Virus genome (UHGV): UHGV-0390448
Reading direction: 5' to 3' (one strand)
DNA: 64,000 nucleotides
Origin: a virus
Shown: positions 1-64,000 of the stretch, piece after piece
Layout: every line of letters begins with the position of its first letter
Numbering within the stretch: the first letter of the stretch is position 1
Notes under the pieces: model-generated
The model's input: the letters and a program-made list of their open reading frames with translations, nothing else
What the model was told of the DNA's origin: nothing
Databases searched by the model: none
Program-made: the position numbers and the translations under genes

Positions 1-360
1 GTGCGGGCCGTCTGAAGTTTCGTTGCGGTTGCCGCATTACCGGTTGTGCTCTGATTACCCGTTTTATTCACGCCAGGCAAGTCGATATTGGCGCTGCCAT
101 CAAATGCCACCCCGCCGATTGTGCGGGCTGTTTGCAGTTTTGTAGCGGTTGCAGCATTACCGGTTGTGTTCTGGTTACCAGCAATGTTCACACCCGGCAG
201 GTTGATATTGGCGGTGCCATCAAATGCCACCCCGCCGATCGTTCGGGCCGTCTTGAGCTTTGTGGCAGTATCTGCGTTTCCCGTCAAATTACCTGTAATG
301 CCACCACTAACTGTTACCCCATTACCGATGGACACCAACCCAGTTCTTAAGTTTATAGAA
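1..360. repeat. Three tandem ~120-bp direct repeats inside the tail fiber gene
   Basis: Units at about 1-120, 121-240 and 241-360 are near-identical (gccatcaaatgccaccccgccgat recurring); a more diverged copy lies near 600-700 and a second duplicated ~130-bp block at about 950-1330. Confidence 0.8.
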
Positions 361-1985
361 AATGGTCTTAATGGCCCGATGTCACCATTTTCACCCTCCC
401 CTTCATTTGTCGGGATAAGATGAAGATATTCCTCGGATCTCCTGAAGATAAGGCCAAAGGCCTGGTTAAATATTCGAAGGGCATTTATTGTGCCAATTTT
501 TAGCTGCCCCCCCATTGTGTCGCCAGAACGCTGAACGGCGTTACCAGCTTGAGAAGCAATATCCGTTAAGCCAAGATCTTCAGGGGTCAGAGTAATATCT
601 GCCGAACCGTCAAATGCCACACCGTTAATCTTTCTGGCTGTTTTTAATTTCGTCGCAGTATCGGAGTTCCCGGTCAGCGTACCAGTGATCCCCGCGCTGA
701 AAGTCTGGCGCGCACTCCAGGTATTAGCTGTGCTCAACAGAGGGATCTTTTCTCCGCTGGTTCCGAGTTCTCTTAAACCAAGGTATTGGATAACAGCCAG
801 TGTGCTTGTTTTAGCAAGAATATCGCGACCGACTGACGTTAAATCAGTCTGGGCTACAGTGTCTGTTCCGGTAAAGTACGGTAATTTATTTGCTCCCGTC
901 GCCAGGCCAGCGAGCGCGGTTAAGGTTGCGTCGAGAGGCTGCTTACCTGCCAGGGCATTTGTCATTGTAGTCGCAAAGTTCGGGTCATTGCCCAGTGCTG
1001 CGGCAAGCTCATTCAGGGTATCAAGAGCTTCTGGTGATGAGCCGACCAATGCAGAAATAGCGGCACGAACATAAGCGGTTGTTGCAATCTGAGTGTTGTT
1101 CGTACCTTGTGACGCCGTAGGAGCTGTTGGAATCCCCGTAAATGCCGGGCTTAATAACGGCGCTTTAAGAGCTAACGCATCATTAATCGTCTGGCTAAAC
1201 TGGGGATCATTGTTTATTGCATCTGCAATTTTTTTCAGCGTATCCAACGCTGAAGGAGAACCATCAATAAGGGCGGTTATTGCGGCCTGAACAAAGGCAG
1301 TGTTTGCGATTTGTGTACTGTTTGTACCTTGTTCCGGAGTTGGAGATTTAGGTATACCAATAAACTCCGGGCTATCAACCGGAGCTTTTAGTTTGTTTAA
1401 CGTGCTGATAGCAAGAGGTGTTGCGGCTTTATATTCTTCGTCACTATCCAAAGCACTGGAAAACTCAACACCTACAGCACGATTAGCACGATATTCAGTG
1501 CTAATCATATCTGCGGTAACGGCTTGAGCATTGTCAGGCACGATCACGCGGCATAGCTCAATCTGGTTAGATGCTATTTCCTCATCAACGAGAGCAATAA
1601 TTCTCGCTGCGCTAATATCCGATGAACTATCTACCTGGCTGGTTTTCACTCCATGTTCGTAATTAGCTTCAAGAACGATGATTGTCGTTACACCAGCTTC
1701 TACAGGAACAAGAACATCACTGACTTGCTGCACGGATATCTGACATTTACCCACGTCAATTGAAGCCGCCCCTCTTCCCTCTGTTTTCTCGGATGTAATC
1801 CGCACAAACAGACCACCCCCTGGCACCGGGTCAAACCCACAGTACACTCCGGGCAGAACGATATTTTTCATCTTCCTGTTTAGAGCTTCGGTGCTATACA
1901 GCTCAAAGTATTGCATGTCTGCAATTAGTGGAGCGGAAATGTCCGAAGATAAGGTGACAATATTCTTTACTTTATCTGCGCACAT
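1..1985 (-). CDS. Tail fiber protein, 5-prime part; ORF runs off the window edge
   Basis: Minus-strand ATG at 1985 preceded by GAGGGA RBS, directly after the stop of the upstream gene; frame stays open to position 1. Hand translation gives tandem ~40-aa repeats (ATKLKTARTIGGVAFDGSANI) typical of phage tail fibers. Confidence 0.75.
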   Translation of the reverse strand, partial: MCADKVKNIVTLSSDISAPLIADMQYFELYSTEALNRKMKNIVLPGVYCGFDPVPGGGLFVRITSEKTEGRGAASIDVGKCQISVQQVSDVLVPVEAGVTTIIVLEANYEHGVKTSQVDSSSDISAARIIALVDEEIASNQIELCRVIVPDNAQAVTADMISTEYRANRAVGVEFSSALDSDEEYKAATPLAISTLNKLKAPVDSPEFIGIPKSPTPEQGTNSTQIANTAFVQAAITALIDGSPSALDTLKKIADAINNDPQFSQTINDALALKAPLLSPAFTGIPTAPTASQGTNNTQIATTAYVRAAISALVGSSPEALDTLNELAAALGNDPNFATTMTNALAGKQPLDATLTALAGLATGANKLPYFTGTDTVAQTDLTSVGRDILAKTSTLAVIQYLGLRELGTSGEKIPLLSTANTWSARQTFSAGITGTLTGNSDTATKLKTARKINGVAFDGSADITLTPEDLGLTDIASQAGNAVQRSGDTMGGQLKIGTINALRIFNQAFGLIFRRSEEYLHLIPTNEGEGENGDIGPLRPFSINLRTGLVSIGNGVTVSGGITGNLTGNADTATKLKTARTIGGVAFDGTANINLPGVNIAGNQNTTGNAATATKLQTARTIGGVAFDGSANIDLPGVNKTGNQSTTGNAATATKLQTAR

Positions 1986-1987
1986 AA

Positions 1988-2434
1988 TTATCCCTCGACC
2001 TGTTCAATGGTCATGAGCAAGCTGTATCGCTTACCTTTGAATAAGGTGTCCTGTTGAGTGCAAACAACCCCAAAAGCCTGATCCTCTGCATCTACGAGAA
2101 CCAGCGTATTGAAATCGTAAGGTGTATCGTCCGGCATCGTTTCTTGTGGAAAAGCGGCATTAATCGTAATGACACCATCGAGGCTGGAAAGAATGAGATT
2201 GGATTCAGCAAAATGCTGTGCATCACTTAACTTGAAGTCGAGCGGAATATCAGAAATAGTCCAGCCACCAGCACTATTTACCGTCACAAGATCTGACTTG
2301 CACCAATAAGCCTTTGTCATAACAAAACGCTCACCCCTGCCGATTGCAGACTCTGCACGGCGAGAGTAGTAGTAAGAAAGGAGTTGCGCCTTGTAAATAC
2401 TTGAATCGCTTTGAGATTTTAAAGTTTCAGCCAT
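1988..2434 (-). CDS. Hypothetical tail/baseplate-associated protein
   Basis: 148-aa ORF immediately upstream of the fiber gene on the same strand with abutting stop/start; function by position only. Confidence 0.45.
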   Translation of the reverse strand: MAETLKSQSDSSIYKAQLLSYYYSRRAESAIGRGERFVMTKAYWCKSDLVTVNSAGGWTISDIPLDFKLSDAQHFAESNLILSSLDGVITINAAFPQETMPDDTPYDFNTLVLVDAEDQAFGVVCTQQDTLFKGKRYSLLMTIEQVEG

Positions 2435-2550
2435 AAGAACATAGCCCCTTTAACAAGCAATAAATCGAAGGGCAGTATGTTCAGTTTGTGATTTCCGGTG
2501 GTCTTCTATTTTAAGAAATGGCCCCACCCAGTTTGGCGGGGCCTGGTTTG

Positions 2551-3393
2551 CTAAGGTGCAAAATTATAATCCAGCGCCCAGGCGTCGAGCGGAAGTTCAT
2601 CGAGATGAAGCACTCTTTCCGTCGTCCGGTCTGGCCTTCCAGCGAACTGGATGCCGTCTAATTGAATGATCGTATCGCTAATAGATAGTTCATCGACCAT
2701 CTCTTGCGTCGTGTACACCCCCTCAATAAAGGACACTTCCGCAGATAAGCAATTCAGGATCTCCGCCATTTCCGGCAATGTTGCGCTCAACTGGAAAGAA
2801 ACACCATCAAACACGATATGCAATGGCAATAGCGGCGCTATAACCGTATCAAAATCAGCAAGTAGCTTCTGTACAGCAACGTCTCTGTCATCGCTATCAT
2901 AAGCTCGATACAGCTTATTTTGGTTGACGACAACCAGCCCTCTGGATGTCAGGAAAAACTCACCATATTGTGCCTGAGCGGTCGGTATTTCATTTGCGGT
3001 CGCGAAGAATGAACCATAGGGATGTTTTTCTGTATCGACAGGCGCATACAAAGGTTCCCATGAGACGGGGATTGTGCCAAATTCACGCCAGAACGTTTGC
3101 TCTATCGGCCTTACTGTTCCTTTGAAGTGCACCTCATCCAGTCGTTGAGCTAATAGCATTGGCCTGCGTGTTTTGTCCGTTTCTGTGATAACAAAGAAAC
3201 GACCATATTCAGCAATGCGAGTGTCCATATCCTCGCTTGCCATTGTGAAAAACGATTTACGGTTGCTTATTCGCGTGAGAATAGGTTCAACCGATTCATT
3301 CCACACGTCCTGAATCGTATCAACAAAGGCGGCCCACAATTTAGAATCCTGTTTAAATTGCGTCAGACGCTCTTTTAGCCAGTTATTCTGCAT
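2551..3393 (-). CDS. Putative baseplate protein
   Basis: 280-aa ORF in a co-directional tail module between a gp25/W-like gene and the fiber; positional inference. Confidence 0.4.
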   Translation of the reverse strand: MQNNWLKERLTQFKQDSKLWAAFVDTIQDVWNESVEPILTRISNRKSFFTMASEDMDTRIAEYGRFFVITETDKTRRPMLLAQRLDEVHFKGTVRPIEQTFWREFGTIPVSWEPLYAPVDTEKHPYGSFFATANEIPTAQAQYGEFFLTSRGLVVVNQNKLYRAYDSDDRDVAVQKLLADFDTVIAPLLPLHIVFDGVSFQLSATLPEMAEILNCLSAEVSFIEGVYTTQEMVDELSISDTIIQLDGIQFAGRPDRTTERVLHLDELPLDAWALDYNFAP

Positions 3394-3402
3394 TGTGACC
3401 TC

Positions 3403-4833
3403 TTACGGATAAGTTATGCTGAACGTTGATGATTCCACGTCCAGATAAACAAAATCATTAAAGTACACAGCTTCTTTCATGTTCTGCGTAGCCACGTCAT
3501 AAGACAGGAACATATCCAGCGATTCGATTACTCGCCAGATATCTTTTACTTTGACCTGTGCATAACATTGCTGTGAGTCGTCATCACTCTGCAATAGCTG
3601 GCTAAATGACATGGAGTCTTTACCGAAGTTCTCCTCCAGTGCCGCTTTAATTGCAGTTAGCGCGTCATCCACCAGCACACTCTTTTTTACGATACCGGTA
3701 AATTTGATGTTGAACGGCTGTTCATTGGTGGCGACGTATTCGAACTTCTTATTCAGCTCATTAGGGATACTCTCAAGGGCTGATAATATCTCTGTTTTCA
3801 GAGCTTCCTGTGTTACGCCGGGCTTATGCCCACAAAAGAAAATTTTGTTGATATTACGCACATCAAAGCCCGTTATTTTCTCCTGTAGCGCCTCCCCCCA
3901 CACGTTAAGCCATGACGTGCCACTGACCACGTTCTGAATGAACTGGCGGTAATCACCGCCCCAAACAACCTGCTCATCGTAGGCCACATAATACTGCGCC
4001 CTGTTTCGGGTTTCCTCGGTAGTTTCCATGCCACCACCGCCAGAAATGATCGAATCGGTTTTTACTTCCAGTGATTCGACATACCCGGAGATGTTCCCTG
4101 CTGGTTCAAGTTTCTGGCCTTCAGCCAGCGTGTAATCACCGAGGCTGGCCATAATATCAATGCGTACCTGACTCCCTGCCGCTGGCATCATCCCCATTGA
4201 TCCATCACCGAAGCGCACGCCGATCTGTTCTGTCGGCTTATAAACCAACACATAATGTTTACTGTTATCCCTGGACATGCGGAATAGGGGGTTATGTGTC
4301 CATTTTTCCTCGACACCATTAGTTATCACGACAACTTCCAGGCTGGCGACTTCTGCTGTTAACTCACGGGAAAGTAACAACGTCAGGAATGGTGTTTCTT
4401 GCACCACGTCGAACGTTATGCTGACTGCTTCATGCTGTTTTACTTCTATGCCGGATACTGTTTCACCAGCAGGGATAACAACACTACTGCTTGTTGCAAT
4501 TGGTGTCTGGTCACTTGTCAGTAATTCAGCCCCTCCGGGTAGCGTAATATCCCTGTCGGTTTTGTTGGTGATGGAAACAGTGCCGTATGACGCATCGACC
4601 AAACGACCGACATAGCCACGGTCTTCCGCTGCCGCGAGAATACTTGCTCTGCGCGTCGCGGTGGAAATGAATCCTTCTGTAAGTGCACGGCTTGCAAATG
4701 TACGCGCAATATAAACAATCTGCGCGCCAAAAACGGACTGCATTTGAATAAACTGGCTGTTTACAAATCGCGCCCACCAGGGGTTTTCGTTCAGCTTGGC
4801 ATTAAACTTGTCCAGTAATTCGGTAATACTCAC
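3403..4833 (-). CDS. Putative baseplate protein (J-like by position)
   Basis: 476-aa ORF immediately downstream of the gp25/W-like gene with 4-nt overlap, the usual place for a baseplate J-type protein. Confidence 0.4.
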   Translation of the reverse strand: MSITELLDKFNAKLNENPWWARFVNSQFIQMQSVFGAQIVYIARTFASRALTEGFISTATRRASILAAAEDRGYVGRLVDASYGTVSITNKTDRDITLPGGAELLTSDQTPIATSSSVVIPAGETVSGIEVKQHEAVSITFDVVQETPFLTLLLSRELTAEVASLEVVVITNGVEEKWTHNPLFRMSRDNSKHYVLVYKPTEQIGVRFGDGSMGMMPAAGSQVRIDIMASLGDYTLAEGQKLEPAGNISGYVESLEVKTDSIISGGGGMETTEETRNRAQYYVAYDEQVVWGGDYRQFIQNVVSGTSWLNVWGEALQEKITGFDVRNINKIFFCGHKPGVTQEALKTEILSALESIPNELNKKFEYVATNEQPFNIKFTGIVKKSVLVDDALTAIKAALEENFGKDSMSFSQLLQSDDDSQQCYAQVKVKDIWRVIESLDMFLSYDVATQNMKEAVYFNDFVYLDVESSTFSITYP

Positions 4834-5204
4834 GCTGTATCTCCGCTATCTTTCTGCATAACAACATTCACGGTGCCTCCTTTTGCCTGGAAGCTAATTA
4901 GTAACTGGTCTTCAGAGACAGTCGCGCAGCGGATCGCCTGGAGTCCAAGCCCTGGTAAGTCCTGCTGTAGCTTCGTCATCATTCGCGCTTCAATCGCCAC
5001 TTCAACAATGTGTGACGTATCAGAACCGAAGGGTTCGTGTTTGAACTCCTCCATCGGATTCCCCCATGACGGCAATCCGTAAACGCTGCCATTTGGTGTC
5101 CGTAGCCATTCATCGAGTCGGGCTATCCAGGCGTTTGTGTCGCCTTCAGCGATCACCACCCCGCTCTCGTTTGTCTGAAGGCGGGCATCAATCTCATAAA
5201 GCAT
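4830..5204 (-). CDS. Baseplate wedge protein, gp25/W-like
   Basis: 124 aa, contains GSVYGLPSWGNPMEEF resembling the conserved gp25/GPW motif; lies directly after the tape measure gene. Confidence 0.5.
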   Translation of the reverse strand: MLYEIDARLQTNESGVVIAEGDTNAWIARLDEWLRTPNGSVYGLPSWGNPMEEFKHEPFGSDTSHIVEVAIEARMMTKLQQDLPGLGLQAIRCATVSEDQLLISFQAKGGTVNVVMQKDSGDTA

Positions 5205-5209
5205 CGGTC

Positions 5210-8200
5210 TTAATCCTCCAGTAATTTGTCAAGAGATGGGTCATTGATAGTCGTGCTGGCACGCTGACGAGGTTGTGGTTGTGATGTGTTCACAACTTTG
5301 TCCTGATCGCCTTTGCGGTTGTCTTTGCTTACGCCAAGAATCTCTTTGAGAACGGAATAAACGTTCTCCAGTGCTTTCAACATAGCCGGATCGTTATTTG
5401 CGGTATCTGTTGTTAGCATCTGCCTTATTCCGCTTCGTGCGAGGTCCGTGACGGTTGGTAGCTGAGGAGGCATTGCAAGGAACGGTTCTTTAGCAGCCAC
5501 GCCCGAAGCAAACAGGCTTTGATTGATTGCACCAGTCGTGTCCCTGATCGTATCCGCCGTTTTCTGTATGCCACCATTCAGCCAGCCGCCAACACTTCTT
5601 GTTAACGGACTAATAGCGCGAGCAACATCGGTATTCTGTCCAGAGGACTGCAATACAAAGTCATTTAACATTCCGGTGCTATCGATACCGCCAACAAGTC
5701 GCGAGAGGTTATCTCCAACGGCGGGGAGGACGGCGGAGCCTACCTGTTTAAGCCCTGACACCGTTGAATCAAATAGCGAGCCAAAGAAGCCCCTGTCCTC
5801 ACCTTCAACCACCTTGTAGCCGTTGTCGTAAATCTGCACACCCGCCGGTGTCGATGTGGCACGCTTCCCGCTGATGGTTGCCGGACTCTCCGGAAGCAGG
5901 TCAATGGTTTCTGTATCGCGGTTAACGTTGCGCTTTTGCTGTATAGCCGTAGTGATATCGGCGATCTGTTCCGCCTTCTGGAAACTAAAGTTTTTGCCCG
6001 TTGCTCTGGATATTTTTTCAACAAGGAACTTATCCAATTGCTTGGCTTTTGCTGCTAACGAGGACATCTCTTCCGGAGAACTGACAGGGCCGAGATTTAG
6101 CCCCATATTGGGATCTCCCCCAACTATCCCGGCGATGACGCCCCCAACACCGTCTGCACTCATTAACCGATCCGTCAATTCGGCTGCGGCGGAAGATTTG
6201 CCACTAGCTTTCGCGTGGCTGATCGCCTGGGCATTTTCCTGTTGAGCCGCCTTCGGTTTTTTAGCTGCCTGTGCGTGTTGAACCACATCAGTAGGGGTAG
6301 GCATTACAGCCTGGGCTACGCTTGACGCAGGAATAGCAGAAGATGAGCCGTTGGCGTATTTGACTTTGCTACCGACACTATATTGGGAGTTGCGAGCGAT
6401 TAGAGGACCGCCCTTTTCCTTCTGGATTTTATTAATGTGTTCCAGTGTTTCATCATTGAATTGCCCTTCCCAACGCCCAGTTTTAGCGTTGAATGAACCA
6501 AGAGCTGTTTTGATGAAATTGTTGTTAACCGCCGGGTTCCCCCCCTCCTTCGTCGCAATAGCGCGAACAAGGTGCGTCATAACTTCAGGGTTACTAACGT
6601 CTATTTTATCGTTGGGGGATACCCCTAGATATTTGCTGACGTTTTCAATGTACTGATTGGTGTTGTTCTCTGTTGGTGGTGCCCATTTTGAAATGATGCT
6701 GGATACTGTTTGCAGCTTCTGATACCCGGCGGCAGCACTTGTACCGTTGTAATAACTCGATACCTGGTTTGCCAATGCCCGAATCCCTTCTTCGGGCGTA
6801 TTAAACCGCGCAAAACGCTGTTCGCCTTTCGCGTTCGGCGCTTCCAGCACCGCCCCCTCCTGATTTGCAAAAACCAGGTTCCCCAGGTTGTTATTCCGGT
6901 AATTCCTGTTCTTGGCGTTGCTTCCGCCTATATTCAGATCAGCCGTTATTGTATTTTTTTCAGGCGCTTTAAATTCGTCTGGCGATTTGTAGCCGTGTTC
7001 ACCCACGCCATCCTCACCTCTGCGCCCGCCCTGTAGCTGTCGGGCCAGATCATTAATTGCGGCTACCGTTTGCTTGGTGCCATCTTCAACGGCTTTCTTA
7101 ACCTGCGCAGTGCCTTCGCTGCTTGATGAGAACGATTCTTTTAGGCTGCTGAATGCGTTCTTCGACGCGTCGATAGAACTATTTATGCCGCGAGCGATAT
7201 TGCTGGTATCAAGACTCTGAAGTTTTTGTCCGACACCTTCAAAGCCTAGCGCGGACATCCCCTCGCCAATGAGGTTAGCCGCTCCCGTCACCAGACCGCC
7301 CATATCCAGGACGTTAGCAGCGGCGTAGGCGCTCTTTTGCTGTGTTGTAACGTCCTGCCCTTCCTTCAGGTTATAAGTCGCCCTCTGCGCTTCTGTGTCG
7401 CTGTAGCCGTCTACGGCATCATAACCAACCATAGCCACCTGGCCGATGACTGGAATCGCCCTGAATCCGGCCCTTGCGGCAACACCTCCGGCAGCTTTGA
7501 GAGCCACTTTTCCAGCTTCTTTTTTCGCGATGTTTTCACCAGTGGCAACGGCAACCTTACCCGCCTCTTTCCTGGTAAGGCTTTCCCCAGCGGAAGTTGC
7601 CGCTTTACCAGCGTCTTTCCCTGCCGCTCCACCAGCCGCCGTTTTGGCTACGCTTTCTTCAGTGACCTTACCTGCTCTGGTTTTAACTGAAGATTTATCA
7701 CCCGATGATTTTGGTGAGGTACTACCCTCGTTCCCACCAGCATTTTTTGTCCGATTTTTTTCCTCGCCCGCACTGTTGTTTTTGCCTGGCTGATTTTTTT
7801 TCCCCTCTTTGCCTTCCTGACTCCTGCCCGTCTCAGTAGGTTTGCTGGTGTTTTTTCCCTTCTTGCCCTTGTTTTCTTTACTGTCTCCAGTGCGGCCCGT
7901 GTTGCCACCACGTGCACTGCTACGACCGCGTGTAGGGGATATTTTGGAACGTAATCTGCCACCGCCGAGGAGGTCGCTCAGTTTTAGCCCACTCTCCTGC
8001 GACTTTCGTAGTTTCCGGATCTCTTCGGATACAGTTTCCAGCTCATCAATTATCTGGCTGTCGTTGCGTTGAAGAACTTTCGTTTGTTCTTCGATCGCAC
8101 GTACAGATTTTTCTTTAACGGCTTCAGTAAATGCCTTTGCTGAACCGGGCGCGTTATCTGGAGTCTTCCTTTCATTGTCAGGTGCCGGGTAAGTAATGGC

Positions 8201-9073
8201 GGGGGCTTTTGCGACCACCGGTGCGCCAGCCGCCTTGTCGTTGCCATTATCTATCCATTCTTTCAATGATTTAGCCTTACCAGTAATCTCGCGGCTGATA
8301 TCAAATACGCCCCGTGCTGCCATCCATAGTGGACCACCAGCCCCTACCCCGGCAGCATCGGTTACAGCTCCATCGTCGGCTTTCCCTGAACCATCAACCC
8401 CCATAATGGAACCGAGTTTTCGCAGGAACCCAACCTGTAGTTTTGCCTGTGCGCGTAGCTCATTCTGGCGTGCGAGATCCTCGTTTTTTTTCTGAGAGGC
8501 AAATCGTCCGTTGCTATCCCGTAACGGTGCACCAGAGGTGCTCTGGCTTTCTCTAACTGGTTGTTCTTGCCTTGCAGGCTGAATGTCAGGAGTGAGCAAC
8601 TGAATGCGCTCTGGCGATGACTTCGTGGCTTTGCCTTCAGCCAGTGGTGCTGTTTTTGATTCCGAATGAGCGGTGCGGTGATCTGCTGCTGCTTTTTGCG
8701 GATTATCTATCTCGCTAGTGTTGTTTATACGTAATCTCTGTTTCCTGGTAGGGAGCCGGTCTTTATACGGCCCCTGTGTGAAACTGTTGCGTTGCGCCCC
8801 TGCTTTTCCTGTTCGGGCCAAGCGACGACTTACGCGTCCTTGTGGTGCGTCGCTGGTATCAGGATTGCGTCCGTAAGACTCAAGTGCTTTTTTTATTTCT
8901 GAAAGCGCAGCTAGCTCTTTCGCGTTTGCCGTTTGTATTGCGTCGATTATCGCTATTCGGTCTTTTTTATCGTTCAAAATAACCTCACTTACATCGGCGG
9001 TGATCACCCTGTTTTTTTGGCGTGGGCTTTGTATTTCTCTTCCAGTGCTTTTTCCATATGGAGTGCCCGCCAC
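5210..9073 (-). CDS. Tail tape measure protein
   Basis: 1287-aa ORF with long low-complexity G/A/K-rich central region and coiled-coil segments, located upstream of baseplate genes. Confidence 0.8.
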   Translation of the reverse strand: MAGTPYGKSTGREIQSPRQKNRVITADVSEVILNDKKDRIAIIDAIQTANAKELAALSEIKKALESYGRNPDTSDAPQGRVSRRLARTGKAGAQRNSFTQGPYKDRLPTRKQRLRINNTSEIDNPQKAAADHRTAHSESKTAPLAEGKATKSSPERIQLLTPDIQPARQEQPVRESQSTSGAPLRDSNGRFASQKKNEDLARQNELRAQAKLQVGFLRKLGSIMGVDGSGKADDGAVTDAAGVGAGGPLWMAARGVFDISREITGKAKSLKEWIDNGNDKAAGAPVVAKAPAITYPAPDNERKTPDNAPGSAKAFTEAVKEKSVRAIEEQTKVLQRNDSQIIDELETVSEEIRKLRKSQESGLKLSDLLGGGRLRSKISPTRGRSSARGGNTGRTGDSKENKGKKGKNTSKPTETGRSQEGKEGKKNQPGKNNSAGEEKNRTKNAGGNEGSTSPKSSGDKSSVKTRAGKVTEESVAKTAAGGAAGKDAGKAATSAGESLTRKEAGKVAVATGENIAKKEAGKVALKAAGGVAARAGFRAIPVIGQVAMVGYDAVDGYSDTEAQRATYNLKEGQDVTTQQKSAYAAANVLDMGGLVTGAANLIGEGMSALGFEGVGQKLQSLDTSNIARGINSSIDASKNAFSSLKESFSSSSEGTAQVKKAVEDGTKQTVAAINDLARQLQGGRRGEDGVGEHGYKSPDEFKAPEKNTITADLNIGGSNAKNRNYRNNNLGNLVFANQEGAVLEAPNAKGEQRFARFNTPEEGIRALANQVSSYYNGTSAAAGYQKLQTVSSIISKWAPPTENNTNQYIENVSKYLGVSPNDKIDVSNPEVMTHLVRAIATKEGGNPAVNNNFIKTALGSFNAKTGRWEGQFNDETLEHINKIQKEKGGPLIARNSQYSVGSKVKYANGSSSAIPASSVAQAVMPTPTDVVQHAQAAKKPKAAQQENAQAISHAKASGKSSAAAELTDRLMSADGVGGVIAGIVGGDPNMGLNLGPVSSPEEMSSLAAKAKQLDKFLVEKISRATGKNFSFQKAEQIADITTAIQQKRNVNRDTETIDLLPESPATISGKRATSTPAGVQIYDNGYKVVEGEDRGFFGSLFDSTVSGLKQVGSAVLPAVGDNLSRLVGGIDSTGMLNDFVLQSSGQNTDVARAISPLTRSVGGWLNGGIQKTADTIRDTTGAINQSLFASGVAAKEPFLAMPPQLPTVTDLARSGIRQMLTTDTANNDPAMLKALENVYSVLKEILGVSKDNRKGDQDKVVNTSQPQPRQRASTTINDPSLDKLLED

Positions 9074-9127
9074 TGCGGTAATTGTTCAACGTCACTAACT
9101 GGCTGGTAGCCGTATAACGTCAGGTTA

Positions 9128-10075
9128 TTAATAATGGTTAGCCATCCATTCAGATCTAATTGATGGGATAAACTCTCTATTGAGAAATGGGGCGTACAGC
9201 GTGGTAGTCACGTCTGCACCCTCCTTAGCGTTTTTGCAGCGTTGTGGCGGTAGGATCAGGCGGCTTGTGCCTCGTTCAATAGCCATTTTTAAGCCGTGGC
9301 GAAGGTCTTTCTGCATGAGCTGAATGCGAGCTACCAGAGGGGTAAACTCGGTTTCCAGTGCCATGTTTTCAATGATATCGAATCGTCTGTTTGCAGCTTG
9401 TGTGAAGTCTTCTGGATCGTCGTTCAGAGATGTACACAAGGCCAACTCAGCTATGCGGAGACGAGCAACCTCAGCACTGTACTCTGGAGTTTTCATATCA
9501 GGCAAAGTGGCGCGCATACGCTCAAGCAATTCAGCGCCTTTCCCTGTTAGTGGTTTAAGCGTCCACTCGGTTGGTACTCCGTTTATAGGGACCATAGTTT
9601 TAATAAACGGCGGGACTGTCAGGATTTCTACCGTTTCGGCAAGGTCTGAAAGGTTAATATCTGCGTGATGAACGTTTCCACAGTGACCACACTCGTATGA
9701 GTAAGTCATTACGGCATCTGGTCTGGAATTGACAAAGATCCACCAAAGCGCGGTTCTGCGATCCTGAACTGTCCAGTTTGAGCTGTCGTTAATTTCGCCA
9801 TCTTGCATGGCGTTGAGGTATTCTGTTGTGGTTGCCTCGTCTTCTGCCGGATTGATGTCTGAATATTTCAGGGCATCTTTCACAGTAGGTGCATGAAACT
9901 GAATTTCTATTTCAGGCTGTGAAGGTAATGGGAATTTGGGAATGTTCAAGGATTCCTCCAGAAAAGTCGGTACTCGTTTGGCTGGAGGATAGGGAGTGTG
10001 TGATTTTGACTTTAACCTATTTATCCACAGGGTAGATCCAATAAATAGATCCCAAAGAGAACCAGTAAGATCCAA
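9128..10075 (-). CDS. Hypothetical protein (possible tail assembly protein by position)
   Basis: 315-aa ORF directly upstream of the tape measure gene; its 5-prime end overlaps the DnaA-box/GATC part of the replication origin. Confidence 0.45.
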   Translation of the reverse strand: MDLTGSLWDLFIGSTLWINRLKSKSHTPYPPAKRVPTFLEESLNIPKFPLPSQPEIEIQFHAPTVKDALKYSDINPAEDEATTTEYLNAMQDGEINDSSNWTVQDRRTALWWIFVNSRPDAVMTYSYECGHCGNVHHADINLSDLAETVEILTVPPFIKTMVPINGVPTEWTLKPLTGKGAELLERMRATLPDMKTPEYSAEVARLRIAELALCTSLNDDPEDFTQAANRRFDIIENMALETEFTPLVARIQLMQKDLRHGLKMAIERGTSRLILPPQRCKNAKEGADVTTTLYAPFLNREFIPSIRSEWMANHY

Positions 10076-10234
10076 AGAAGATCCCGGATCGCTGCGAGCC
10101 GCGCCATCACTGGCCTAAATGGAGATCAACATTGACTATGTGCGATTTAATGTTGACTATGTGCGATTTAATGTTGACTGTACGCGATTTAATGTTGACT
10201 ATATGCGATATAAACATTGACTGTATGCGATAAT
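10022..10234. promoter_or_regulatory. Plasmid replication origin: DnaA box, five GATC sites (four in AGATCC context), five ~21-bp direct iterons
   Basis: Perfect DnaA box TTATCCACA at 10022-10030; GATC at 10036, 10049, 10069, 10081, 10088; five tandem iterons (consensus aatgttgactatgtgcgattt) at 10131-10234, immediately upstream of repA. Confidence 0.8.
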
Positions 10235-10311
10235 TCTCTCAGCCCTCAGACGGCTGTGGATAAGTATCTTTCATTTGGCTATAAAGCCCCGTCAATCAAG
10301 GAAATAACAGG

Positions 10312-11196
10312 ATGGTAGATGACAAAAAAGGCTTTCTGAACGTTGAGGAAATATCAGGGAATACCGGAGAAATCCACAGCTTAAAGCCTAACAATAATAG
10401 CACTATTCAGCCGATAGCTTTGTTGCGGCTTGGGGTGTTTGTTCCCACATTGAAATCTACCAGTGTTGCTTTACGTCGCAAGAACGCCGGTTTAACTAAC
10501 TCCACTGATGCGACAGAAGAACTGTCCAGCCTGAAGATTGTAGAGCAGGAAGGGTATCAGGGTATTGAGATTCATGGGCCACGGCTGGATATGGATACTG
10601 ATTTTAAGGTGTGGATAGGCATTACATCTGCATTGTTTGACTATAAACCAGATAATGATGGTGTGATCACCCTGACATTCTCTGAATTTGTGGATCGTTG
10701 CGGTTATCCAAGGAAGCGGCTGTCCAAGGCTTTTCGCAAGAGCATTGGCGACTCTCTAACGCGTATTCAGCAGACGTTGCTGAAGTTCAACTTGCCCACC
10801 AGCAAAGAACATGTTCGTTATATCCAGATGAATTTATTGGCATTTAGTGAACTTGATACTGAAAATGACATTATAAGAATCCAACCGCAGAAGCAGTTGT
10901 CTGAGTTGTATTACGTTGACTATAAGCGAATATTGAAGCTCAAAATGCTCGATAAACTTGGCAGGAAAGAGACAGCCAAGGTGCTTTATACGTTTTTCGA
11001 AGCGTTACCTTCAAACCCTGCGCCAGTGAGTATTGAGCGCCTTCGCGCCAGATTGAACCTCAAATCATCGGTTAGCGTTCAGAACAGTGTGATTCGTAAA
11101 GCCATGAAAGACTTGGAAGCTGTTGAATATCTTAAATTTTCAGAGATAAAGAATGGTCGGAAAATAGGTTTCCAGATCCATAAACGAAATCCATAA
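10312..11196 (+). CDS. repA: Iteron-binding plasmid replication initiator RepA
   Basis: 294-aa ORF flanked upstream and downstream by iterons; sequence (QPIALLRLGVFVP, MDTDFKVW) resembles the RepA family of P1/RepFIB replicons as I recall it. Confidence 0.8.
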   Translation: MVDDKKGFLNVEEISGNTGEIHSLKPNNNSTIQPIALLRLGVFVPTLKSTSVALRRKNAGLTNSTDATEELSSLKIVEQEGYQGIEIHGPRLDMDTDFKVWIGITSALFDYKPDNDGVITLTFSEFVDRCGYPRKRLSKAFRKSIGDSLTRIQQTLLKFNLPTSKEHVRYIQMNLLAFSELDTENDIIRIQPQKQLSELYYVDYKRILKLKMLDKLGRKETAKVLYTFFEALPSNPAPVSIERLRARLNLKSSVSVQNSVIRKAMKDLEAVEYLKFSEIKNGRKIGFQIHKRNP

Positions 11197-11198
11197 CA

Positions 11199-11426
11199 TT
11201 GACTGTGTGCGATTCCAAGCGTTGACTATACGCGACAAACATTGATGCTGGCGGATTTAGTTATTAACTTTTTCACATGATCAATGGATAAACCAGCTAT
11301 TTCATTGAGTATTTGTCGCTTATAGTCAATCTTTCCTCATTTCTTGTCGTGTGTAGTCAATGTTTTGTGATCGGGATCGAGTACAGTCAACATTAGTTGT
11401 AAGCCATTTCGCCTATAGTCAACATT
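11199..11426. repeat. Downstream iteron cluster (incA-like copy-control locus), mixed orientation
   Basis: At least six copies of the ttgactRtRYgcga core: direct at 11199-11216 and 11222-11239, inverted (tagtcaa) at 11318-11332, 11349-11363, 11380-11394 and 11411-11426. Confidence 0.7.
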
Positions 11427-11442
11427 TCTCCATCAGCAGTCT

Positions 11443-11731
11443 TAAGGGCAATTTCTACACCTCTCTGTAGGTGTAGGATTTGCCCTTAAAGATGGGAGAT
11501 TGAGGGCAATTCTTACACCATTAGTGAGTTGGTTGGAGCTTTAACGGCTAACATCATTTGTAATTTATTGATTAATAAGTAATGTGTAAAAATCACCCTC
11601 AGATAGCATCGTATGTTATAGCTATTTTTATAGCACACCTGTTAAGTGTTTTTTGAATGTAACTCATTGATTTTGTTGTGATGTGTAAAAATGCCATCAT
11701 TGACGTAAACAGCAGGTGTAGAAATTGCCCT
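11443..11731. repeat. Unassigned repeat family AGGGCAATTTCTACACC (four copies incl. a 44-bp near-palindrome)
   Basis: Near-palindrome aagggcaatttctacacc-ctctctgt-aggtgtaggatttgccctt at 11444-11487; further copies at 11503-11519 and inverted at 11715-11731; AT-rich region with two tgtgtaaaaat copies lies between. Confidence 0.6.
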
Positions 11732-11775
11732 CAAGTTTGCCCCTTCCCCACCTTCTCGCACTTTAATATTGCATT

Positions 11776-12513
11776 TCAAAACTTGATCACGTTGCTGGCG
11801 GCGCTTTTAAGTGCGCTTGTTGCTAAACCAGCAGCTCCATTGACTAATGCGGACAGGCCGGAACCAGCAGATGTGTATCGCTGGAACGTGATCGGATAGG
11901 ACAAGAATTCGGACACCTGATCACGTGAGCGGCTGATCTCTCCTATTTGAGTAGGAAATACACGCATTTCCTCTTCCAGCTCTTTCCCGCCTTCCTGTGT
12001 AACGCGGTATAGCCTGATATTCATGAGATAATCTGGCGGCAGGTTTAGCGTACCATCGCTATTGGTTACACGGGCGCGGCGCTCCTTGAACCAATTCATT
12101 ATTTTGCCGTCTTCTGTGTCTCTGACCGTCATTGTTACCGGTCCGGCGGTTACGTGCGTTGGCTTATTGAACTCGACGCTACCAATGATTTTGCTTTCTG
12201 TTTCAATATTCCCGCTACTGTAAGTTATGTCCTTAACGAACATATCAAAGCCGCTTAATCCGTCTACATCTACCGTCCACTGCCAGCCCTGGGCATAGCG
12301 GATACGCATAGCCGTAGCAACTACGTTCTTTCCGTAAGCGATGTCATTGCCATAGCTCCCACTAACGCCACTGCCAGACACCGCTCTATCCAGAATGTCG
12401 CTGATAAGGTTGCTGGTGAACGATTTCGCGCTAAACGATACCGCACTGGCTAGCGTTTGCGTTGCAGCACTAAAAATACTCACGTAGCCCTCCGTGTTAA
12501 AAAATGGTAGCAC
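11776..12513 (-). CDS. Hypothetical virion structural protein
   Basis: 245-aa ORF in a long co-directional block with tail sheath and other structural genes; no motif recognised. Confidence 0.4.
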   Translation of the reverse strand: MLPFFNTEGYVSIFSAATQTLASAVSFSAKSFTSNLISDILDRAVSGSGVSGSYGNDIAYGKNVVATAMRIRYAQGWQWTVDVDGLSGFDMFVKDITYSSGNIETESKIIGSVEFNKPTHVTAGPVTMTVRDTEDGKIMNWFKERRARVTNSDGTLNLPPDYLMNIRLYRVTQEGGKELEEEMRVFPTQIGEISRSRDQVSEFLSYPITFQRYTSAGSGLSALVNGAAGLATSALKSAASNVIKF

Positions 12514-13048
12514 CAGGGATAATGGCCCGGTTGGCTGCCATTTTTTCTTCTATCTCCTGAACACGCGCGTAGAGCGTCGCCTCATCAGGAAGATCGGAGT
12601 AATCAAACTTGCCATCAATTGACGCCCTTCGCTGGCGGGCAACGTTGCGGACATTGATAAGTGCTTCAAGATATTCCTCAAGCATTCCGATAATCGCAGG
12701 TGGAACTTGCCACTCATCCAGGTTGCGATCGCGGAGATTTACAAGGTATTGCATCTTGAAAGGCCAGCGTTCAGAACCGGTAAGCTCAAGTTCGACAAAA
12801 CCGGCAATCTCGTCGGCGTAAACCAGAAGTCCGTTGTGGTCAGTGACGTGGATCAGAGACAGATAATCATCCGGAACAGGGATCGCCGTACCGTCTGCTT
12901 TCTCCAGCTTTAATGCCTTCACTACTCCCGCTCTGTCCTGGTAAGTAGTCAATGCTTTGATCAGGAATGCTTTCAGTGTCTCCTCTTCCCGTACAAGAAG
13001 AGGATTGAATCGCGCTTTAACGCTTTCTAATAGTTCAGAAGGTGTCAT
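12497..13048 (-). CDS. Hypothetical virion morphogenesis protein
   Basis: 183-aa ORF overlapping the downstream gene start; positional. Confidence 0.4.
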   Translation of the reverse strand: MTPSELLESVKARFNPLLVREEETLKAFLIKALTTYQDRAGVVKALKLEKADGTAIPVPDDYLSLIHVTDHNGLLVYADEIAGFVELELTGSERWPFKMQYLVNLRDRNLDEWQVPPAIIGMLEEYLEALINVRNVARQRRASIDGKFDYSDLPDEATLYARVQEIEEKMAANRAIIPGATIF

Positions 13049-13099
13049 AGATGCTCCGGACGGAAGGGGATAACCCCGCTCTTTTGAGCGGGATCGGTA

Positions 13100-13591
13100 T
13101 TACTCAACCCAGTTGTACACAATACGCAGGGTCGGTCTGACAACCGCCGTTACATCTTCTGATGAGAAATCAACGGCATCGGAATACACTTTGCAGTGTG
13201 AGTAAGTACGTGACAGACCTTTGCTGTCACCGCTGTTAGATTCAGCGGCAGCCTGGAAAGAGATATCCAGATATTTCTTCTCATAAACCATCTCTTTGAC
13301 GGCAGCGAGTACAACACCTTCAATCGTCTCCGCACAGGTAACCTGAAATTCACCTGAGTTACGCAGCGGGCCGTGTTGGTTGAACTTCATACCGCCTGGA
13401 GCGTAATCTTCTACGTCTTCACGCGTCATTTCCGGTAACTGCGCAGTGCGGATCAGCACTGACAGATTTTCGTATCCCTTAATGGTCATCCAGTATTCAG
13501 TGCCTATTAATTTTTCGCCTGCTGCCAGGTTCTTGTTGAATCTGGATTTCAGGAAGGCGAGATCGGCTTTTGTGTTTGAAAAACCGGCCAT
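13100..13591 (-). CDS. Hypothetical structural protein (tail tube candidate)
   Basis: 163 aa, size and position downstream of the sheath gene compatible with a tail tube protein; no diagnostic motif. Confidence 0.3.
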   Translation of the reverse strand: MAGFSNTKADLAFLKSRFNKNLAAGEKLIGTEYWMTIKGYENLSVLIRTAQLPEMTREDVEDYAPGGMKFNQHGPLRNSGEFQVTCAETIEGVVLAAVKEMVYEKKYLDISFQAAAESNSGDSKGLSRTYSHCKVYSDAVDFSSEDVTAVVRPTLRIVYNWVE

Positions 13592-13599
13592 AATTACTC

Positions 13600-14217
13600 C
13601 TAAACAAAAACAGATGAGATATTGCTGCGGTTAATAGATGTGTTACCACTGCATTGCAGAGTGACCGTGTTGTGGGTGAAATAGCCTTCCGATGTGCGTG
13701 GGGCGTCAAGCTGATAGCTCACGCTTTTGATCACAACGTTCGTTAACATCACGTTTCTGCCGATATTTATCGTTACGGCTTCCGGGATTCGACCAAAAAG
13801 AGCAACGTCGTTTAGTTCTGGCGATGCCATTTTCAGCAACGTCGTTATGGCGTCGTTTACCTCAGTTTTTGCGTTGGACATCGCTAAAAAATCCAGCACC
13901 AGGGTAAACTCCGGCGGCTGCTGCCCTTCCCACACAAGGGTGGAGTTGAGGCGGCTTTTGGTTGTGCGCCCGCTTATCACCTGTGCCACGCCAGTAAGAG
14001 CTGACGTCGCCTCGCTGATAGCGCCTAACACACTGCCCATTGCCTTATCTTCGAACGGCGACTGCCACAGAGACGTTAATTCGGCAGAGGAACCTTCTCC
14101 GATATATCCGATGACCATATCCTCGCTTGATATGATGTATGCTTTCATTAGCGGACTGATTCCGTCCGCAACGTTAGCGCCGCAAATCACTGCTATTTCT
14201 CCCAAACAGGCCACCAT
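13600..14217 (-). CDS. Hypothetical structural protein
   Basis: 205-aa ORF in the sheath-proximal module. Confidence 0.4.
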   Translation of the reverse strand: MVACLGEIAVICGANVADGISPLMKAYIISSEDMVIGYIGEGSSAELTSLWQSPFEDKAMGSVLGAISEATSALTGVAQVISGRTTKSRLNSTLVWEGQQPPEFTLVLDFLAMSNAKTEVNDAITTLLKMASPELNDVALFGRIPEAVTINIGRNVMLTNVVIKSVSYQLDAPRTSEGYFTHNTVTLQCSGNTSINRSNISSVFV

Positions 14218-14235
14218 TACAGGTGGCTTACATCA

Positions 14236-14982
14236 TTACAGACCGCGTTTTTTGCGAATGCGGATAGACTTACGGCGGCGAGTGTTAGCTATCGACGTAT
14301 GTGCCTTACGGCGAGCTTTTTTCAGCGCCTGCTTTTGTAAGGACGTCATGCGACGCGGGCGCGGGCGTTTGCGGATGATAGTAACCTTGCCATCACGAAC
14401 GACTTTTTTGCTGACAGCTTCGAGCATTGCGGCATTGCCACCAGCAACGGTGTAAATCGCAATGGCTTCTTCCATCATTTCACTATCGCTTTCTGACAGT
14501 GCGTCAAATACGCGTTCTGCTGCCGCGTCATCTTCGTCATCGATCATCTCGGTGACGTCGTCCTGATCAGCGCCCAGGGCCACAGCCGCGTTAGCCAACG
14601 CCGCGAGTGCGTCGTTATATGCGTCAACCTGTTCGTCGGTCAGTTCCGTGTCTTCGTCAATGTCGGCCAGGCCAGCCATTGTGATTGCCAGCGCATCAAA
14701 TGAATCCGCTTCAGGGTCGCCATCTTCTACCCAGCTCGCCAGCATTGAAGCTGCCAGACTGCGGATGTCACTTTGTGCACGGGATTCCACCGCTTCCATC
14801 ATTGCGGCTTCGATATCCGCGCCATCGGTTCCATTCTTGGCACTTTCCAGGATGGCGTTATCGCCACTTTCAAAACAACCAGAATCTTTGGCGCTTTCCA
14901 GTATGGCTGTATCTGCGTTACCGGCTGTTTTGCCTGCAAATAGCGCGCGCATGAATGGATCAACAACAGAATAGTTTTTCAT
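14236..14982 (-). CDS. Highly acidic protein with basic C-terminal tail (scaffold or internal virion protein candidate)
   Basis: 248 aa, long D/E-rich stretches followed by an R/K-rich C-terminus; immediately downstream of the sheath gene. Confidence 0.4.
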   Translation of the reverse strand: MKNYSVVDPFMRALFAGKTAGNADTAILESAKDSGCFESGDNAILESAKNGTDGADIEAAMMEAVESRAQSDIRSLAASMLASWVEDGDPEADSFDALAITMAGLADIDEDTELTDEQVDAYNDALAALANAAVALGADQDDVTEMIDDEDDAAAERVFDALSESDSEMMEEAIAIYTVAGGNAAMLEAVSKKVVRDGKVTIIRKRPRPRRMTSLQKQALKKARRKAHTSIANTRRRKSIRIRKKRGL

Positions 14983-15025
14983 TAGGAAACCTCATTCATC
15001 CCCGCGTTTCAGCGGGGAAGATAAA

Positions 15026-16681
15026 TCAACGCATCAGGATTGGTTTGCCGAGGATTCGACGAGCAGTGCCTGTTGGACACACGGACCATTCCACTTCCCA
15101 CAAGTCGATGTCTTTTTGAGTTACCTTGACCACATAAGGGTCAGAACCTTGAGATTCATCGCGTGGTGTAACCAGCGCACCAGCCGCATAAAAACGGTCC
15201 AGAAGATCTGTCAGTGCGTTAGTCAGACTTTCCTGCGTTACGCCATCAGGTTCATGCTTGATTGCCTGAGCAACTTCATAGAAATTGCGGGCAATTGCAT
15301 TCATCAGTGATGAAACGTGCTGGAATCGCAGATAGTTATTTTTGCTGTATGTCGTCAGGGAGTCGTCGATGTAGACAGAACCATCCGCTGCAACGCTTAC
15401 AGGGTTAATACGAGCGGTCACATACGCTTCACGATCGATTGTGCCAATCCCGGAGAGTCTGGTGATGTTCTGGCGATCAATGATTGCGCGAGACAGACCA
15501 GCCGGGGCGTAATGCCAGCCGCCTACATCAGACACAAGCGCAACGCCTTTAGCTTTTGCCACAAATGCGTCGCAACTGATTCCGTAAACCACATTCATAC
15601 CGCTGAAAGTGTCACGGCATGAGTACGGGAAGTGATAACGTGCAGCCTGGTGGGATTTGCCGAAACCATGTGATTTAGCTTCCGCGATAGCGTTATCACC
15701 AGTCTGAGCACATTTCAGGTCGTAGAACATATCCACGCGAACGTCTTCTGCCAGCGAATTAATTTTTGCCAGCACGGATGCGTCGTAGCAGCCCATAGAA
15801 AGCAGCGCGGTATAATTAACTTCTGACGCTTCGAGAACCTCTAACGCTTTCAGATAATCATCAGTGTCAATTGAGGACAGATCGCCATCTGTACCGCCTT
15901 CAAACGCTACATCTTCGAAAGTCAGCAAGTGAGCGGAGTCTTCGGCACCATCAGCCAGTACAGCTCCAAGCCTGGTGGACTGACTTTCTAACAATGCAGG
16001 AATCCATGCTGGCTGGCCCATATCGTTCGTTGCATCCGGATCGAAAGAAACCTGGTAGCTTTCCAGCGTTTCTACAGAACCATCGGTCTGTGTCTCTTTC
16101 AGTTCCAGAGTGAACAGGTCATTTTCTTCGTCCTCACGGGTCAGTGATAACGTGCGGTTTGTCGAAGCATCACCGTCCTTTATGTAGAAAATAGCCAATT
16201 CACTGCCGGAAATTTCAGGTGTTTCGCTTGCAGCGAAAGTTACCGGAGAAGTGGCTCCAGAAACGGCACGAACGGTCAGTGTATCGCCGATATTTACCGT
16301 TGCTTCGGTCGGAGCAATTTGCAGAGTTTTTGCTGACTTGGTGCTTTTCGACCTGGCCTGAACAGAAACGGCAATACCCGGTACTTTCATGTCTTTTGCG
16401 CATACGCGAACCACATAACCGGTGCCGCCTTTTACTGCGCGTTCAACGTGGCGATATGGTTCAAATGCGGCCCCGGTGCGCGGGTGAAGAGGTGAACCTA
16501 ACACGCTCTGATAGTTGGCTGCTGTAACCTGCAAAACCTTGCCTGGTGCTCCTCTGCGGGAAATCACCAGCCCGGCAAAGACGGAAGTACCGCCAGATGT
16601 GTTGGACAGAGTAGCATCGGCATTTACGTCCGCTACCGCAACGCCCGCCGCCTGACCAACAGAAAAACCAATTTTATTCAT
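15026..16681 (-). CDS. Contractile tail sheath protein
   Basis: 551 aa; C-terminal region has the PAG...INPV...DGSVYIDDSLTT pattern that parallels the conserved sheath C-terminal domain (T4 gp18-like PAGY...INPV...DGYV). Confidence 0.55.
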   Translation of the reverse strand: MNKIGFSVGQAAGVAVADVNADATLSNTSGGTSVFAGLVISRRGAPGKVLQVTAANYQSVLGSPLHPRTGAAFEPYRHVERAVKGGTGYVVRVCAKDMKVPGIAVSVQARSKSTKSAKTLQIAPTEATVNIGDTLTVRAVSGATSPVTFAASETPEISGSELAIFYIKDGDASTNRTLSLTREDEENDLFTLELKETQTDGSVETLESYQVSFDPDATNDMGQPAWIPALLESQSTRLGAVLADGAEDSAHLLTFEDVAFEGGTDGDLSSIDTDDYLKALEVLEASEVNYTALLSMGCYDASVLAKINSLAEDVRVDMFYDLKCAQTGDNAIAEAKSHGFGKSHQAARYHFPYSCRDTFSGMNVVYGISCDAFVAKAKGVALVSDVGGWHYAPAGLSRAIIDRQNITRLSGIGTIDREAYVTARINPVSVAADGSVYIDDSLTTYSKNNYLRFQHVSSLMNAIARNFYEVAQAIKHEPDGVTQESLTNALTDLLDRFYAAGALVTPRDESQGSDPYVVKVTQKDIDLWEVEWSVCPTGTARRILGKPILMR

Positions 16682-16717
16682 GCTGCTCTTTTCCTCTTTA
16701 TCGAGCGGATTAGAGAA

Positions 16718-16748
16718 GTCTCCCCATTTGCATGGGGAGACTTTTATC
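16718..16748. terminator. Stem-loop (9-bp stem) between the Ig-like gene and the sheath gene
   Basis: gtctcccca-tttgca-tggggagac followed by ttttat on the plus strand; on the minus strand it sits between two co-directional genes, so it may act as an attenuator. Confidence 0.4.
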
Positions 16749-17037
16749 AGGCTTCGCCGACCGTGAAGCTGTCACCTACCGTCACTTCTTTGGTTGACGG
16801 ATCAACGCTGACAGAACTGACACTTACTGCGGCTTCATTAACCGTTACAGTGCACGTTGCAGTTTTATTTCCATCTGTAGTTTTGATGGTTAGTACCGCC
16901 GTGCCTGCGGATACTGCGGTGCATGTGGTTCCGTCGACACGCACAATTTCCGGGTGGTCTGATTCGACAGTGAAGGTTTTATCTGTCGCATTTGATGGGG
17001 TAATAGTTACTTGGATATCAGCCATTTTTTCCTCCAT
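16747..17037 (-). CDS. Bacterial Ig-like (Big_2-type) domain protein
   Basis: 96 aa with threonine-rich beta-strand pattern (TVTVNEAAVSVSSVSVDP) typical of Big_2 domains found in decoration/structural proteins. Confidence 0.5.
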   Translation of the reverse strand: MEEKMADIQVTITPSNATDKTFTVESDHPEIVRVDGTTCTAVSAGTAVLTIKTTDGNKTATCTVTVNEAAVSVSSVSVDPSTKEVTVGDSFTVGEA

Positions 17038-17166
17038 ATAGCCCCCTATTCAGGGGCTTGTCTTACTTCTTTTTGGGTGTTTTTCGTGTCTTTGAAGTGC
17101 TCGCGGCGATAGTTTCACCTTCGTTTACTTCAATTGCCGTTGGTGAAACTGACACGTTCGCCACTG

Positions 17167-18864
17167 CTACTTTTTTTCGTTGATTTGCCCGCTCAACATG
17201 TCAATCGCACCTTCTTTCGAACGTGTCAGGCGAAGGCGAGTGAAATAGTTCTCACCGTTGCGCGGATGCACATCGTTGATTGCTTTGCCCCAAAAAGTGG
17301 TGCGGTTCACCAGGGCTGGATTTGTTTCGTGGACATACGGAATAGCAGGCACAGCATCACCTGCGACCAGGCCTGCTTTACCAATGCCTTCGCCACGACC
17401 ATAGAAATAGATGTCGTCCAGGCCGAAGTCGTAGCCATATTTCTGGAATTGTTTGCAGATAGGCTTCGGCACTTCGTAGATACGAATGGAACCAAACAGG
17501 GTGCCGATGTATTGAATGTACGGCGACTGTACATAGCCCGGTGCCAACTGGAAGTGCTGCGGCGGTAAGGAACGCAGGAAGTTAGCAGCATCGCCACCAG
17601 CAAAGCCACCACGGATACCGGTGGTCAGGGTGCGGTCAGCCATCTCCTGTGACAGCGCGTTCACAACATGGCGAATTAAACCAACCCACGACTCGTAGTT
17701 CTGCGCTTCTGGCAGTGCCACATCAAATTCACGACCGTAAACGGTGTGGAATACCAGAGTGCGCAGGCGCATCATATCGATTTCGTGGGAAATCCAGTTG
17801 CGCATTGCAGAGAATTGCAATGCTGCCAGTTCGAGTCCGTGTTCACGGCTCAGGTCAGATGCAGCCATAACCGTATGTTCGGATGCGATCACGTACTCCG
17901 ACGGGCGCAGGGCGTAATTGCGCATGGACTGGTTAATGACTGGTATCAGGTTCGGATTGCGTTCAATGTTGATTTCAACCTGAACAGCGATTTCAGTGCC
18001 TTCTGCTGGTGCTTCATTAAAGGTGATATCGATAACGCCGGTATCGTATCGAACCTTTGCCGTCACAGAGAAAGAGTTGCCGTTGACGTCTTTGTCGTTG
18101 AAATACAGGTTGCCATCACCATCATCTACTTTGGACGGTTTGCGGTTAATCAGCAGTTTGTTGTAGCCCTGGCGCAGCGGGCAGGCCTGGCCTTCGAAGT
18201 TCTGGATATCAAACTGGAAGGTGGTTTTGCTGCCATCGCCTTTTTCGGTCAGGATGTACAGGCGTTTCATCTGCGAATACACGCCAGCAGACTGCATGTT
18301 CAGTTCATCGCCCTGCTCGAATGTACCGAATTTTGTACCAGCAACGTTGGTCAGCTCGTAAATATTGGTTTCATCACGATCACAAGGGATAAACGTACAT
18401 GCGTCGCTGGTGGCTGCGCCGAGAGAAGCAGGCAGGATCAGTGCGGCATATTGTGCAACCTTCATTACACCATCGGAGGTGCGCATGTCCTTGGCTACTG
18501 ATTCAAACATGGCTTTGCCAGCGCCTTCATGCGTCTCTTTAGCGGACTCCATCATCAGGCGCTCAAGTGCCACATGGGCGTTGGCTAATACATCGCTTGC
18601 CGGATAATGCCCATACTGGCGTTTGTATTCATGAATAGACATGGCCCAGCTACCAATGATCTGGCGAGCTGCTTCTGGTTCAACGCCTTCAAACATAGGC
18701 TCTTTCTGGATAGCTTTTTCCAGGTTAGCCATCATCACTTCGTTGTCGGCAATCATGTTACCGGCAGCATCAGTGGTTGGATCGACGGTCATAGCCATGA
18801 CGCTTGCCGCCCGATTCATAATCTCGCGCTCGCGCTTACGAGCTGGCTCAATGTTCTTGTTCAC
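17167..18864 (-). CDS. Large virion structural protein (major head protein candidate)
   Basis: 565-aa ORF at the head of the structural block upstream of the Ig-like and sheath genes; assignment is positional. Confidence 0.3.
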   Translation of the reverse strand: MNKNIEPARKREREIMNRAASVMAMTVDPTTDAAGNMIADNEVMMANLEKAIQKEPMFEGVEPEAARQIIGSWAMSIHEYKRQYGHYPASDVLANAHVALERLMMESAKETHEGAGKAMFESVAKDMRTSDGVMKVAQYAALILPASLGAATSDACTFIPCDRDETNIYELTNVAGTKFGTFEQGDELNMQSAGVYSQMKRLYILTEKGDGSKTTFQFDIQNFEGQACPLRQGYNKLLINRKPSKVDDGDGNLYFNDKDVNGNSFSVTAKVRYDTGVIDITFNEAPAEGTEIAVQVEINIERNPNLIPVINQSMRNYALRPSEYVIASEHTVMAASDLSREHGLELAALQFSAMRNWISHEIDMMRLRTLVFHTVYGREFDVALPEAQNYESWVGLIRHVVNALSQEMADRTLTTGIRGGFAGGDAANFLRSLPPQHFQLAPGYVQSPYIQYIGTLFGSIRIYEVPKPICKQFQKYGYDFGLDDIYFYGRGEGIGKAGLVAGDAVPAIPYVHETNPALVNRTTFWGKAINDVHPRNGENYFTRLRLTRSKEGAIDMLSGQINEKK

Positions 18865-18939
18865 GGTTAAACCCTAAATTCGGGCGCGGCGTGAAGATTC
18901 TTTTGACGAGGTGACAATACTCACTTTGTTATTTAGTCA

Positions 18940-19024
18940 ATAGCATTAGAAAAATAATTTTCGTTAACAATCTTGTGTTAGTATGGTTTAATCTTAATTT
19001 TCTAACATAAAACATTAGAACAAT
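18940..19024. promoter_or_regulatory. Cluster of three operator-like sites (TGTTAGAAAA family) in a divergent promoter region
   Basis: cattagaaaaat at 18943-18954, attttctaacat at 18997-19008 (inverted), cattagaaca at 19013-19022; immediately upstream of the ORF at 19023. Confidence 0.6.
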
Positions 19025-19415
19025 GGCGTACAAGATCTTCGTTTCATACAAAAATGGTGCTAAAAGCCATTCTCTGAACACAAGCAGCAGATGCCTTGTA
19101 GAAGCTCAACTGTCATCAATCCTTACTGAAAGAGACATTCTTTCCTTGGCTGAACGAATCGTGATTCTCCATTCAGGTAAGGCTATTCTTAATGTTCCTG
19201 CGCTTACCCCGCCTTCTGACGTTTTGGCATCTGTTAAGTGGCCTCAAATCGGCACACCTGTAAGAGTGGAAGATCCTGTAACCACCACTCTTTATATGCC
19301 GAAGTCAGTAAGGGATTGGCTTGCTGCGGTTGGTAATGGGAAGGTCAGCGCGGGGCTTCGGAAGTTAGTGGAAATGGCTGATATTCCGGAGCTGAAAAAT
19401 GCATGGAGACAGTGA
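19023..19415 (+). CDS. Hypothetical protein under putative operator control
   Basis: 130-aa ORF starting directly after the operator cluster. Confidence 0.5.
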   Translation: MAYKIFVSYKNGAKSHSLNTSSRCLVEAQLSSILTERDILSLAERIVILHSGKAILNVPALTPPSDVLASVKWPQIGTPVRVEDPVTTTLYMPKSVRDWLAAVGNGKVSAGLRKLVEMADIPELKNAWRQ

Positions 19416-19885
19416 GCAGAGGACACATGAGTCACGCGAACCCATCGAAAACACAATATCGTTTAATGCTGGCTATCGCGTCAGCTATACCAACCAGCCT
19501 GAATCCACCCGCTGGCTATCCCGCTATTGTTGATGATTGTTTTCAGTATTACGGAGAAGACATCCTGAGCCAGTCCAAAGCGCTCAAGCAGTTATGTAAG
19601 GCAGGTATTCTTCACTGTATCGGAGATCCGGACGATTTTGTTGTTATGCTGGCGGATCGTGACTCTTTTCTGCTGTCATGGAAAGCCGGGGCGCGCGAAG
19701 CGCGTTTGGGCAATGGTATTGGCTACATCGACTATAGCGATTGTCCGCTGGCATTTGCTGGTGGATATATGCATTGGCATGAGCGAAATAGAGGCCGTCA
19801 GCGCCAGTATCGCTTGAGTGACTTTAACGTCTGTCACGGTTTCGAAGAAGCTGACAGCCAGGACATCTGGCTTCAGGAGCCTTAA
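19403..19885 (+). CDS. Hypothetical protein
   Basis: 160-aa ORF overlapping the previous gene end. Confidence 0.45.
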   Translation: METVSRGHMSHANPSKTQYRLMLAIASAIPTSLNPPAGYPAIVDDCFQYYGEDILSQSKALKQLCKAGILHCIGDPDDFVVMLADRDSFLLSWKAGAREARLGNGIGYIDYSDCPLAFAGGYMHWHERNRGRQRQYRLSDFNVCHGFEEADSQDIWLQEP

Positions 19886-20205
19886 CCCCCCTTCCCTTCC
19901 CAAATCTCCCTATTCCTTTGGTTATTCAGTACGTTTCGTTGGTTGCATTCATCGATAGTGCTGAATAACTGTTCAGTGTATGCCGGATACTTGTTTAACA
20001 GCACAGGCGTGTCCTCTGGCACTATGCAAGGGGTATAATCAATCAGATTTCCCTGCGGTTTGCTGGTGGCTTCTACGGTAATTTGCATTGGCACGCTGAT
20101 TGATTTCTTTTGCCCGTTCCCGCTGCATCCTGATAACGTCATCAGGCACACGCACATCATTAACCCCAGCATTGCGTAAAGCAGTTTCAAGACGAGTAAT
20201 TTCAT
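19882..20205 (-). CDS. Outer-membrane spanin (Rz1-like lipoprotein)
   Basis: 107 aa with signal peptide and lipobox LSGC; its start lies inside the i-spanin gene in another frame (overlapped spanin architecture). Confidence 0.7.
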   Translation of the reverse strand: MKLLVLKLLYAMLGLMMCVCLMTLSGCSGNGQKKSISVPMQITVEATSKPQGNLIDYTPCIVPEDTPVLLNKYPAYTEQLFSTIDECNQRNVLNNQRNREIWEGKGG

Positions 20206-20497
20206 TCTGGCTTTCCTCCCGTTGTTTGATCAGGCTGGTATTCAGTTCTGCTGTTTTGCGCTGGTACTCCTTCTCCAGTGTTTTAATTCTTTCGTTTTCA
20301 GCCATCATGGCAGATCGCGATTTTTCACTTAACTGCAATGCGGTAGAAAGCGTGTTGTTCTCGCTTTCAAGTTGTGATTTTGAGTCTTCCAGGGAACGGA
20401 TATACCTGATGTGATCGATAACTGCCGCCGTAGTACGGTAAATTCCATAAATGGCTAAAAGCGCAACTACTATCAAAATTATCTTTTTCAAAACCAT
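20039..20497 (-). CDS. Inner-membrane spanin (Rz-like)
   Basis: 152 aa, N-terminal transmembrane helix followed by a long coiled-coil periplasmic domain; overlaps the o-spanin gene. Confidence 0.7.
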   Translation of the reverse strand: MVLKKIILIVVALLAIYGIYRTTAAVIDHIRYIRSLEDSKSQLESENNTLSTALQLSEKSRSAMMAENERIKTLEKEYQRKTAELNTSLIKQREESQNEITRLETALRNAGVNDVRVPDDVIRMQRERAKEINQRANANYRRSHQQTAGKSD

Positions 20498-20567
20498 CCT
20501 CTTCAGATTTTTTGTTGGTGTGATATGTGTACCAATTTGTAACCATTTATGGGCTTAAATGGTGTGG

Positions 20568-21362
20568 TTATGGTTCCTTTTTAGTGTTGCTTTGGAGCGC
20601 ATCGATTACACCTTGTGGCATGATCAAACTGATTGCCGGACTCATTACTTCATCGCCCAGTAGAGAACCGGTTAACGTAATAGCTACAGCATTTTCCAGT
20701 CCCTGTTTGGCTTTTCCGGTAGAGTCCTTAACTTGCTGTGCAAGTGTTGAGAGACTACTGCTCGTGTTGTTTATTGCATTTATTTGTTCTGTTGCTGCTT
20801 CCACAGCGTCTTTTAGTGCTTTGATCTCTTCTTCTGTTAGTGCTGGTTGCTGTGTTGTTCCGGTGGAACTTCCGTTGCCTGAAGCCTCCCCGCTTGACGC
20901 CTGAACTTTTGCATTTATAGCGGTCATAGCTGAAGTGATTGGCACCAGTTCAAATGCTGCCAACGCGTCAATAAGCGATTGCGGATGCAGGGTATCTCCC
21001 ATAACTGTTACGAGAGCAAATTCTGGCGCAGGAGATAACTCATTACCTTTGACGTAACATTCCCAGCCAATTTTCATCTGAAGTAATTCAGTTGGCGAAG
21101 TATACGGAGACAGCGAGTCGGCTAAATTGGTTGCTTCTGCACTGACAGTTTTCAGTTGTTCTGAAAAGACAGAAAGCTGATTGACCCATGAAACCACCGA
21201 CGCCGGGTATGCTTTATCCTTCAGGATAAGAGCCTGGATATTCTCTTCCAGAGAACTGGCATTGGATGACGCTGTTTTACTTAGCGTGATAGATGCAGGC
21301 GTAGTTGTGCCTGATGCATTTAGAATTTTGAATGCGTTAACTTCAGCGATTGAATCAAGCAT
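20568..21362 (-). CDS. Hypothetical protein
   Basis: 264-aa Ser/Thr/Ala-rich ORF between the PAAR-like gene and the spanins. Confidence 0.4.
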   Translation of the reverse strand: MLDSIAEVNAFKILNASGTTTPASITLSKTASSNASSLEENIQALILKDKAYPASVVSWVNQLSVFSEQLKTVSAEATNLADSLSPYTSPTELLQMKIGWECYVKGNELSPAPEFALVTVMGDTLHPQSLIDALAAFELVPITSAMTAINAKVQASSGEASGNGSSTGTTQQPALTEEEIKALKDAVEAATEQINAINNTSSSLSTLAQQVKDSTGKAKQGLENAVAITLTGSLLGDEVMSPAISLIMPQGVIDALQSNTKKEP

Positions 21363-21646
21363 TATGACACCTGAAAAATTGCCTCACCATTAGCGATGAC
21401 TGAGCCACAAGAAAGGGGATCTCCCACACAAACAACTCCTTTCCCGCCTATTGCAAACCATGAGCGCGTCGATACGGCTGATCCGGGGTGCGCGCTATTT
21501 CCGTCTGTATGGCTGGGGAACGCTCCCCCATCTACAACCACTGGCTTTCCATTTACGGTAAACCAGGAAACTGTTTCTGCTACAGGTCGCGGAGGGAATC
21601 CTCCATGACCAGAACAAACTGTGTCACTGGTCGCAATTGCACTCAT
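21362..21646 (-). CDS. PAAR-repeat protein (spike tip)
   Basis: 94 aa with SGHGG...DGNSAHPG...GDPLSCGS, the characteristic PAAR-like Gly/His/Cys pattern. Confidence 0.6.
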   Translation of the reverse strand: MSAIATSDTVCSGHGGFPPRPVAETVSWFTVNGKPVVVDGGAFPSHTDGNSAHPGSAVSTRSWFAIGGKGVVCVGDPLSCGSVIANGEAIFQVS

Positions 21647-21704
21647 CTAACACCTCCTTTTTCTTAAATCTTCTCCACTTTGTGATTTTCACTCTTCAGA
21701 TTTC

Positions 21705-21880
21705 TTACTTCTCATATTTGTCTCTGATTTGTCTCAAAAGGGTATCATTGGTACATCATGTATCATCTAAGTCTCTTTTGTGTCTCTTTTGTGTCTCTAG
21801 TTTGATGCTTTTTACGCTATCTAACTTCTGGTCTTATTTTGTTTTCTCATATAAAATTCAATTCTTTCTCAAATGTGTCT
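21705..21880. promoter_or_regulatory. parC-like centromere/promoter repeats upstream of parM
   Basis: About seven copies of TTTGTCTC / TGTGTCTC within 170 bp in the position that parC occupies in R1-type parMRC loci. Confidence 0.55.
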
Positions 21881-21895
21881 CAGAAGTGGAGCAAT

Positions 21896-22855
21896 ATGAT
21901 GCGCATTTTTATCGACGATGGTTCTACCAATATCAAAATGCTGTGGGAACAAGACGGGGAAACTCGAACCCATATCTGTCCGAACAGTTTTAAACGTGGA
22001 TGGTCCGCCACATTTGGCGCAGGAAAGCCGTTTAACTACATCATTGATGACGAAAAATATTCATATGACTTGATCTCGCCGGATGTGCTGCCGACGAATA
22101 ACGTTGAATGGCAATACAGCCCGCTTAATGTGCTTGCTGTTCATCATGCCCTGCTTACAAGTGGCATTGAGCCTCAAGAAGTGGAAATAGTTGTCACGTT
22201 GCCACTGGCAGAGTTTTATGACGACGACGCACAATACAACATGAAAAATATTGAGCGGAAAAAGGCCAGCCTGATGCGACCAGTCACCCTTAACAAAGGT
22301 CAGGTTTTTACTATCAAAAAAGTGACTGTGCGCCCGGAGTCAATACCCGCAGGGATCGGTCTGTGCGACAGCCTTGTGCCAGCGCATTCTGTGCTTATTG
22401 TTGATCTTGGTGGGACTACTCTGGATGTGTCGATGGTCGCCGGGCAAATGACCGCCGTTTCTCGCGTATTTGGCGATTCTAATCTCGGCGTTTCGCTGGT
22501 AACTAAAGAGGTCAGACAGGCACTTGCAAAAGCGAATACCGAAACCTCTAATTATAATGTCGATCAATTAATCATTAATCGTGATGATGAGGATTATTTG
22601 ACCGACAATATTAACGATCCGTCTGCTATTGATGATGTTAAGAAAGCCATTTCGTCAAGCATAGAACGACTCCGTACACGCGTACTGGATGTGATCAGTG
22701 ATTTCAAAGGATACACGCATGTTATGGTCATTGGTGGCGGCGCGCCGCTTGTTGCTGATGCTATCCGTGAGCAGGTAAACATTCGTGACGATAGGTTTTT
22801 CGTTGCTGATGATCCACAACTTGCTCTTGTCTATGGTCTAAAATCTATCGGTTGA
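21896..22855 (+). CDS. parM: Actin-like plasmid segregation ATPase ParM/StbA
   Basis: N-terminus MMRIFIDDGSTNIKMLWEQ...NSFKRGW...VHHALLTSG closely parallels R1 ParM (MLVFIDDGSTNIKLQW...); start chosen at the ATGATG after RBS GTGGAG. Confidence 0.85.
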   Translation: MMRIFIDDGSTNIKMLWEQDGETRTHICPNSFKRGWSATFGAGKPFNYIIDDEKYSYDLISPDVLPTNNVEWQYSPLNVLAVHHALLTSGIEPQEVEIVVTLPLAEFYDDDAQYNMKNIERKKASLMRPVTLNKGQVFTIKKVTVRPESIPAGIGLCDSLVPAHSVLIVDLGGTTLDVSMVAGQMTAVSRVFGDSNLGVSLVTKEVRQALAKANTETSNYNVDQLIINRDDEDYLTDNINDPSAIDDVKKAISSSIERLRTRVLDVISDFKGYTHVMVIGGGAPLVADAIREQVNIRDDRFFVADDPQLALVYGLKSIG

Positions 22856-22865
22856 TGAGGTTGCC

Positions 22866-23231
22866 ATGTCTCAGGAACGTCGAAAAGTATTGTTTTATCT
22901 TCGTCCTGGTCTTAACGCCAGTGAGCAATATGCTGATGCAAAACTTGAGGGCCATCCATTAAGAGATCGCAATGATATGGCGCGCACAGCGATGCTTGCA
23001 GGTATCGCTCTTGGCGAGGTTGATAGCAGATTACCTCCCATGTTGGCATCGCTTTTATCCGGTGATAATAGCCCTGAAGTGATCAGAAAAATGCTGGTTT
23101 CATTTCTTGAAATTTCGCCTGAAGTTCGGGAAGCCTCTGAAGGAAACACCTCTGTCTCAGAGGATGTAAAAAAACCAGGCGTTCCGAAAAGCCGCTCTGC
23201 ACAGAATTTGGCAAACTCACTCCCTGATTAA
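22866..23231 (+). CDS. parR: ParR/StbB-like centromere-binding adaptor
   Basis: 121-aa ORF immediately downstream of parM, the invariant position of parR. Confidence 0.6.
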   Translation: MSQERRKVLFYLRPGLNASEQYADAKLEGHPLRDRNDMARTAMLAGIALGEVDSRLPPMLASLLSGDNSPEVIRKMLVSFLEISPEVREASEGNTSVSEDVKKPGVPKSRSAQNLANSLPD

Positions 23232-23248
23232 CCAATCTACATCTTCAA

Positions 23249-23273
23249 AGGCTGCAATTTGCAGCCTTTTTTA
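23249..23273 (+). terminator. Rho-independent terminator after parR
   Basis: ggctgca-att-tgcagcc stem-loop followed by tttttt. Confidence 0.7.
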
Positions 23274-23274
23274 T

Positions 23275-23515
23275 ACCGTTATGGTTCTGGTTTGGTGCTC
23301 TTTTAGTACCAAAACGGTGTTGTTATGGTGCTGCTTTGTATCTGGTTCCACTTTGGGGCTGATTTCGTGTTAAACAGGATGCAACAGAGGGCAAATTTAG
23401 AGTGTTTAGTGTTATACTTTTGCAAAGCATAGTGACTCCACTATAGAGCCAAAACCGCATCAATAAGGCTTCTGTTTGGAACCAGTTTGATACCAAAATA
23501 ACACCGAGGAACGGA
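23275..23515. repeat. Centromere-like repeats upstream of the ParA/ParG-type operon
   Basis: Repeated GTACCAAAACGGTGTT-like and TTATGGTKCTG-like elements (ggtaccaaaacggtgtt, gataccaaaataacaccg, ggaaccagtttg). Confidence 0.5.
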
Positions 23516-23516
23516 T

Positions 23517-24158
23517 ATGATTATATTGGTAGTCAGCCAAAAAGGTGGCTGTGGAAAATCAACCACAAGCGTAAACATCTGTGCGGAGCTTGCCCGCGAA
23601 AATAAGGATGTAGTGTTACTAGATGCAGACAAGCAAGGAACAGCTGCCCGCTGGGCAGCTGACCGTAACACGGCAGAGGTTTCTCCTGTAATTCATTGTG
23701 TCCAGAAGTTTGGTAATATTCGAGAAACACTTCTCGATCTGGATAAGCGTTATGAATTTGTAGTTGTTGATACAGCCGGGCGCGATAGCAAAGAGATGCG
23801 TACAGGCATAACCGCTGCAGATATTGTGTTGGTCCCATTCAGACCATCTCAACCAGATTTAGACACGCTGGCACACTTTGTTGAAGTGTTTGAAGAGGCT
23901 TTGGACCTGATGCCTAATCCTAGCATTAAGGCGTTCGCAGTCTTAACAATGGCCCCATCCAATCCGGTTGTGAATGAAACCAATGAGGCCAAAGAGTACC
24001 TAGCTGAATATCCGCAACTGAAGTTGCTGAAAACCATCATTCGTGATCGTAAGGTTTACCGCGATTGCATGGCTGAAGGGAAGGGCGTTGTTGAGATGGA
24101 CAACGGGAAAGCTAAAGGTGAAATCCAGATGTTGGTTAAGGAGTTATTAAGTGATTAA
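23517..24158 (+). CDS. Small ParA-family partition ATPase (ParF-like)
   Basis: 213 aa with deviant Walker A KGGCGKST near the N-terminus. Confidence 0.8.
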   Translation: MIILVVSQKGGCGKSTTSVNICAELARENKDVVLLDADKQGTAARWAADRNTAEVSPVIHCVQKFGNIRETLLDLDKRYEFVVVDTAGRDSKEMRTGITAADIVLVPFRPSQPDLDTLAHFVEVFEEALDLMPNPSIKAFAVLTMAPSNPVVNETNEAKEYLAEYPQLKLLKTIIRDRKVYRDCMAEGKGVVEMDNGKAKGEIQMLVKELLSD

Positions 24159-24438
24159 GCCTCGTAAATCGGTAAAAGCCCCCGAAGTAAAAGACCCCGA
24201 TCTTGAACGCCGAATTGAGGATTTTGCCAGTAAGGCTGATTTGGTGCCGGGTGAGCAACCAGAAGACAACAAAGTGCTCGATAAGGACGCCCCACGTGAT
24301 TTTAAATCCATTCGTGTTGGCTTCAATGAATACGAGTACCAGGTACTTGATGCGTTAAGCAAAAAGCATAATCGCAGCAAATTGAATATGATCCGCCATG
24401 CTATTCTCATGCTTGCAGAGTCTGAGGATACAAAATGA
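24151..24438 (+). CDS. ParG-like ribbon-helix-helix partition protein
   Basis: 95-aa ORF overlapping the ParA stop; disordered N-terminus and C-terminal RHH-like segment (NMIRHAILMLAE). Confidence 0.55.
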   Translation: MIKPRKSVKAPEVKDPDLERRIEDFASKADLVPGEQPEDNKVLDKDAPRDFKSIRVGFNEYEYQVLDALSKKHNRSKLNMIRHAILMLAESEDTK

Positions 24439-24444
24439 CGCCGG

Positions 24445-24550
24445 AATAACACCGTTTTGGTTCCATGTGTTATTTTGAAGCTATTTTGATGCCTTTTTAG
24501 TACCAGAATGGTGTTATTAGTGTACCGTAACGGTGCTTGTTTGATGTTAT
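24445..24550. repeat. Second copy cluster of the GTACCAAAACGGTGTT-family repeats downstream of the ParA/ParG-type operon
   Basis: aacaccgttttggttcc (inverted), agtaccagaatggtgtt and gtaccgtaacggtgctt. Confidence 0.5.
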
Positions 24551-24551
24551 A

Positions 24552-24575
24552 AAAGCCCCATATGGGGCTTTTCTT
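24552..24575. terminator. Bidirectional terminator between the ParG-like gene and dmt
   Basis: aaaagcccca-ta-tggggctttt: stem flanked by A-tract on one side and T-tract on the other. Confidence 0.7.
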
Positions 24576-26988
24576 AATTAAGCGTGGCTATAATGTCGTT
24601 AGCTATCATTCGCGTTGATGCTTTACAGGATACAGAGCGACGGGATGGCATAGGATACACCTTGAAGCCATTGCCAACGTAAAGTTCGCGAATGTTAGGC
24701 GCTCCACTGTTTGTTATCACAATTTTCGCCCCGCGTCTGTGAGCATCTACCAGCAGCGACACCAGCCGTTGTTGATCTTCAAACCTAAAGCTATGCCCTG
24801 AGTAATTTGTAAATCCGGTAGTGTCGGGCAATGGTTCATAGGGGGGATCGCAGAAAATCACATCATCATTCCCGGCAGCCTCAATTACACCAGCAAAATC
24901 GCCGGACACAAATTCCGAATACTTTGAAATATCGTCAGCCAGGAACGCCTCCATTTCCGCGAGAGGGAAGTAGGGAGATTTCTGCTTTCCATATCCGACG
25001 TTGAACTCTCCTTTACGGTTATAGCGAGTGACGCCATTAAAACAATGACGATTGAGATACAGGAACGCCGCTGCATGGTGAAGAGAATCATAAGCACCAT
25101 TGTTGAATGCATTGCGAACATTCAAAAATGCATCAGCAGAGTTGTAATCCTGAAAATAACGATATGCCAGTGTGATAAGAGAATACCCTTCACGCTGCAA
25201 TGTCTGATAGAAGTTAATCAGGTCACCGTTAATATCATTAAGCAGGTTGTGGCGAAAACCTGCATTCGTAAATACGGAACCGCCACCAACGAATGGTTCT
25301 ATTAACCGCTTGCCGTGTGGCAGATGCTCAAGCACTGTAGGCAACCCTGAGAATTTACCGCCTACCCATTTGAATATTGGGCGCTCATATTCATCCGGAG
25401 TCCGGAGTTTTCTAGTGTAGGTAATGGTATTTATTGTTTTTTGCTGTTTATCCGCCACGGTCGCAAGAATGCGACACCCAATCCATTGCATAACAGGAAC
25501 TGCCATGCTGTTGCCGATCGCTTTGTAACGCGGTCCGTCAGCTGCAAGCATCGCGGCCTCTTCTTCGCTTAAATCTGGATAGTGATTGCGCAGATATGCC
25601 AGTTCATCTGAATTAACTTTTTTACGCTTTTCCGTAGGGATCAACGTATGCCCATCAGGAAAACCTTGAAGTCTCTCACATTCGACAGGGGTAAGACGGC
25701 GGACAGCTACTTCTTCGTTTCTTACTTCATAGCAAACAGCAGTTGGATTTTGAGCCATTAGAGATGGTGAAGTATTCTTAGTTGCTGCATGTTGTGTACC
25801 ACTCATACGCTCAGGAAAAGCCAATGTAACAAGATGCCCATGGCTTTCTTGCTCACGCGCCCGCAATGTACCATGCCCTTCTGACCAAAAACCTGCTCCA
25901 GTGCTGCTAAAAACGGCAAGGTCAGTGGCATCTTTAAAGTCTCTTGCCTTTACTGTCGATGCGGTTTCATCGTCAATATATTCCCCAAATGCCGCCATCC
26001 TGAAACCGTTTACGGCTTTCGTCGATTTCATATCGGGGGACATGCCAGCGTGTAGGCATGGATTTAGGCTTTCGCCACTGATTGCAGCGCCATTTGCAGT
26101 AATGGCGGAAGCGATTTCCTTCTTTTTTCGGCTCGGCGCAATATTCCGGCGCACGCCTTCGAACTCAAAAAGTACCGTTGCGGGATCGAGGTCTGTTCGA
26201 GCACTTGCGACAACAAACACGCGTCGGCGTCGTTGTGCCACTCCGAAGTATTGGGCATCAAGGATTCTCCAGGCCACTTTTCGCTGCGGTCCATAAATAC
26301 AACCACACTGCGGCCACTTTGGAGCATGGCTACCGGTTTTGGCATCCCACCGCCAGAACGCGTTACTTTTTCGTGATTCAGGTCGATCACCAGGTTCGAA
26401 TGGCGCATTTTCTCCAGCCAATCCGGCAAGGAAACATCCGAATGCGTTATCTGCTGATGACAGGACTCCTGGGACATTTTCCCATACGATGACGGCTGGT
26501 TTGAGAAAGGACTCGGCCCGTTTGTCGTCAATTGCATTTGCAAGCTCCACATATTTTAAAGTTAGCGCGCCGCGCTCATCATCAAGCCCACCACGCAAGC
26601 CCGCGATACTGAATGCCTGACAAGGGGTTCCTCCGACGAGAACATCCGGGGCTTCAATTTTTCCAGCCCGGATCTTCTTAGCAAGTTTTGTCATGTCGCC
26701 AAGGTTGGTGACATGAGGCCAGTGGTGCGCAAGAACGGCAGACGGAAAAGGCTCGATTTCAGCAAACCAAGCCGGACGCATACCCAACGGTTCCCAGGCA
26801 ATGCTTGCGGCTTCAATTCCACTGCAAACCGAACCATATCGAAGATTAATGCTCTGCTTCACCGCCAATGGCCTCCACCAGCGAGCTAAACATCGCGGAT
26901 AATTCGCTTGTGAACAGAATGAAGTCAGCATCAAACCGCTGGGCAACATCTTCACGGTCGATGTCATCGTTCTGGTCATAGAGATCAT
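24574..26988 (-). CDS. dmt: Bifunctional DNA methyltransferase, N-terminal C5-cytosine (Dcm-like) fused to C-terminal N6-adenine (Dam-like) domain
   Basis: N-terminal part has CSGIEAASIAW (motif I-like) and GGTPCQAFSIAG (PCQ motif IV); C-terminal part has FVGGGSVF and DPPY. The true start is probably internal, since the ORF as drawn overlaps the upstream gene by about 140 nt. Confidence 0.8.
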   Translation of the reverse strand: MISMTRTMTSTVKMLPSGLMLTSFCSQANYPRCLARWWRPLAVKQSINLRYGSVCSGIEAASIAWEPLGMRPAWFAEIEPFPSAVLAHHWPHVTNLGDMTKLAKKIRAGKIEAPDVLVGGTPCQAFSIAGLRGGLDDERGALTLKYVELANAIDDKRAESFLKPAVIVWENVPGVLSSADNAFGCFLAGLAGENAPFEPGDRPESRKSNAFWRWDAKTGSHAPKWPQCGCIYGPQRKVAWRILDAQYFGVAQRRRRVFVVASARTDLDPATVLFEFEGVRRNIAPSRKKKEIASAITANGAAISGESLNPCLHAGMSPDMKSTKAVNGFRMAAFGEYIDDETASTVKARDFKDATDLAVFSSTGAGFWSEGHGTLRAREQESHGHLVTLAFPERMSGTQHAATKNTSPSLMAQNPTAVCYEVRNEEVAVRRLTPVECERLQGFPDGHTLIPTEKRKKVNSDELAYLRNHYPDLSEEEAAMLAADGPRYKAIGNSMAVPVMQWIGCRILATVADKQQKTINTITYTRKLRTPDEYERPIFKWVGGKFSGLPTVLEHLPHGKRLIEPFVGGGSVFTNAGFRHNLLNDINGDLINFYQTLQREGYSLITLAYRYFQDYNSADAFLNVRNAFNNGAYDSLHHAAAFLYLNRHCFNGVTRYNRKGEFNVGYGKQKSPYFPLAEMEAFLADDISKYSEFVSGDFAGVIEAAGNDDVIFCDPPYEPLPDTTGFTNYSGHSFRFEDQQRLVSLLVDAHRRGAKIVITNSGAPNIRELYVGNGFKVYPMPSRRSVSCKASTRMIANDIIATLN

Positions 26989-27751
26989 CGCAAAACGTCA
27001 GTGCTTTGATGCTCATGTCATCGTTTAACCTGAAGGTCGCGCGGTCCTGCCAGTTGATTGCAACTGTTGTTGCAACTTTTCCGGCTTCAATATGAGTCAT
27101 TATTTCCTCTGACTGTAGGTCTACTTTCTTGCAACGAACTGCGCCGCCGTCATCGAACAGAGATTTCAATATGGCTTCTTCGCCTGCTTTAAAGCCTTGA
27201 GGAAATGTTGACTTGAACCATTCGGTCATAGTCATTTCGAGCGGTTCTATCGGCGTGAATGGAATCACCGGAAGGCTGCCAAGTGATTTACGTAAGAGCG
27301 CCAGCATTTCTTCTGCTTTTCTGGCGCTGGAAGCTTCTACGAAGACCAGATAGTTGTCGCGATCAATAAGGATTCGCGACAATGATTTGCGAGTGAATGC
27401 GCGAGGCAACAAAGAGTGGAGAACTTCATCCTTCAGGGTGTTTTTTTCCGACTTCTTCAGCTTACGGGATTGCTCATTTTCGAGCTTTTCCACTTTTTTC
27501 TGCACTTCCTCCTTAATGACATGAGAGGGCAGGAGCTTAATTTCTCGCTGTTGCTGGAGAAGTAGAAAACCGTGGTATTCATGGATCAGGTTGTCAGCCA
27601 GAACCGGCACCCATCCGACTTTTGCCATTTCTTGTGATGCGCATGGAGTGAATGTGAATTGGCTTAAGGCATCACTAACGGTGGTTGAGTCCAGTTTAAT
27701 TTCGCGGGCAAGGCGATAGACGTATATGTTTTTAAATGCGACCAATCTCAT
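26846..27751 (-). CDS. RdgC-like recombination-associated protein
   Basis: 301 aa; extensive collinear similarity to E. coli RdgC as recalled (FKN..VYRL, FTPC.SQ.MAK.GWVP, LKDEVLHSLLPRAF, LRKSLGSLPV, DREDVAQRFDADFIL). Confidence 0.75.
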   Translation of the reverse strand: MRLVAFKNIYVYRLAREIKLDSTTVSDALSQFTFTPCASQEMAKVGWVPVLADNLIHEYHGFLLLQQQREIKLLPSHVIKEEVQKKVEKLENEQSRKLKKSEKNTLKDEVLHSLLPRAFTRKSLSRILIDRDNYLVFVEASSARKAEEMLALLRKSLGSLPVIPFTPIEPLEMTMTEWFKSTFPQGFKAGEEAILKSLFDDGGAVRCKKVDLQSEEIMTHIEAGKVATTVAINWQDRATFRLNDDMSIKALTFCDDLYDQNDDIDREDVAQRFDADFILFTSELSAMFSSLVEAIGGEAEH

Positions 27752-27752
27752 A

Positions 27753-27795
27753 TTTCGTAAAACTGTGTTAGAAAATAAAACTCAATTATCTAACA
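27753..27795. promoter_or_regulatory. Operator palindrome upstream of the rdgC-like/dmt operon
   Basis: Perfect 13-bp inverted repeat aaactgtgttaga ... tctaacacagttt separated by 17 bp, each arm carrying the TGTTAGA core. Confidence 0.6.
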
Positions 27796-27810
27796 CAGTT
27801 TTGTGTTTTG

Positions 27811-28488
27811 CTATCCCTTCACAAAGGAGAAATTGCTCGCTGTTGCTTTTAGCGCGCCACCAGCGTTCAGGGCTATATCACCATCAGCGGCGACGGTTAC
27901 ATTGCTGCCTTTTACATTAACGTCTCCATCGGAGGATACATTGGTTTTGCTGCTTGATTTGACGTTAACCTCACCTCCAGCATTAAGCACTATATTCGCC
28001 GGGCCGATTATGTAAATCTGGCCGGATTCGTTCATCCCTATCCTTGATCCTGCGGCGGTGTTTGCTATTTCATAGCCACCGCCAGCCGTTCTGACCTCAA
28101 GGATATTGTTTCGGTGAATAACAAAATCTTCAGTCGCCGAAAACTGGGGGCGGGCAGGAGCACCATCAACTTCTTCTGGCGACCATCCGTTTCCTTGTCC
28201 GGAGGCTTCCGGAGGCACATTTGGTACGCCTCCTGGGGCATCCTGCGCCGCGCCAACGATTAAAGGTCGGCGCGTGTCTATCCTGCCTTTAGCATCCAGA
28301 TAAGGAAATTCGACCCAGACTAAATCGCCGCTGACTGTAGGTGTAAAGGCGTTACCGATAGGCATTTGATACTCTGCCCATGGGAGGTCTTCATCCGGTA
28401 CACCGTTCCAGTCAGGCAGTATGCGGACCTGCGCTCGCATAAGTCCGGCAGGGTGTTTGGTCCCTACGATTTGCGCTCTGCGTTTCAC
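27811..28488 (-). CDS. Baseplate hub/spike protein (gpV/gp45-like)
   Basis: 225 aa; N-terminal OB-like segment followed by repetitive beta-helix-like C-terminus (NAGGEVNVKSSSKTNVSSDGDVNVKGSNVTVAADGDIALNAGG). Confidence 0.5.
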   Translation of the reverse strand: MKRRAQIVGTKHPAGLMRAQVRILPDWNGVPDEDLPWAEYQMPIGNAFTPTVSGDLVWVEFPYLDAKGRIDTRRPLIVGAAQDAPGGVPNVPPEASGQGNGWSPEEVDGAPARPQFSATEDFVIHRNNILEVRTAGGGYEIANTAAGSRIGMNESGQIYIIGPANIVLNAGGEVNVKSSSKTNVSSDGDVNVKGSNVTVAADGDIALNAGGALKATASNFSFVKG

Positions 28489-29465
28489 TGGTTGGGTACT
28501 CCTAATATCATTCGTGTTGTATAGCCGATCCGGTCTTCAAAATGGGCTACGTTTTTCACCAGCAGCTTACGAGGCAACGATTCGTCCAGCTTATTTTCCT
28601 GGTCGTAACGATACACGAGGATCTCAATAACCATTCCCGGCGTGATGTCGGGATTACCCGCGACCTCAATATCCATTTTGGGTACGAGCGACAATTGCAT
28701 ATTGCGCAGAGTTTCCATATCCGGATCGGATATATAGCGTATTGGAAGTGAGCTATCGCCATATTCGACATAGCCTTCAGTCATTGAATAGCCGGTAAAT
28801 CGATACTGAGTATTTGCCGTAACGGCATACTCTTGCTGTATAAGCCTCATTTTTGAAATCGTGTATTCTGCCCTGGGGTTGTTCCCTTCATAGGTGAATG
28901 ATGATTTAGCTTTCATAAGGTCAGCTAATGTATAAAAGTTAAACTGACCACGGCAGGCCCAGCATAAAGCGCCTTTGTCGCGGGCCATTTCAGATAGCAT
29001 TTTGGAGGGTTTTTCCCCGGCGGAAAGATGGTACGTACAGCTTCGTTTCAATGCGCTGGAGGAAACTTTCAGTGTACCGGTATACGTCTTGAAAATGGTA
29101 TCAGGCGTTTTGTTTGTATGCAGGTTAGCCCGTAGAGCGGGGATCTTAAATATCCGAACGTCTTCACTGACTGCAATGACCGTAATGACATCACCAGCCA
29201 GCACCGCAGATGTTACGAAAAAAGTTGTTTTAAACGTGCCTGAATTGCCTTGTGGATCACCCATCTCTGCAACCAGTGCTGCGCCGTATTTTGTTTTCCA
29301 GTCATCAATTATGGTGCCGGTAATATCGTGAATTTCCAGTTTCAGCAATGGTGCACGCAGGTTTGCCTTTTCCACATATACGGCAGTGAATATCCACTCC
29401 CTGGGCACTTTGTTTCCGTTGATGGTAACGGACTGTAGAAAGTATTGCTGTAGCTCCTGGGACAT
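28485..29465 (-). CDS. Putative baseplate protein
   Basis: 326-aa ORF co-directional with and overlapping the spike gene. Confidence 0.4.
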   Translation of the reverse strand: MSQELQQYFLQSVTINGNKVPREWIFTAVYVEKANLRAPLLKLEIHDITGTIIDDWKTKYGAALVAEMGDPQGNSGTFKTTFFVTSAVLAGDVITVIAVSEDVRIFKIPALRANLHTNKTPDTIFKTYTGTLKVSSSALKRSCTYHLSAGEKPSKMLSEMARDKGALCWACRGQFNFYTLADLMKAKSSFTYEGNNPRAEYTISKMRLIQQEYAVTANTQYRFTGYSMTEGYVEYGDSSLPIRYISDPDMETLRNMQLSLVPKMDIEVAGNPDITPGMVIEILVYRYDQENKLDESLPRKLLVKNVAHFEDRIGYTTRMILGVPNQ

Positions 29466-29468
29466 GGC

Positions 29469-30236
29469 TTACCCCATTCTCAGAGAGGTTTCAGTAATAA
29501 TTCGTTTCGCGTCCAGCTCCCAGGCCGTGATCACGTCTGCTATAACACTAATTGCCGTTTGTGCAGCATAAATACGCTCTTCCCCAATTGGGGCTGAAAC
29601 ATCAGTAAAACTGATGTCTTTAGCATCCTGAATCGCGCAAATTAGCGGGACGGGTACTCGTACCAGCGGGGTTGTTGCTGCAAACTGCGTTCCTGCCATC
29701 AAGCGAAGACGTGCTCCTAGCGAATTACACATCAGACTCATGGTCGCCTTATCCGTCGCCATTAACGTAACGTCATACGTCAGATTTGCCTGGGTGTATT
29801 CCAGGGCTACTAAAGGCATACCGCTGCCAGGTTCGCAGAAGTGATCACAGCTTTTGCGGTCTATCTGCTGGTCATTGTTGATATAGCTGATATCCATTGA
29901 GCGCGAGATATTAATCAGAGGGAGCGCATCGCGATTAATGTTCGGATTCTCTGGCTTTCTCCCTTGCCCGGCATTAGCACGGCGAACCGCTTTAAGGAAC
30001 TCGACCGCGTTATCAAAACGGGCAACATAAACACGTTCTGCTGGTGGGCGACTCAGGAATGATGCAAAGCGCCTTTCTTCTTTTGCTGGTTCCACCAGCG
30101 TTACGTCAGAAAAAATGTCGCTGATTAGCGTAGCAAAAGCGTTATCCACTCTTTCCAGACCAGTTGTCTGGAATTTTCCAGTACGCGTTGTCTGCCACTC
30201 GCCAATGCGGGACAGTAGAGTTTTGTTAGGTGTCAT
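29469..30236 (-). CDS. Hypothetical structural protein
   Basis: 255-aa ORF in the same module. Confidence 0.4.
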   Translation of the reverse strand: MTPNKTLLSRIGEWQTTRTGKFQTTGLERVDNAFATLISDIFSDVTLVEPAKEERRFASFLSRPPAERVYVARFDNAVEFLKAVRRANAGQGRKPENPNINRDALPLINISRSMDISYINNDQQIDRKSCDHFCEPGSGMPLVALEYTQANLTYDVTLMATDKATMSLMCNSLGARLRLMAGTQFAATTPLVRVPVPLICAIQDAKDISFTDVSAPIGEERIYAAQTAISVIADVITAWELDAKRIITETSLRMG

Positions 30237-31105
30237 TCGATCACTCCGTTTTGAGTGGTATCAAAGTTCCTGGCCGGGATGCAGTAATAAAGGGAACCAA
30301 CGTGTTGTGTTCCGTAGCTGAAGATTCGATGCACGTACCACCAGCGGCGGGCGAGGCCATTCGCCATTTCTTCGTTCCATTCCAGGATTGAACCAACAGG
30401 TACGTTGTTTGCAGCAATACGCAGGATTAGCACTTCATCAGCAAGACCATCCTGTTCTCCATCGGCATCAATGGCATGAAACGAATCCCTTCCGTCCGGG
30501 TTATCCAGGACGTATACGATTTCCGGTTCCAGATAGGTAAGCTCACGCTGGTTGTTGTCCAGTTGCGTGAAAGACTCTTCACCTGTTTCATCGTTTACGA
30601 CGCCATAGGTGCCATCAGCCGGGCGATATAAAAGCGCCTCGAATGCGTCAGGGCTTGATTCAATAATGAGCATCCAATCGGCGCGGATCTGGTCGTTGAA
30701 CGCTTTGTGTCCGTTATATCGGGTTTTAAGCTGCTGGTTTGGTTGTCTGTTAGCGAGCGATGCCGGTAGGGGGGCGATGTCAGGTTCAATCACTTCCGTA
30801 ACAGAGTCACCAGCATTATCAGGCCAATTATCATGGCGGCTATCTGCTTCGGTGGCAGCGTGTTCTTCCAGAATACTGAATGGCCCTGTACTGACCTTCC
30901 CATTTTCCGTTGTGCTTCCTTCATTCGCTTCAACCGTCGTTGTCTCTTCTCTCTGCGTGCTGTCATGTTCTGTTCCCTTTCTCATCAGGCTTGCATCATC
31001 AGCAAACCATTCATCAAAACGGCCCATAAGCGTCCTCAAAGGTCGATTTATCAGGTATCGAGGGGCATTGTCAGGAGATTGTGATTTCAATTCATATCCC
31101 AGCAT
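30233..31105 (-). CDS. Hypothetical structural protein
   Basis: 290-aa ORF, first gene of the minus-strand module ending at the rdgC-like/dmt pair. Confidence 0.4.
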   Translation of the reverse strand: MLGYELKSQSPDNAPRYLINRPLRTLMGRFDEWFADDASLMRKGTEHDSTQREETTTVEANEGSTTENGKVSTGPFSILEEHAATEADSRHDNWPDNAGDSVTEVIEPDIAPLPASLANRQPNQQLKTRYNGHKAFNDQIRADWMLIIESSPDAFEALLYRPADGTYGVVNDETGEESFTQLDNNQRELTYLEPEIVYVLDNPDGRDSFHAIDADGEQDGLADEVLILRIAANNVPVGSILEWNEEMANGLARRWWYVHRIFSYGTQHVGSLYYCIPARNFDTTQNGVIE

Positions 31106-31171
31106 GGGACTAAAGTGCTTTACATTGTCCCATATTGGGACTACTATACTTTCAGAGAGAAGGAATCTGTG

Positions 31172-31474
31172 ATGAAAATAATTTCGGTAAAAACACTAAG
31201 GGATTTCTGGGCGAAGAATCCCGATGCAGAACAGCCATTAAAGGCATGGGTTGATGAAGCAACAAAGGCTGACTGGAAAAATCCGGCTGAGATCAAAGAA
31301 CAGTACCGGACAGCCAGCATCCTTAAAAACAGGCGCGTGGTGTTCAATATTAAGGGAAATGATTACAGGTTAATTGTCGCAATTGCTTATCAGCGAGGAT
31401 GGATGTTCGTTAAGTTTATTGGAACACATAAGGAATACGATGCCATTGACGCGGATACAATAGAACTGGAGTAA
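31172..31474 (+). CDS. higB: HigB-family toxin (RelE/ParE superfamily)
   Basis: Start MKIISVKTLRDFW and overall pattern match HigB-type toxins; followed 4 nt later by an HTH antitoxin gene. Confidence 0.7.
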   Translation: MKIISVKTLRDFWAKNPDAEQPLKAWVDEATKADWKNPAEIKEQYRTASILKNRRVVFNIKGNDYRLIVAIAYQRGWMFVKFIGTHKEYDAIDADTIELE

Positions 31475-31477
31475 ATC

Positions 31478-31837
31478 ATGAACATTAAACCTATCCGTAC
31501 AGAACAAGATTATGAGGCCGCACTGCGTGCGGTCGAACCGATGTTCGATAACGAACCGGAAATGAACACCCCGGAAGGTGATTTCTTTGAGGTCATGTGT
31601 CTTCTCATTGAGGAGTACGAGAAAAAACATTACCCAATTGAGCCACCATCACCTATTGAAGCCATTAAATTCCGCATGGAACAGCAAGGGCTGACCGTGA
31701 AGGATCTGGAACCGGCAATTGGTAAGTCAAACCGTGTTTACGAAGTGCTAAATGGAACACGAAATTTAACGTTACCTATGATTCGTCGTTTACATTCCCA
31801 GTTTGGCATTCCTCTTGAAAGTTTGGTTGGTGTATGA
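31478..31837 (+). CDS. higA: HigA-family antitoxin (HTH)
   Basis: 119 aa with C-terminal HTH (SNRVYEVLNGTRNLTLPMIRRLHSQFGIPLESL) immediately downstream of the toxin. Confidence 0.65.
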   Translation: MNIKPIRTEQDYEAALRAVEPMFDNEPEMNTPEGDFFEVMCLLIEEYEKKHYPIEPPSPIEAIKFRMEQQGLTVKDLEPAIGKSNRVYEVLNGTRNLTLPMIRRLHSQFGIPLESLVGV

Positions 31838-31871
31838 GTTCGGCGGTCTGTATGACCGCCTTTGTTGTCAA

Positions 31872-33068
31872 TCAAGAACCTTTCTTCACGTACTCCATAA
31901 ACATTTTTTCAGCTTGCTCAGGTGACGTTCCTGTCATGACCAGCGCATCAATGAACGCTTGCTTCTTCAGTGCGAATTGATCGGCAAGGCGTTGCTGAAG
32001 CTCCTTGTTTTTCTGTTTCTCACGTTGCAAGGCTGCTTCTTTTGCTGCTGCCCGTTTTTTTTGTGCATCGGACAACTTTCTGGCCCTGGTCAGCTGGTCA
32101 CGTAGCTTGTCAATCTTGCCGTTGTCCTTTGCCAGTTTTGTGCTTAAAGCGGCCTGGCGTTTCTGATAGAGCTTCCATTCACGTTTAGCTGCCTCAACAT
32201 TCGTTTTGCTGCTACGGTTTCGATTGAACGCCTTCTCGTCTTCTTTTGTGAAGTGTTTTGTCGTGCGGCGGCGATCGTCACCAAAGGCAACTTGCGTTGC
32301 AGCTTTTTGCAGGGCGCGAGCAATACTCATCTGCCAACTGGCAGACTGTAGTCGTGTCATTGAGTGGATCACATGTTTACAGGCGACGCCTTGCAGCTTA
32401 GGGTTGCGAACTTTTGGATAGGCGTATTCTTTTGGCGGGGCCAGGGCAAAGTTACCCGCAGTGGCGATGTAGCGATACCAGTATTGATGGCGACCGCAGT
32501 CACAGTCGAAAGACACTCGCCCGGCACACAGTGATTTTGTGACTTTCAGGGCTGATTTATCATCTTCTGCGATGTCATCGACCATCTGATCCCATTCTTC
32601 AAAACGTACCCGGACAATGTGGTGCTGGTGAACGGATATATCGGACGCTTCCACTCGGATATTAATCACATTGTGACGAAGAGATACGGGCGTAGCTCTT
32701 TTGATACCAGAACCGTCGTCTACGGCGTTATTTGCTCGCTTAATATCGATAGCCTGGCTGGACGCTACCAGTTGTGCGTATGTGATGCCAGCCGTCTTGC
32801 TGTCATATTTTTCGCGTGCTTTGCTTCGCAGCTTTTCGAAGCCTTTCAGATCGTCACGCGTAAAGAACGTGCCGCCTTTCTTTTTCCCCAGCTTAAGAAT
32901 GTCTTCGGCTGATTTATTCCTAAGCCTGCCCGGCGTGAGTGTCCTGTGCGCCTGGCGGCGTTTGCGGTTTTGCTCTTTCCTGATGAGTTCAAATACGCGT
33001 GTGAAATCCTTAGAGGACAGACCGTTAGTGATATATCGCCCGTCCTGATTTTTCAGGAAGTCAGGCAT
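31872..33068 (-). CDS. SWIM-type zinc-finger protein with basic coiled-coil C-terminus, function unknown
   Basis: 398 aa; CxC...CxH arrangement (FDCDCGRHQYWY ... VACKHVIH) and a K/R/Q-rich C-terminal coiled coil. Confidence 0.45.
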   Translation of the reverse strand: MPDFLKNQDGRYITNGLSSKDFTRVFELIRKEQNRKRRQAHRTLTPGRLRNKSAEDILKLGKKKGGTFFTRDDLKGFEKLRSKAREKYDSKTAGITYAQLVASSQAIDIKRANNAVDDGSGIKRATPVSLRHNVINIRVEASDISVHQHHIVRVRFEEWDQMVDDIAEDDKSALKVTKSLCAGRVSFDCDCGRHQYWYRYIATAGNFALAPPKEYAYPKVRNPKLQGVACKHVIHSMTRLQSASWQMSIARALQKAATQVAFGDDRRRTTKHFTKEDEKAFNRNRSSKTNVEAAKREWKLYQKRQAALSTKLAKDNGKIDKLRDQLTRARKLSDAQKKRAAAKEAALQREKQKNKELQQRLADQFALKKQAFIDALVMTGTSPEQAEKMFMEYVKKGS

Positions 33069-33390
33069 TTTCTATCTCCGGTGCCGAGCCAGCGTAATCG
33101 CGAATCTTGTTTCTTAGCCATGCTGCGTCAGGAAGAGTTAACGTTGTCCCTACCGGCATTTCTTCCATTTCTGACTCATGGCCCACCAGCACGCGAAATA
33201 CCCAGCGCAAATCAGCATTGCCATAGGCGCGATAGGCCGCCAGGTCTGAGCGATAAACCTCATCAATTTTTATCGTGTACTGGAAATTATCGGAGTGATA
33301 CTCCGATACCCGCTTGATCATCTCCTGATGGAATAGTGCGCGCAGCACATCGTCTTCAATGCATCGATCGTCGAGCCTGCTGTAACTCAT
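33061..33390 (-). CDS. Hypothetical protein, first gene of the two-gene SWIM module
   Basis: 109-aa ORF overlapping the start of the SWIM protein gene; preceded by an 8-bp-arm palindrome (33393-33427). Confidence 0.45.
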   Translation of the reverse strand: MSYSRLDDRCIEDDVLRALFHQEMIKRVSEYHSDNFQYTIKIDEVYRSDLAAYRAYGNADLRWVFRVLVGHESEMEEMPVGTTLTLPDAAWLRNKIRDYAGSAPEIENA

Positions 33391-33482
33391 AACAGTTCCT
33401 CACAGTCATAACCTGTGGGGAACTGTATGCAGGGTGTGAAATGCGGGAAAGCAGCGTCACCTGGCCTGGTGACGCTGTAAAA

Positions 33483-33764
33483 TTATGCGTGGGAAAATAA
33501 TGGACGGATGTTTGGGCGAGCGGTTTGCGAAGCAACCCAAAGCTCATACTGGGATTGCATACCGGTCCACATTTCGGCACTGGTTCCAAGAGCGGACTCC
33601 AGACGAAGTGCCATATCAGCAGAAATACCTGTTTTTTCGTTCAGAATTCGGGAAAGTGCCGTGCGAGTAATGCCTAATGCAGCAGCTGCGTCTGTGACTG
33701 ACATGTCTCCCAAATATTCACGAAGAACCGCGCCTGGATGCGCGGGATTATGCATACGACTCAT
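33483..33764 (-). CDS. HigA/VapI-type HTH antitoxin-like protein (no cognate HigB adjacent)
   Basis: 93 aa with [13 protein letters not shown] and [38 protein letters not shown], the classical HigA signature. Confidence 0.65.
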
Positions 33765-34060
33765 ATGTGGAAAGCAACCCGTTTACCGGTTGGCAATTCA
33801 ACGTCCAGACTCAACTTTCCACCCATAGCCTCAACGTAACGTTTAAGCGTTGCTACTTTCAAGTCATTGCCTCGTTGTTCAAGTTTTGTGATGGCTGGTT
33901 GACTAATTCCCATCGCATCGGCAACTGTTTTTTGTGATAACTGAAGCTCCTCTCTCAACATCTGCAATCCGACTTCCAGAATCATTTCATCAGCCTGCTC
34001 TTTGATACGAGCTTGGCTTTCAGGGGATTGCGCAGCAATAACTTCTCTTAGAGTTCTCAT
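33761..34060 (-). CDS. XRE-family HTH antitoxin
   Basis: 99 aa with HTH ([21 protein letters not shown]), start overlapping the toxin stop. Confidence 0.6.
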
Positions 34061-34407
34061 TATTTTTTCTCAAGTTCTGCAAGATGGTTGGAAAATTCGT
34101 CGTCTGCAATCCGTATCATTCTTTCGTAGAACTTTTTATCGTTACTCTTATCTCCGGCGCACAGGATTATGGCTTGCCTTACCGGATCAAATGCGAAGAA
34201 TGCTCTGATAGGGCGACCAGCGTACTGAATCCGTAACTCCTTCATGTTTTTATGGCGTGAGCCTTTAACTGTGTCGGCATATGGCCTTGATAATGAAGGG
34301 CCATATGTTTCCAGATTGATCAGGTCAACCAGGATTTTTTCTTTTAATGCAGGTTCCTGTTCCTGGAACCATTCATCAAAAATTTTTCCAAAATAAATTT
34401 GCCACAT
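34060..34407 (-). CDS. RelE/ParE-superfamily toxin (Gp49/DUF891-like)
   Basis: 115 aa; toxin-first order with overlapping HTH antitoxin; sequence pattern of the phage Gp49-like killer family. Confidence 0.55.
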   Translation of the reverse strand: MWQIYFGKIFDEWFQEQEPALKEKILVDLINLETYGPSLSRPYADTVKGSRHKNMKELRIQYAGRPIRAFFAFDPVRQAIILCAGDKSNDKKFYERMIRIADDEFSNHLAELEKK

Positions 34408-34442
34408 AGTTATTCAAAATCCTTTTTAATAAACTACATGTT

Positions 34443-34479
34443 ATAAACTACAGGTTATATCATATAACCTGTAGTTTAT
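34443..34479. promoter_or_regulatory. Perfect 37-bp palindrome upstream of the toxin gene (probable autoregulatory operator)
   Basis: ataaactacaggttatat-c-atataacctgtagtttat, 36 nt upstream of the toxin start codon. Confidence 0.6.
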
Positions 34480-34512
34480 ATTTTCAAGGCCATTTTTTAT
34501 TCGATTTAGCAT

Positions 34513-35166
34513 TTAAAGTATCACGGTATCCTCATCAACTTCTTTCCCTGCCAGTGACTTTGGCTGGGAGGCTGCTGCTTTAACCTTCTCATGCCCAATA
34601 ATGGACAGGAACGAGGCCATTATCCCTGCTTTGTTTTCTTTCTCTACCGCTCCTGTCATTTGTTTCAGGTAATCCGCGCTGGCAACATTGTGGTATACCG
34701 TTGCATAGCAGCACAGAATCATCAGGATGTGCTCTGGTCGGATATCTTGCCAGTTAACTCGATAAACCTCTTCACCGTTGCCGTTGTATTCGGTATCGAC
34801 GATAGAGTCGGGGATCTCAAATGCCCCTTTGTTCTTGTCAGGCAGGGATAGCAGCCTTTGTAGTTTCAGCTCCCGGTATCTTTCCATGCCGACAATGATC
34901 GCCGCTCTGCCGTCGGCGTGCCGTGTTTTTAATGTTACCTGACTGGCACCTGTACCGGCTGAAATGGTTGGCGTGATTTCGTCAACCAGCACCTTAAATT
35001 CACTTTTACGCAGCTCGGCAATTGCTGGTGGAATTTTTCGTTTTTGTTCAATAGCAGATGCAGGGAGCGGCTTTACTTTGTCAATTACAAGCGCGCCGTC
35101 TTTCAGGACTGCCGTAGCCATCAGCGGCTTGTTAGTCGAAAGGCTGAATATTGCGATCTTTTGCAT
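34513..35166 (-). CDS. Hypothetical protein
   Basis: 217-aa ORF; no motif recognised. Confidence 0.45.
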   Translation of the reverse strand: MQKIAIFSLSTNKPLMATAVLKDGALVIDKVKPLPASAIEQKRKIPPAIAELRKSEFKVLVDEITPTISAGTGASQVTLKTRHADGRAAIIVGMERYRELKLQRLLSLPDKNKGAFEIPDSIVDTEYNGNGEEVYRVNWQDIRPEHILMILCCYATVYHNVASADYLKQMTGAVEKENKAGIMASFLSIIGHEKVKAAASQPKSLAGKEVDEDTVIL

Positions 35167-35190
35167 GGCTTTTACTCCACGATAGCAGGC

Positions 35191-35217
35191 ACAAAAAAAG
35201 GCCGCACATGGCGGCCT
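35191..35217 (-). terminator. Minus-strand Rho-independent terminator-like hairpin in the leader of the 34513-35166 gene
   Basis: Plus strand aaaaaaa-ggccgc-acatg-gcggcc; on the minus strand the stem-loop is followed by a U7 tract; lies only about 25 nt upstream of the start codon. Confidence 0.5.
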
Positions 35218-35431
35218 GCTTTGGCGTTATGACTCCCTACCGCGCATCGGCTGAAAGTTAGTCGTCAAAAGAACCTTCAACGGGAGCCGTTTGCGTAATG
35301 GATTTTGTCCAGATTGTGATTTCCAGAATAGTGTCAACAATTTTTTTGAATTTTTTATTCGCTCTGAATTTGGCCTAGGTCATTTTGGCGTAGATGTTTG
35401 CTTTTGTAACATAAAGCTTCAGTTTGTTTAC

Positions 35432-36055
35432 ATGAAGGATGGTTTTGTGAAGTTAAGGGTTTTGGGAGCAGTGCTCGCGGTTATATTGGGGGGAGTTTCT
35501 CTTAATGCTGCCTATGCAGGCGCGTTACCTGCAAAGTATGAGGCTGGGCTGAAGGTGTTACGAAACGCCAAAACAAACTATACGCCTGATGAAGTTTCAA
35601 ACTATTGCCAGAAAGAAAATATCCCACTGAAACCTGTAGAGCCATTCTTTAAAAGCAACATAGAGTTCTGTGTATTTGCGTATGCAGCAGATGAAACAGG
35701 AAAGGCCATACAAAAGACAGGGTATTCCACCAAAGACACAATGTCAGTGTTAAGTAACGGCGTGTTGCAGTTTGAGCTTTATCGTCAGCAAGGAATGGGA
35801 GATCTATTGCAGCCTTTGTATGGTCTAGCATTGGTGCCGGAAGGTCAGCAGTTTCTGATCAAAAAAGGCCTCATGAGGCAGGAAGATGTAGCTGGTTTCG
35901 ATGCCATCGTTGCCTATGAAAAACAACTCAAGGAACAGCGCAATAAAAAACCATCTGCCTCATGCGTGCAAAGCAAAACAGCAGAATACAGCGCAGTGGC
36001 TGGGCCTTTAGCCCCACAAATGGCAGAGCAATGGTGTAAACAATACGGGCAATAA
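35432..36055 (+). CDS. Secreted protein with signal peptide, function unknown
   Basis: N-terminus MKDGFVKLRVLGAVLAVILGGVSLNAAYAG is a typical Sec signal peptide. Confidence 0.55.
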   Translation: MKDGFVKLRVLGAVLAVILGGVSLNAAYAGALPAKYEAGLKVLRNAKTNYTPDEVSNYCQKENIPLKPVEPFFKSNIEFCVFAYAADETGKAIQKTGYSTKDTMSVLSNGVLQFELYRQQGMGDLLQPLYGLALVPEGQQFLIKKGLMRQEDVAGFDAIVAYEKQLKEQRNKKPSASCVQSKTAEYSAVAGPLAPQMAEQWCKQYGQ

Positions 36056-36075
36056 GTTACGCAGCGGAGGCAGAA

Positions 36076-36468
36076 TTGAAAAGATTAGCTATTGCTTTAT
36101 TGGCAGCTTTCCCTTTGATCGCTCACGCCGGGAATTTACAAGTGAAGTGCGGTAGGTTTGATATAAAAATCTATCCGAACGCCATATTTCTGAATGGGAA
36201 TAAGGTCGATAACGCGCACCGGAAAACTGAATCTGACGTAATGAGCTATGTGTTCCAGGAGTATGCCGAGATGGGGGGAACTTACACGTTGTACTCGCTG
36301 GATGTTCCATCTCGCGGTGATATGACGTTATCTCATCAATGGCAGAACGCCGATGGCGAAGCTCTGCGCGAGGTTAAAACAGAAAAATGTGGCACTTTCC
36401 ATTCTTTTAAAGGGAAAGCGCCCAATGTTAAATCTACGCTTGAAAAACAGCGTGCTGGTGAGCTTTAA
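36076..36468 (+). CDS. Secreted protein with signal peptide, function unknown
   Basis: N-terminus MKRLAIALLAAFPLIAHAG. Confidence 0.55.
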   Translation: MKRLAIALLAAFPLIAHAGNLQVKCGRFDIKIYPNAIFLNGNKVDNAHRKTESDVMSYVFQEYAEMGGTYTLYSLDVPSRGDMTLSHQWQNADGEALREVKTEKCGTFHSFKGKAPNVKSTLEKQRAGEL

Positions 36469-36803
36469 ACCCCTTTAATCACGGAGATTTCGTTTCCCGC
36501 ACGATAGCGGCGGGGAACGGAACTCTCCATCAGGTCACGAATTACTCCCGCTTCACGCAGTTCCTCTGTCTCCCAGTATCTGTTTGTCACCAGGTCAAGG
36601 CTGGCAATGACTTTATGCCGGTCATTCGGCATTGCTTCTTTTTCAGCCATTATCATCAGTGAGAACTCTTCATCCAGTAGAATTTGATACCAGACTTTTG
36701 ACAGTTCCAACTCTCTAATGAGGGTGAAGCGCCGCTCAATTGTGGCAGCAGAATAAGTGAAATCTATTTTTTTGGTGGCATACATTTTGCTGTGTCCGGT
36801 CAC
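36465..36803 (-). CDS. Hypothetical protein
   Basis: 112-aa ORF downstream of the antirepressor gene on the same strand. Confidence 0.4.
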   Translation of the reverse strand: MTGHSKMYATKKIDFTYSAATIERRFTLIRELELSKVWYQILLDEEFSLMIMAEKEAMPNDRHKVIASLDLVTNRYWETEELREAGVIRDLMESSVPRRYRAGNEISVIKGV

Positions 36804-36842
36804 TTAGTAGTTAAAGCCCCGGCATGACCGGGGCAAAAGCTA

Positions 36843-37769
36843 TTAACTAATAATCCAGTCGGTTGCTGCTACATCTTCTGGCTGCAAATCAATCGCACAG
36901 ATCTTACCGTCGCGAATGGTGCGCCAGTTTTTCCGTGAGCCTCTTTCGGGCCATACCCAGACACTTTCAGGCCAGGATGCTCGACGGCATACGGTTGCAT
37001 ACCCTGTTTTAATCTTCTCTCTGGCGGTATGCAACGACAGGTTTGCCTTTGGACTTTCAGGCACAGGATGGTGAATGGCCTGAAATAGCCCCATCCTGGG
37101 ATGATACCAGCGTTTGTTACGTGGTTCTGCCTCCGACATAACCTGCTTAAAGGCTTTCCGGAAGGGGGCCAGGGCCACAATGGAACGTCGCGCAAGCAAA
37201 CCGTCGGGAGTTAAAAACTCATGCGTATCAGTGGGTATCCGGTAAGCGTTGACCAGGTTACGGCATTTGGCTTCAGTCAGGCCACATTTCGCCGCCAACT
37301 GGCGGTAGCCAATGTAGCCTTCCGGAATATTGCCTTTCTTGATCTGCTCGACGGTTTCAGCGACTTTGGACACTTGTGCCGATACTTCGGCTACCTGGGC
37401 ATTAACAGCGTTGATCCGGCGTTCATGCTCAAGATGCATTTGCGCCATTTCAGCCAGGATTTCGGCTTTTGATTTTAACGGTCCCCTGGCATTCTCCAGT
37501 TCGCGCCAGCGGTCCACCAGCCGGGCGGTGAATTCCGGAGAGAGCTGTGCGACGACAATGATACTATCGCGCTTGCCTTGCTCGCCTTCGAAGACGTAAT
37601 AGCTCGCCGGGCGGCCTGCGGTGGGCTTTTCCTCAATTTGAGGAAAAGATATTACGCCCCGTTCCGCCAGGTGTTCAATGGTGCGTTTAACGTTATCAGG
37701 GCGCTTACCTACCAGTTCCGCGATCTCAATGCTGGTCATTGTCGCTTTTTGAGAGATGGACAGATTCAT
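36843..37769 (-). CDS. Rha-family antirepressor-like protein
   Basis: N-terminus MTSIEIAELVGKRPDNVKRTIEHL matches the phage Rha regulatory domain; position downstream of the icd-like ORF and c4-like RNA mirrors the P1 immI operon. Confidence 0.6.
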   Translation of the reverse strand: MNLSISQKATMTSIEIAELVGKRPDNVKRTIEHLAERGVISFPQIEEKPTAGRPASYYVFEGEQGKRDSIIVVAQLSPEFTARLVDRWRELENARGPLKSKAEILAEMAQMHLEHERRINAVNAQVAEVSAQVSKVAETVEQIKKGNIPEGYIGYRQLAAKCGLTEAKCRNLVNAYRIPTDTHEFLTPDGLLARRSIVALAPFRKAFKQVMSEAEPRNKRWYHPRMGLFQAIHHPVPESPKANLSLHTAREKIKTGYATVCRRASWPESVWVWPERGSRKNWRTIRDGKICAIDLQPEDVAATDWIIS

Positions 37770-37984
37770 CAGTGCACCTCCACGCAGTTCATCGGCAGAT
37801 TCCAGTAATTGAGGATCTCCATCGCATCAAGAGTGAAGCGAGCAGCAAAAATGCAGGGTTCTTCGGGAAGGTATGAGCGCGCTTCTGCTTCGGTAGCTGC
37901 CATGACGCAGATGTAGAGGTGTTTTTGGCAGGAATAGAAACGCCAGATAAATTCAGAATGAGTTGGGGTAGGGATAGTAGCCAT
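37769..37984 (-). CDS. Icd-like small ORF
   Basis: 71-aa ORF with a perfect SD (AAGGAGG), stop overlapping the antirepressor start; positional analogy to P1 icd. Confidence 0.4.
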   Translation of the reverse strand: MATIPTPTHSEFIWRFYSCQKHLYICVMAATEAEARSYLPEEPCIFAARFTLDAMEILNYWNLPMNCVEVH

Positions 37985-38165
37985 ATTGGCAGCCTCCTTT
38001 GACTAAGTTAAGGAGCTACCGCGTGAGGTTCCAATCTCAATGGCGGTAGCACTGACTGGGTTGGAACTACCGGCGTCAAAGGGAACCGGCCTGCCTTTCG
38101 GCAGCCCAGCCAGCACTACCATTGATCTCTGAGCTAAACGCTAAGTATGGCTGTGCGATGGCATG

Positions 38166-38235
38166 ACACAAAAAAAGACGCTTTCGGCGTCTGTGTCGCC
38201 TTTGACATTATCCGGGGTTCCAATCCCGGCACCCG
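38166..38235 (-). ncRNA. Candidate c4-like antisense RNA (stem-loop with AUUGGAAC loop plus intrinsic terminator)
   Basis: Minus-strand hairpin CCGGG-AUUGGAAC-CCCGG (38212-38229) followed by terminator AGACGCCGAAAGCGUCU + U7 (38169-38192); complementary GUUCCAA site at 38061-38067 on the same strand upstream of the icd-like SD. Confidence 0.4.
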
Positions 38236-38783
38236 TTTTTCTAAGGTGCCGTAGAAATATACCCCACGATAATGCCTGGGCGCAACAGTCTGTATTTTTA
38301 TGCTTTGGAGGATTTCTTCCGGGCTTGTTTGCAAGCGTAGGCCATTGCTTTAGCTTTCACTTCATCCAGCTTTCCGGTGATCACTTCTTTTCCGAGAGTG
38401 ACAAACCAGTCATAGCAACCGCCAGTGATGTTCTGGATTTGAAAGTTGAGGTAGCGAACGGTCATTTTGACACCCCCAGCGCGAGTAAAGAATGCAGATT
38501 ATCGCGTGAGTGGCGGACAATGAGTGATGGGGAAAGACAGTAGTTGTTCATAGTGTAGTGACTCCTTGCTTTCGGAGCCGCCATCGACTGTTCCACGGTC
38601 TGGTGGCGGCGCAATAAAGGCTGGAACACCGTGAGTCAACGGGGGCTTTTCAGCCACCTATATTGCACCGCCATTGGTATGGCGGCGGCAATCATACGAA
38701 AAACCAAACGGTTTGTCTCAAAAAGTTGACCGGTGTACCAATCGGTTGTGAATGTACAACGGTGAATTTCACAATTCAACTTA

Positions 38784-38800
38784 AAATGTTAGAAAACTAA
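38784..38800. promoter_or_regulatory. Operator-like site at the head of the immI-like operon
   Basis: aaatgttagaaaactaa matches the TGTTAGAAAAYTAA family. Confidence 0.55.
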
Positions 38801-39414
38801 TTTATTAATTCAGTCACCATCTGATACAACGTCATTTCATCAGCATTGTGCCGCCTGAAATCTGCTTTGCCGCCTATTTTTCCATCAGCATGAACAGGGA
38901 CCAACCAGGGGTATTGCTCGCGTATCTCTGCTGGCGCTGCGTGTTGATGGTGCCATTTACACAAAGGGAGAACGTATTTATGCGCGTTCTCTGCCGTTCT
39001 CCCGAAGATGTGGTGCAGGGATACCACAGGGCTATGCTGTCCGTGCATATGGCAGGCAATGCAGGGGAGGGCACCGATGGCAGTTTGTATCCGGCGCTCA
39101 TCTGCTGTGAGTGTTCTGCCTTTCAGGCCGCGTGACGCGCGAGTTTTTTTGACAGGAGCAGAAGCGGCCTTCTCTTTTCTTCGCTGTTCATATTGCTTCG
39201 CTTTTTCAATTTTCTTTTGCCGATATTCAGGCGATGCGGCTTTTTCTCGCGCACGCTGCTGCTGGCGTTGAGCTTGCTGAAGACGTTTTGCCCTTTGTTC
39301 CTCCCGCCATTTCGGATCAGCCAGTTTTTGCAGGGCTTTTTGTGTCTGTTTCTCCCAATAGCTTTGCTTCATAGAAATACCCGGTTTGTCTACATCGCCG
39401 CTATGGTTGATCAA
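38797..39414 (-). CDS. ref: Ref-like HNH endonuclease
   Basis: 205 aa; K/R/Q-rich disordered N-terminal half, C-terminal Cys/His cluster (CIACHMHG ... SLHHIFG ... PLCKWHH); perfect palindromic operator directly upstream. Confidence 0.5.
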   Translation of the reverse strand: MINHSGDVDKPGISMKQSYWEKQTQKALQKLADPKWREEQRAKRLQQAQRQQQRAREKAASPEYRQKKIEKAKQYEQRRKEKAASAPVKKTRASRGLKGRTLTADERRIQTAIGALPCIACHMHGQHSPVVSLHHIFGRTAENAHKYVLPLCKWHHQHAAPAEIREQYPWLVPVHADGKIGGKADFRRHNADEMTLYQMVTELIN

Positions 39415-39415
39415 A

Positions 39416-39449
39416 TGTGTTAGAAAATCAAAATTGATTTTCTAACACA
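39416..39449. promoter_or_regulatory. Perfect 34-bp palindromic double operator
   Basis: tgtgttagaaaatcaa-aa-ttgattttctaacaca, 2 nt upstream of the ref-like start and about 170 nt upstream of the divergent plus-strand genes. Confidence 0.7.
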
Positions 39450-39617
39450 AAATGAAGATACTTTTTTTCATACGCTATATCAGGAGGTCATGATGCTTGT
39501 CGCAATAAGTGCAATCCACCAGCAATCCGGTACAGAAATTGGGTTGCTATATGCCCTGTTTTTCACTGTCCTGGCGTTGTTTGAGCTGGGCATTGAACTC
39601 TTTGCTCTCATCAACTT

Positions 39618-40256
39618 TTGCGTAACGTTCCTGGGGAAACTTTGATGGCTATACGCATTATGAAAATTTACATCGCGGGTCCGATGACTGGTTATCCCGA
39701 CTACAACCGCACAGCGTTTTTTTCGAAAGCAAAAGAGCTGATGGAGGCAGGGCATATTGTTCTGAATCCGGCGCTGTTACCTGCTGGCCTCTGCCAGAGC
39801 GAATATATGGATATTTGCCTTGCTATGGTGCGTTCGGCTAATGCGGTCTATTTGCTCAAGGGGTGGGAGGAATCAGTTGGCGCTCGTGCAGAGCACGAGC
39901 TGGCTCAAAAGCTGGGGCTGAATGTAATTTATGAGTCACCAACCAACATTGAATGCCAGGTTGCTCCGCATATTTACCGGGAACTGGTCAATGCACTGCG
40001 TGATATCGCTGCTGTATATCACGGCACAGAACAGCTTCGTGAGCGTTTAGCCCATACCATTTCCTATTACCTGTCTGCATCTCATGAGCACAAGCTCCGT
40101 CAGAAGGTAATGATCAAATTTATCATGAGGTTATCGAAATCCCTGGCAAACGCCGATCCAAAGAATCCATTACCGAAAGAGGCAATGAATTACCTGAAGT
40201 CCTGCAACATTGTTTCTGAAGATGGCGTTCTTTTGGTTAGAAGGAGTTCTGCGTGA
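39618..40256 (+). CDS. DUF4406-like (nucleoside 2-deoxyribosyltransferase fold) protein with C-terminal extension
   Basis: Contains MKIYIAGPMTGYPDYNRTAFF...VLNPA, the signature I associate with DUF4406; start may be at an internal Met near 39660. Confidence 0.45.
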   Translation: MRNVPGETLMAIRIMKIYIAGPMTGYPDYNRTAFFSKAKELMEAGHIVLNPALLPAGLCQSEYMDICLAMVRSANAVYLLKGWEESVGARAEHELAQKLGLNVIYESPTNIECQVAPHIYRELVNALRDIAAVYHGTEQLRERLAHTISYYLSASHEHKLRQKVMIKFIMRLSKSLANADPKNPLPKEAMNYLKSCNIVSEDGVLLVRRSSA

Positions 40257-40570
40257 GCTGGCGGGGATGGGGAAGGGCAGAAATCATGATACTCCGCCAG
40301 TGCGCCGGGACTATGACAGTCGAGGGTATTGGGAGACTGATCGGGCGTACCGGTGGTGCTGTCAGGACTAAAGCGCGGCAATTGCGGATCAGCATGATTC
40401 TGAAAGGTGACTTTCACCAGTCAGCCAAATACCGGCAGAGCGATATAGAGCTGGCGCGGCAGCTTCATCAGTGTGGCGTTCCCCGCCGTGAGATCGCAGA
40501 AAAACTCGAAATGCCCCTGGGCATGATTAATCAGTACGTTTATTTCGAAAGGAGAGTGCATGAAGTCTGA
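40253..40570 (+). CDS. Hypothetical small DNA-binding-like protein
   Basis: 105-aa ORF, overlapping neighbours. Confidence 0.4.
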   Translation: MSWRGWGRAEIMILRQCAGTMTVEGIGRLIGRTGGAVRTKARQLRISMILKGDFHQSAKYRQSDIELARQLHQCGVPRREIAEKLEMPLGMINQYVYFERRVHEV

Positions 40571-41063
40571 AGGTTTAACGCCCGCACAACTGGCAGAGCG
40601 TAACGCTGAGTATGTAACGGAAATTTCCCGACTTGAGAAAGAGCGCGCGGCGCTGGCGGCGGAGAATGCACTTGCTCGTAAAGCTGTTCAGGCATTCTGT
40701 GATGTTGTTGGCGACAACACTGAGATTATCTCCGAGTTGGTTGGGCGAGATGGCGTTCTGGTTATTTTGGAGGCCATGAAAGTAACAGGAAATATGCCAG
40801 CCACCGACGCTTTCCTGGCTGAAATACGTGCGGAGGCACGCAACGAGGGGATTAACTACACCGCAAGCCGCCTTGCTGCCGCTTTCAACCACGGATTTAT
40901 CAATAAGTCTTTACGTGAAGTTTTCGACGTTACACGCATGATTCTGTCAGCGAAAGAAGAGTTGGCTAATGAACTGCACCCAATTGATGGCCTGTCCGGT
41001 GAATATGCGGAGAAATCCCTTGAAGAATGGGCGGAACAGATTCGCAAAGGAGTTCAGTCATGA
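40560..41063 (+). CDS. Hypothetical protein, paralog family with ERAALAAENA motif
   Basis: Shares LEKERAALAAENA and ATDAFLAEIRAE segments with the C-terminal part of the 42034-42741 product. Confidence 0.45.
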   Translation: MKSEGLTPAQLAERNAEYVTEISRLEKERAALAAENALARKAVQAFCDVVGDNTEIISELVGRDGVLVILEAMKVTGNMPATDAFLAEIRAEARNEGINYTASRLAAAFNHGFINKSLREVFDVTRMILSAKEELANELHPIDGLSGEYAEKSLEEWAEQIRKGVQS

Positions 41064-41293
41064 GCATCCGAACTGAACATGGATTTGGTCCGTCAACGGT
41101 CGAAGTCGAATGGCTTGATGATTGCCCTAAGTGCCAGCACGGCAAAGCCAAGGTAACAGGATGGTCGGTAACCAAAGATTCTTTGTGGGCGGGTGATGAG
41201 GCCGTCTGTTCCAAATGCGGTCACAAAGGTGAAATCGATGCTGATGGAGAGAATGCCTGGGTGGAATGGGACGAAATCGAGGAGGCACAATGA
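41060..41293 (+). CDS. Small zinc-ribbon protein
   Basis: CPKCQHG ... CSKCGH pairs. Confidence 0.45.
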   Translation: MSIRTEHGFGPSTVEVEWLDDCPKCQHGKAKVTGWSVTKDSLWAGDEAVCSKCGHKGEIDADGENAWVEWDEIEEAQ

Positions 41294-41712
41294 GCAACAT
41301 CGACATCGATACACTGGCGCTGCGTGAGGCGGCAGAAGCAATAAAAATAGCAGCCACACCACAAAAATTGCTGGCATTTCGTATGAAAGTCACACCTCAG
41401 GTTGTGCTGGCACTGCTGGATGAACGGGAAAGAAACCAGCAATACATCAAACGCCGTGACCAGGAGAACGAGGATATTGCGCTAACGGTAGGGAAGCTGC
41501 GCGTTGAGCTTGAAGCAGAAAAACAGCGGGCAAAGGTTCTATTTATGGAAAATGCTCGGCTTAAGTCAGGCATAGCCGGTCTGATACACCTCGGTATTCG
41601 ATATGCAGATGTTGAGGTCATGAAAATTGCTGGAGATGCCCAGCTTTCTACCCCATGCACTGACAGCATCATAAACAGCATTGCAACAGGCATTCGCATC
41701 AAAGGAGAGTGA
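41290..41712 (+). CDS. Ead/Ea22-like protein
   Basis: N-terminus [17 protein letters not shown] ... [38 protein letters not shown] matches the lambdoid Ea22 family pattern. Confidence 0.6.
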
Positions 41713-41713
41713 G

Positions 41714-42037
41714 ATGACCACATCGCATTCTGCAATCACCCAGGAAAAAGTATTTCGCTTGCTCGAACGTCTGGAGGCGCTCGCCACGGAGGAGGATATA
41801 TCCCCGGAGATGCTGGTCGAGTGCAGCCGTGTGATATTGCGTCGCAAGAACGACATCGCGCGGCTGACATCTGGCGCACCATCCGTATCAGCCAGTCCAA
41901 CGCTTTATTGCAGCTTCTGCAACAAATCCCAGCACACCGTTAAAAAGTTAATTGCCGGGGACAACGTTTTCATCTGCAACGAGTGCGTGAAAGATTGCAA
42001 CAACATTATCCAGGAAGAGCAAAGGGAATCAGCATGA
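41714..42037 (+). CDS. Small protein with ClpX-type zinc-binding-domain-like C-terminus
   Basis: C-terminal [36 protein letters not shown] parallels the ClpX N-terminal zinc finger (LYCSFCGKSQHEV.KLIAG..V.IC.ECV). Confidence 0.55.
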
Positions 42038-42741
42038 AATTTTCCAAATTTTCTGAGTTGGTGAATCGTATTTTGTCCAACAACCACAGCCATCGTCGCG
42101 ATATGGATGTAACGATCGTTGTTCATTCGCCTGGCAGCATTGGTTCAACACCTTCAGTTGAGGTTCAGTCAATTCACGCTGGTTTTGATTGGGATTCCGG
42201 GAAAGTGCTGATTTTCCCAGCACAGCCACTGACCACGCTAACACCAGAACAGATTACTGATATCACGGATAGTGTGCGCAAAGGTCAGTCTTGGCACGCA
42301 TACCAGGAATACAAGAAGCATAAAGAGCAGTTGGAAAAATTGTCGATTGAACTGGATGCTGCAAGACGGCGCATTACAGAACTGGAGAGCGAACGCGCGG
42401 TGCTGGCGGCGGAGAATGCGGAGCTGAAGTCTGTGCACCCTCAACCATTCGGAGCTGAGATGATGAAGGCTCTTGATGCGTATGAGAAGCATCAGGATGA
42501 AGTGCCAGAGACTGGAATGCTCAATGCATTTTTCATCTTGCGCGACAGCATCCGTGTTGAAACCCCAGCCACCGACTCTTTCCTGTCTGAAGTGCGGGCG
42601 CAGGGGGTGGAAATGTTTGCACAGAAATGTAACTCAAAATCCGCACAGTCGCTTGCATCTGATATACGCGATAACTGGAAACTACTCGGTGAACATGCAA
42701 CTGACTTTGCCGATGAGCTTCGAAGAGGAAGCAGCAAGTGA
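42034..42741 (+). CDS. Hypothetical protein (Ea22-family-like C-terminal half)
   Basis: [20 protein letters not shown] and [12 protein letters not shown] segments shared with paralogs in this window. Confidence 0.45.
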
Positions 42742-43013
42742 ATATCGACACGACAATAACGATCGATACGCTCCTAAATTCCGGTCTGGCACTTCTCGGT
42801 TGGCTTTACATCATGTCCCGTACATGGCGATGGCTGGGTTCCATTTTCCTGAAACAGTGGAAAAAACGGCGCAAACAGGAACTACGCCAGAAGGCATTAG
42901 AAGCGTTCTATGACGCATTTGAACTTGGCAGCATTGAACCAGGCACAACAGCGAGGATAGCGACAAAAGGCGACCTGATGATAGTGATGTTCAGACAGGA
43001 GAAAACAAAATGA
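42738..43013 (+). CDS. Small membrane protein
   Basis: 91 aa with a hydrophobic helix (LLNSGLALLGWLYIM). Confidence 0.4.
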   Translation: MNIDTTITIDTLLNSGLALLGWLYIMSRTWRWLGSIFLKQWKKRRKQELRQKALEAFYDAFELGSIEPGTTARIATKGDLMIVMFRQEKTK

Positions 43014-43234
43014 CAGAACAGACGATGACAAATCGCGAACTTGTTGATGCCGCGATTGAACTTGCTGGCGATTTTTATTCCATGATGGGTTACGAGCATC
43101 GACCTGGTTTTAAGTATTGGGAGTCACCGCATCCCCAAGAACAACAGGTGTTTGAAATGGCCTGCCGTGCTTTTGAGGTTATTCGCGGTTCTGATGTGAT
43201 GGACGCCGTTGCCGACTTGGAGGATGAAGAGTGA
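43010..43234 (+). CDS. Hypothetical small protein
   Basis: 74-aa ORF with ATGA-type overlaps on both sides. Confidence 0.4.
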   Translation: MTEQTMTNRELVDAAIELAGDFYSMMGYEHRPGFKYWESPHPQEQQVFEMACRAFEVIRGSDVMDAVADLEDEE

Positions 43235-43542
43235 GCATCATTGTAGAAATGCCGGTAGAACGTGATGAATATGGCTGCTGGACACATCCGGAGTATGAAA
43301 AGTTTTGTGCAGGGCGTGAATATATTTCAACGGAAGAATTTGACGCATGGTTGAAGGCAAATAATCTTCAGTGGACCATCCAAACTATGGATGAAGATGA
43401 TTTTAATCTGGACGCAGATGGTCCCGATATTGCCGCCTGGGAACCGGAGCGACCAGAGGGCGAAGGCTGGTTTGTTGGCTCTATTCATGACACTGAAGAT
43501 GGTCCGGTTTGTGTCTGGCTGCGGGAGAAGGTTGCCGCATGA
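43231..43542 (+). CDS. Hypothetical small protein
   Basis: 103-aa ORF in the same overlapping array. Confidence 0.4.
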
Positions 43543-44225
43543 CCCAGGTGCTGCATGAAGTGAATTTATATAGCCGTATTGATGGTTCAGGCTACAGAAA
43601 CATATGGGTTGTTGGTGATTTGCACGGTTGCTACACCCTACTTATGAATGAACTCCATCGTGTGGATTTTGACCCTACACAGGATTTACTGATATCGGTT
43701 GGCGACCTTATCGATCGCGGCACCGAAAATGTTGAATGCCTGGAGCTATTGCAGATGCCCTGGTTTCGGTCGGTTATGGGAAACCACGAGCGATTAATGA
43801 TCGATGCGTTAAGTCCCGCAGGCAACGTGAATAACTGGCTAATGAATGGTGGTCAATGGTTCTTCATGCTGGACGCTGATCGGGAAATATTAGCCAGGGC
43901 GCTGGTGGAGCTGGTAAGACGTTTGCCCTATATCATTGAGTTGAACACCGGGCATGAAACTATCGTTATAGCCCATGCCGACTATCCTGATAACGAATAC
44001 CAGTTTGGTAAACCTGTTAGCGATCTCAATGTTACCTGGCGGCGTGAGCGATTTTATGACGCGGTTGATGGTGTTGGTGGAATGATCACTGGCGCAGATA
44101 GCTTTATTTTCGGGCATACGCCAGTAAACAGCCCGAAATCTTTCTGGAACCAGCACTACATAGACACTGGCGCGGTTTTTTGCGGAAATCTGACGCTAAA
44201 GCAGGTGAAGGGAGGGCAGTTGTAA
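43539..44225 (+). CDS. Ser/Thr protein phosphatase (lambda-phosphatase-like metallophosphoesterase)
   Basis: GDLHGC, GDLIDRG and GNHE motifs in the canonical order. Confidence 0.8.
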
Positions 44226-44255
44226 TCCTGAACACATCGTTTATGCACTCAAAAT

Positions 44256-44288
44256 GATGTTAGAATATTGATTTTAATTTTCTAACAG
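44256..44288. promoter_or_regulatory. Inverted pair of operator-like sites
   Basis: gatgttagaatattgattttaattttctaacag upstream of the ORF at 44330. Confidence 0.55.
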
Positions 44289-44329
44289 ATTATTTTACCG
44301 CTCGGAACAAAACAGAGTCGGTATACATT

Positions 44330-45325
44330 ATGAGTGCAATAATCACACCTCATTTCGTAAACGGAGCTGGTGTGGCTGTCTTTCCGGTAGACAAGCCCAC
44401 CAGTAACTACATTGGCGCAGGTCGCCGTTTCATTATCTCTCCACTTCCGCGTGAACAGGCTGAAAACACGCCAGATGGCGTAGTGGATCTGAATTATTCG
44501 CTGGTTGCCAACCAGTCTCTGAAACCGTTTTTTCAAAGCGAGCGCGTATTTAACGCGTTGGGCGGTGAAGATTCGCTTGTTCATTGGGTAAGTTCCAATA
44601 TCCACGATTGCCAGGCGCACGATAAGCGCGATTGCAGCCACCAGCTAACCACTCATTTCTATAACGGCTCTGCCGTTCGCCTGTGCTGGAAGCATGATGC
44701 GGAATACATGATGAAGGGGTACGGCAAGCTGGACGACCAGTTATCCCTGAATCGTGCCAACTGGGTTATGAACTGGGCTGCGAGCGAGTTAAAACTACCG
44801 CCAGAACGCGATCTGAGCATGGTTGAACTCACTTTTTGGGCCATTCGCCGGAATCTGAAAGACGAGCTGCCAGATGAAGCCGGTCGCATTGCATTTTGTC
44901 AGCCAAAACAGGAAATCCCTACCGGCACACTGAAAGAATCGGATATCACCTGGGAGCACAGCACCCGTGAGCTGGTGGACATAACCGCAGAGCAGATCGT
45001 CAACCTGTCTGTAGATGAGGATTCCGGCCTGCTGTATATGCGCCGACCAAAAGCGGTTCTCGGTAAAAGCCCGGCTTATCTCCGGTTTGTGATTTCTCGT
45101 CCGTGCATCGGATGCGGTGGCAAAGTTAATCACCCGTTCATGTACCGCGCCCGCTCGTTAAACGAACACGATCGCTGGGCCGTTCCTCTTTGCGATGAAT
45201 GCGCCAGAAGCGCAGAAAACGATGTCCGGGCATGGGAAAAAACACATGGCATACGCCTTTACGTAGCCGCTAACCAGCTTTTCGACTTCGCCATCGAGCG
45301 CGGAGTGATCACGTTCAATAACTGA
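44330..45325 (+). CDS. Hypothetical protein with C-terminal Cys cluster, under putative operator control
   Basis: 331 aa; CIGCGG ... CDEC near the C-terminus. Confidence 0.45.
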   Translation: MSAIITPHFVNGAGVAVFPVDKPTSNYIGAGRRFIISPLPREQAENTPDGVVDLNYSLVANQSLKPFFQSERVFNALGGEDSLVHWVSSNIHDCQAHDKRDCSHQLTTHFYNGSAVRLCWKHDAEYMMKGYGKLDDQLSLNRANWVMNWAASELKLPPERDLSMVELTFWAIRRNLKDELPDEAGRIAFCQPKQEIPTGTLKESDITWEHSTRELVDITAEQIVNLSVDEDSGLLYMRRPKAVLGKSPAYLRFVISRPCIGCGGKVNHPFMYRARSLNEHDRWAVPLCDECARSAENDVRAWEKTHGIRLYVAANQLFDFAIERGVITFNN

Positions 45326-45329
45326 TGGA

Positions 45330-46064
45330 GTGGATCAAAAAATGAAAGAACGCGGGATGATTTTTAACGATGAAATGGTCCGGGCCATCCTCGAAGGAAG
45401 AAAAACGCAGACTCGCCGACCTGTAAAAAATGTCAGGGCCGATAACTGCCTAGTTATCCGTAAACCGACAAAGAAACGCAATGGTGTCTATACCCACGTT
45501 ATGGATGCACCTGAACATGGTTTATGCCCGTTCGGTAACGTTGGTGATCGCATATGGGTCCGTGAAGCGTGGGCGATATTAGGCAATGAGGATGGTTGCA
45601 GTGTGGACTGGAACGACAACCTTTGTCGTGGCGATGAGAAGAACGCAGCAAGGATTTATCGGGCCAGTTGCGAGCAAAAGCCTGGTGATTACGGCTTATG
45701 GTCGATACCCGATGATGCCGACTGGAAACCTCACACTGTGAATGAAAAGTTTGATGGCGGGTGGTGTCCATCAATTCACATGCCGCGATGGGCATCACGC
45801 ATTCTGTTGGAGATTACCAACGTGCGCGTTGAGCGGTTGAACGATATCAGCGAATGCGATGCAGGGGCTGAGGGCGTTCCGCCTGCTGGAAGTTTGCTTC
45901 CTGATTACCCGGAAACATTCCTTACTCCCAAGGGGGATTTCGCAATGGCCAAGGTTGCGTTCCAGCGTCTGTGGGAATCCATCTATGGTGAAGAAAGCTG
46001 GAACACTAATCCCTGGGTATGGGTAATCGAGTTTAAGCGTATTCAGGGGGCAACCTGTGAGTGA
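45330..46064 (+). CDS. Hypothetical protein (ASCH-like N-terminal motif, tentative)
   Basis: MIFNDEMVRAILEGRKTQTRRP N-terminus resembles a recurrent prophage protein family that I tentatively place in the ASCH-like group. Confidence 0.35.
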   Translation: MDQKMKERGMIFNDEMVRAILEGRKTQTRRPVKNVRADNCLVIRKPTKKRNGVYTHVMDAPEHGLCPFGNVGDRIWVREAWAILGNEDGCSVDWNDNLCRGDEKNAARIYRASCEQKPGDYGLWSIPDDADWKPHTVNEKFDGGWCPSIHMPRWASRILLEITNVRVERLNDISECDAGAEGVPPAGSLLPDYPETFLTPKGDFAMAKVAFQRLWESIYGEESWNTNPWVWVIEFKRIQGATCE

Positions 46065-46323
46065 GTCAAAATGCCAAATTAATGGCAACAAGATAGAACC
46101 GTGCGCGGCGTTGGCACAATCCCTGGAGCATGACGCTGAATACACGACGCGAAAAGGTCTGCTGAAATACAAAATCTATAACCATGCATTAATTCATTCA
46201 CAAGACCTGATCATGCTGCGGTCAGGCGAGTTTTCTAAATCGCCGATTCGAATTTCATTTTGCCCGTTCTGTGGTGAAAGTCTGAAAACGTGGGAAGCGG
46301 AGGCAACCAGTGAGCAAAATTAA
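46057..46323 (+). CDS. Small zinc-ribbon-like protein
   Basis: 88 aa with CPFCGESL near the C-terminus. Confidence 0.4.
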   Translation: MSESKCQINGNKIEPCAALAQSLEHDAEYTTRKGLLKYKIYNHALIHSQDLIMLRSGEFSKSPIRISFCPFCGESLKTWEAEATSEQN

Positions 46324-46768
46324 CTATCAAGAACTGCGCGAGGCGGCGGAACAGGCAACGCAAGATGAATGGGTAGCATATATTTTGCCGGGTCATAACG
46401 GCATTTATCCTGCGCGCACGTCTGAGGGTAGGCATTGCGGATACTTTATTGACTGGCCTGGCATTGATGGACAAAGGAATGCTGGTGCTAATGCCCGTTA
46501 TATCGCGGCTATCCCACCAAAAGTTGCGCTGGCACTCCTGGGCGAAATTAAGCGCCTGGAAGACACAAATATTGATGCCATGTGCCGAATTGCAGAACTG
46601 GAGAGCAATCGCGCGACGCTGGCGGCGGAGCAGCGTATTCAGATTGCAATAAATGAACTGGTTGCTCTGGCCCCGTGCCTGGATAAAAGAGCGATGGATG
46701 CACTCTCTGTGACTGTGGTGCACCTGTATAAACTGATTAATAAGGAGGCAACCAGTGAGCGAAATTAA
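46310..46768 (+). CDS. Ead/Ea22-like protein
   Basis: MSKINYQELREAAEQATQ ... KVALALLGEIKRLE ... LESNRATLAAE. Confidence 0.6.
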   Translation: MSKINYQELREAAEQATQDEWVAYILPGHNGIYPARTSEGRHCGYFIDWPGIDGQRNAGANARYIAAIPPKVALALLGEIKRLEDTNIDAMCRIAELESNRATLAAEQRIQIAINELVALAPCLDKRAMDALSVTVVHLYKLINKEATSERN

Positions 46769-47444
46769 TTACCAGGCACTGCGTGAGGCGGCAGTGAAAG
46801 CAACGTGGGGAGACTGGGACTCATATAAACCACACCGTGGCGCACGTGGTTATGAGGTCCGACTAAGTAGTCAGGCCATTGCGCAACACGTTCTGAAAAA
46901 CAACGCTGAATTTATTGCTGCCTTTAATCCAAAGGTTGCTTTGGCACTACTGGATGAGATCAACGCATTAGAGGAAACGCGTATCAACGATGTTTGCCGT
47001 ATTGCGGAACTAACAAAACAACTGGAGTCGGCAAAATCAAAACTCAACGAGCAGCGCGAGCTTTACGAGGGAGTAATCGCGGATGGAGGTAAGCGCATAG
47101 CAGAACTGGAAAAACAATGCGCTGAATCGGAGCGAAAAGCATTAAGCAACTTTGAAGAGTGTGCTGCGATGGCTGAACGTATCGAAGAGTTGGAGCAGGC
47201 CAACACAAGACAGGACGCCAATATAAACCACCAGCAGGAGGGCGTGACTCAATCAGTCACCCGATACATATATCACTACAACGCAGTGAATGGTTCTGAC
47301 TCTATGTCTGGAATTGCGCGGTTAAGTTTCATGATCAAATCACAATCTGACCTTGAAGAACTTAAAAGCGCGCTTAGGAATATTGGTGGTTTCCGTGCGA
47401 AAGCAATTAACTCTCTTTCATATCTTGGATGTGAGGAAGAATAG
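46755..47444 (+). CDS. Ead/Ea22-like protein
   Basis: MSEINYQALREAAVKAT ... KVALALLDEINALEE ... coiled-coil C-terminus. Confidence 0.6.
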   Translation: MSEINYQALREAAVKATWGDWDSYKPHRGARGYEVRLSSQAIAQHVLKNNAEFIAAFNPKVALALLDEINALEETRINDVCRIAELTKQLESAKSKLNEQRELYEGVIADGGKRIAELEKQCAESERKALSNFEECAAMAERIEELEQANTRQDANINHQQEGVTQSVTRYIYHYNAVNGSDSMSGIARLSFMIKSQSDLEELKSALRNIGGFRAKAINSLSYLGCEEE

Positions 47445-47450
47445 CAAACG

Positions 47451-47984
47451 ATGAAAAAAGGATTTAAAGATAATTTCGGTGCAGCGCAAAACACTGGAGA
47501 AATCATTGACGCATTTAATGGGGAGGAAATGCCCACTTTATTCAGAAAAGAATATCCGCGAAAGAGTAGAGCAATAGAATTGCTGTTTATCATTCTGTTT
47601 TTCGTGTTGCTGATACCAATAGCCTCAATATTAGTGACTGTTCTAATGGGAAGAGTATTTGAACCGTTAGTTGAACTGTATATCGATATAGTGTGGACCC
47701 CATTCAGGAAGCTACACAATAAAATTAACCCACATAAGGAAACAGATATGGCAACTTTGACAAAAGAAGATCGTTTTACCAAAAAACAAATCGCCGAGGC
47801 AAAAATCCTCGATAACAACGGAACCTACTTCATCAACGGTTCTATTCTTCCTGTTTATATCAATGAGGATGGAGACACTTACCTTATTGAAGAGTACGAA
47901 AAAGGCGAGCCGAGCGAACACCTCATTAAAGATTTGTTCGCGGATGGCGTTATTGTTGCGGTTAATCCAATCGGATACAACTGA
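47451..47984 (+). CDS. Hypothetical membrane-anchored protein
   Basis: 177-aa ORF with a hydrophobic segment (LLFIILFFVLLIPIASILVTVLM). Confidence 0.4.
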   Translation: MKKGFKDNFGAAQNTGEIIDAFNGEEMPTLFRKEYPRKSRAIELLFIILFFVLLIPIASILVTVLMGRVFEPLVELYIDIVWTPFRKLHNKINPHKETDMATLTKEDRFTKKQIAEAKILDNNGTYFINGSILPVYINEDGDTYLIEEYEKGEPSEHLIKDLFADGVIVAVNPIGYN

Positions 47985-47994
47985 GGCATAATTT

Positions 47995-48375
47995 ATGACC
48001 ACTTTAACCGACAAAGAACTGATTAAAGAAATCAAAGAGCGCATAGGCAGTCTGGACGTGCGAGACGATATTGAGCGCCGTGCTTATGAAATTGCTCTGG
48101 CATCACTGGAAGCAGAGCCGGTGGCGTGGCTTCATTCAGACAATGGCTTAGGTATTCCGGCAATAACGAGGAGTAAAAACATTGCTGACAGTTGGTTATC
48201 AAAGGGTTGGTATGTTCAGCCGCTATATATAGCCAAGCCAGTGCCAGTTGTACCGGAAGAAAAACCAATGCCTAACCCTCTTAGCAGGTACGCGGTTGAT
48301 GCTGTTGCCGCTATTGCAGAGGTGAGAGGCTGGAACGCCTGTCGTGCCGCCATGCTTCATGGTAAAGGAGAGTGA
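47995..48375 (+). CDS. Hypothetical protein (paralog of the 48583-49521 N-terminus)
   Basis: Shares ASLEAEPV N-terminal segment with the ORF at 48583. Confidence 0.4.
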   Translation: MTTLTDKELIKEIKERIGSLDVRDDIERRAYEIALASLEAEPVAWLHSDNGLGIPAITRSKNIADSWLSKGWYVQPLYIAKPVPVVPEEKPMPNPLSRYAVDAVAAIAEVRGWNACRAAMLHGKGE

Positions 48376-48376
48376 T

Positions 48377-48586
48377 ATGGCTATTGCCGCAAGTTACACC
48401 ATGCATCTCTATTGTGACTGCCGCCAGTGTACGGAAGGTGTATATCCAGTGCCAGACTTCGGTGAGTATATCGGTACGTCATGGTCTGGCTGTGCAAAAG
48501 AGGCACGTAAGGATGGCTGGCGAATAAGCAAAGACAAAACACGTGCTTTTGCGCCAGGGCATAAAGTTTTAAGGATTAACAAATGA
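48377..48586 (+). CDS. Small Cys-rich protein
   Basis: Start after RBS AAGGAGAG; contains CDCRQC. Confidence 0.35.
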   Translation: MAIAASYTMHLYCDCRQCTEGVYPVPDFGEYIGTSWSGCAKEARKDGWRISKDKTRAFAPGHKVLRINK

Positions 48587-49521
48587 CCACTATTACCAAA
48601 GAGTTCACCAAAGAGCAGTTGATTGAGCAGGCTAAGAAGAATATTGAGGTTCTTCGAGTTGCGGTGGAAAGAGTCCCAGGCGCTTATGATGCGGCGGTTA
48701 TTCATCTCAAGCTGGCTGAAATTACGCTGGCATCGCTGGAAGCAGAGCCTGTTCTGTATCAGTCCTGCACACGCCCCACCTGGAATAGCGGAGTTCCGTG
48801 GACGGAATGGAAAGAACGTAGTCGTGAGGGCTACGAAGACGATTTGCGCTTTACAGACACGCCTGACCATGCCGGTTGGATAAACAAATGTCGAAAACTA
48901 TATACCACTCCGCCAGCACCGATAGCGTTAGAGGCCATTGAAAACGCAATTGAATATATCCGCAGTATCGCTTTTCACATCGATGAAGACGATTACCACG
49001 GCAAGCATATTGCGTATTTCATGCGACAAGCACTGGTCTGGCTGGAAGGGCATTCATGCAGCAACGACAGACAGGGTAAAGCCGAGAATCAACCAGTACG
49101 CGGCAACCAGACTGCCGAATCCAATCGCGGTAATGAGTGGACCGGCAATCCTGATATTGATAACGCCATCATCATGCTCGATCGCATAGATACGCTGGAA
49201 AGTTGCGATGATGACCGTATTGAGGCGGTTAAGGCTGTTTTGCGTAGACTGGCTGGCAACTATCCGGTAACTCCGGATGGTTGGATAAGCTGTAGTGAGC
49301 GAATGCCAGAAATGGGAGAGCGACAATGCTATGTGTTAGCAGCTGACTTTAAAAACAACTACCCACCAAACATCCCCAACACTCAGGTCGGCGTATATGG
49401 CGACTGGTTTAATGATGGCAATCCCACTTGGGATGACGGTGATGGCGAAGACCTGTATCTCAAAGAGGTAACCCACTGGATGCGGCTACCGGAACCGCCG
49501 CAGGAGGTTAACCGTGGCTAA
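48583..49521 (+). CDS. Hypothetical protein
   Basis: 312-aa ORF; ATGA overlap with the upstream gene. Confidence 0.45.
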   Translation: MTTITKEFTKEQLIEQAKKNIEVLRVAVERVPGAYDAAVIHLKLAEITLASLEAEPVLYQSCTRPTWNSGVPWTEWKERSREGYEDDLRFTDTPDHAGWINKCRKLYTTPPAPIALEAIENAIEYIRSIAFHIDEDDYHGKHIAYFMRQALVWLEGHSCSNDRQGKAENQPVRGNQTAESNRGNEWTGNPDIDNAIIMLDRIDTLESCDDDRIEAVKAVLRRLAGNYPVTPDGWISCSERMPEMGERQCYVLAADFKNNYPPNIPNTQVGVYGDWFNDGNPTWDDGDGEDLYLKEVTHWMRLPEPPQEVNRG

Positions 49522-49697
49522 CCTGCAACTTATCCTCAAAGGTGAAAAGATTTGAGGATTCGCATCATTAATAACACCGACAAGCATCCGGAAGATTATT
49601 TGGATTGCTCGTTAGCAGAGCGCGTGGAATTGATATAAGAAAATCTCCGCACATCGGCAACACACAGCTAAATATGTTCGCAATAAAGGGTAAATCA

Positions 49698-50099
49698 ATG
49701 GCTAAATTTCGGAGAACTATTATTTTTCTGGCAATGTTATCTGCCTGCCATTTATCACATGCATCGGTTATTGTTGCAACCGCCGCAACAACGGCAGCAA
49801 TTAGCGCCTCAGCCGCAAGCGAGCAGGAGCAACGCACTGCAATCAATGCATCCGCAAATACTACCACTGTAGCAGTCACGCAAGATAAGCCAAATATAGG
49901 CTTTGTTACTTGCGGAAAACGGTATGGAGAGACGGTCGGTTCTCTTGGTTGCGCAGTGTGGCATGACGAACGAGCAGAAATTCCGTGGAAATCATGGCCT
50001 GGTTACATTCTTGGCGAAAAGATACCCACCAGCTATGAAGTAAATGCTATTTCGTTCGATCAATATAACAGAGTCGCAACGGTCTACTTTTCTTATTAA
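49698..50099 (+). CDS. Secreted protein with signal peptide
   Basis: MAKFRRTIIFLAMLSACHLSHASV N-terminus. Confidence 0.45.
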   Translation: MAKFRRTIIFLAMLSACHLSHASVIVATAATTAAISASAASEQEQRTAINASANTTTVAVTQDKPNIGFVTCGKRYGETVGSLGCAVWHDERAEIPWKSWPGYILGEKIPTSYEVNAISFDQYNRVATVYFSY

Positions 50100-50105
50100 C
50101 ACGGA

Positions 50106-50405
50106 GTGATTATGTGGCGCGGTAATAATCATGGCAGAAGCCATATGATACTTACCGAATATAAGCTAGACCACAAAACCAATAAATCACGCTCAGTATA
50201 TTTGCTTCGGCACAATAGCCGCGTAAGGAATACCGTGCTGGAGCAAAATCTGACCGTTGAAATGGATAATTTCGGGAATTTCAGGCCAACAATATCGCTT
50301 GATGATTTCCCACGTGGTTTAAGCGAAAGAGAAGCAATGCTGAAATTAGCAGAATGGCTACAAAGATTGAGTATTGTTATTGAAGATAACTGGAGTCAAC
50401 CATAA
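50106..50405 (+). CDS. Hypothetical small protein
   Basis: 99-aa ORF. Confidence 0.35.
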   Translation: MIMWRGNNHGRSHMILTEYKLDHKTNKSRSVYLLRHNSRVRNTVLEQNLTVEMDNFGNFRPTISLDDFPRGLSEREAMLKLAEWLQRLSIVIEDNWSQP

Positions 50406-50581
50406 TGAAAAACAGAAAGAAATTTTGGATTACTTTTTTGTTTGTATGCCTTTGTGGTTTATTTATTTTATTAGCTGGTGGTGTTAAATGGGGTACGGTG
50501 GGGTGTGGTTTTTGGAGCGGGGTTACTCTTTTCGCAGCCTGGCTTATTGCCAACTTTGAGTCAGGCGGAGGGTATTGGTAA
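50405..50581 (+). CDS. Small hydrophobic membrane protein (58 aa), below the ORF-track cutoff
   Basis: Hand translation MKNRKKFWITFLFVCLCGLFILLAGGVKWGTVGCGFWSGVTLFAAWLIANFESGGGYW; TAATG overlap with the upstream stop. Confidence 0.4.
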   Translation: MKNRKKFWITFLFVCLCGLFILLAGGVKWGTVGCGFWSGVTLFAAWLIANFESGGGYW

Positions 50582-50660
50582 GTGGTCTTATTCCCCACTT
50601 CATAACGGATATCACTCTCGTGATAACGGATATTCCAATTTTGATAACGGATAAGGCCAA

Positions 50661-50870
50661 ATGAAGCATTTTTTAAGACTGGCATTTGTTCTGGCGCTAT
50701 TTGCTCCTCCGGCTGCAATGGCTGGAGAACAGCAACATTGCACAAAAGAGAATGAACACCCTTTCATCGTTATTCAATGTGATGACGGAACGGTGACAGT
50801 AGTTAATGTAAGGGATAAACGTGCAGCCGTATGCCGTAAAGGCGAACCATGCAAGGAAATAAAACTATGA
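50661..50870 (+). CDS. Small secreted protein
   Basis: MKHFLRLAFVLALFAPPAAMA signal peptide, four Cys in the mature part. Confidence 0.45.
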   Translation: MKHFLRLAFVLALFAPPAAMAGEQQHCTKENEHPFIVIQCDDGTVTVVNVRDKRAAVCRKGEPCKEIKL

Positions 50871-51664
50871 CTAAAATCACTAAATTTCGCATATCAGAGA
50901 TTATTGCACGCATCGAAATGTATGGACACGGCGCTGGATACACGGCAGATGAGGTATTGGAGCTTGCCCAAATAGCGTTAGCAACCTGCAAAGACGGTGA
51001 GAGTATAAAGCTGATTGACTTGTTGGTGCTGGAGCTGCCAAAGCGTGGAGGGTGGCCTGATGATGTGCTCGATTGTCGCATGGTTAGAGAGGACTGCTGT
51101 GAACCATCATATGGTTTCTTTGCTTTTGGCTCTGATCCAGCGAAAAGCCCGCGTGGGCGCAATTTTTGCCTTGAGGTCAGGCTTCCGATAAGTAACCTTG
51201 ATCGCGAGGAATACACGGAAATAATTTCGCGCAAACAATACGAAGAGGCTCTTGAAGCATCCAATAAGTTAAATTTTGAGCAATGGCTGGGGCAACAACG
51301 CGAAAAAATCGACCTGGACTGCGGTTGTGTGTCTACTGAAACATTCATGCACTGGCTGCGAGTAGCCTATGAATCTGGCAACCGTCTGGATACTCATCCA
51401 CAAGAGGTGCCGAAGCCAAGAGTAAGCACAACTCTGGAAAGGAGCTATCTTGAAACTGCATTAAAGATTAAGGCAGGCCATACGCTAGGCGTCATTGATG
51501 CCATGTTGGTTCATGAAATGGCGAAGGCTTTACTACCAGAAATTCCCGCGAATACGCCTACGCAAGTTCTGGCGCTAATGAACCAACACAATCTGCCCAG
51601 GGAAGCATTCTGGTGCTTTGACCATGAACAGTGGAGATACTCATGCTATGAATGCCGGTATTAA
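50867..51664 (+). CDS. Hypothetical protein
   Basis: ORF with ATGA overlap to the upstream gene. Confidence 0.4.
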   Translation: MTKITKFRISEIIARIEMYGHGAGYTADEVLELAQIALATCKDGESIKLIDLLVLELPKRGGWPDDVLDCRMVREDCCEPSYGFFAFGSDPAKSPRGRNFCLEVRLPISNLDREEYTEIISRKQYEEALEASNKLNFEQWLGQQREKIDLDCGCVSTETFMHWLRVAYESGNRLDTHPQEVPKPRVSTTLERSYLETALKIKAGHTLGVIDAMLVHEMAKALLPEIPANTPTQVLALMNQHNLPREAFWCFDHEQWRYSCYECRY

Positions 51665-51720
51665 TGATGACTGGTGAGCTTGTAGTTCTGGCTACCCGCA
51701 GTACCCCTGGTTACTACAAA

Positions 51721-52071
51721 TCATTGTAGTGGGTGGCATTTAACGAAATCGATCACCCTATCCTGAACTTCAGAAAGAAGGGCTTTTTCACGCGCCAGGA
51801 CGTCAGGATATTGACGTTCTGGCCTTACCAGATGCCGGAGCTTCCCATTAAGCAGAATGGCCTCAGAAAACACTTTTACGCTGTGCTTTATCCCCTCTGT
51901 TTCACTTTTCAGCGTCAAAATAAAGCGCAATTGCTTATTAGCCTGATTCAGATTCAATACACGAATTTGCAGTTCGTCTATGCTGTTTCGCAATGGGATT
52001 GATGCCACCACACTGGTGCAGTCTCTGATTGTCTGAATTGAACGGCTAACATTGAGAACGTTATTGTGCAT
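51721..52071 (-). CDS. Hypothetical protein, member of a divergent paralog pair
   Basis: N-terminus MHNNVLNVSRSIQTIRDCTSVVAS parallels MLNYHDNTRSMQTIRTNTAVVDS of the ORF at 52381. Confidence 0.4.
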   Translation of the reverse strand: MHNNVLNVSRSIQTIRDCTSVVASIPLRNSIDELQIRVLNLNQANKQLRFILTLKSETEGIKHSVKVFSEAILLNGKLRHLVRPERQYPDVLAREKALLSEVQDRVIDFVKCHPLQ

Positions 52072-52103
52072 GTGCCTGATCCACTAACTCCTGGAGGTTT
52101 CTT

Positions 52104-52355
52104 GTGTCAGATCGAAATATAGCAGCTAAAAGCCAGGAAGAGCGAGACAAGGTGAACGTAGACCTTGCCGCCAGCGGCGTTGCTTACAAAGAACGGCTGA
52201 ATATACCTGTGATTGCAGAGCAGGTGGCCCGTGAGCAACCGGAAAACCTGCGCGCATATTTCATGGAACGGCTACGGCACTACCGGCAGTTAAGCCTCCA
52301 GTTGCCAAAAGGGAGCGATCCGGTGTATCAGAACGAGGATGCACCAAAAAAATAA
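52104..52355 (+). CDS. Hypothetical small protein
   Basis: 83-aa ORF between the paralog pair. Confidence 0.35.
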
Positions 52356-52380
52356 CGGCAAGATGGGGGAGACATTAAAC

Positions 52381-52731
52381 ATGCTTAACTATCACGACAA
52401 CACGCGTTCTATGCAGACAATCCGCACCAATACAGCGGTGGTTGATAGCTTTCCTGTACATACCCAAGGCCGTGAAGATACCGTGGAAGTGCGACGCATG
52501 TTGTGTCGCCGGTCACCAGGCCACCAGCACTTCATCGTAACGTTTAAAAGCGATGTAGAGCGCGCCGAAAAAATCTCTAACTCCACATCTCTGGTTAAGC
52601 CGTTGGCGGAGGTTATTGTGCGCAACAATAAGGCGCGCTTTGTCCTTGAGGAGCATCATTCTGATTTTAATGAAAAAATCGAGTCAAGCATTTTGCAATA
52701 TATGAATGGCACGTTCACGCCACCAATGTGA
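52381..52731 (+). CDS. Hypothetical protein, paralog of 51721-52071
   Basis: Shared N-terminal motif and equal length (116 aa). Confidence 0.4.
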   Translation: MLNYHDNTRSMQTIRTNTAVVDSFPVHTQGREDTVEVRRMLCRRSPGHQHFIVTFKSDVERAEKISNSTSLVKPLAEVIVRNNKARFVLEEHHSDFNEKIESSILQYMNGTFTPPM

Positions 52732-52830
52732 TTAGCCCCCAGCGTGGCGCGCGTACAAACCCCGCTTTCACAAACTATGCCTTTTCAATGTATACTGTAT
52801 GAATAAACAGTATTATTGAGGTAAAACGCT

Positions 52831-53220
52831 ATGGGCTTCCCTTCTCCTGCGGCGGATTATGCAGAGAGCCGTATTTCTCTTGATCAGCAACTAATCAGAC
52901 ATCCTTCAGCAACCTACTTCATGCGGGCGGCAGACAGCCATCACCGTGAGGGAATATTGCAGGGTGCTTTGCTGGTGGTTGATTCCTCACTTACTCCGGT
53001 TGATGGTTCACTGCTTATATGCGCTATGGAGGGGGAATATCGCGTAAAAAGATACCGGAAGTATCCGCGCCAGCACCTGGAGGATTTAAGAACCGGGAAG
53101 AAAGAGGCGTTACCAGTAGATGACGATGGATACACGGGCAGTAATGCTGTTTTTGGTGTGATCACTCATGTCATCAATGATGCCCGAAGTGGGGAATTTG
53201 ATGATTGTCCGGTGATTTAA
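52831..53220 (+). CDS. humD: UmuD-like S24 peptidase (HumD-type)
   Basis: 129 aa UmuD-prime-like domain; position directly upstream of phd-doc as in P1. Confidence 0.65.
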   Translation: MGFPSPAADYAESRISLDQQLIRHPSATYFMRAADSHHREGILQGALLVVDSSLTPVDGSLLICAMEGEYRVKRYRKYPRQHLEDLRTGKKEALPVDDDGYTGSNAVFGVITHVINDARSGEFDDCPVI

Positions 53221-53292
53221 GCTGCAAAGTGCTGGTGCTTTATGCCTGTGAAGTTTATAGTTGTGTACACATAACGAGTACACGAGGTGTTT

Positions 53293-53514
53293 ATGCAATC
53301 CATTAACTTCCGTACCGCGCGCGGCAACCTTTCTGAAGTGCTCAACAATGTTGAAGCCGGGGAAGAGGTTGAAATCACCCGCAGAGGCCGTGAGCCAGCA
53401 GTAATTGTCAACAAGGCTACTTTTGAAGCCTACAAAAAAGCGGCGCTGGATGCCGAATTTGCATCCCTGTTTGACACTCTGGACTCCACCAACAAGGAAC
53501 TGGTTAACCGATAA
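53293..53514 (+). CDS. phd: Phd antitoxin
   Basis: [39 protein letters not shown]... is essentially the P1 Phd sequence as I recall it. Confidence 0.9.
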
Positions 53515-53894
53515 TGAGGCATATATCACCGGAAGAACTTATTGCGCTTCATGATGCGAATATAAACCGCTACGGCGGCCTGCCGGGAATGTCAGATCCG
53601 GGTAGGGCAGAGGCCATTATCGGGAGAGTTCAGGCCAGAGTTGCCTACGAAGAGATCACCGACCTTTTCGAAGTCTCCGCCACCTACCTGGTGGCTACTG
53701 CGAGAGGGCATATATTCAATGATGCCAATAAGCGTACCGCGCTAAACAGTGCGCTGCTATTTCTACGCCGTAACGGTATACAGGTATATGATTCTCCCGT
53801 GCTGGTGGAACTTGCGGTTGGGGCTGCAACTGGTGAAATCCCCGTATCTTCAGTAGCGGAGAAACTACGTGAACTATATGGTTCCAATATTTGA
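53514..53894 (+). CDS. doc: Doc toxin (Fic-fold kinase)
   Basis: [87 protein letters not shown] matches P1 Doc. Confidence 0.9.
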
Positions 53895-53929
53895 AAAGAA
53901 GCCCGCTCAACCAGGCGGGCTTCCTACTA

Positions 53930-55036
53930 TCACTCAATGATTTTTTCTGCTGTCAGCCAGCTAATTTCTTGCCTGTCTTTCGGCGGTTTTAGCATGTGGG
54001 CGTATTCAGCGACATTCTCCCACGGAATTGTTTTTGCCCACTCAACGATAGCATTGTGATCTGCAGTGAAGAGTGGAATGGTGTGCGATTTCAACCACTC
54101 TAATGTTGTAACGCCATGTTTTTTTGCGTGGTGCTGTGCATGATGCCGGGCTATCACTTGTAATGGCATTGTCCATTCACTACCATCAGGCATCGAAAAG
54201 CGCATTGTTTTCGGCATATCTGATTCAAGAACAGCCTCCCGAATACCCGGGAACTCACCAAGAACCATGCGACGGTAATCATCGCCGATTTTACCACCAT
54301 ACATTTCTGCAATCCCATCAAGATAATCTTGAGTAAGCAGAGGTGATTCTTCTGCGTTCAGCTTGATGGCTGTATAAATACCACATGGATTTTCTTCAGT
54401 TTTTGCACGACCATGATGGGAATCGTAAAAGTGTCCATGTTCCTCCTCTGGAGGAGCGGACATTAAAAGTATACGTGAATCGTCACTCACTAAAGATGCT
54501 CTTAACATCCCGAATAGCCGATAGCTTACAAGAGCCGCGTCCATAACAATGATCAAAAGATGTTCAGCATAATATCCGGCTACATCTTCCTCATAATTTA
54601 GGCGATATGGTTTAATTTCGCAGCCCCAAGATTTTTGGTAACGATGATTGAGGCCATTTTGGTCGATTTGAAAATACTCTCCCAGTAATGGCGCTTTTGT
54701 ATTAGCTTTCTCCCAATACATATTCATGAGTGAGAGAGTTACCATTCCATTACGCTCAAAGTCTGGAGCGACCATGACCGTTTTAGACTCAGGCATCAGG
54801 ATCGTATAAAGGATACAAATGATAGCCAGAGCAGACTTATGTCCTATCCCAGTCGGTGTGGTAACGCTGACTGCTGAACCTTTTTGTTGAATCGCTTCAA
54901 CAATTAATTTTTGCTGGTGGGTTAACTTAACCCCCATCAACTCTTCTGCTGCTAATGCCCAGTCATGGCTATATTTGCTTACCAGCTCTCTCCACTCTGG
55001 TAATTCGGTGATGTTTTTAGGCGTCAGCATCAGCAT
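53930..55036 (-). CDS. Terminase-large-subunit ATPase-domain paralog with degenerate Walker motifs and no nuclease domain
   Basis: 368 aa, collinear with the first ~240 aa of the PacB-like terminase (shared AEHLL.I, MLSQPTRPSGYFYESHH vs LLMSAPPEEEHGHFYDSHH, NPEGVWTAIVLNSEESP vs NPCGIYTAIKLNAEESP), but Walker A reads PTGIGHKS and Walker B IIVMDAA (no DE); C-terminal 130 aa unrelated. Confidence 0.6.
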   Translation of the reverse strand: MLMLTPKNITELPEWRELVSKYSHDWALAAEELMGVKLTHQQKLIVEAIQQKGSAVSVTTPTGIGHKSALAIICILYTILMPESKTVMVAPDFERNGMVTLSLMNMYWEKANTKAPLLGEYFQIDQNGLNHRYQKSWGCEIKPYRLNYEEDVAGYYAEHLLIIVMDAALVSYRLFGMLRASLVSDDSRILLMSAPPEEEHGHFYDSHHGRAKTEENPCGIYTAIKLNAEESPLLTQDYLDGIAEMYGGKIGDDYRRMVLGEFPGIREAVLESDMPKTMRFSMPDGSEWTMPLQVIARHHAQHHAKKHGVTTLEWLKSHTIPLFTADHNAIVEWAKTIPWENVAEYAHMLKPPKDRQEISWLTAEKIIE

Positions 55037-55823
55037 CCTCCGCTACCTCTGCCTCCACATCTGCCGCGACTTCATCGGACTGTTCTTCTTTGGCCTGTTC
55101 TGCAATCGCCGCACGGCATTTCGCCCTGGCTGTAGCGATAGCCTCAACTTTCACGTCATTAGGAATACTTGAGGTGACATACATATCCAGTTCTTCAGCA
55201 CGGAATACTGTTTTGCCCAGGAATTCATCAAGCATCCAGGTTAAGGAAAAGTCGCAGGAAATCAGGTCTACTTCGCCTTCCGCGCCGTTTGGGAAATGGA
55301 TAAATATCTGTTTGCCCAGGCCAAGCACGCGACAAGCAGCCATCATTACTGCAAGTTCCAGGTCTTTGTTTTCACCTGCTACTGGTTGATCCACACCAGT
55401 AATAGTGCCGTTCAAATGGATATTATATGGCTGATATTTAGAGATACGTTCTACACGCCATGTGCCGGTTAAGGTTCCCTGGCGGAAGATTATCGGCGTG
55501 ACCGAAAGCGACAGCTCTCGAATGAGTTGTTGCGCTATGGCTGGGTCATACAGGGGATCTAACGCGATGCATCCATAAGACTGCGCCAGTTCAAACAATT
55601 CTTCCTGTGTGCACTGAATGCCTCTTGCCGTAATAAAACGTCTGACTCCCGTTTTTCCGTCACGCCAGATAGCAATGCCATTCTCACTATCTAACTCTTC
55701 GTCTAAGCCCAGGTATGTAAGGATGGTTCGCTCAATGGTGGCAAAGGGCAGGGACATATCATCGTTTACATCCACCAGCAGGCCGTTACGCAGGCGATAT
55801 TGAATGTTTTTGGTATTTTCCAC
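55017..55823 (-). CDS. Hypothetical protein with strongly acidic C-terminal tail
   Basis: 268 aa ending EEQSDEVAADVEAEVAEDADADA; overlaps the start of the terminase-paralog gene. Confidence 0.45.
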   Translation of the reverse strand: MENTKNIQYRLRNGLLVDVNDDMSLPFATIERTILTYLGLDEELDSENGIAIWRDGKTGVRRFITARGIQCTQEELFELAQSYGCIALDPLYDPAIAQQLIRELSLSVTPIIFRQGTLTGTWRVERISKYQPYNIHLNGTITGVDQPVAGENKDLELAVMMAACRVLGLGKQIFIHFPNGAEGEVDLISCDFSLTWMLDEFLGKTVFRAEELDMYVTSSIPNDVKVEAIATARAKCRAAIAEQAKEEQSDEVAADVEAEVAEDADADA

Positions 55824-55829
55824 GTTAAA

Positions 55830-56492
55830 TCACTCCACAACAAACCAGTCACAGGCCAGCAGGTCGCCAACTGAAGGCACCCACGGAACAACTACACCTT
55901 GTGCATTTTTTAAGGCGAAATAAGCACCATACGGAACGAGGTCGCCGGGGAAATATCCCTTAATGGCTTCCATTCGTGCCGGGTACTGTCCTTCAGGAAC
56001 CAGCCAGCAGAATTGGTTTTCGCCGTTCCACCCGCGTCGAGCAACTTTCTTGCCATCCTTCAGCCACATCAGCGCGTCAGAAAAGTCGGCTGCTTCAAGG
56101 TCGATTTCTTCTTGTAGAGTAGCGATACCGCCAGCAGAAATAGTTACGTCCCTGGCTGTAATGAATGTCACCCCATTGTGACCTTCAATGCTGAGCAATG
56201 TCCCATTTTCGAAGGCGTCGTTAACCCGGCTATAGCATTTTTCAAATGCTTTCTCTGGCACATAGACCAGATAGCCATTTTCAGCAGTGACGAGATATCC
56301 TCCTATTTGCGGGCGGAATTTTTCCAAGAACACACCATCAACACGAAGCGTCATTCCTTTTGGCTCAACGACTTCGATACTGCCAAAAATGGGCGCATAA
56401 TCTTCGCCGACAATAACAATATCTTTGATTTTCGATGCCCGAATGATGCTGTGGCATTTGTATTTGGGGAACACCTGAAAAGTGCTGACCAT
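55830..56492 (-). CDS. Two-domain protein with C-terminal DUF2829 (Tad2-like) domain
   Basis: C-terminal ~85 aa (FSDALMWLKDGKKVARRGWNGENQF...VPYGAYFALKNAQGVVVPWVPSVGDLLACDWFVVE) matches the DUF2829 signature; N-terminal ~130 aa unassigned. Confidence 0.55.
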   Translation of the reverse strand: MVSTFQVFPKYKCHSIIRASKIKDIVIVGEDYAPIFGSIEVVEPKGMTLRVDGVFLEKFRPQIGGYLVTAENGYLVYVPEKAFEKCYSRVNDAFENGTLLSIEGHNGVTFITARDVTISAGGIATLQEEIDLEAADFSDALMWLKDGKKVARRGWNGENQFCWLVPEGQYPARMEAIKGYFPGDLVPYGAYFALKNAQGVVVPWVPSVGDLLACDWFVVE

Positions 56493-56506
56493 AATCCTTC
56501 CTCTAC

Positions 56507-57001
56507 TTAAAACTTTTCGTACTGAAGCGGTGTACGCTTGATTTCAACGCGGCCTTCCGATGTGCTACCAAAACCACCAGCACCTCGCTCTGTTTCATCG
56601 AGTTCATCAACTTCTACCAGCGATACCGGTTCAACACGCTCAAAAATGCCTTGCATGACCGCCATTCCAGGCTTGAGGCAAACACCTTCACCACCGGGAT
56701 CTGTAATCAGTTTTGCCATGATTTCACCGCGATAATCGGCGTCGATAATTCCTACGCAGTTAGCCAGGCGCGTATGCTTTTTGCAGCCCAATCCGGAACG
56801 AGGATAAAGTTTCAGACACCAACCAGGAGGGATCGCCATAGCGAGGCCGGTATGCACCCACCAGCTTGAGGAAATAGCGCCATTGCTATCGATACCAGGC
56901 GTTATTTCAACAGCAACAAAATCCATCGCCGCCGATCCGGCGGTGGCGTAAACGGGGAGTTTTGCCGCCGGATGAAGGCGTTTCACTTTCACGTTAATCA
57001 T
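56507..57001 (-). CDS. dut: dUTP diphosphatase (dUTPase)
   Basis: 164 aa; LPVYATAGSAAMDF, RSGLG, IDADYRGE and C-terminal GFGSTS motifs collinear with E. coli Dut. Confidence 0.8.
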   Translation of the reverse strand: MINVKVKRLHPAAKLPVYATAGSAAMDFVAVEITPGIDSNGAISSSWWVHTGLAMAIPPGWCLKLYPRSGLGCKKHTRLANCVGIIDADYRGEIMAKLITDPGGEGVCLKPGMAVMQGIFERVEPVSLVEVDELDETERGAGGFGSTSEGRVEIKRTPLQYEKF

Positions 57002-57486
57002 TGCTTTTTAGCTCTCCGGGTAAATGTATAAATCCGGCGTTTGATATGCGGAGCGGTCGGAACGGAGACGCAGGTATTCTCGATAACACCTTGCTCCTCC
57101 AGCGATCGCACAGCACGCAAGAACTGTGATGCATCGCCACCGCCAGATAGCCAGAATTTGCGGGCATAGACGCTGCCATTACGGATAATTTCTGCGATCA
57201 CCCGCGCTTGCGTCTGGCTTTCTCGATAGCCAAAGAGTTCTCTTGCCTCTCCTTGTGGGATAGCCAACTGATAGCCTTTCCCGCTACGGTGACGGACAAA
57301 ACCGTGAGCAATGAGGTTCTTCAGCTCATTTCGGGTGCGGATACACCCGTACTCAGGGAACTGTGTGTTGATATCACCAGGCTTATGCCATTCATCAGGG
57401 CTATCAGCCAGGAGGGACAGAAGTTTCCCTGACAGCTCAGGATTAGTGGTTGGATAGCAGTTCAGGGATGGGTAGTAAGTTTTCAT
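56998..57486 (-). CDS. Hypothetical protein
   Basis: 162-aa ORF, ATGA-overlapped on both sides within the operon downstream of the recombinase. Confidence 0.4.
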   Translation of the reverse strand: MKTYYPSLNCYPTTNPELSGKLLSLLADSPDEWHKPGDINTQFPEYGCIRTRNELKNLIAHGFVRHRSGKGYQLAIPQGEARELFGYRESQTQARVIAEIIRNGSVYARKFWLSGGGDASQFLRAVRSLEEQGVIENTCVSVPTAPHIKRRIYTFTRRAKKQ

Positions 57487-57827
57487 TTGCGCCCCCTTGC
57501 CGGATAGCGCCCGGCATTTGCATCAGGGGCAATGAAGCCGCTGGTGGGGCGAGTGAAAACATGGTTAATTTTCTCGGTCATAGCGCGATAATTTTCCTGA
57601 TAGTGGGCCAGGAGTTTTTCAGCAGCAATGACGGTTACTTTCCGGACGTAGCGTTCAGCTTCCTCCAGATTTCGCCAGTTTTTTTCGAGGGTAAACACGG
57701 GAACGGCATCAAGTCCGGTCATAACACCGAACACCACGACCGCCTGGTCGCGCTTAACGCCCGCAGTGAAGGTTATGGTGTAACCGTCAACAGTGAAGCG
57801 TTTTGATTCCGTAATACGATTGTGCAA
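57483..57827 (-). CDS. Hypothetical protein, first gene of the operator-controlled operon
   Basis: 114-aa ORF; tandem operator-like sites 57870-57900 lie about 60 nt upstream. Confidence 0.4.
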   Translation of the reverse strand: MHNRITESKRFTVDGYTITFTAGVKRDQAVVVFGVMTGLDAVPVFTLEKNWRNLEEAERYVRKVTVIAAEKLLAHYQENYRAMTEKINHVFTRPTSGFIAPDANAGRYPARGRK

Positions 57828-57869
57828 AGTACCCTCCGCAATAGGCGAGGGTACTTTACATTAAAATGC

Positions 57870-57900
57870 ACTGTCTAAAAAGATTGTTAGAAAATTAATT
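57870..57900. promoter_or_regulatory. Tandem operator-like sites between the recombinase gene and the downstream operon
   Basis: actgtctaaaaag + attgttagaaaattaatt; the second is a full match to the TGTTAGAAAAYTAA family. Confidence 0.55.
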
Positions 57901-58928
57901 CAGGAATCCATCAGGCGACTATTTGCACCAACGGATGCCCCGCTACGGCGCAAATATCGCATAAGTGTTTCGGGCTTTTTCCATGTGCCTTCCTGCATGA
58001 TCTCGACCATTGACACCTGTTTCTCAGCCATATCAATTGCCGCACCAACACGCGCACTATGACCTGTCCACGTCCGGTATCTTCCTTTGTTCGGCGTGGC
58101 ATCTCGCTTATTCAGCAATCCCCAGGCATCGCTGAATATTTTCTCCATCGCAGGAGCAGTAAGAGGCGTTGTCGTGATTCTGGCTTTATTACTGCGGTGT
58201 ATTGGCGGGAATAGCACCGCGTCCGGATGTTCACGAAGTCCGGACACCTCCAGCCAGTCGTTTAGCACGGCGGTAGTGCAACGAGAAAGCACCTTATCAA
58301 GTCCGGCGGCGGTCGTGATGGTCTTCGTGTGTGAAATATGCAGCGTTACAGTGTCACCTGTTTGGTCCAGATCTCCGACACGGATGCGCGAGATTTCTGA
58401 CATACGCATCAGGGTATTGTATGCCACGAAGAGAAACGCCCGATTGCGCAGGTCCACCAGCCGCTCGGAACGGGACAGCAATACGTCGAGCAATTTCAGA
58501 TCATCCCACCGCAACGGTATAGCCTGGCCTGTACGCTCGCCTTTTTCCGTTGCCGCTTCGCGCCGGATGCGCCGCATGGCCAGAGATACACTTTTATCGT
58601 CTGACAGCGGCGGTAGGCCGCATTGCGAAAGCAGCATGTTAAGCATGGCATAGTGCTTATCAATGGTGGTCGAAGCCAGATCGGCTTCATGCAACTGGAG
58701 AAGATACTCGCGGGCCATTTCCGGCGTAATCGGGAACCAGGGGCGCTGGCGCGAATTACACCACCGCGCCCAGGAATGAAAGACCAGACGGAGATCACGA
58801 AGTGTATTTGGGGCATAAGCTCCCTGGTCGTTCATGAACTGCATAAAGTTTTTTGCAGCTTCCTGGTATTCGGTGCCAATATCGCGCAGAAAACCGCCAG
58901 AACCGCCGGAGATAACTAGTTCACCCAT
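57900..58928 (-). CDS. Cre-family tyrosine recombinase (Dre-like)
   Basis: 342 aa, collinear with P1 Cre (WFP..PE..R.YLL.L, VSL.MRRIR, IRNLAF..AYNTL.R..EI.RIRV.D, W.GHSARVGAA.DMA, EIMQ.G.W, .Y.R.); about 45-50 percent identity by eye; catalytic R/H/R/W/Y positions conserved. Confidence 0.9.
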   Translation of the reverse strand: MGELVISGGSGGFLRDIGTEYQEAAKNFMQFMNDQGAYAPNTLRDLRLVFHSWARWCNSRQRPWFPITPEMAREYLLQLHEADLASTTIDKHYAMLNMLLSQCGLPPLSDDKSVSLAMRRIRREAATEKGERTGQAIPLRWDDLKLLDVLLSRSERLVDLRNRAFLFVAYNTLMRMSEISRIRVGDLDQTGDTVTLHISHTKTITTAAGLDKVLSRCTTAVLNDWLEVSGLREHPDAVLFPPIHRSNKARITTTPLTAPAMEKIFSDAWGLLNKRDATPNKGRYRTWTGHSARVGAAIDMAEKQVSMVEIMQEGTWKKPETLMRYLRRSGASVGANSRLMDS

Positions 58929-59079
58929 GAAACTATTAAACCTCTATATACAGATGACGCTACGTGAAAAATAGAAAACTGACAGGGTAGTTATAAGTTA
59001 ATTTTCAAAATTCAAGCCTTTGATTCGAGGCATGATTTTTCATCCTTGTCAATACTACCTGTTTACTGGAGATTATAGC

Positions 59080-59113
59080 CTAACTTTAAATAATGCCAAT
59101 TATTTAAAGTTAG
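59080..59113. other. lox-type recombination site (rox-like): 13-bp inverted arms around an 8-bp spacer
   Basis: cTAACTTTAAATA-ATGCCAAT-TATTTAAAGTTAg; arms are perfect inverted repeats and share TAACTT...ATA with loxP arms; the 32-bp core equals the rox sequence as I recall it; 150 bp upstream of the recombinase gene. Confidence 0.85.
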
Positions 59114-59194
59114 AAATCGGGACTTTTTTCCCAAAAAAACACCGGCAAGATCACTTCGCAAATCTGTCAGCCATGCGGTAGCCGTTTCCTGGTT

Positions 59195-59297
59195 ACATTT
59201 TCTAATAGGAACAATCAAAAAAAAGCGGTTTTATCCTTTACTCACCTTGTTATTCAGCATAAATTTGTCACAGGACTTTTATGTTAGAAAACTAAAT
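59195..59297. promoter_or_regulatory. Two operator-like sites upstream of the 59310 ORF
   Basis: acattttctaatagg (59195-59209, inverted) and ttatgttagaaaactaaat (59279-59297). Confidence 0.55.
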
Positions 59298-59309
59298 CGA
59301 GTAGGAATA

Positions 59310-60347
59310 ATGAGTAAGAAGTCGATCGAGAATGAGTACAAACGGTTCCTGCAAACCGCTGAACGGTGGAAAGAGCTGGTGGTCGCAAACTCTGTTTTCC
59401 ATGATACCAGTTACGTTGGCGAGGAATTTCGCCATGTTGCATTAACACATGATCCGGCTGTATTAGAAGAAGCTGAAAAATGCATAGCCGAATGGAAAGC
59501 CTTTGTTGATCTGTGTCGCAAGGATGATGACAAAGCCTCAAACATTGTTGAGTCGGTTTATTTACCGATCCCATTCATTGTTGAGGATACTAATCAGAGT
59601 ACGCATATCGTTATGCAAAGCGCAACCACAACGAGAACATTTACGCGCGAAGACCTGCTGAAAAAATACGATAAAACTATAAAGAAAAGCATGAAAAACA
59701 GGATCTTTTCACAGGTTGTCGGTGCGCTTGAAGAAGAACGCAGATTCTTCGCCGCAGAACGTGAGGGCGAGGTATACCGCGCAAGAAAAGAAGGTTATAC
59801 CGATGTGGTGATTACCACCAATATCGAGGGCAACAATGGACTTTCACGCTTCAGAGTGGGTACGCACGGTGCGCTGATCTTTGCAAAAAAAGCAAACACA
59901 GAGATTCCCGTTGTTAACAACGTTGGTGAGCGCCGCACCCTTACCATTTACACTGGCATTAAACCGCTTCCGTGCGGACTTCTCGGCGAATTTGACCTTT
60001 ATCGGGTTCGTGACCTGGAAAAGCAGCAGCCAAGCTATGTCGTGAAGTCATATATCCTGAGAAACATTGATATCCGCAATCAGAGTTTAAAAAACAAATC
60101 AGAGAAAATGCTGTCCGAAGCCGATCCAGCCATACACCAGATCGTTAGCCGGAAAATTCAAGAAGCTAAAGATGCAATGGCAAGGCTGGATAAAATGGAC
60201 CTGGAACTACTGGAAGTTATGATTGCCTCCGGCGATGACCTGACAGGCATCCGCCTTACTGAAGCCAGGAAAAAATACGGTAAAAGCGTTGAAGAACGCT
60301 ATGGGTACACATTCACACAAACGATGTACGCGGCAAAACTCTGGTAA
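59310..60347 (+). CDS. Hypothetical protein in the position of the immunity repressor (between lox-like site and pacB)
   Basis: 345 aa from ATG 59310 (RBS AGTAGGA); operator-like sites in its 5-prime region. I could not recognise similarity to P1 C1, so the repressor assignment is positional only. Confidence 0.4.
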   Translation: MSKKSIENEYKRFLQTAERWKELVVANSVFHDTSYVGEEFRHVALTHDPAVLEEAEKCIAEWKAFVDLCRKDDDKASNIVESVYLPIPFIVEDTNQSTHIVMQSATTTRTFTREDLLKKYDKTIKKSMKNRIFSQVVGALEEERRFFAAEREGEVYRARKEGYTDVVITTNIEGNNGLSRFRVGTHGALIFAKKANTEIPVVNNVGERRTLTIYTGIKPLPCGLLGEFDLYRVRDLEKQQPSYVVKSYILRNIDIRNQSLKNKSEKMLSEADPAIHQIVSRKIQEAKDAMARLDKMDLELLEVMIASGDDLTGIRLTEARKKYGKSVEERYGYTFTQTMYAAKLW

Positions 60348-60364
60348 TCGCAAGCCACCCACAA

Positions 60365-60386
60365 GCCCCGAATCGCCGGGGCTTTT
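60365..60386 (+). terminator. Terminator between the convergent 59310 ORF and pacB
   Basis: gccccg-aatcgc-cggggc followed by tttt. Confidence 0.6.
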
Positions 60387-61893
60387 AAATGTCAATATCA
60401 GGAATATCCACTTCTGCCAACACCTGATCGCGGAATGTTGCTAGTTCTGCGCCAATGTCTTCATTAGCAGGCACGTAATCCACCAGCATAGTGAAGCAGT
60501 AGGTATCCCATCTGTCCGGCGACTTGATGTTTAACTTCTGCCGCATGTGCTCCTTGCGCATCATCGCCACCTTCCCTTCTTCGTTAAGCATATACGGGAT
60601 TTTTGATGCCTGATCGGCAGTTTTGGGGTCACTATCGATACGCATACGCCCTGATTTAATGGCATCCCCTGCCATAATATTGGCGTAAGCACGCTGATTG
60701 ACAAAGCGTTCTCTGTCTCTTAGCGCAAACATAGGTTTACCCCAACGGATGCGAACGGGATTAGCACCACGGCGGACAAGCTGCGCACACGTATCTGAAC
60801 CAAAGCCATCAGCATCCACAGCAATGGTGATGTTCGGGTATTTATCAGGAGTGCATTCGTTATAGATAAAGTCGGCAAAAGCCAACGGGTCCATAGTGCC
60901 TGGCATCTCCAGTATCTTAAAGTTCACAACACGTCGTTTCTCACGATAACCGGATACTTTGCATATATTGAGCACCGATTTGTCGCGACCATTACCGACG
61001 TCAGCGGTCGCTACCCAGCCCCAATCTTTCTCCAGCAACACTTTACGCCGTGCGGCGCGGTCGCACTCATCACGACCAAGCAAATACCCGTTAATTGCAC
61101 GCGGGAACTGGCCCAGCACCTTAACCATGTACTCCAGCGAATCCCTGCCGCCGTACTCCAGCAATTTCTCACGAATAAAGCTCGGTTCAACGAATGGAGA
61201 TTCTTCAGAGTTAAGGACTATTGCCGTCCAGACTCCTTCCGGATTGCCTTCTGCCTTTGCCCTTGAATGGTGGGATTCATAAAAGTAACCGCTTGGACGC
61301 GTAGGCTGGGAAAGCATGAGCATACGGTTATCTTTCTGCGTTAACGCCCCCGTCATGACGTTAATCGCCTTATCTGATATGCCCGATGCTTCATCAAGGA
61401 TTAGCAGTAAATGCTCCGCGTGCTCCCCCGCCAGTGCCTCTTCGTTACCGAGTCGATAACCTTTACAGAGCACTTCCCATATCCCTTTACGGGAACGCTC
61501 ATAAAACATGGTGTCAGACAGGACAAAATAGGTCTGTAACCAGCCGTGGCGCTTAACAGCATTCGCCCAAAACTGTTTCACGTATTTGAATACGCCTGTT
61601 TTTACCTGGCCTATTTTGTTCGCAACAATAATGACGCGGGCGTCGGGGAACAGGATCATAAAAATTAGTAGCAACATCGCGGTAAGGGACGACTTACCCG
61701 TTCCGTGTCCGGACGTAACGGTCGTCCTGCTCCCCGTCTCCTGCACTGACTGAATGATCTGCTGCTGCTGGTGGGAGGGGAACATCCCAAAAATATCGAC
61801 AACCGCCTGGGTAAAGTTGTATCGATACCTGATAACCATATCGCGCCAACGTGGATCACTGGTGACGCACTTAATCTTACGACCACCAGCCAT
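60385..61893 (-). CDS. pacB: Terminase large subunit (PacB-like)
   Basis: 502 aa; N-terminal ATPase with Walker A-like SGHGTGKSS and Walker B LLLILDEA, C-terminal RNaseH-like nuclease region with conserved acidic residues; start overlaps the upstream stop (TAATG). Confidence 0.8.
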   Translation of the reverse strand: MAGGRKIKCVTSDPRWRDMVIRYRYNFTQAVVDIFGMFPSHQQQQIIQSVQETGSRTTVTSGHGTGKSSLTAMLLLIFMILFPDARVIIVANKIGQVKTGVFKYVKQFWANAVKRHGWLQTYFVLSDTMFYERSRKGIWEVLCKGYRLGNEEALAGEHAEHLLLILDEASGISDKAINVMTGALTQKDNRMLMLSQPTRPSGYFYESHHSRAKAEGNPEGVWTAIVLNSEESPFVEPSFIREKLLEYGGRDSLEYMVKVLGQFPRAINGYLLGRDECDRAARRKVLLEKDWGWVATADVGNGRDKSVLNICKVSGYREKRRVVNFKILEMPGTMDPLAFADFIYNECTPDKYPNITIAVDADGFGSDTCAQLVRRGANPVRIRWGKPMFALRDRERFVNQRAYANIMAGDAIKSGRMRIDSDPKTADQASKIPYMLNEEGKVAMMRKEHMRQKLNIKSPDRWDTYCFTMLVDYVPANEDIGAELATFRDQVLAEVDIPDIDI

Positions 61894-63257
61894 TAGTCAT
61901 CCTCCGGCTGGTCTATCGCAATCTCGTCATCTACAGCATCAAAACCGGTATCCCCCGCGTCATAATCACCGTAGATATCAGCCGTGGCGGAAGGGTCTAT
62001 ATTCAGGTCTTCATCATTGGCCTCAAATTCACCGGCTTTACGTTCTCCGTTCCGGTCGTAATCCCCCATCCCAAGCCTATCAACGATTTTCGCTACTTCA
62101 GCCCGGCGTTGTGCAAGCCATTGTGGGAGTCCAGCTTGTTGCTCGGCAAACTGCTTCGCCTCTTTATCCAGTTGCTCATCATCAACATCGTTAACGTCAG
62201 AAACCGGAGGCTCCAGAAGTGAGATCGCTTTTGCCGCTCGTGCCGCCAGGATAGCCGGGACACTGACGCCCTGCCGCTCGATATATTCAGCAACGCCTAT
62301 ATCGTCCAGCTCCTCGCGCTCACGCATACGTATAGCGGCGGCGATAACTCTGGCGGCGCGTGCGTCAGCGCCAATGCGATACTCAATCTCTTTGCCACGC
62401 TGCTCGGCTTGCAGGCGAGTAATCGCCAGTTTTTCTCTGGCCTCAGCCTCTCTGAATGCCTGCTGGCGCGCGCCCTGCGCAAGTTTTTCATCCCCCTGGC
62501 GTAGCTTCTGCTCGGTCTGGTAGATGGCAGCCAACCTACTGATAAAGTCATTCATGTAGTAGGCCGCATCGCTTATTAGGCCGAGAAGACGCTGCCCTGG
62601 GTGCATTCCCTCTGGCTGTGTATCGCCGAGGGCGTCAATCTCTTCCTGTAGTCGTTCCGCTTCCTGGTCAACGATGGCCTGATACTGAATTGCTCGTTCC
62701 TGCGCCATCTGTATCGCAAGTCGTAAATGTTCAGTCGCGCCGTTCTTCATCATCTCACGGGCGACGTTGGTGGCAGGCAAAGTGGCGCTTTGAGCTGATG
62801 AGTCAGGGATCATTTGCAATGATCCCTTGTTTCGTTGGGCTTTTTCGCTGCTTTTAGGGATCATTTCCCCCATTTCATCACAAAATGATCCCCTTACATC
62901 CTTGTGTATCTTATTGTTATTACTTGGCTTTTCTTTGTGATCCGCATTTTGTTTTTGCGGCATGGCGCGGAATCGTCCACCAGCTAACGATTTGTCAGTT
63001 TTTGTAAATTCTGTGCTTTTATCAGCCTTTTTTTGCTCTTTTTTTGGGCTTGTGGCGCTACTTTTTGCGCGCTGTTTTGTACTTTTCCCGGCAGCCTTAG
63101 CTTTCGCTTTAACCTCGTTTTTTTTCATATTGAGATGCTTTCTGGCGGTGTTAAAGCTGAGGTCATGCTGCTCGCAATATTCTTTTATGGTGATCCCGGT
63201 TTCTTCTCTTAACTCCAGGAACTTAGCTCGATGCGCTTCCCAGTTAATTAACGTCAT
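61893..63257 (-). CDS. pacA: Terminase small subunit-like protein (PacA-like) containing the candidate pac site
   Basis: 454 aa, N-terminal HTH-like region, immediately upstream of and translationally coupled to the large-subunit gene; GATC-heptamer cluster inside the coding sequence. Confidence 0.6.
   Translation of the reverse strand: MTLINWEAHRAKFLELREETGITIKEYCEQHDLSFNTARKHLNMKKNEVKAKAKAAGKSTKQRAKSSATSPKKEQKKADKSTEFTKTDKSLAGGRFRAMPQKQNADHKEKPSNNNKIHKDVRGSFCDEMGEMIPKSSEKAQRNKGSLQMIPDSSAQSATLPATNVAREMMKNGATEHLRLAIQMAQERAIQYQAIVDQEAERLQEEIDALGDTQPEGMHPGQRLLGLISDAAYYMNDFISRLAAIYQTEQKLRQGDEKLAQGARQQAFREAEAREKLAITRLQAEQRGKEIEYRIGADARAARVIAAAIRMREREELDDIGVAEYIERQGVSVPAILAARAAKAISLLEPPVSDVNDVDDEQLDKEAKQFAEQQAGLPQWLAQRRAEVAKIVDRLGMGDYDRNGERKAGEFEANDEDLNIDPSATADIYGDYDAGDTGFDAVDDEIAIDQPEDD
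62805..62946. other. Candidate pac site: five GATC sites in TGATCC(C)/GGGATCA heptamers as inverted pairs
   Basis: agggatcatt-tgc-aatgatccct (62805-62827), tagggatcattt ... aaatgatcccct (62855-62894), tgtgatccgc (62937-62946); analogous to the hexanucleotide/Dam-site architecture of the P1 pac site. Confidence 0.5.
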
Positions 63258-63646
63258 AGGGAAGCCTCACGTTTTTTCACAGCGGCGTTCCATAGCTGGT
63301 TAGTCATCGCCACCAACTGACGCTGCTCCTTTCGTAATTGAGCTTCTATCTTTCGGTTGGTGTTTTTCACCAACAGCCGACCGAATTCAGGAGTGCGCCC
63401 GCGCACCTTGAACTGGTATCCATTCAGGCCATGTAGCCAATATTTCCGGGGGTATACGCGGTCGTCTATTTCGCAAATGGCACGACTGGAACGAACAAAA
63501 AAACGTATGATGTTATTTACGTTTACGCGCGACACATGAAGGTGAGGATATTGTGCTTTTGCACGGCTGGTGATTTCGGTGACCGTCAGATAGCAGTCAG
63601 CCCTGATCATGATATCCGCTATTTCGGCGCTACTGATTTGCTCCAT
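63254..63646 (-). CDS. Hypothetical protein upstream of pacA (late-promoter-activator position)
   Basis: 130-aa ORF with ATGA overlap to pacA; operator-like site about 80 nt upstream; Lpa-like role inferred only from P1 gene order. Confidence 0.35.
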   Translation of the reverse strand: MEQISSAEIADIMIRADCYLTVTEITSRAKAQYPHLHVSRVNVNNIIRFFVRSSRAICEIDDRVYPRKYWLHGLNGYQFKVRGRTPEFGRLLVKNTNRKIEAQLRKEQRQLVAMTNQLWNAAVKKREASL

Positions 63647-63721
63647 TTATCCCCCGGATAGAAAAAGACCGAGGGGATGATAATCAGCTTGTTAATACTG
63701 AGAAGACTGTCAAAAACATGA

Positions 63722-63740
63722 TGTATTAGAAAATTAATAT
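63722..63740. promoter_or_regulatory. Operator-like site upstream of the 63254-63646 / pacA / pacB operon
   Basis: tgtattagaaaattaatat. Confidence 0.5.
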
Positions 63741-63753
63741 TAACTTACTAACA

Positions 63754-63999
63754 CTACCAGCGGGATAAACGAACAACATGCTTAACTTTTGCCTCCCACT
63801 TCCCTTTATGTTTGTTGATCACCGCCTGCGCCATCTTCAGACTGGCTTCAAAATCGGCTTTTCGACCACTATTGCCCACCAGCAACGCTCCGTCTATTTC
63901 GGGTAAGCATAAGTAATCCTGCTCGACGGTAAGCGGCATTGATGATGTAACCTGGCAGGCTTTCCATCTGAAGCGTATGCGCACACTCCTGACTGACAT
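63754..63999 (-). CDS. Hypothetical ORF, possibly extending past the window end
   Basis: 81-aa ORF whose first in-window Met is at the window edge; cannot tell whether the true start lies beyond. Confidence 0.3.
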   Translation of the reverse strand: MSVRSVRIRFRWKACQVTSSMPLTVEQDYLCLPEIDGALLVGNSGRKADFEASLKMAQAVINKHKGKWEAKVKHVVRLSRW

Positions 64000-64000
64000 C

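Follow-up and report, generated by a model that had tools for sequence, protein, structure and literature searches.

A P1 dmt-type methyltransferase gene in a putative D6/P1-like phage-plasmid, almost certainly translated from a GTG codon that overlaps its rdgC-like neighbor

Introduction

Which codon starts a methyltransferase gene whose reading frame is open well into the gene that precedes it? This question arose at a minus-strand locus in a 64,000-nt stretch of viral DNA (hereafter, the window), where a sequence-only reading had described a fused methyltransferase paired with an RdgC-like gene and had named two kinds of start, an overlapping upstream ATG or a non-ATG codon. Here, we analyze the start, the integrity and origin of both methyltransferase domains, and the signals surrounding the two genes.

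Results

Layout of the locus

The locus consists of two overlapping genes:

27751..26846, minus strand: rdgC/hrdC-like gene, first of the pair, 301 aa (Pfam RdgC, E=1e-100; positional counterpart of P1 hrdC and D6_65)
24574..26862, minus strand: dmt-like gene with a GTG start, encoding a fused C5-cytosine and Dam-family methyltransferase of 762 aa (83% aa identity to P1 Dmt over its full length)
24576-24574, minus strand: TAA stop codon of the dmt-like gene

In a profile search, the first product covered 293 of the 298 positions of PF04381 (337 bits), and its score against the RdgC equivalog model NF001462 (NCBIfam; 375.6 bits, cutoff 330) placed it in the RdgC family. The methyltransferase gene was located directly downstream and overlapped it, in agreement with the proposed pairing. 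Within the methyltransferase, a C5 domain (PF00145; aa 10-138 plus C-terminal motifs) was followed by a D12/Dam domain (PF02086; aa 499-737) in one continuous frame, confirming that a single C5-cytosine and N6-adenine fusion is encoded. The domain order had been read correctly as well but is not new, as both the order and the hrdC neighbor are those of P1 Dmt. The label "Dcm" holds loosely, for a C5 methyltransferase, but not for an ortholog of E. coli Dcm (CCWGG), since the C5 half scored 23.1 bits on PRK10458 against a cutoff of 710. NCBI already holds an identical 762-aa protein (P0001), and PGAP and other gene callers return the same product. The gene is of the well-known P1 dmt type, real but ordinary, and the locus is very probably the D6-lineage counterpart, on a D6/P1-like phage-plasmid, of the known P1 hrdC-dmt operon, with its fused methyltransferase read from GTG 26862. 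Antisense and alternative-frame ORFs also occur inside the methyltransferase gene (e.g., 26064-26552 and 25901-26296); annotated relatives have no gene on either frame.

The start codon

Three features bear on initiation:

26863..26997, minus strand: open, non-coding run of the methyltransferase frame within rdgC that makes the start ambiguous
26860..26862, minus strand: GTG start codon of the methyltransferase, giving a 17-nt overlap with rdgC
26872..26876, minus strand: Shine-Dalgarno (SD) sequence GGAGG, 9 nt before the GTG and within rdgC codons (duplex energy; conserved in D6, pHX138, and the E. marmotae plasmid)

As the earlier reading had noticed, the methyltransferase frame continues into rdgC; it has no stop codon from 26997 to the terminal TAA, so that ~150 nt of rdgC are included, and its first ATG (26988) lies 143 nt inside that gene. 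Five ATGs (26988, 26979, 26967, 26949, and 26931) occur in this open frame, and a mechanical ORF call takes 26988. Initiation at one of them would add 23-42 aa, for a protein of up to 804 aa, and the extension would include MISMTRTMTSTVK. No in-frame ATG follows the rdgC stop before 26781 (Met28 of the 762-aa protein), and this one cannot be the start because it is downstream of motif I (GSVCSGIEAAS). ATG 26836 was rejected as out of frame.

The open stretch of ~45 codons in the alternative frame is not significant by itself, with (61/64)^45 ~ 0.12, and the corresponding frame is interrupted in relatives, by a stop one codon before the GTG of P1, five codons before that of pHX138, and 27 codons before that of D6; in RCS47 the frame ahead of the GTG is also closed by a stop. 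Substitutions in the stretch, tallied by rdgC codon position 1/2/3, numbered 2/2/20 relative to pHX138 and 4/1/15 relative to D6. Since rdgC third positions, which here are second positions of the methyltransferase frame, take most of the changes, selection acts on the rdgC frame only. Amino acid identity over the stretch was 40/42 in the rdgC frame vs. 22/42 in the methyltransferase frame.

The ribosome-binding signals pointed to the same codon. The anti-SD duplex energy was -9.3 kcal/mol at GTG 26862 compared to -0.1 to -2.4 kcal/mol at the five upstream ATGs, none of which has an SD sequence; among the start candidates, GTG 26862 alone has a strong one, besides a badly spaced TTG at 26868. 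The same GTG is annotated as the start in D6_64, the E. marmotae plasmid, and pHX138, and dmt of P1 and RCS47 likewise starts with a GTG overlapping the hrdC stop. In 262 of 269 family members, 15 or fewer residues precede motif I, and residue 7 of M.HhaI aligns with residue 2 of the query, such that family N-termini match the GTG start, whereas an extension of the kind encoded from the upstream ATGs is absent from homologs and from M.HhaI. An upstream ATG is thus effectively refuted by comparison, and we consider it extremely improbable. Of the two options originally named, the non-ATG codon stands and the overlapping ATG falls, given the stops in relatives and the selection confined to the rdgC frame.

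TTG 26868, two codons before the GTG, would yield a 764-aa protein. It is in frame, is kept in D6, pHX138, and the E. marmotae plasmid, and would use the same GGAGG, but at a spacing of only 3 nt. P1 and RCS47 lack the codon and have a TAA one codon before the start, and no annotation uses TTG 26868, making it an unlikely initiator. These comparisons indicate that translation almost certainly begins at GTG 26862, for a predicted product of 762 aa.

Transcription and regulation

Two inverted repeats flank the gene pair:

24551..24572, minus strand: terminator-like hairpin, AAAAGCCCCAU/AUGGGGCUUUU, a perfect 11-nt inverted repeat beginning 2 nt past the stop codon
27759..27802, no strand assigned: palindrome with 18-nt arms and the core TGTGTTAGA-N16-TCTAACACA, stopping 7 nt short of the rdgC ATG on its upstream side (repeat count; fold energy)

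The downstream hairpin had a folding energy of -14.7 kcal/mol (z = -3.1), and the palindrome, folded as a hairpin, -18.5 kcal/mol (z = -4.4). Five copies of the palindrome were counted in the window vs. ~0.1 in shuffles, the others lying upstream of ref-like and lpa-like genes, whose P1 equivalents are C1-controlled. The palindrome at 27759..27802 is accordingly a candidate D6-type repressor operator, a candidate RNA hairpin, or both. A C1-like protein is encoded in the window at 59310-60347. An Rfam scan of 24000-28600 gave only a sub-threshold match to a miRNA model, on the palindrome. No convincing sigma-70 promoter emerged from a consensus scan upstream of rdgC, so that transcription may instead read through from the baseplate operon.

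As in the P1 hrdC-dmt operon, orthologs of hrdC and dmt are adjacent, on the same strand, and overlap stop to start. In P1 transcriptomics, the two genes acted as a single expression unit (bioRxiv 10.64898/2025.12.28.696737). In the window, rdgC and the methyltransferase gene are probably transcribed together from the minus strand, with the operator-like palindrome upstream and the hairpin as a putative terminator behind. The GGAGG in the last rdgC codons would serve GTG 26862, and the 17-nt overlap suggests translational coupling. The P1 Pdmt unit has uhr and a P1-type C1 operator/Pdmt upstream, whereas neither lies upstream of rdgC here: a baseplate gene directly precedes rdgC, with the different palindrome just ahead of the rdgC start, and no match to the P1 C1 operator (ATTGCTCTAATAAATTT) was found in the 64-kb window at ≤3 mismatches.

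A mosaic of P1 and D6

The window resembles P1 in being the same kind of element, with an oriR-like origin and a GATC-rich, pac-like site. Its methyltransferase shares with P1 Dmt (P1_gp069) the C5-then-Dam order and the GTG start over the end of an RdgC-family gene (hrdC, P1_gp068 in P1). However, this overlap is 17 nt in the window vs. 4 nt in P1, and the window's protein has three extra N-terminal residues. Although the C5 half, including its variable region, is 92-100% identical to P1 at the nucleotide level, identity drops to 51-77% in the Dam half, which belongs to the D6 type. The methyltransferase gene is thus mosaic, with its cytosine half of the P1 type and its Dam half of the D6 type.

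The orf65-orf64-orf63 cluster of D6 is likewise situated between the baseplate genes and the par region, and it shares with the window the rdgC 3' end, the SD, and the GTG start (MKQ as the first codons). In place of the PF00145 half, D6 has an unrelated 226-aa gene (a short putative cytosine methylase with no Pfam match), and it encodes its Dam in a gene of its own, which overlaps the preceding gene by ATGAGTAA, whereas Dam is fused in the window.

The cytosine half and its variable region

25453..26862, minus strand: C5-cytosine methyltransferase half, aa 1-470 (alignment to M.HhaI; TIGR00675)
25705..26127, minus strand: variable (target-recognition) cassette of the P1 type, aa 246-386, with four shuffled modules (a, b1, b2, and c)

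Motif-by-motif alignment to M.HhaI identified C5 motifs I, IV (PCQ), VI (ENV), VIII (QRRRR), IX (RRLTPVECERLQGFPD), and X (GNS) in order, with the motif IV Cys81 codon at 26622-26620. Scores of 128 bits (vs. 22) for PF00145 and 120.4 bits (cutoff 100.65) for TIGR00675 placed this half among C5 methyltransferases, and judged by its motifs, it is catalytically intact.

The variable region, which extends from motif VIII to motif IX and is 169 aa long in the window, is the single less usual feature of the locus. The cassette is 92-98% identical to P1 in nucleotide sequence but 38-59% identical to the E. marmotae plasmid gene, which elsewhere is 98-100% identical and has a d-e-f cassette. Among 245 family members, nine modules occur in 27 architectures, and modules b1, b2, and c of the window are each found without the others in other members. 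Tandem, independent modules of this kind, shuffled among relatives and swapped as a cassette relative to the E. marmotae plasmid, are also a feature of the multispecific C5 class (SPR/phi3T/rho11s/H2 type). The Bacillus phage enzymes M.SPRI, M.Rho11sI, and M.H2I are similarly phage-borne C5 methyltransferases with an enlarged VIII-IX region and with modules that differ between related phages. They differ in having longer variable regions (215-279 aa vs. 169 aa in the window) and in not being fused to Dam.

Searches for direct resemblance gave mixed results. An HMM of Bacillus phage TRD cores had no match in the window's P1-type variable region but had two tandem matches in the E. marmotae-type variant P0096 (0/300 shuffles). 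BLASTP of variable regions against SPR, rho11s, and H2 returned motif IX and weak alignments only, and a PDB sequence search with the variable region returned only a chance match to hyaluronidase (E=1.2). AlphaFold2 modeling of aa 1-480 from a 27-sequence alignment gave a core of moderate confidence and a pLDDT of ~23 for variable region 234-374. Counts of TL dipeptides by regex correlated only weakly with variable-region length (r = 0.30) and were set aside. A search of the literature for cytosine methylation or multispecificity of P1 Dmt found nothing, and to our knowledge cytosine methylation by this enzyme has never been demonstrated. We tentatively propose that the C5 half, both here and in other P1/D6-like phage-plasmids and a large family of related enzymes from enterobacterial prophages, may be a multispecific cytosine methyltransferase, the tandem, autonomous target-recognition modules of which (four in the window) would be shuffled between elements by recombination.

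The adenine half and the fusion

24586..25383, minus strand: Dam-family N6-adenine methyltransferase half of the D6 type, aa 494-759 (TIGR00571; E. coli Dam 2G1P; D6_63)

The second half scored 221.1 bits on TIGR00571 (cutoff 114.85) and matched PF02086 with E=2e-50, as expected of a Dam/D12 enzyme, and it contains DPPY at aa 672-675 (24838-24849) and the FxGxG motif as EPFVGGGS at aa 522-529. E. coli Dam (2G1P) matched over residues 5-266 (E=5e-52), but the half fell below the host-Dam equivalog cutoff (218 vs. 441 bits). Equivalents of E. coli Dam K9, N120, R124, and N126 are kept, whereas L122 is replaced by V and P134 by G, the latter also found in P1 Dmt. Identity to the free-standing Dam of D6 (D6_63) was 80% at the amino acid level. 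GATC methylation by P1 Dmt has been reported (PMC12707154) and is also stated in the note of the P1 record. The Dam half appears complete and most likely methylates GATC.

At the domain junction, there is no stop, no frameshift, and no in-frame ATG, and the 762-aa architecture is maintained in relatives with 84-98% nucleotide identity. The predicted product is thus one polypeptide of 762 aa and about 85 kDa. Two separate polypeptides could instead arise by internal initiation near Met455/Met461 or by proteolysis in the linker (aa 466-493), a segment with low conservation between P1 and D6 types; a free-standing Dam (301-305 aa) does exist at the same locus in D6 and pEC361_3, and there is a C5-only form of 473 aa with 93% identity (P0285). 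We nonetheless regard separate halves as improbable in view of the continuous frame and a Dam domain start with neither an in-frame ATG nor an SD obvious by eye. Additionally, fusions to either of two unrelated adenine-methyltransferase families (PF02086 and PF05869) are found repeatedly in the Enterobacterales, and this suggests that the fusion itself is selected.

Discussion

The two halves of the enzyme may serve different ends. Five GATCs adjoin the iterons and repA-like gene of the oriR-like origin (10035-10225), and five lie within the pacA-like gene (62808-62945), arranged as in P1 pac. These clusters suggest roles for Dam in replication and packaging besides anti-restriction. The cytosine half, in turn, probably shields phage DNA from cytosine-sensitive restriction enzymes, and evasion of host restriction by the methyltransferase, raised in the sequence-only reading, is plausible.

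Whether anti-restriction is the main role of the locus is another matter. Under that reading, pre-methylation of GATC and cytosine motifs would let incoming DNA escape type II restriction in the host, and we regard this as possible rather than probable. Near-identical elements carry exchanged variable-region cassettes, and across the family the modules occur reshuffled; restriction systems that select for diversity would be expected to leave such a pattern. On the other hand, host Dam already methylates GATC in E. coli, and in K-12 hosts McrBC and McrA act against DNA with heavy 5-methylcytosine, to which such modification would expose the phage. Bacillus phages use multi-TRD enzymes against restriction (PMC12707154, PMC8936443), but the sole documented role of P1 Dmt is Dam methylation of the pac site, which is required for pac cleavage (PMC12707154). 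By analogy with P1, Dam methylation in the window's element may license pac cleavage and support a GATC-dependent plasmid origin, rendering the element independent of host Dam. In a CRISPRi screen, hrdC and dmt were dispensable for lytic growth of P1 (PMC10695390).

For annotation, the correct product is the 762-aa protein initiated at the GTG and not the 804-aa ORF called mechanically, and the locus provides a worked example of how comparison resolves the start of an overlapping frame. We know of no multi-TRD, multispecific C5 architecture outside Bacillus phages. If the cytosine half is indeed multispecific, one polypeptide would combine several cytosine specificities with GATC, and this architecture would extend to Gram-negative phages. 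Classical P1, and with it hundreds of P1/D6-like plasmids associated with resistance, might then turn out to carry methyltransferases of this multispecific, anti-restriction kind.

The rdgC-dmt Gene Pair and Its Counterpart in P1

The window is part of a P1/D6-like phage-plasmid. It encodes ParM/StbA, ParA, baseplate and tail proteins, a pacA/pacB-like terminase and a repA-like product, and its C1-like repressor is 80% identical to D6_1. The gene pair under study was defined as follows:

27751..26846, minus strand: rdgC ORF, 301 aa, RdgC family (Pfam PF04381, E=1e-100)
26997 to TAA 24576-24574, minus strand: stop-free methyltransferase frame, PF00145 then PF02086

The RdgC protein also exceeded the cutoff of NCBIfam NF001462. 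In the methyltransferase frame a C5-cytosine methyltransferase domain (PF00145) precedes a D12/Dam domain (PF02086), and the continuity of that frame confirmed the sequence-only reading of one fused gene, C5 first and adenine domain second, beside an RdgC-like gene. The P1 counterpart of the pair is hrdC-dmt, whose 754-aa Dmt shares the C5-then-Dam order and is 83% identical to the window protein. Because P1 hrdC-dmt possesses them, the fusion, the domain order, the RdgC neighbor and the overlapping non-ATG start were already on record; the observation is real and was described correctly, and the gene arrangement is known.

Evidence That the Methyltransferase Starts at a GTG Codon

The first ATG of the methyltransferase frame (26988) lies 143 nt within rdgC, and the next in-frame ATG, at 26781, lies beyond the rdgC stop. 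The latter was ruled out as a start because it is downstream of motif I, in agreement with the earlier observation that the frame is open into rdgC and has no usable in-frame ATG past its stop. The start had been left as either an upstream ATG or a non-ATG codon. Six independent lines of evidence resolved this ambiguity in favor of the non-ATG codon, GTG 26862-26860, and an upstream ATG was rejected because none has a strong Shine-Dalgarno (SD), relatives have stops there, and substitutions follow the rdgC frame.

26876-26872, minus strand: SD sequence GGAGG, 9 nt upstream of GTG 26862

The anti-SD duplex energy was -9.3 kcal/mol at the GTG vs. -0.1 to -2.4 kcal/mol at all five upstream ATGs. 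Among relatives, stop codons close the methyltransferase frame ahead of the homologous start: a TAA at one codon's distance in P1 and RCS47, a TAG at five codons in pHX138.33gt_1 (pHX138) and a TAG at 27 codons in D6. Substitutions were counted over the 126 nt from ATG 26988 to the GTG; differences at rdgC codon positions 1/2/3 numbered 2/2/20 against pHX138 and 4/1/15 against D6, the favored third positions being second positions of the methyltransferase frame. Amino acid identity across this stretch was 40/42 in the rdgC frame vs. 22/42 in the methyltransferase frame. At the protein level, 262 of 269 family members have no more than 15 residues ahead of motif I, diverse homologs begin M-x(2-5)-TYGSVCSGIE, and residue 7 of M.HhaI aligned with residue 2 of the product that begins at the GTG. 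This GTG is also the annotated start in D6_64, pHX138 and pRHBSTW-00605_3, a plasmid of E. marmotae, and P1 dmt is annotated with a GTG start overlapping the hrdC stop (GTGA). Independent gene callers placed the start 17 nt ahead of the rdgC stop, and a 92,740-bp contig of E. coli at NCBI encodes an identical 762-aa protein (P0001). A small residual probability attaches to TTG 26868, which would use the same SD as the GTG but lies only 3 nt from that SD and is missing from P1.

The Two Enzyme Halves and Their Fusion

The C5 half scored above the TIGR00675 cutoff and has motifs I, IV (GTPCQAFS, catalytic Cys81), VI (ENV), VIII (QRRRR), IX and X. Its assignment as an E. coli Dcm ortholog was rejected by comparison with the PRK10458 profile. 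The Dam half aligned to residues 5-266 of E. coli Dam (2G1P, E=5e-52), and retains DPPY and FxGxG as well as the counterparts of K9, N120, R124 and N126. Split forms occur in relatives (protein P0285, and D6), so the halves might also be separated here by internal initiation or cleavage; the junction contains no stop, frameshift or in-frame ATG, and we regard such separation as very improbable in this element.

C5-family fusions to adenine methyltransferases recur across Enterobacterales with two unrelated partner families, PF02086 and PF05869, and this recurrence argues that the fusion is under selection. It apparently arose more than once. The PF05869 (phage N-6-adenine methyltransferase) partner was seen in the proteins P0272, P0275, P0277, P0281, P0288 and P0179, from Providencia and other genomes.

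Several variants were observed among the relatives. The dmt product of RCS47 (L004, 1615-4899) reaches 1095 aa through an intein (Hint_2 + LAGLIDADG_3) inserted near PCQ in its C5 half; its protein cluster, P0095, counts 3523 sequences, which makes the intein-bearing allele a common one. The 713-aa variant P0091 has an internal deletion of ~49 aa that removes motif IX together with the last part of the variable region; it is probably a C5-dead allele retaining the Dam half. In NCBI records P0021, P0050 and P0282 the methyltransferase is called a "multidrug DMT transporter permease," probably an annotation error spread from the gene symbol dmt.

Candidate Dam Substrates

The documented function of Dmt in P1 is to supply Dam methylation at the pac site, which is rich in GATC, and dmt is therefore needed in dam- hosts (PMC12707154); hrdC and dmt are dispensable in dam+ hosts (PMC10695390). 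Two GATC clusters were found in the window:

10035-10225: oriR-like plasmid origin, five repeats with GATC (AGATCC), the five GATCs within 60 bp, followed by five iterons
10312-11196: repA-like ORF (phrog_775)
62808-62945: pac-like cluster, five GATCs within 140 bp, inside the pacA-like ORF
61893-63257, minus strand: pacA-like terminase ORF

The iterons are direct repeats of about 21 bp (ATGTTGACTATGTGCGATTTA) followed by the repA-like gene, a layout equal to that of P1 oriR, where the P1 record annotates five Dam sites. In the pac-like cluster, four of the five GATCs lie in the 9-mer AATGATCCC in alternating orientation, an arrangement like that of the hexamers in the methylation-controlled P1 pac site. 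Taken with the role in P1, these clusters make packaging and control of replication the most likely functions of the Dam half. A second, plausible role is to protect the DNA from restriction, and this would fall mainly to the C5 half.

Ends of the Probable Operon and a Candidate Operator

24572-24551, minus strand: perfect hairpin AAAAGCCCCAU/AUGGGGCUUUU after the dmt-like stop (-14.7 kcal/mol, z = -3.1)
27759-27802: palindrome with 18-nt arms, core TGTGTTAGA-N16-TCTAACACA, ending seven nt upstream of the rdgC ATG

Five copies of the motif TGTGTTAGA-N16-TCTAACACA were counted in the window vs. about 0.1 in shuffles, and single half-sites lie ahead of the c1-like gene:

27764-27797: copy just upstream of rdgC
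39416-39449: copy just upstream of the ref-like gene
63722-63755: copy just upstream of the lpa-like gene
44256-44289: copy just upstream of the pdcB-like HNH gene
18974-19009: copy just upstream of a gene of unknown function
near 59195 and 59280: single half-sites
59310-60347: C1-like (D6-type) repressor gene

The P1 record annotates C1 operators for dmt and lpa, and ref and c1 are C1-controlled in P1. The P1 C1 operator consensus was not found in the 64-kb window; the half-site consensus matched its reverse complement at 10 of 17 positions. We infer that the palindrome probably serves as operator for the D6-type C1 repressor (gene at 59310-60347); rdgC-dmt would then be a repressor-controlled early unit like the P1 Pdmt operon. 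No convincing sigma-70 promoter was found upstream of rdgC by consensus scan. In the rdgC copy, D6, pHX138 and the window element show covariation at the outer positions of the stem, so the site may also act as an RNA hairpin, and the hairpin, ending 7 nt before the ATG, could influence rdgC translation. No recognizable SD precedes the rdgC ATG at 27751 (UUUUACGAAAUAUG; region 27745-27758); one NCBI assembly places the start two codons downstream at TTG 27745 (299 aa).

A Mosaic Gene with a Modular Variable Region

On nucleotide comparison, the window gene is a recombinant mosaic:

26772 to about 25513, variable region included: 92-100% identity to P1
linker and Dam half: 51-77% identity to P1
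all of the gene outside 26142-25693: 98-100% identity to the E. marmotae plasmid
26142-25693: 38-59% identity to the E. marmotae plasmid

Relative to the E. marmotae plasmid, 26142-25693 is a clean swap of one cassette, the 141-aa variable region. D6 and pEC361_3 differ in having an unrelated 206-226-aa gene at this position, followed by a free-standing Dam; a Pfam search with this gene gave no match. Annotated as a putative cytosine methylase, it replaces the PF00145 half (D6, L002, 3886-4566; pEC361_3, L006, 2585-3205) and contains PCT and ENP-like motifs. Its start GTG and SD are those of the window gene, which places the recombination joint just past the start codon.

The region between the motif VIII and IX anchors is 169 aa in the window protein; M.HhaI has about 95 aa there, and the multispecific Bacillus phage enzymes have 215-279 aa. 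Counted from where "GVRRNIAPSR" ends, about 27 aa past the motif VIII anchor, the variable region of close Dmt variants is 59, 97, 118, 141, 233 or 249 aa long. Nine modules defined from these variants form 27 distinct combinations among 245 family members, many of them 50%-identity cluster representatives. Of the pieces making up the window's region (a, b1, b2, c), b1, b2 and c were each found without the others elsewhere in the family (b1 alone, b2 alone, e-b2-f, b1-c, b1-f, e-c); module a was seen only within a-b1-b2-c. Every module has a T/S/C-L/V dipeptide recalling the "TL" motif of target recognition domains (TRDs), and the arrangement mirrors the tandem-TRD organization of M.SPRI, M.Rho11sI and M.H2I (PMC8936443, PMC12707154). 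An HMM of Bacillus TRD cores did not match the window's P1-type variable region; in the variant of E. marmotae type it matched two units in tandem (0/300 shuffles). AlphaFold2 gave a pLDDT of about 23 throughout the variable region, and PDB sequence searches with it returned no match. That the C5 half is multispecific is a reasoned possibility rather than a result, and we lean slightly against it. The start and fusion are in themselves ordinary; the modular variable region is the less ordinary feature.

Follow-up and report, generated by a model that had tools for sequence, protein, structure and literature searches.

Introduction

Several toxin-antitoxin modules have a toxin with the Gp49 domain (PF05973) and a RelE fold, among them HigBA2 of A. 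baumannii, Rv2022c/Rv2021c and Rv3182/Rv3183 of M. tuberculosis, and Tad-Ata. In modules of this kind the toxin gene stands first, the XRE-HTH antitoxin gene overlaps it downstream, and a palindromic putative operator overlaps the promoter. Gp49 toxins were found to be toxic in Klebsiella (PMC7192599) and in A. baumannii, where the Gp49-domain protein HigB2 acts as an RNase and also as co-repressor in the repression of the promoter by HigA2; the M. tuberculosis antitoxins HigA3 and HigA2 are also partners of Gp49-domain toxins (PMC5906591). The Rts1-type HigB-HigA systems, represented by Proteus vulgaris HigBA and P. putida GraTA, combine a toxin of family PF05015 with an antitoxin of family TIGR02607. 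Operons of three small genes are known from paaR2-paaA2-parE2, omega-epsilon-zeta and the M. tuberculosis toxin-antitoxin-chaperone systems.

Antitoxins also occur without a toxin. Such orphans are common, and whether they are relics, regulators or anti-addiction devices is still debated on correlative grounds. Described cases include the chromosomal CcdA of Erwinia, set against the CcdB of F, four orphans in the Bartonella plasmid pVbh, and those of Klebsiella (PMC7354431, PMC7192599); according to a recent review, anti-addiction as a role of orphans "remains to be demonstrated as a common usage" (PMC7354431).

Here we describe a locus in a 64,000-nucleotide stretch of the virus genome UHGV-0390448 (hereafter the window, at its full length) in which a Gp49/XRE-HTH pair is followed by a foreign antitoxin gene, unlike in its Gp49 relatives. 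As in anti-addiction orphans, this antitoxin lies without its toxin on a mobile element, while competing elements of that replicon type carry the toxin that matches it. It differs from other orphan antitoxins in that its history can be read base by base and in that it is wired into the operon of another toxin-antitoxin system.

Results

A three-gene operon at a variable site of D6-like phage-plasmids

The window is a phage D6-like (P1-related) phage-plasmid. The first-pass annotation, made from the sequence alone, had already called it a phage-plasmid; its Mat protein is close to that of D6 (Table 1) and about 34% identical in amino acids to P1 Mat. On the other side of the locus lies gene 26, annotated as a baseplate protein in sibling plasmids, with a P1 gene 26 homologue in D6. 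On near-isogenic backbones, the site between mat and gene 26 exists in three allelic states. It is empty in D6 and L004, holds a canonical Rts1-type higB-higA module in L001-L003, and holds the Gp49/HTH pair with higA in the window. The siblings with an empty or a higBA site are near-isogenic E. coli plasmids that share MOB-suite replicon cluster 1704. Over 25 kb around the locus, identity is 97.8% to the higBA plasmid and 96.5-96.7% to empty-site plasmids.

The three open reading frames proposed for this site were all found on the minus strand, with unchanged coordinates. Successive genes overlap, toxin and antitoxin by 1 nt (TAATG) and antitoxin and higA by 4 nt (ATGA).

Table 1. Features of the locus and its flanks, in window coordinates.
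Feature	Position	Strand	Description
Gene 26, flanking backbone gene	33061..33390	minus	Baseplate wedge subunit; sibling annotation
Hairpin directly after higA stop	33452..33477	minus	Part of the old higBA module; probable operon terminator
higA, candidate relic	33483-33764	minus	93 aa; Rts1/GraA-type HigA antitoxin, third cistron
Left (higA-side) junction	33765..33766		blastn vs L001
XRE/HTH antitoxin gene	33761-34060	minus	99 aa; HTH at residues 32-83, N-terminal extension
Gp49 toxin gene	34060-34407	minus	115 aa; PF05973, predicted RelE fold
Third putative operator unit	34428..34445		Imperfect (2 mismatches); 4-nt overlap with unit 2
Perfect palindrome	34442..34480		39 bp (19+1+19); two inverted 18-bp putative operator units, 34463-34480 and 34442-34459
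-10 hexamer TATGAT	34459..34464	minus	At palindrome centre; consensus scan
-35 hexamer TTGAAA	34482..34487	minus	Operon promoter; consensus scan
Right (mat-side) junction	34512..34513		At mat stop codon; blastn vs L001
mat, flanking backbone gene	34513..35166	minus	Maturation control protein; 88.5% aa identity to D6 Mat

The first two genes resemble Gp49-type toxin-antitoxin modules

The toxin matched the Pfam Gp49 profile PF05973 over positions 1-89 of 90 (E 1.3e-21; 76.9 bits, gathering cut-off 23.9). Neither the toxin sequence alone nor a profile of 20 sequences found a match in the PDB, and the fold was therefore established with AlphaFold2 and Foldseek. The model (mean pLDDT 89.4, pTM 0.82) retrieved RelE, HigB and HigB2 structures from the PDB with probability 1.00 and TM up to 0.77, the top matches being RelE, S. 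pneumoniae HigB (TM 0.77), V. cholerae HigB2 and M. tuberculosis HigB1. According to this model, the toxin has the RelE/ParE (BECR) fold. The 99-aa antitoxin matched HTH_3 (2e-09) and HTH_37 (1.7e-06) and is similar over its full length to M. tuberculosis HigA3 (6lty) and HigA2 (7ewc), which are themselves paired with Gp49-domain toxins (PMC5906591). The profile matches of the two proteins bear out their earlier reading as a RelE/ParE-superfamily toxin and an overlapping XRE antitoxin. By analogy with characterised systems, which extends to toxicity and neutralisation, the pair would form a toxin-first type II toxin-antitoxin module.

The Gp49/HTH pair matched 931 plasmid records at about 70-75% nucleotide identity, and both records inspected carry two-gene pairs. 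In protein, the pair is only 78-83% identical to its nearest sampled relatives; those at 78-81% identity occur in unrelated chromosomal contexts without the third gene. No third gene stood beside the pair in the relatives inspected (2 plasmid records, and 7 places for 3 relatives of the window toxin), nor at the 16 places found for 3 relatives of the L098 antitoxin, which belongs to an Alcaligenaceae cassette. In all relatives inspected, the XRE antitoxin is paired with a Gp49 toxin.

Promoter, operator and terminator

The predicted promoter, with a 17-nt spacer and 10/12 consensus matches, is the sole minus-strand promoter-like site within 33300-34600, and two-gene relatives also have TTGAAA/TTGTAA ahead of their operator. 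A promoter palindrome had been noted as perfect over 37 bp. It is real and perfect, with arms 100% complementary, but its length is 39 bp, the 37 bp being its core (34443-34479); it runs one base past the end coordinate given before. Allowing up to 3 mismatches, the 18-bp unit gave 5 strand-specific matches, all at the three operator positions and none elsewhere in the window, against 0.01 expected in shuffles; the repeat is thus not a product of chance. The sequence of the unit, TATAAAC-TACA-GGTTATA, has a homologue in the TATAAGC-N4-GCTTATA found upstream of two-gene Gp49/HTH modules (compared in Citrobacter, E. coli, Shimwellia, Photorhabdus and Silvania). Unlike these Gp49 relatives, which have two units 27 bp apart, the window has three, arranged as the palindrome plus a half-overlapping third. 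In locus L040, a symmetric, compensatory double change leaves the palindrome perfect. Since the centre base G (34461) falls within the -10 hexamer, a protein bound there would occlude the promoter. The sequence architecture for a putative autoregulation, with a palindrome overlapping the promoter, is present and conserved with the relatives.

The promoters of paired higBA modules conserve another palindrome, TGTGTATACACA, the presumed HigA operator. It was not found in the window beyond chance, and the DNA upstream of the window higA is coding sequence of the new antitoxin. The 39-bp palindrome was rejected as a HigA operator, its unit being common to two-gene Gp49/HTH relatives and higBA promoters using TGTGTATACACA. 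As the palindrome belongs to the incoming cassette and not to HigA, the suggestion that the orphan adds a regulatory layer is unsupported.

No internal promoter for higA appeared at the scan threshold. One terminator-like match inside higA is within chance expectation. The hairpin after the higA stop folds as RNA at -19.4 kcal/mol (z = -5.0) and is present in higBA-state siblings; the empty-site L004 lacks it and has a different hairpin. In the window, the efficiency of termination at this site is uncertain because of a weak U-tract (CUUUCCC).

The third gene encodes an Rts1-type HigA identical to that of sibling plasmids

The third gene product is a full-length TIGR02607 antidote_HigA (E 2.2e-28; 97.9 bits, cut-off 47.7), as in Rts1-type HigB-HigA, with GraA (2e-13), P. 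aeruginosa HigA and P. vulgaris HigA (8e-10) as PDB matches. A tblastn search with the sibling PF05015 HigB across the 64-kb window, beyond which the plasmid extends by about 28 kb, returned noise only (best E 2.1). The earlier claim of a genuine HigA without a HigB thus stands for the window. The absent toxin is the PF05015 HigB present at the site in L001-L003, close to P. vulgaris HigB (E 4e-23). Unlike in Rts1-type HigBA, the window gene is without a toxin gene, its own promoter, the TGTGTATACACA palindrome and a Shine-Dalgarno sequence, so the module is incomplete.

Protein identity is 100% between the window HigA and the HigA that sibling plasmids pair with an Rts1-type HigB at this site; the genes of the window and of pEC361_3, whose HigB is WP_032323275.1, differ by 2 synonymous nucleotides. 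A proposed pairing with the higB at 31172-31474 was rejected by family: that toxin is a PD-Lambda-2_A-like PF09907 protein in which no resemblance to the PF05015 HigB was seen, and a partner of its own lies next to it.

The junctions mark a probable replacement that ends at the higA start codon

By blastn, window 32900-33765 corresponds to L001 2601-3466 (99.3%), homology stopping 1 nt upstream of the higA ATG, and window 34513-35400 to L001 4091-4979 (96.4%). The window lacks a 219-bp backbone spacer that plasmids with an empty site and plasmids with higBA have in common. The Shine-Dalgarno GAGGA of sibling higA is lost, and ATGA supplies the stop codon of the new antitoxin. The gene described as an extra antitoxin was not added to the locus but is a remnant, left when higB and its promoter were overwritten.

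Distribution and variation of the three-gene form

The three-gene arrangement is stable. For each of its proteins, toxin, antitoxin and HigA, the exact sequence is indexed in about 490-530 blocks of the collection. The same three genes occurred at 30/30 places listed, mostly on contigs of 84-95 kb with differing neighbouring cargo, and the ATGA overlap lies at identical coordinates in every locus sampled. In all 31 three-gene loci higA is intact, free of frameshifts and stop codons. Neither 5,426 complete E. coli genomes nor 72,556 plasmid records contained the three-gene form, and from this absence it has not outcompeted the higBA form. Exact 31-mer searches for three-gene loci in IMG/VR and JGI metagenomes gave no matches, nor did megablast of the locus against the phage collection.

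Variable sites of higA in the three-gene context are 5 synonymous and 4 nonsynonymous; for paired alleles the corresponding counts are 22:3 and 27:5 (Fisher p = 0.06-0.09, with only 9 variable orphan sites). Recombination blurs this dN/dS reading, as some of the sites are common to paired alleles. Both singleton changes, T35A and N42K, are nonsynonymous. This variation looks more like relaxed constraint than strong selection.

Among 80 species-level relatives of HigA, 64 have a PF05015 HigB immediately upstream. One Alcaligenaceae contig shows the order Gp49, HTH_37, HigA and an orphan BrnA, and a Gallionella contig shows HigB, HigA and a second HigA. These arrangements are independent events of the same kind.

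Discussion

The best explanation of the locus as a whole, to which we assign a probability of roughly 0.7, is a chimeric operon formed by cassette replacement, with a working Gp49/HTH module and a retained old higA. The first occupant of the site would have been a canonical higB-higA module, toxin gene first, of the Rts1 type known from Proteus. A mobile, self-contained toxin-first Gp49/HTH module would then have overwritten the 219-bp spacer, the higBA promoter/operator and higB, bringing in a sigma-70 promoter, three 18-bp operator units, a RelE-fold toxin and an XRE antitoxin, and the replacement would have ended at the higA start codon. Since the old promoter, operator and higB were overwritten, the working addiction module would be the Gp49/HTH pair. 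Judged by characterised Gp49-type systems, the toxin probably acts as an mRNA endonuclease. The XRE antitoxin would neutralise it and, with the toxin as co-repressor, repress the promoter via the palindrome over the -10. HigA would have no part in the regulation of this operon.

The old higA has lost its toxin, promoter, operator and ribosome-binding site. From the single promoter and the ATGA overlap, it appears expressible only as a third cistron, by read-through and termination-reinitiation coupling at ATGA, and transcription probably stops at the old higBA hairpin. Because the Shine-Dalgarno sequence is lost, higA may be translated poorly. As the protein is unchanged, it should still bind the HigB of sibling plasmids. 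Two reasons for its survival may be proposed: a replacement removing higB would be viable only if HigA were made while residual or sibling HigB was present, and the gene may confer immunity to post-segregational killing by incompatible, higBA-carrying siblings. Anti-addiction directed at the HigB of sibling plasmids is plausible on these sequence grounds, the antitoxin being without its toxin in the 64-kb window and the matching toxin being present on competing siblings of the same cluster. The earlier suggestion of a competing-plasmid toxin thereby gains a concrete target, the Rts1-type HigB at the same site in sibling D6-like plasmids. Unlike in orphan cases that oppose chromosome and plasmid, the likely opponents of this HigA, in a putative neutralisation, would be near-isogenic incompatible siblings.

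Loss of the Shine-Dalgarno sequence, promoter and operator, together with the higher nonsynonymous share in orphan alleles (4/9, against 3/25 and 5/32 in paired ones), would also suit a silent or decaying relic, a functionless homologous flank between the cassette and the essential baseplate gene that will eventually be lost. Such relics are common and tolerated, as about 10 of the 80 species-level relatives of HigA stand as plain orphans next to housekeeping genes and one of these orphan relatives, L096, adjoins a decayed HigB remnant; Klebsiella, too, is rich in orphan antitoxins, many with only the non-toxin flank kept (PMC7192599). We nevertheless consider this reading unlikely: higA is undamaged at every one of the 31 loci, its major allele still encodes exactly the paired protein, and the invariant ATGA overlap is a ready translation route. 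The intact state could, however, simply reflect youth, since overall divergence is small. A dedicated tripartite toxin-antitoxin system, with HigA as operon regulator (as in paaR2-paaA2-parE2 or omega-epsilon-zeta) or as second antitoxin of the Gp49 toxin, is very improbable. Three tightly overlapped cistrons under one promoter do recall three-component systems, as does a RelE/ParE-superfamily toxin with an extra HTH protein, and the order Gp49, HTH, HigA recurs in the unrelated Alcaligenaceae contig. The likeness is in layout only, however, for inspected relatives of the pair lack the third gene, which has no matching operator in the window. Whether close or distant, the inspected relatives of the two cassettes consist of two genes and have no HigA. 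The operator belongs to the cassette itself, a palindrome of the HigA type is missing from the window, the window HigA is identical to the partner of a PF05015 HigB, and the junction bears the signature of replacement. A conserved tripartite system was thus rejected on the basis of the two-gene plasmid and chromosomal relatives of the window and Alcaligenaceae cassettes.

Counter-defence deserves similarly little credence. A D6-like phage might use HigA to disarm HigBA-type abortive infection of its host, in the manner of T4 Dmd or the anti-DarTG1 antitoxins; the element is both phage and plasmid, there are documented cases of phage orphan antitoxins neutralising defence toxins (bioRxiv 10.1101/2024.07.11.602962; PMC7354431), and HigB/HigA pairs of about 90% nucleotide identity occur on other large E. 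coli plasmids and a few chromosomes. Yet higA lies in a putatively autorepressed toxin-antitoxin operon of lysogeny type rather than an early lytic one, a matching HigB is rarely found in hosts (42/20,395 records, 9 chromosomal places), and no evidence was seen here for Rts1-type HigBA as a phage defence. An extension of the cassette-replacement reading, possible but doubtful, makes the operon an evolved competitive weapon among incompatible D6-like phage-plasmids and, more generally, toxin-first modules a one-way ratchet. As a weapon, the plasmid would kill cells that lose the new module and would itself be immune to killing by the displaced sibling. Under a ratchet, replacement of promoter and toxin would be viable only with the old antitoxin expressed, and relics would accumulate 3' of newcomers. 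The Alcaligenaceae Gp49-HTH-HigA-BrnA and Gallionella HigB-HigA-HigA strings fit the pattern of such a ratchet.

The toxin, the antitoxin and HigA all belong to already known families, and their arrangement is explained. Module turnover that leaves an old antitoxin behind is an ordinary outcome, and the locus is a clean natural case for protection by a leftover antitoxin. It offers three natural alleles (empty, higBA, and the new pair with the old higA) on near-isogenic, mutually incompatible phage-plasmids, and because the orphan protein is identical to the paired one, tests of plasmid displacement and competition would be simple and well controlled. It also carries a warning for annotation, as what looks like a "three-gene toxin-antitoxin system" may consist of two genes that form a system and one left over from another, and it shows at base resolution the turnover of toxin-antitoxin cassettes at the cargo hotspots of phage-plasmids.

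Gene content and protein families

Three closely packed ORFs occupy 33483-34407 on the minus strand, and their Pfam and NCBIfam matches bore out the first-pass annotation of a toxin, an overlapping XRE antitoxin and a HigA-type third gene. The toxin and antitoxin genes overlap by 1 base, and the antitoxin and higA genes by an ATGA. Searches of the PDB by sequence returned no match for the toxin, either as a single sequence or as a 20-sequence profile. The best structural neighbours of its AlphaFold2 model (mean pLDDT 89.4) were RelE, S. pneumoniae HigB, V. cholerae HigB2 and M. tuberculosis HigB1, and on the basis of this model the assignment to the RelE/ParE superfamily is sound. The 99-aa antitoxin is similar along its entire length to M. 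tuberculosis HigA3 and HigA2, which are partners of Gp49-domain toxins (PMC5906591), while the third protein matches the solved structures of GraA, P. aeruginosa HigA and P. vulgaris HigA. The HigB of a sibling plasmid, used as a tblastn query, matched nowhere in the 64-kb window, in agreement with the earlier description of this HigA as lacking a cognate HigB.

Features of the locus and its flanks
Feature	Coordinates	Strand	Description
toxin	34060-34407	-	115 aa; Pfam Gp49/PF05973, E 1.3e-21
antitoxin	33761-34060	-	99 aa; XRE-type HTH protein
higA (third gene)	33483-33764	-	93 aa; NCBIfam TIGR02607 "antidote_HigA", 97.9 bits (cut-off 47.7 bits)
third 18-bp operator unit	34428-34445		imperfect
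predicted -10	34459-34464		TATGAT, at the centre of the palindrome
mat	34513-35166		flanking gene of the D6-like, P1-related phage-plasmid
baseplate gene 26	33061-33390		flanking gene

Replacement of higB by a Gp49/HTH cassette

The flanks are shared with E. coli plasmids of ~90 kb in MOB-suite replicon cluster 1704; across 25 kb around the locus, these plasmids and the window are 96.5-97.8% identical. Mat has 88.5% identity to its D6 counterpart and ~34% to that of P1. In the empty state of the site (D6 and pMUB-MIN14-1), a 219-bp spacer and a short hairpin region separate mat from gene 26. In the higBA state (pEC361_3, pAPEC201603 and CP099081), the 219-bp spacer is retained and followed by a promoter with the palindrome (C)TGTGTATACACA(G), then HigB, an 8-nt gap holding a GAGGA ribosome-binding site, HigA and a strong hairpin. 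These sibling plasmids bear the matching toxin, a 93-aa PF05015 protein that closely resembles P. vulgaris HigB (E 4e-23), next to a 93-aa HigA. A 14-bp inverted repeat (33392-33426; 93% complementary, 7-nt loop) directly precedes the gene 26 start codon and lies within 60 bp conserved in the window and in the compared empty-site and higBA-state plasmids.

The window is 99.3% identical to pEC361_3 from gene 26 to position 33765, one base before the higA ATG, and homology restarts at the mat stop codon (34513) with 96.4% identity. Between these points, 747 bp stand in place of the 624 bp that hold the spacer, promoter/operator and higB in pEC361_3, which indicates that the window arrangement descends from the higBA state.

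These 747 bp make up a complete Gp49/HTH module, which matches 931 plasmid records at ~70-75% nucleotide identity (Klebsiella, Escherichia, Salmonella, Yersinia and others). Among the matches listed, all are annotated as a toxin and an HTH protein, and both records inspected (L005 and L006) carry plain two-gene pairs, as do three of the nearest protein relatives that were also inspected (78-81%; Shimwellia, Photorhabdus and Silvania), in unrelated chromosomal settings. No HigA follows the pair in these two plasmid records or three chromosomal relatives. In Shimwellia blattae, the 81%-identical pair lies within a type I-E CRISPR-Cas locus, with cse1 on one side and cas3 on the other.

Promoter and operator

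The promoter palindrome previously reported is present, but measures 39 bp (19+1+19; 34442-34480) rather than 37 bp. The operator unit occurs here in three copies of the variant TATAAAC-TACA-GGTTATA; within the window, such 18-bp units were found only at this site, with 0.01 expected by chance. In the two-gene relatives, a TTGAAA-type -35 is followed by an 18-bp unit, TATAAGC-N4-GCTTATA, overlapping the spacer and the -10, and by another such unit ahead of the start codon. Because this unit and promoter layout is common to the window, the palindrome is best assigned as the operator of the incoming 99-aa antitoxin, not of HigA. In one three-gene locus (L040), substitutions at both mirror positions, equivalent to window 34447 and 34475, leave the palindrome perfect and turn each 18-bp unit into a perfect, self-complementary inverted repeat. 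This paired change argues that palindrome symmetry matters; two other loci (L038 and L022) have just one of these substitutions.

In the stretch 34408-34425 (minus strand), the AAGGA ribosome-binding motif of the toxin gene lies ~13 nt ahead of the ATG. The same motif is 1-3 nt ahead of the start codon in the two-gene relatives, so the window has ~12 extra bases (TTTTGAATAACT), which might reduce toxin translation.

State and possible role of the retained higA

The window HigA has the same protein sequence as the paired HigA of pEC361_3 (100% identity), the genes differing at two synonymous nucleotide positions. It stands without its former toxin, promoter, operator and Shine-Dalgarno sequence, and no internal promoter was predicted for it; the old hairpin follows its stop codon (-19.4 kcal/mol, z = -5.0). 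Judging from this layout, any higA expression would have to arise via read-through and termination-reinitiation at the ATGA overlap.

By analogy with characterised Gp49-type modules (PMC5906591), the toxin would be an RNase, and the 99-aa antitoxin would neutralise it and repress the promoter with the toxin as co-repressor. HigA translation may be coupled to the antitoxin gene. Residual HigB or a sibling plasmid copy would have poisoned any recombinant that lacked higB and no longer made HigA, which may explain why higA was retained. HigA may now make cells immune to killing by incompatible siblings that carry higBA, a form of the anti-addiction and plasmid competition reviewed in PMC7354431, where plasmid-borne orphan antitoxins were previously proposed as anti-addiction devices. 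Alternatively, HigA may merely be a young silent relic, orphan antitoxins being abundant and often retaining the non-toxin flank only (PMC7192599). The gene is intact in 31 of 31 three-gene loci, where six nucleotide alleles differ at nine sites (5 synonymous, 4 nonsynonymous). Between the window and paired alleles there are 22 synonymous and 3 nonsynonymous changes (L003, CP099081) or 27 and 5 (L034). The site ratios of three-gene and paired higA, compared over nine sites of which several are common to paired alleles, give a Fisher p of 0.06-0.09 and hint, if anything, at relaxed constraint. Since those sites are shared, recombination of three-gene plasmids with their siblings is likely.

Spread and recurrence

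Identical copies of the toxin, of the antitoxin and of HigA are each indexed in ~490-530 blocks of the assembly collection. The 30 places among the matches listed, mostly contigs of 84-95 kb, all have these three genes with unchanged spacing, and differ in the adjoining cargo hotspot (PF09907 HigB, PF05015 HigB-like or YjaZ). The arrangement was found in none of 5,426 complete E. coli genomes or 72,556 PLSDB plasmids and had no exact 31-mer match in IMG/VR or JGI metagenomes, which makes it a minority allele.

This second hotspot (~31100-31870, with an equivalent site in L007-L026, other three-gene loci) adjoins tail gene 25 (31872-33068). Three-gene plasmids that are otherwise identical carry different cargo there: some have a PF09907 HigB pair, some a PF05015 HigB-like toxin along with a 112-aa HTH protein, and others a 'stationary phase growth adaptation protein' of the YjaZ family or an additional gene of 245 aa. 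The neighbouring 'higBA' of the window (31172-31837, plus strand) matches PADLOC models, the toxin aligning with PD-Lambda-2_A over its full length (3e-42) and the 119-aa HTH protein with PD-Lambda-2_B (7e-43). Because the latter match covers only positions 1-119 of a 402-position profile, the pair may represent a PD-lambda-2-type defence module that is truncated or split, not a plain addiction pair.

Among 80 species-level relatives of the window HigA (59-82% identity), a PF05015 HigB lies directly upstream in 64, ~10 are plain orphans beside housekeeping genes or beside decayed HigB, and two show the same fusion type as the window. On an Alcaligenaceae contig (JACCES010000028.1, 607-1871), Gp49 (PF05973, 6e-26), HTH_37, HigA (TIGR02607, 2e-29) and an orphan BrnA are consecutive small genes. 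This string, one toxin then three antitoxin-family genes of which two are orphan, looks as if successive modules each left their own antidote. Relatives of its antitoxin (84-94% identity) are ordinary two-gene modules without HigA, and this fusion is therefore also a one-off. In a Gallionella MAG (PLBS01000085.1, 921-1782), HigB is followed by HigA and a second, different HigA, both TIGR02607, with overlapping stop and start codons; a third contig carries a Gp49/HTH pair ~550 bp upstream of an intact higBA. The pattern points to such fusions as a recurrent accident of cassette turnover and away from a dedicated tripartite system, as the cassette relatives inspected are two-gene modules without HigA and the window and Alcaligenaceae fusions are one-offs.

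Both component families, Gp49/HTH and HigA, are already well described. What sets this locus apart is that the overwriting of one pair's toxin half by another toxin-antitoxin pair is recorded at base level, and that three alleles are available on phage-plasmids that are near-isogenic and incompatible.

Follow-up and report, generated by a model that had tools for sequence, protein, structure and literature searches.

In this work, we describe a conserved, structured RNA leader located directly upstream of mat, the maturation control gene of a D6-like (P1-related) phage-plasmid, and we propose, with a probability of about one half, that it is an attenuator which also yields a trans-acting small RNA. 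The DNA analysed, called here the window, is the whole 64,000-nucleotide stretch of virus genome UHGV-0390448. The leader, of about 105 nt, occupies positions 35193-35301 of the minus strand (covariance-model match at 35191-35301, 120-143 bits) and is composed of a three-way junction followed by an intrinsic terminator. One segment of the junction is complementary over 18 contiguous pairs to the 5'UTR of the major capsid gene. Read from sequence, these features point to two outputs of one transcript, one acting in cis on mat and the other in trans on the capsid mRNA.

The mat gene (34513-35166, minus strand) begins with ATG at 35166, preceded by the Shine-Dalgarno (SD) sequence GGAG at 35178-35175, and in relatives it is the lead gene of the mat-26-25 baseplate/tail operon. 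Two plus-strand genes stand on its upstream side: ORF A (35447-36055; a predicted secreted protein of 202 aa, predicted all-alpha, with four conserved cysteines, phrog_12786) and ORF B (36076-36468; predicted secreted, 130 aa, phrog_13864). Beyond them lies another minus-strand block, composed of a pmgF-like gene (36465-36803) followed by ant, icd and C4. The preliminary description had correctly recognised two plus-strand signal-peptide genes embedded between minus-strand blocks. It had also placed a hairpin with a U7 tract 25 nt before the start codon of the gene at 34513-35166 and treated it together with the secreted genes. The hairpin is present, at a distance of 26 nt when counted from the last U to the A of ATG; its grouping with the secreted genes is not supported by comparison with relatives. 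Where another cargo cassette is found (L012, L023 and L030), homology starts exactly at the leader promoter, beginning with its TTGACA, and the leader occurs as well in L122 and L124, which carry no divergent cargo gene. Judged by this distribution, the hairpin goes with mat and not with the cargo genes.

The terminator (35193-35217, minus strand), found by a terminator scan, reads AGGCCGC-CATGT-GCGGCCT followed by U7. Its stem (35217-35199) has seven pairs, six of them G-C, closing a 5-nt loop, and the U-tract (35199-35193) comes directly after it on the transcribed strand, which is the sequence form of an intrinsic terminator. The region shows no excess of terminator-like hairpins in general (9 found versus 7.0±2.6 expected), so the significance of this one rests on conservation and covariation and not on the scan. 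Across 21 distinct leader sequences the stem is paired in 100% of cells; two of its pairs covary, and the inner five pairs, GCCGC/GCGGC, are invariant. The L077 type has an interrupted U-tract (UUUCGCC), and its terminator may be weaker.

The order of parts is the one expected of an attenuator: promoter motif at 35324-35302, terminator at 35217-35193, SD at 35178-35175 and ATG at 35166, with no other promoter between. As the 26 nt from the U-tract to the ATG leave no room for a promoter, mat would be transcribed only by read-through of the hairpin. The promoter region (35302-35338, minus strand) contains TTGACA at 35338-35333 and the motif GGAAATCACAATCTGGACAAAAT at 35324-35302, with a -10-like CAAAAT at 35307-35302; the relatives have a -10 of the TAnnnT form at the same distance. 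In its general form, GGAAATCACAAWCT..ACAWAMT, the motif is present at three minus-strand sites of the window, each upstream of a gene; besides the leader, two other operons share it. Transcription of the leader would start at about 35296.

The fold upstream of the terminator was obtained from minimum-free-energy predictions and comprises a three-way junction at 35231-35288 (minus strand). Helix P1 is formed by 35288-35282 with 35237-35231, helix P2 by 35279-35272 with 35259-35252, closing the loop CUUUUGACGACU (35271-35260), and helix P3 by 35251-35248 with 35242-35239. Among the 21 leaders, 90.1% of cells are paired and 19 of 26 pairs are changed on both sides (five of seven in P1, all eight in P2 and all four in P3), as compared with 8.0±1.5 in shuffles, none of 500 of which reached the observed value; in slid controls only 4-7 pairs changed on both sides. 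These counts come from alignments guided by the covariance model, since plain MAFFT misregistered the junction stems and thereby defeated RNAalifold. The loop motif UUUUGAC.A and a GCGC.G motif (GCGCGG) are invariant in the same set. Between the window and D6 the leader is 95.4% identical and the promoter region 89%, while the mat coding sequence is 79.5% identical (third codon positions 51%) and the flanks 59-70%. No upstream ORF is conserved within the leader; the AUGs present in the window are absent from D6 and from the Enterobacter type.

The element lies directly upstream of mat in every tested D6-like, Enterobacter, Pantoea, Salmonella and environmental relative (61-144 bits), and Xenorhabdus elements also carry a leader match before mat (28-34 bits, E 4e-7 to 2e-5). 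A search of Rfam 15 (E up to 1) found no family on window positions 35191-35301, on P1 2700-2815, on Xenorhabdus L040 or on L077, and literature searches, which did not cover the P1 genome paper, gave no description of a leader or terminator before mat. The earlier suggestion that the hairpin could be an attenuator or the 3' end of a small RNA is well supported by this anatomy. We extend it to a conserved, covarying RNA, which begins at a phage promoter motif and has the hairpin as its end; the termination it presupposes is here deduced from the hairpin and its U-tract.

The same distribution bears on a more ordinary explanation, namely that the hairpin simply terminates minus-strand transcription of the C4-icd-ant-pmgF operon and that conservation upstream of it is incidental. 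The two converging genes, ORF B and the pmgF-like gene, run into each other at their stop codons (36465-36468) without a strong terminator between them, and the hairpin is the next strong minus-strand terminator that such transcripts would meet. Yet the element stays with mat where the ant operon or any cargo is absent (L122-L128, P1 and Xenorhabdus), it has its own promoter motif, and the fold upstream of the hairpin covaries, so we regard this explanation as very improbable.

Equally improbable is a riboswitch-like attenuator, in which a ligand or factor would stabilise the junction, and in its absence the 5' strand of P1 would pair with the terminator 5' arm as an antiterminator. Leaders truncated before the terminator 3' arm do often fold the 5' arm with the 5' region, for example as UAGCGG/CCGCUA in the L077 type; shuffled 5' segments, however, pair equally well with the G+C-rich arm (mean z -0.36, p 0.03-0.78), and for the window and the D6 clade z lies near 0. 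After this shuffle control we rejected the idea of a mutually exclusive, conserved antiterminator pairing, which had looked convincing by eye in the truncated folds.

In P1 the parts follow each other as they do in the window: late promoter, three-way junction, terminator, SD and ATG. The order promoter-terminator-SD-ATG is likewise kept in Xenorhabdus. When the D6-type covariance model (R2) was applied to P1 with filters off, the terminator part alone was matched, with 10 bits; as the model misses the P1 leader, the correspondence of P1 and D6 leaders is architectural and we claim no statistical homology. The P1 leader RNA would start at about 2703. The P1 reference annotation treats this stretch as Mat coding sequence, and our analysis revises the likely start of P1 Mat, for which ATG 2827 and ATG 2716 are the candidates. 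A point against our model is that the classical mat phenotype was obtained with amber mutants and so belongs to the protein (PMC10695390). Neither Mat nor the pmgF-like protein gave a Pfam or NCBIfam match, and PHROGs assigns both to families of unknown function only; for Mat, our results suggest a stand-alone protein that looks like a terminase nuclease.

The trans output is proposed from complementarity between the leader and the major capsid mRNA. The leader segment at 35262-35279 (minus strand), which includes the 5' arm of P2 and its loop, forms 18 contiguous pairs, one of them G.U, with the predicted site UCGUCAAAAGAAUCUUCA at 18892-18909 (minus strand), situated in the 5'UTR of the major capsid gene (17167-18864, minus strand, GTG start), a gp23 homologue. 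None of 5076 background windows matched this 18-bp pairing, and the capsid site is the best trans site within the whole window. A 20-mer search allowing at most three mismatches returned only the segment itself and the capsid UTR site, and none of 100 shuffles gave a match. In the D6 type the pairing is 17 bp, all Watson-Crick (background fraction 0.0002), and in the Enterobacter type also 17 bp, preserved via G.U-compatible changes (0.0004). In P1 it is 13 bp, made by sequences that differ in both partners, a modest complementarity (background fraction 0.02). Non-cognate combinations of leader and UTR give just 7 and 9 bp. The capsid site is invariant in a UTR alignment of E. coli, Shigella and Enterobacter relatives. 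Extended complementarity to an mRNA, conserved or covarying, as expected of a trans-acting small RNA, is seen on three sequence states; capsid UTRs of the L044, L070, L077 and Xenorhabdus types are not among them. Protein-guided and exact-pattern scans of viral contigs for capsid 5'UTRs of other clades led to D6-like or Enterobacter-type loci or to random matches only.

The complementarity has to be weighed against a leader and terminator acting in cis only, which would silence a nuclease-like Mat and the baseplate operon in the lysogen and insulate them from upstream transcription, the capsid complementarity reflecting a shared protein motif or common descent. Much of the anatomy (promoter, terminator, SD, gene) is satisfied by this simpler scheme; leaky expression of Mat, predicted to be nuclease-like, could be harmful, and co-directional upstream genes of the relatives (ref and others) would otherwise transcribe into mat. 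The invariant terminator stem and GCGCGG are also what would be expected of a site recognised by a factor, and the invariance of GCCGC/GCGGC and GCGCGG falls outside what our two-output model explains. On the other hand, a covarying 60-nt three-way junction with an invariant loop is superfluous for a simple insulator. The 17-18 bp are kept across clades and re-created in P1 with different sequence, for which chance is hard to credit, and a site shared at the DNA or protein level need not sit in opposite orientation inside two transcripts. For these reasons we consider the cis-only scheme a serious, though rather doubtful, explanation.

The same leader-capsid complementarity would also be expected if regulation ran in the reverse direction, with the abundant capsid mRNA leader pairing with the nascent mat leader, unfolding P2 and the junction and altering termination, so that mat and the baseplate genes would be coupled to the level of capsid mRNA. 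One strand of P2 belongs to the pairing segment, and the junction therefore has to break up when the segment pairs; the search for an internal antiterminator helix was negative, so that a trigger acting in trans is conceivable. Against this stand the lack of any feature tying junction integrity to terminator formation, the two being at least 13 nt apart, and the kinetic demands of acting on a nascent RNA during transcription. We find this direction of control unlikely.

The two-output reading that we prefer can be laid out as follows. A phage-specific promoter would drive minus-strand transcription of the leader, whose end would lie 26 nt before the mat ATG. Most transcripts would stop at the terminator, which would be the first output, attenuation; read-through transcripts alone would give Mat and, in relatives, the downstream 26-25 baseplate/tail genes. 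With Mat and 26-25 made only from read-through, the terminator would throttle or gate their expression. The terminated RNA would accumulate as a stable small RNA with the three-way junction, being the second output, and its P2 5' arm and apical loop (UGAAGGUUCUUUUGACGA) would bind in the cell, by base pairing, to the 5'UTR of the major-capsid mRNA. The target site overlaps UUCACG (18895-18890), which is predicted to fold onto the start-codon region CGUGAA (18865-18860). The capsid start codon would thus be buried in a stem whose 5' strand overlaps the site, and a leader paired there is predicted to open this stem and, by an anti-antisense mechanism, to activate capsid translation. Half of the pairing segment is itself held within the P2 stem, and full pairing requires its opening. 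The model further predicts that capsid UTRs of other clades carry sites like GUCAAAAGUACCCUC or GUCAAAAAUUCCAUC, or variants differing by wobble pairs only.

The secreted pair on the plus strand is a subject of its own. ORF A is open in frame from 35291, and homologues together with the ribosome binding site place its start at GTG 35447 (or ATG 35432); its N-terminus reads MKLRVLGAVLAVILGGVSLNAAYA followed by GALP. ORF B starts with TTG behind the SD sequence GGAGG (36066-36070), and its N-terminus reads MKRLAIALLAAFPLIAHA followed by GNLQ. Both have a basic n-region, a hydrophobic h-region (mean Kyte-Doolittle value 2.1-2.5) and an AXA cleavage motif, and they were called Sec-type signal peptides by inspection and hydropathy. 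A promoter-like site for ORF A (35385-35412, plus strand), a match to consensus only, consists of TTGGCG, a 16-nt spacer and TAACAT; TAACATAAA is invariant in it, and D6-type relatives have TTGATT or TTGATG as -35. No clear plus-strand terminator follows ORF B, which overlaps the convergent pmgF-like gene.

The term "moron-like" used in the preliminary description is fair for ORF A and ORF B, given their own promoter-like site, a slightly lower GC content (43-47% versus 49-53% in the neighbours) and a presence that varies among collinear relatives. The slot is occupied by ORF A with ORF B, by ORF A with a SimB-like gene, by a SimB-like gene alone, by a colicin-M-domain protein or by nothing. 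In Enterobacter-type relatives ORF B continues the reading frame of an ORF A-like domain as a fusion, which predicts that the two proteins interact. The preliminary description mentioned superinfection exclusion as a frequent role of secreted morons. Phage D6 has in the same slot the SimB-like gene orf79, whose product is 49% identical to P1 SimB/SimC over 92 aa, and variability at the simB locus was noted before (PMC6799933). Neither ORF A nor ORF B aligned significantly with the D6 SimB-like protein (E 0.5-4), and neither had a Pfam or NCBIfam match; PHROGs assigns both to families of unknown function only. Of the AlphaFold models of ORF A, four were poor, and the remaining one (pLDDT 74) had no significant match in the PDB. 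By this comparison of gene content, ORF A and ORF B are swappable cargo in a variable slot, and this slot is a recombination hot spot for cargo directed at the envelope, with SimB-like, colicin-M-like and orphan proteins as known occupants.

Several known systems resemble the mat leader in part. IsrK of Salmonella Gifsy-1 (Rfam RF01394) is likewise a prophage RNA with an intrinsic terminator directly upstream of coding genes, and, as a precedent for two outputs, it exists as terminated and read-through forms with distinct functions, the short form activating translation by base pairing (PMC4825925). It has no sequence or structure similarity to the mat leader, whose three-way junction is a different fold, and it pairs with its own read-through isoform, whereas the predicted partner of the mat leader is the major capsid gene, about 16 kb away. 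An isrK-like RNA is present in the window at 38171-38249 (Rfam). The P1 C4 antisense RNA of the immI operon (Rfam RF01695) is also a small structured RNA of the same phage family, and it base-pairs with phage mRNA as we propose for the leader; it differs in family and fold, is cut by RNase P from a precursor and represses ant, while the mat leader has a terminator end and precedes a late gene. Two stretches of the window (38039-38126 and 38599-38678) match C4, one copy passing the Rfam threshold with 77 bits and the other being a weaker, C4-like match.

The lambda PR'/6S RNA/tR' system shares with the mat leader a late promoter, a short terminated leader, a strong intrinsic terminator and structural genes expressed by read-through. 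In lambda the block is relieved by Q, while no Q-like antiterminator or qut-type site was identified at the mat leader; late promoters of the P1 family depend on Lpa and SspA. Lambda 6S RNA is not known to form a three-way junction that is conserved, covaries and has a target in trans. Pairing with the 5' strand of an inhibitory 5'UTR stem that occludes the start region, as predicted for the mat leader, is known from DsrA/RprA/ArcZ with rpoS and from RNAIII with hla; those RNAs are chromosomal, Hfq-dependent and use single-stranded seeds, in contrast to the hairpin arm and loop of the mat leader. The put RNAs of HK022 are, like the leader, promoter-proximal stem-loop RNAs upstream of terminators in a phage operon, yet they comprise two stem-loops without a terminator of their own and act on RNA polymerase, and our tests of the mat leader gave no sign of such activity.

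Few phages are used in genetics as heavily as P1, and in Enterobacterales resistance genes are commonly carried by P1/D6-like phage-plasmids. As far as we know, late development of P1 is currently described only via C1, Lpa and SspA. It is possible, and we put it forward tentatively, that the mat leader is an unrecognised regulator of morphogenesis in the P1 family, which, made from the late mat promoter, activates capsid translation by opening the capsid 5'UTR while its terminator meters the Mat/baseplate operon, one RNA coordinating head and tail. With a conserved structured RNA ahead of an essential late gene, the late development of P1 would gain one more level of regulation. The point is sharpened in three ways: Rfam lacks this RNA, the P1 reference presents it as protein, and a specific target, in the major-capsid mRNA, is predicted for it.

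The minus-strand hairpin AGGCCGC-CATGT-GCGGCCT (35217-35199), recovered by the terminator scan and running into a U7 tract (35199-35193), is real, as the preliminary description had it, and lies 26 nt before the ATG of the mat gene (34513-35166, minus strand) at 35166; the mat Shine-Dalgarno sequence GGAG is found at 35178-35175 on the same strand. Terminator-like sites are not over-represented as a class in the region (9 found vs 7.0 ± 2.6 expected), so the scan by itself proves nothing. In the alignment with phage D6, a block of about 105 nt stays nearly invariant while the adjoining mat codons diverge. This block, the mat leader (35301-35193, minus strand), is 95.4% identical to D6 and its promoter 89%, against 79.5% for the mat coding sequence (51% at third codon positions), 59% for the 26 nt past the terminator and 70% for the spacer towards ORF A, one of two neighbouring plus-strand genes for secreted proteins.

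The leader block is present in 37/37 D6-like loci examined. In three of them (L012, L023 and L030) the upstream cassette is unrelated and homology starts exactly at the TTGACA of the leader promoter, and Salmonella, Pantoea and other relatives are without a divergent cargo gene. The order in the Salmonella/Pantoea-type relatives is ref, a variable gene, leader, mat, 26 and 25, with the mat stop codon overlapping the start of gene 26. Since the leader is kept with other cargo or none, and with mat-26-25 behind it, it heads mat and, ancestrally, the baseplate/tail operon; bundling the hairpin with the cargo genes, as was done initially, is not supported. A first covariance model, built from 3 near-identical seed sequences, placed the element directly upstream of mat in every relative tested, and a second one (13 distinct sequences) also matched at full length, with 28-34 bits and E 4e-7 to 2e-5, in Xenorhabdus elements that share only 37-40% Mat identity, and it matched in seven further loci. 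Rfam has no matching family for the element of the window, phage P1, Xenorhabdus or the relative L077.

When leaders of the window, the Enterobacter type, the P1 type and others are folded by minimum free energy, one architecture recurs: helix P1 closes the structure, P2 is a hairpin with an 11-15-nt loop and P3 a short one, and a linker leads to the terminator. Among 21 distinct leader sequences, standard pairs occupy 90.1% of cells and 19/26 pairs have changed on both sides, compared with 8.0 ± 1.5 two-sided pairs in shuffled controls (0/500 reaching 19). The alignments were fitted to the covariance model, which favours structure, but slid controls, with 4-7 two-sided pairs, argue against an artefact. 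The 21 leaders do not vary in the loop motif of P2 (UUUUGAC.A), in GCGC.G or in the five inner terminator pairs GCCGC/GCGGC. A plain hairpin would not need such strict invariance of GCCGC/GCGGC and GCGCGG, and no model here accounts for it. The invariant parts correspond in the window to the terminator stem (35199-35217) and GCGCGG (35239-35247), in leaders otherwise diverged. The 5' tail CGCGCU of D6-type leaders is able to pair with AGCGCG, and the clade of the window carries one compensatory change in this tail pairing (UGCGCA/UGCGCG).

The leader is preceded by the promoter motif GGAAATCACAATCTGGACAAAAT (35324-35302, minus strand); relatives retain a TAnnnT-type -10 at an equal distance, and the corresponding position of phage P1 is annotated as the late promoter Pmat/LPmat; we infer a transcription start near 35296. 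The motif recurs at 2474-2496 and 31067-31088 (minus strand), each copy just upstream of a gene. These copies, in front of minus-strand genes, share the consensus GGAAATCACAAWCT...ACAWAMT, which differs from the phage P1 -22 box AAGTGACTT and may be a D6-type late-promoter signature. With only 26 nt from the U-tract to the ATG, mat can be transcribed only by read-through of the hairpin, so that anatomically the locus is an attenuator. When the leader is folded without the 3' arm of the terminator, the 5' arm often pairs with the leader 5' end; a riboswitch-like antiterminator is not supported, as shuffled 5' segments pair equally well (mean z -0.36). The leader has no conserved upstream ORF.

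In the phage P1 reference (NC_005856), the LPmat -10 (2691-2696) is followed by a closing helix of 9 bp (GCCCGGTAC...GTACCGGGC), an inner hairpin whose loop is CCCUUUUCAAAUAU, a terminator-like hairpin AAGCCGCC...GGTGGCTTTTCTTTTTT, and a Shine-Dalgarno sequence GGGGG with ATG 2827, the position at which every other Mat protein starts in the alignment. Covariation in the closing helix is seen among phage P1, L092 and L094 (GGUAC/GUACC, GGUGC/GCACC, GGCGC/GCGCC). The D6-type covariance model detected no leader in phage P1 beyond the terminator, so the likeness is described as architectural. The reference annotation starts mat at 2716 and hence reads through leader and terminator. Between the terminator and ATG 2827, many natural P1-like variants read GGGG for GGGGG, and because this one-G difference would break the annotated frame, the true start is most probably 2827 and the annotated N-terminus probably wrong. 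A strong hairpin with a U8 tract (GGCGGCCAUUAGGCCGCC-U8, 2040-2071) also precedes the phage P1 gene ref, downstream of its annotated promoters and ending 5 nt before the start codon; this phage family may repeatedly place terminator-like hairpins right in front of start codons.

A search with the antisense of the P2 5' arm and loop (20-mer, at most 3 mismatches) matched one other site in the window, 18890-18909 (minus strand), with 0/100 shuffles giving a match. This site lies in the 5'UTR of the 565-aa major capsid gene, a homologue of phage P1 gp23. The predicted duplex, leader 35279-35262 with UTR 18909-18892, has 18 contiguous pairs including one G.U, a run reached by 0/5076 background windows; it is the best trans site in the window, the other runs of at least 13 pairs all being wobble-rich. 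E. coli, Shigella and Enterobacter relatives show no variation at the UTR site. D6-type partners form 17 Watson-Crick pairs, and the Enterobacter type, with GAGGG in the leader where the window has GAAGG and CUUUC in the UTR where the D6 type has CCUUC, keeps 17 bp by means of G.U pairs; non-cognate combinations reach only 7-9 bp. Both partners differ in sequence in phage P1, where a 13-bp duplex joins UGGAUCCCUUUUC of the leader to GAAAAGGGAUUCA, which follows closely on the late promoter LP23; about 2% of background windows equal this length. In the predicted UTR fold of the window and the Enterobacter type, UUCAC(G) (18895-18890) pairs with (C)GUGAA, the strand containing the capsid GTG start codon, and the leader-pairing site overlaps the 5' strand of this start-codon stem; in phage P1, CUCUUCC beside the site is predicted to pair with the Shine-Dalgarno sequence GGAAGAG. 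Anti-antisense activators have the same geometry; the direction and sign of any effect on the capsid mRNA are inferred.

Phage D6 and over 120 phage-plasmids of Escherichia, Salmonella and Shigella, about 90 kb in size, match this region. On the minus strand, gene 25-like (31872-33068) and gene 26-like (33061-33390) reading frames are separated from mat in the window by an inserted toxin-antitoxin module (33483-34407) that comprises a RelE-like and two HigA-like genes, whereas mat and 26 overlap in relatives. A 39-bp perfect palindrome (34442-34480) and a third half-site (34429-34445) are probably the operator of this module; the palindrome region (34429-34487) overlaps the promoter-like TTGAAA-17-TATGAT in front of it. 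Beyond the plus-strand genes come a pmgF-like gene (36465-36803), the gene of a Rha/Ant antirepressor (36843-37769) and icd. An immI-like region (38039-38678, minus strand) upstream of icd and ant holds a C4 RNA (38039-38126, 77 bits), an isrK-like RNA (38171-38249, minus strand, 62.7 bits) and a weaker second C4-like copy (39.5 bits, under the gathering score).

The two plus-strand genes were rightly read as encoding signal peptides: the N-termini of ORF A and ORF B (36076-36468) are of textbook Sec type and end in AYA|G and AHA|G. The GC comparison proposed for them gave a modestly lower content, 43-47% vs 49-53% in neighbours. ORF A was listed from 35291, and RefSeq relatives annotate 254 aa from the equivalent TTG, a stretch (35291-35446) overlapping the leader 5' end and promoter; homologues of 202-209 aa and an AAGGA ribosome-binding site favour GTG 35447. 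A conserved promoter-like site, TTGGCG-16-TAACAT, precedes ORF A. The stop codons of ORF B and the convergent pmgF-like gene overlap (36465-36468) with no terminator between, so ant-operon transcription would cross both genes antisense up to the leader terminator. Among 5.8 billion proteins, homologues form only 7 clusters for ORF A (phrog_12786) and 11 for ORF B (phrog_13864), all named sources being enterobacteria, and neither they nor their homologues contain a Pfam domain. ORF A is predicted to be all-alpha, with four conserved cysteines and no structural neighbour in the PDB.

The cargo slot is a mosaic, and its simB locus was already noted to be variable in D6-like prophages (PMC6799933). 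Most relatives have ORF A and ORF B there; L007, L008 and L015 combine ORF A with a SimB-like gene; D6 and others have only the SimB-like gene; and some have nothing. In D6 the first codons of the ORF A signal peptide are kept, fused to the SimB-like ORF. In L128 the slot, divergent from the mat leader, is taken by a gene (266-1048) for 260 aa with a colicin M domain (PF14859). Enterobacter-type elements encode a single secreted protein of 277 aa in which an ORF A-like domain is joined to the mature part of ORF B, and this fusion suggests that the two window proteins cooperate. The fused protein is found in the Enterobacter-type plasmids L005 (1966-2799) and L035, evidence of the Rosetta-stone type. 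Only the genes sharing the slot suggest an envelope-directed role of the pair, e.g. exclusion or immunity.

The hairpin had been proposed to be an attenuator or the 3' end of a small RNA; the former stands by anatomy (promoter, terminator, mat), and a terminated small RNA is favoured from sequence. The pairing geometry together with the attenuator anatomy favours a mat-leader locus with two outputs, in which one would be an attenuator for mat and the other a terminated small RNA acting on the capsid mRNA. The nearest precedent for such a leader is IsrK of Gifsy-1 (PMC4825925), and the element appears to belong to known kinds, the leader attenuator and the base-pairing small RNA. On comparative sequence evidence, the hairpin is of more interest than first suggested: it marks a conserved RNA family of P1-related phage-plasmids that had not been described, and for which a specific mRNA partner is predicted.
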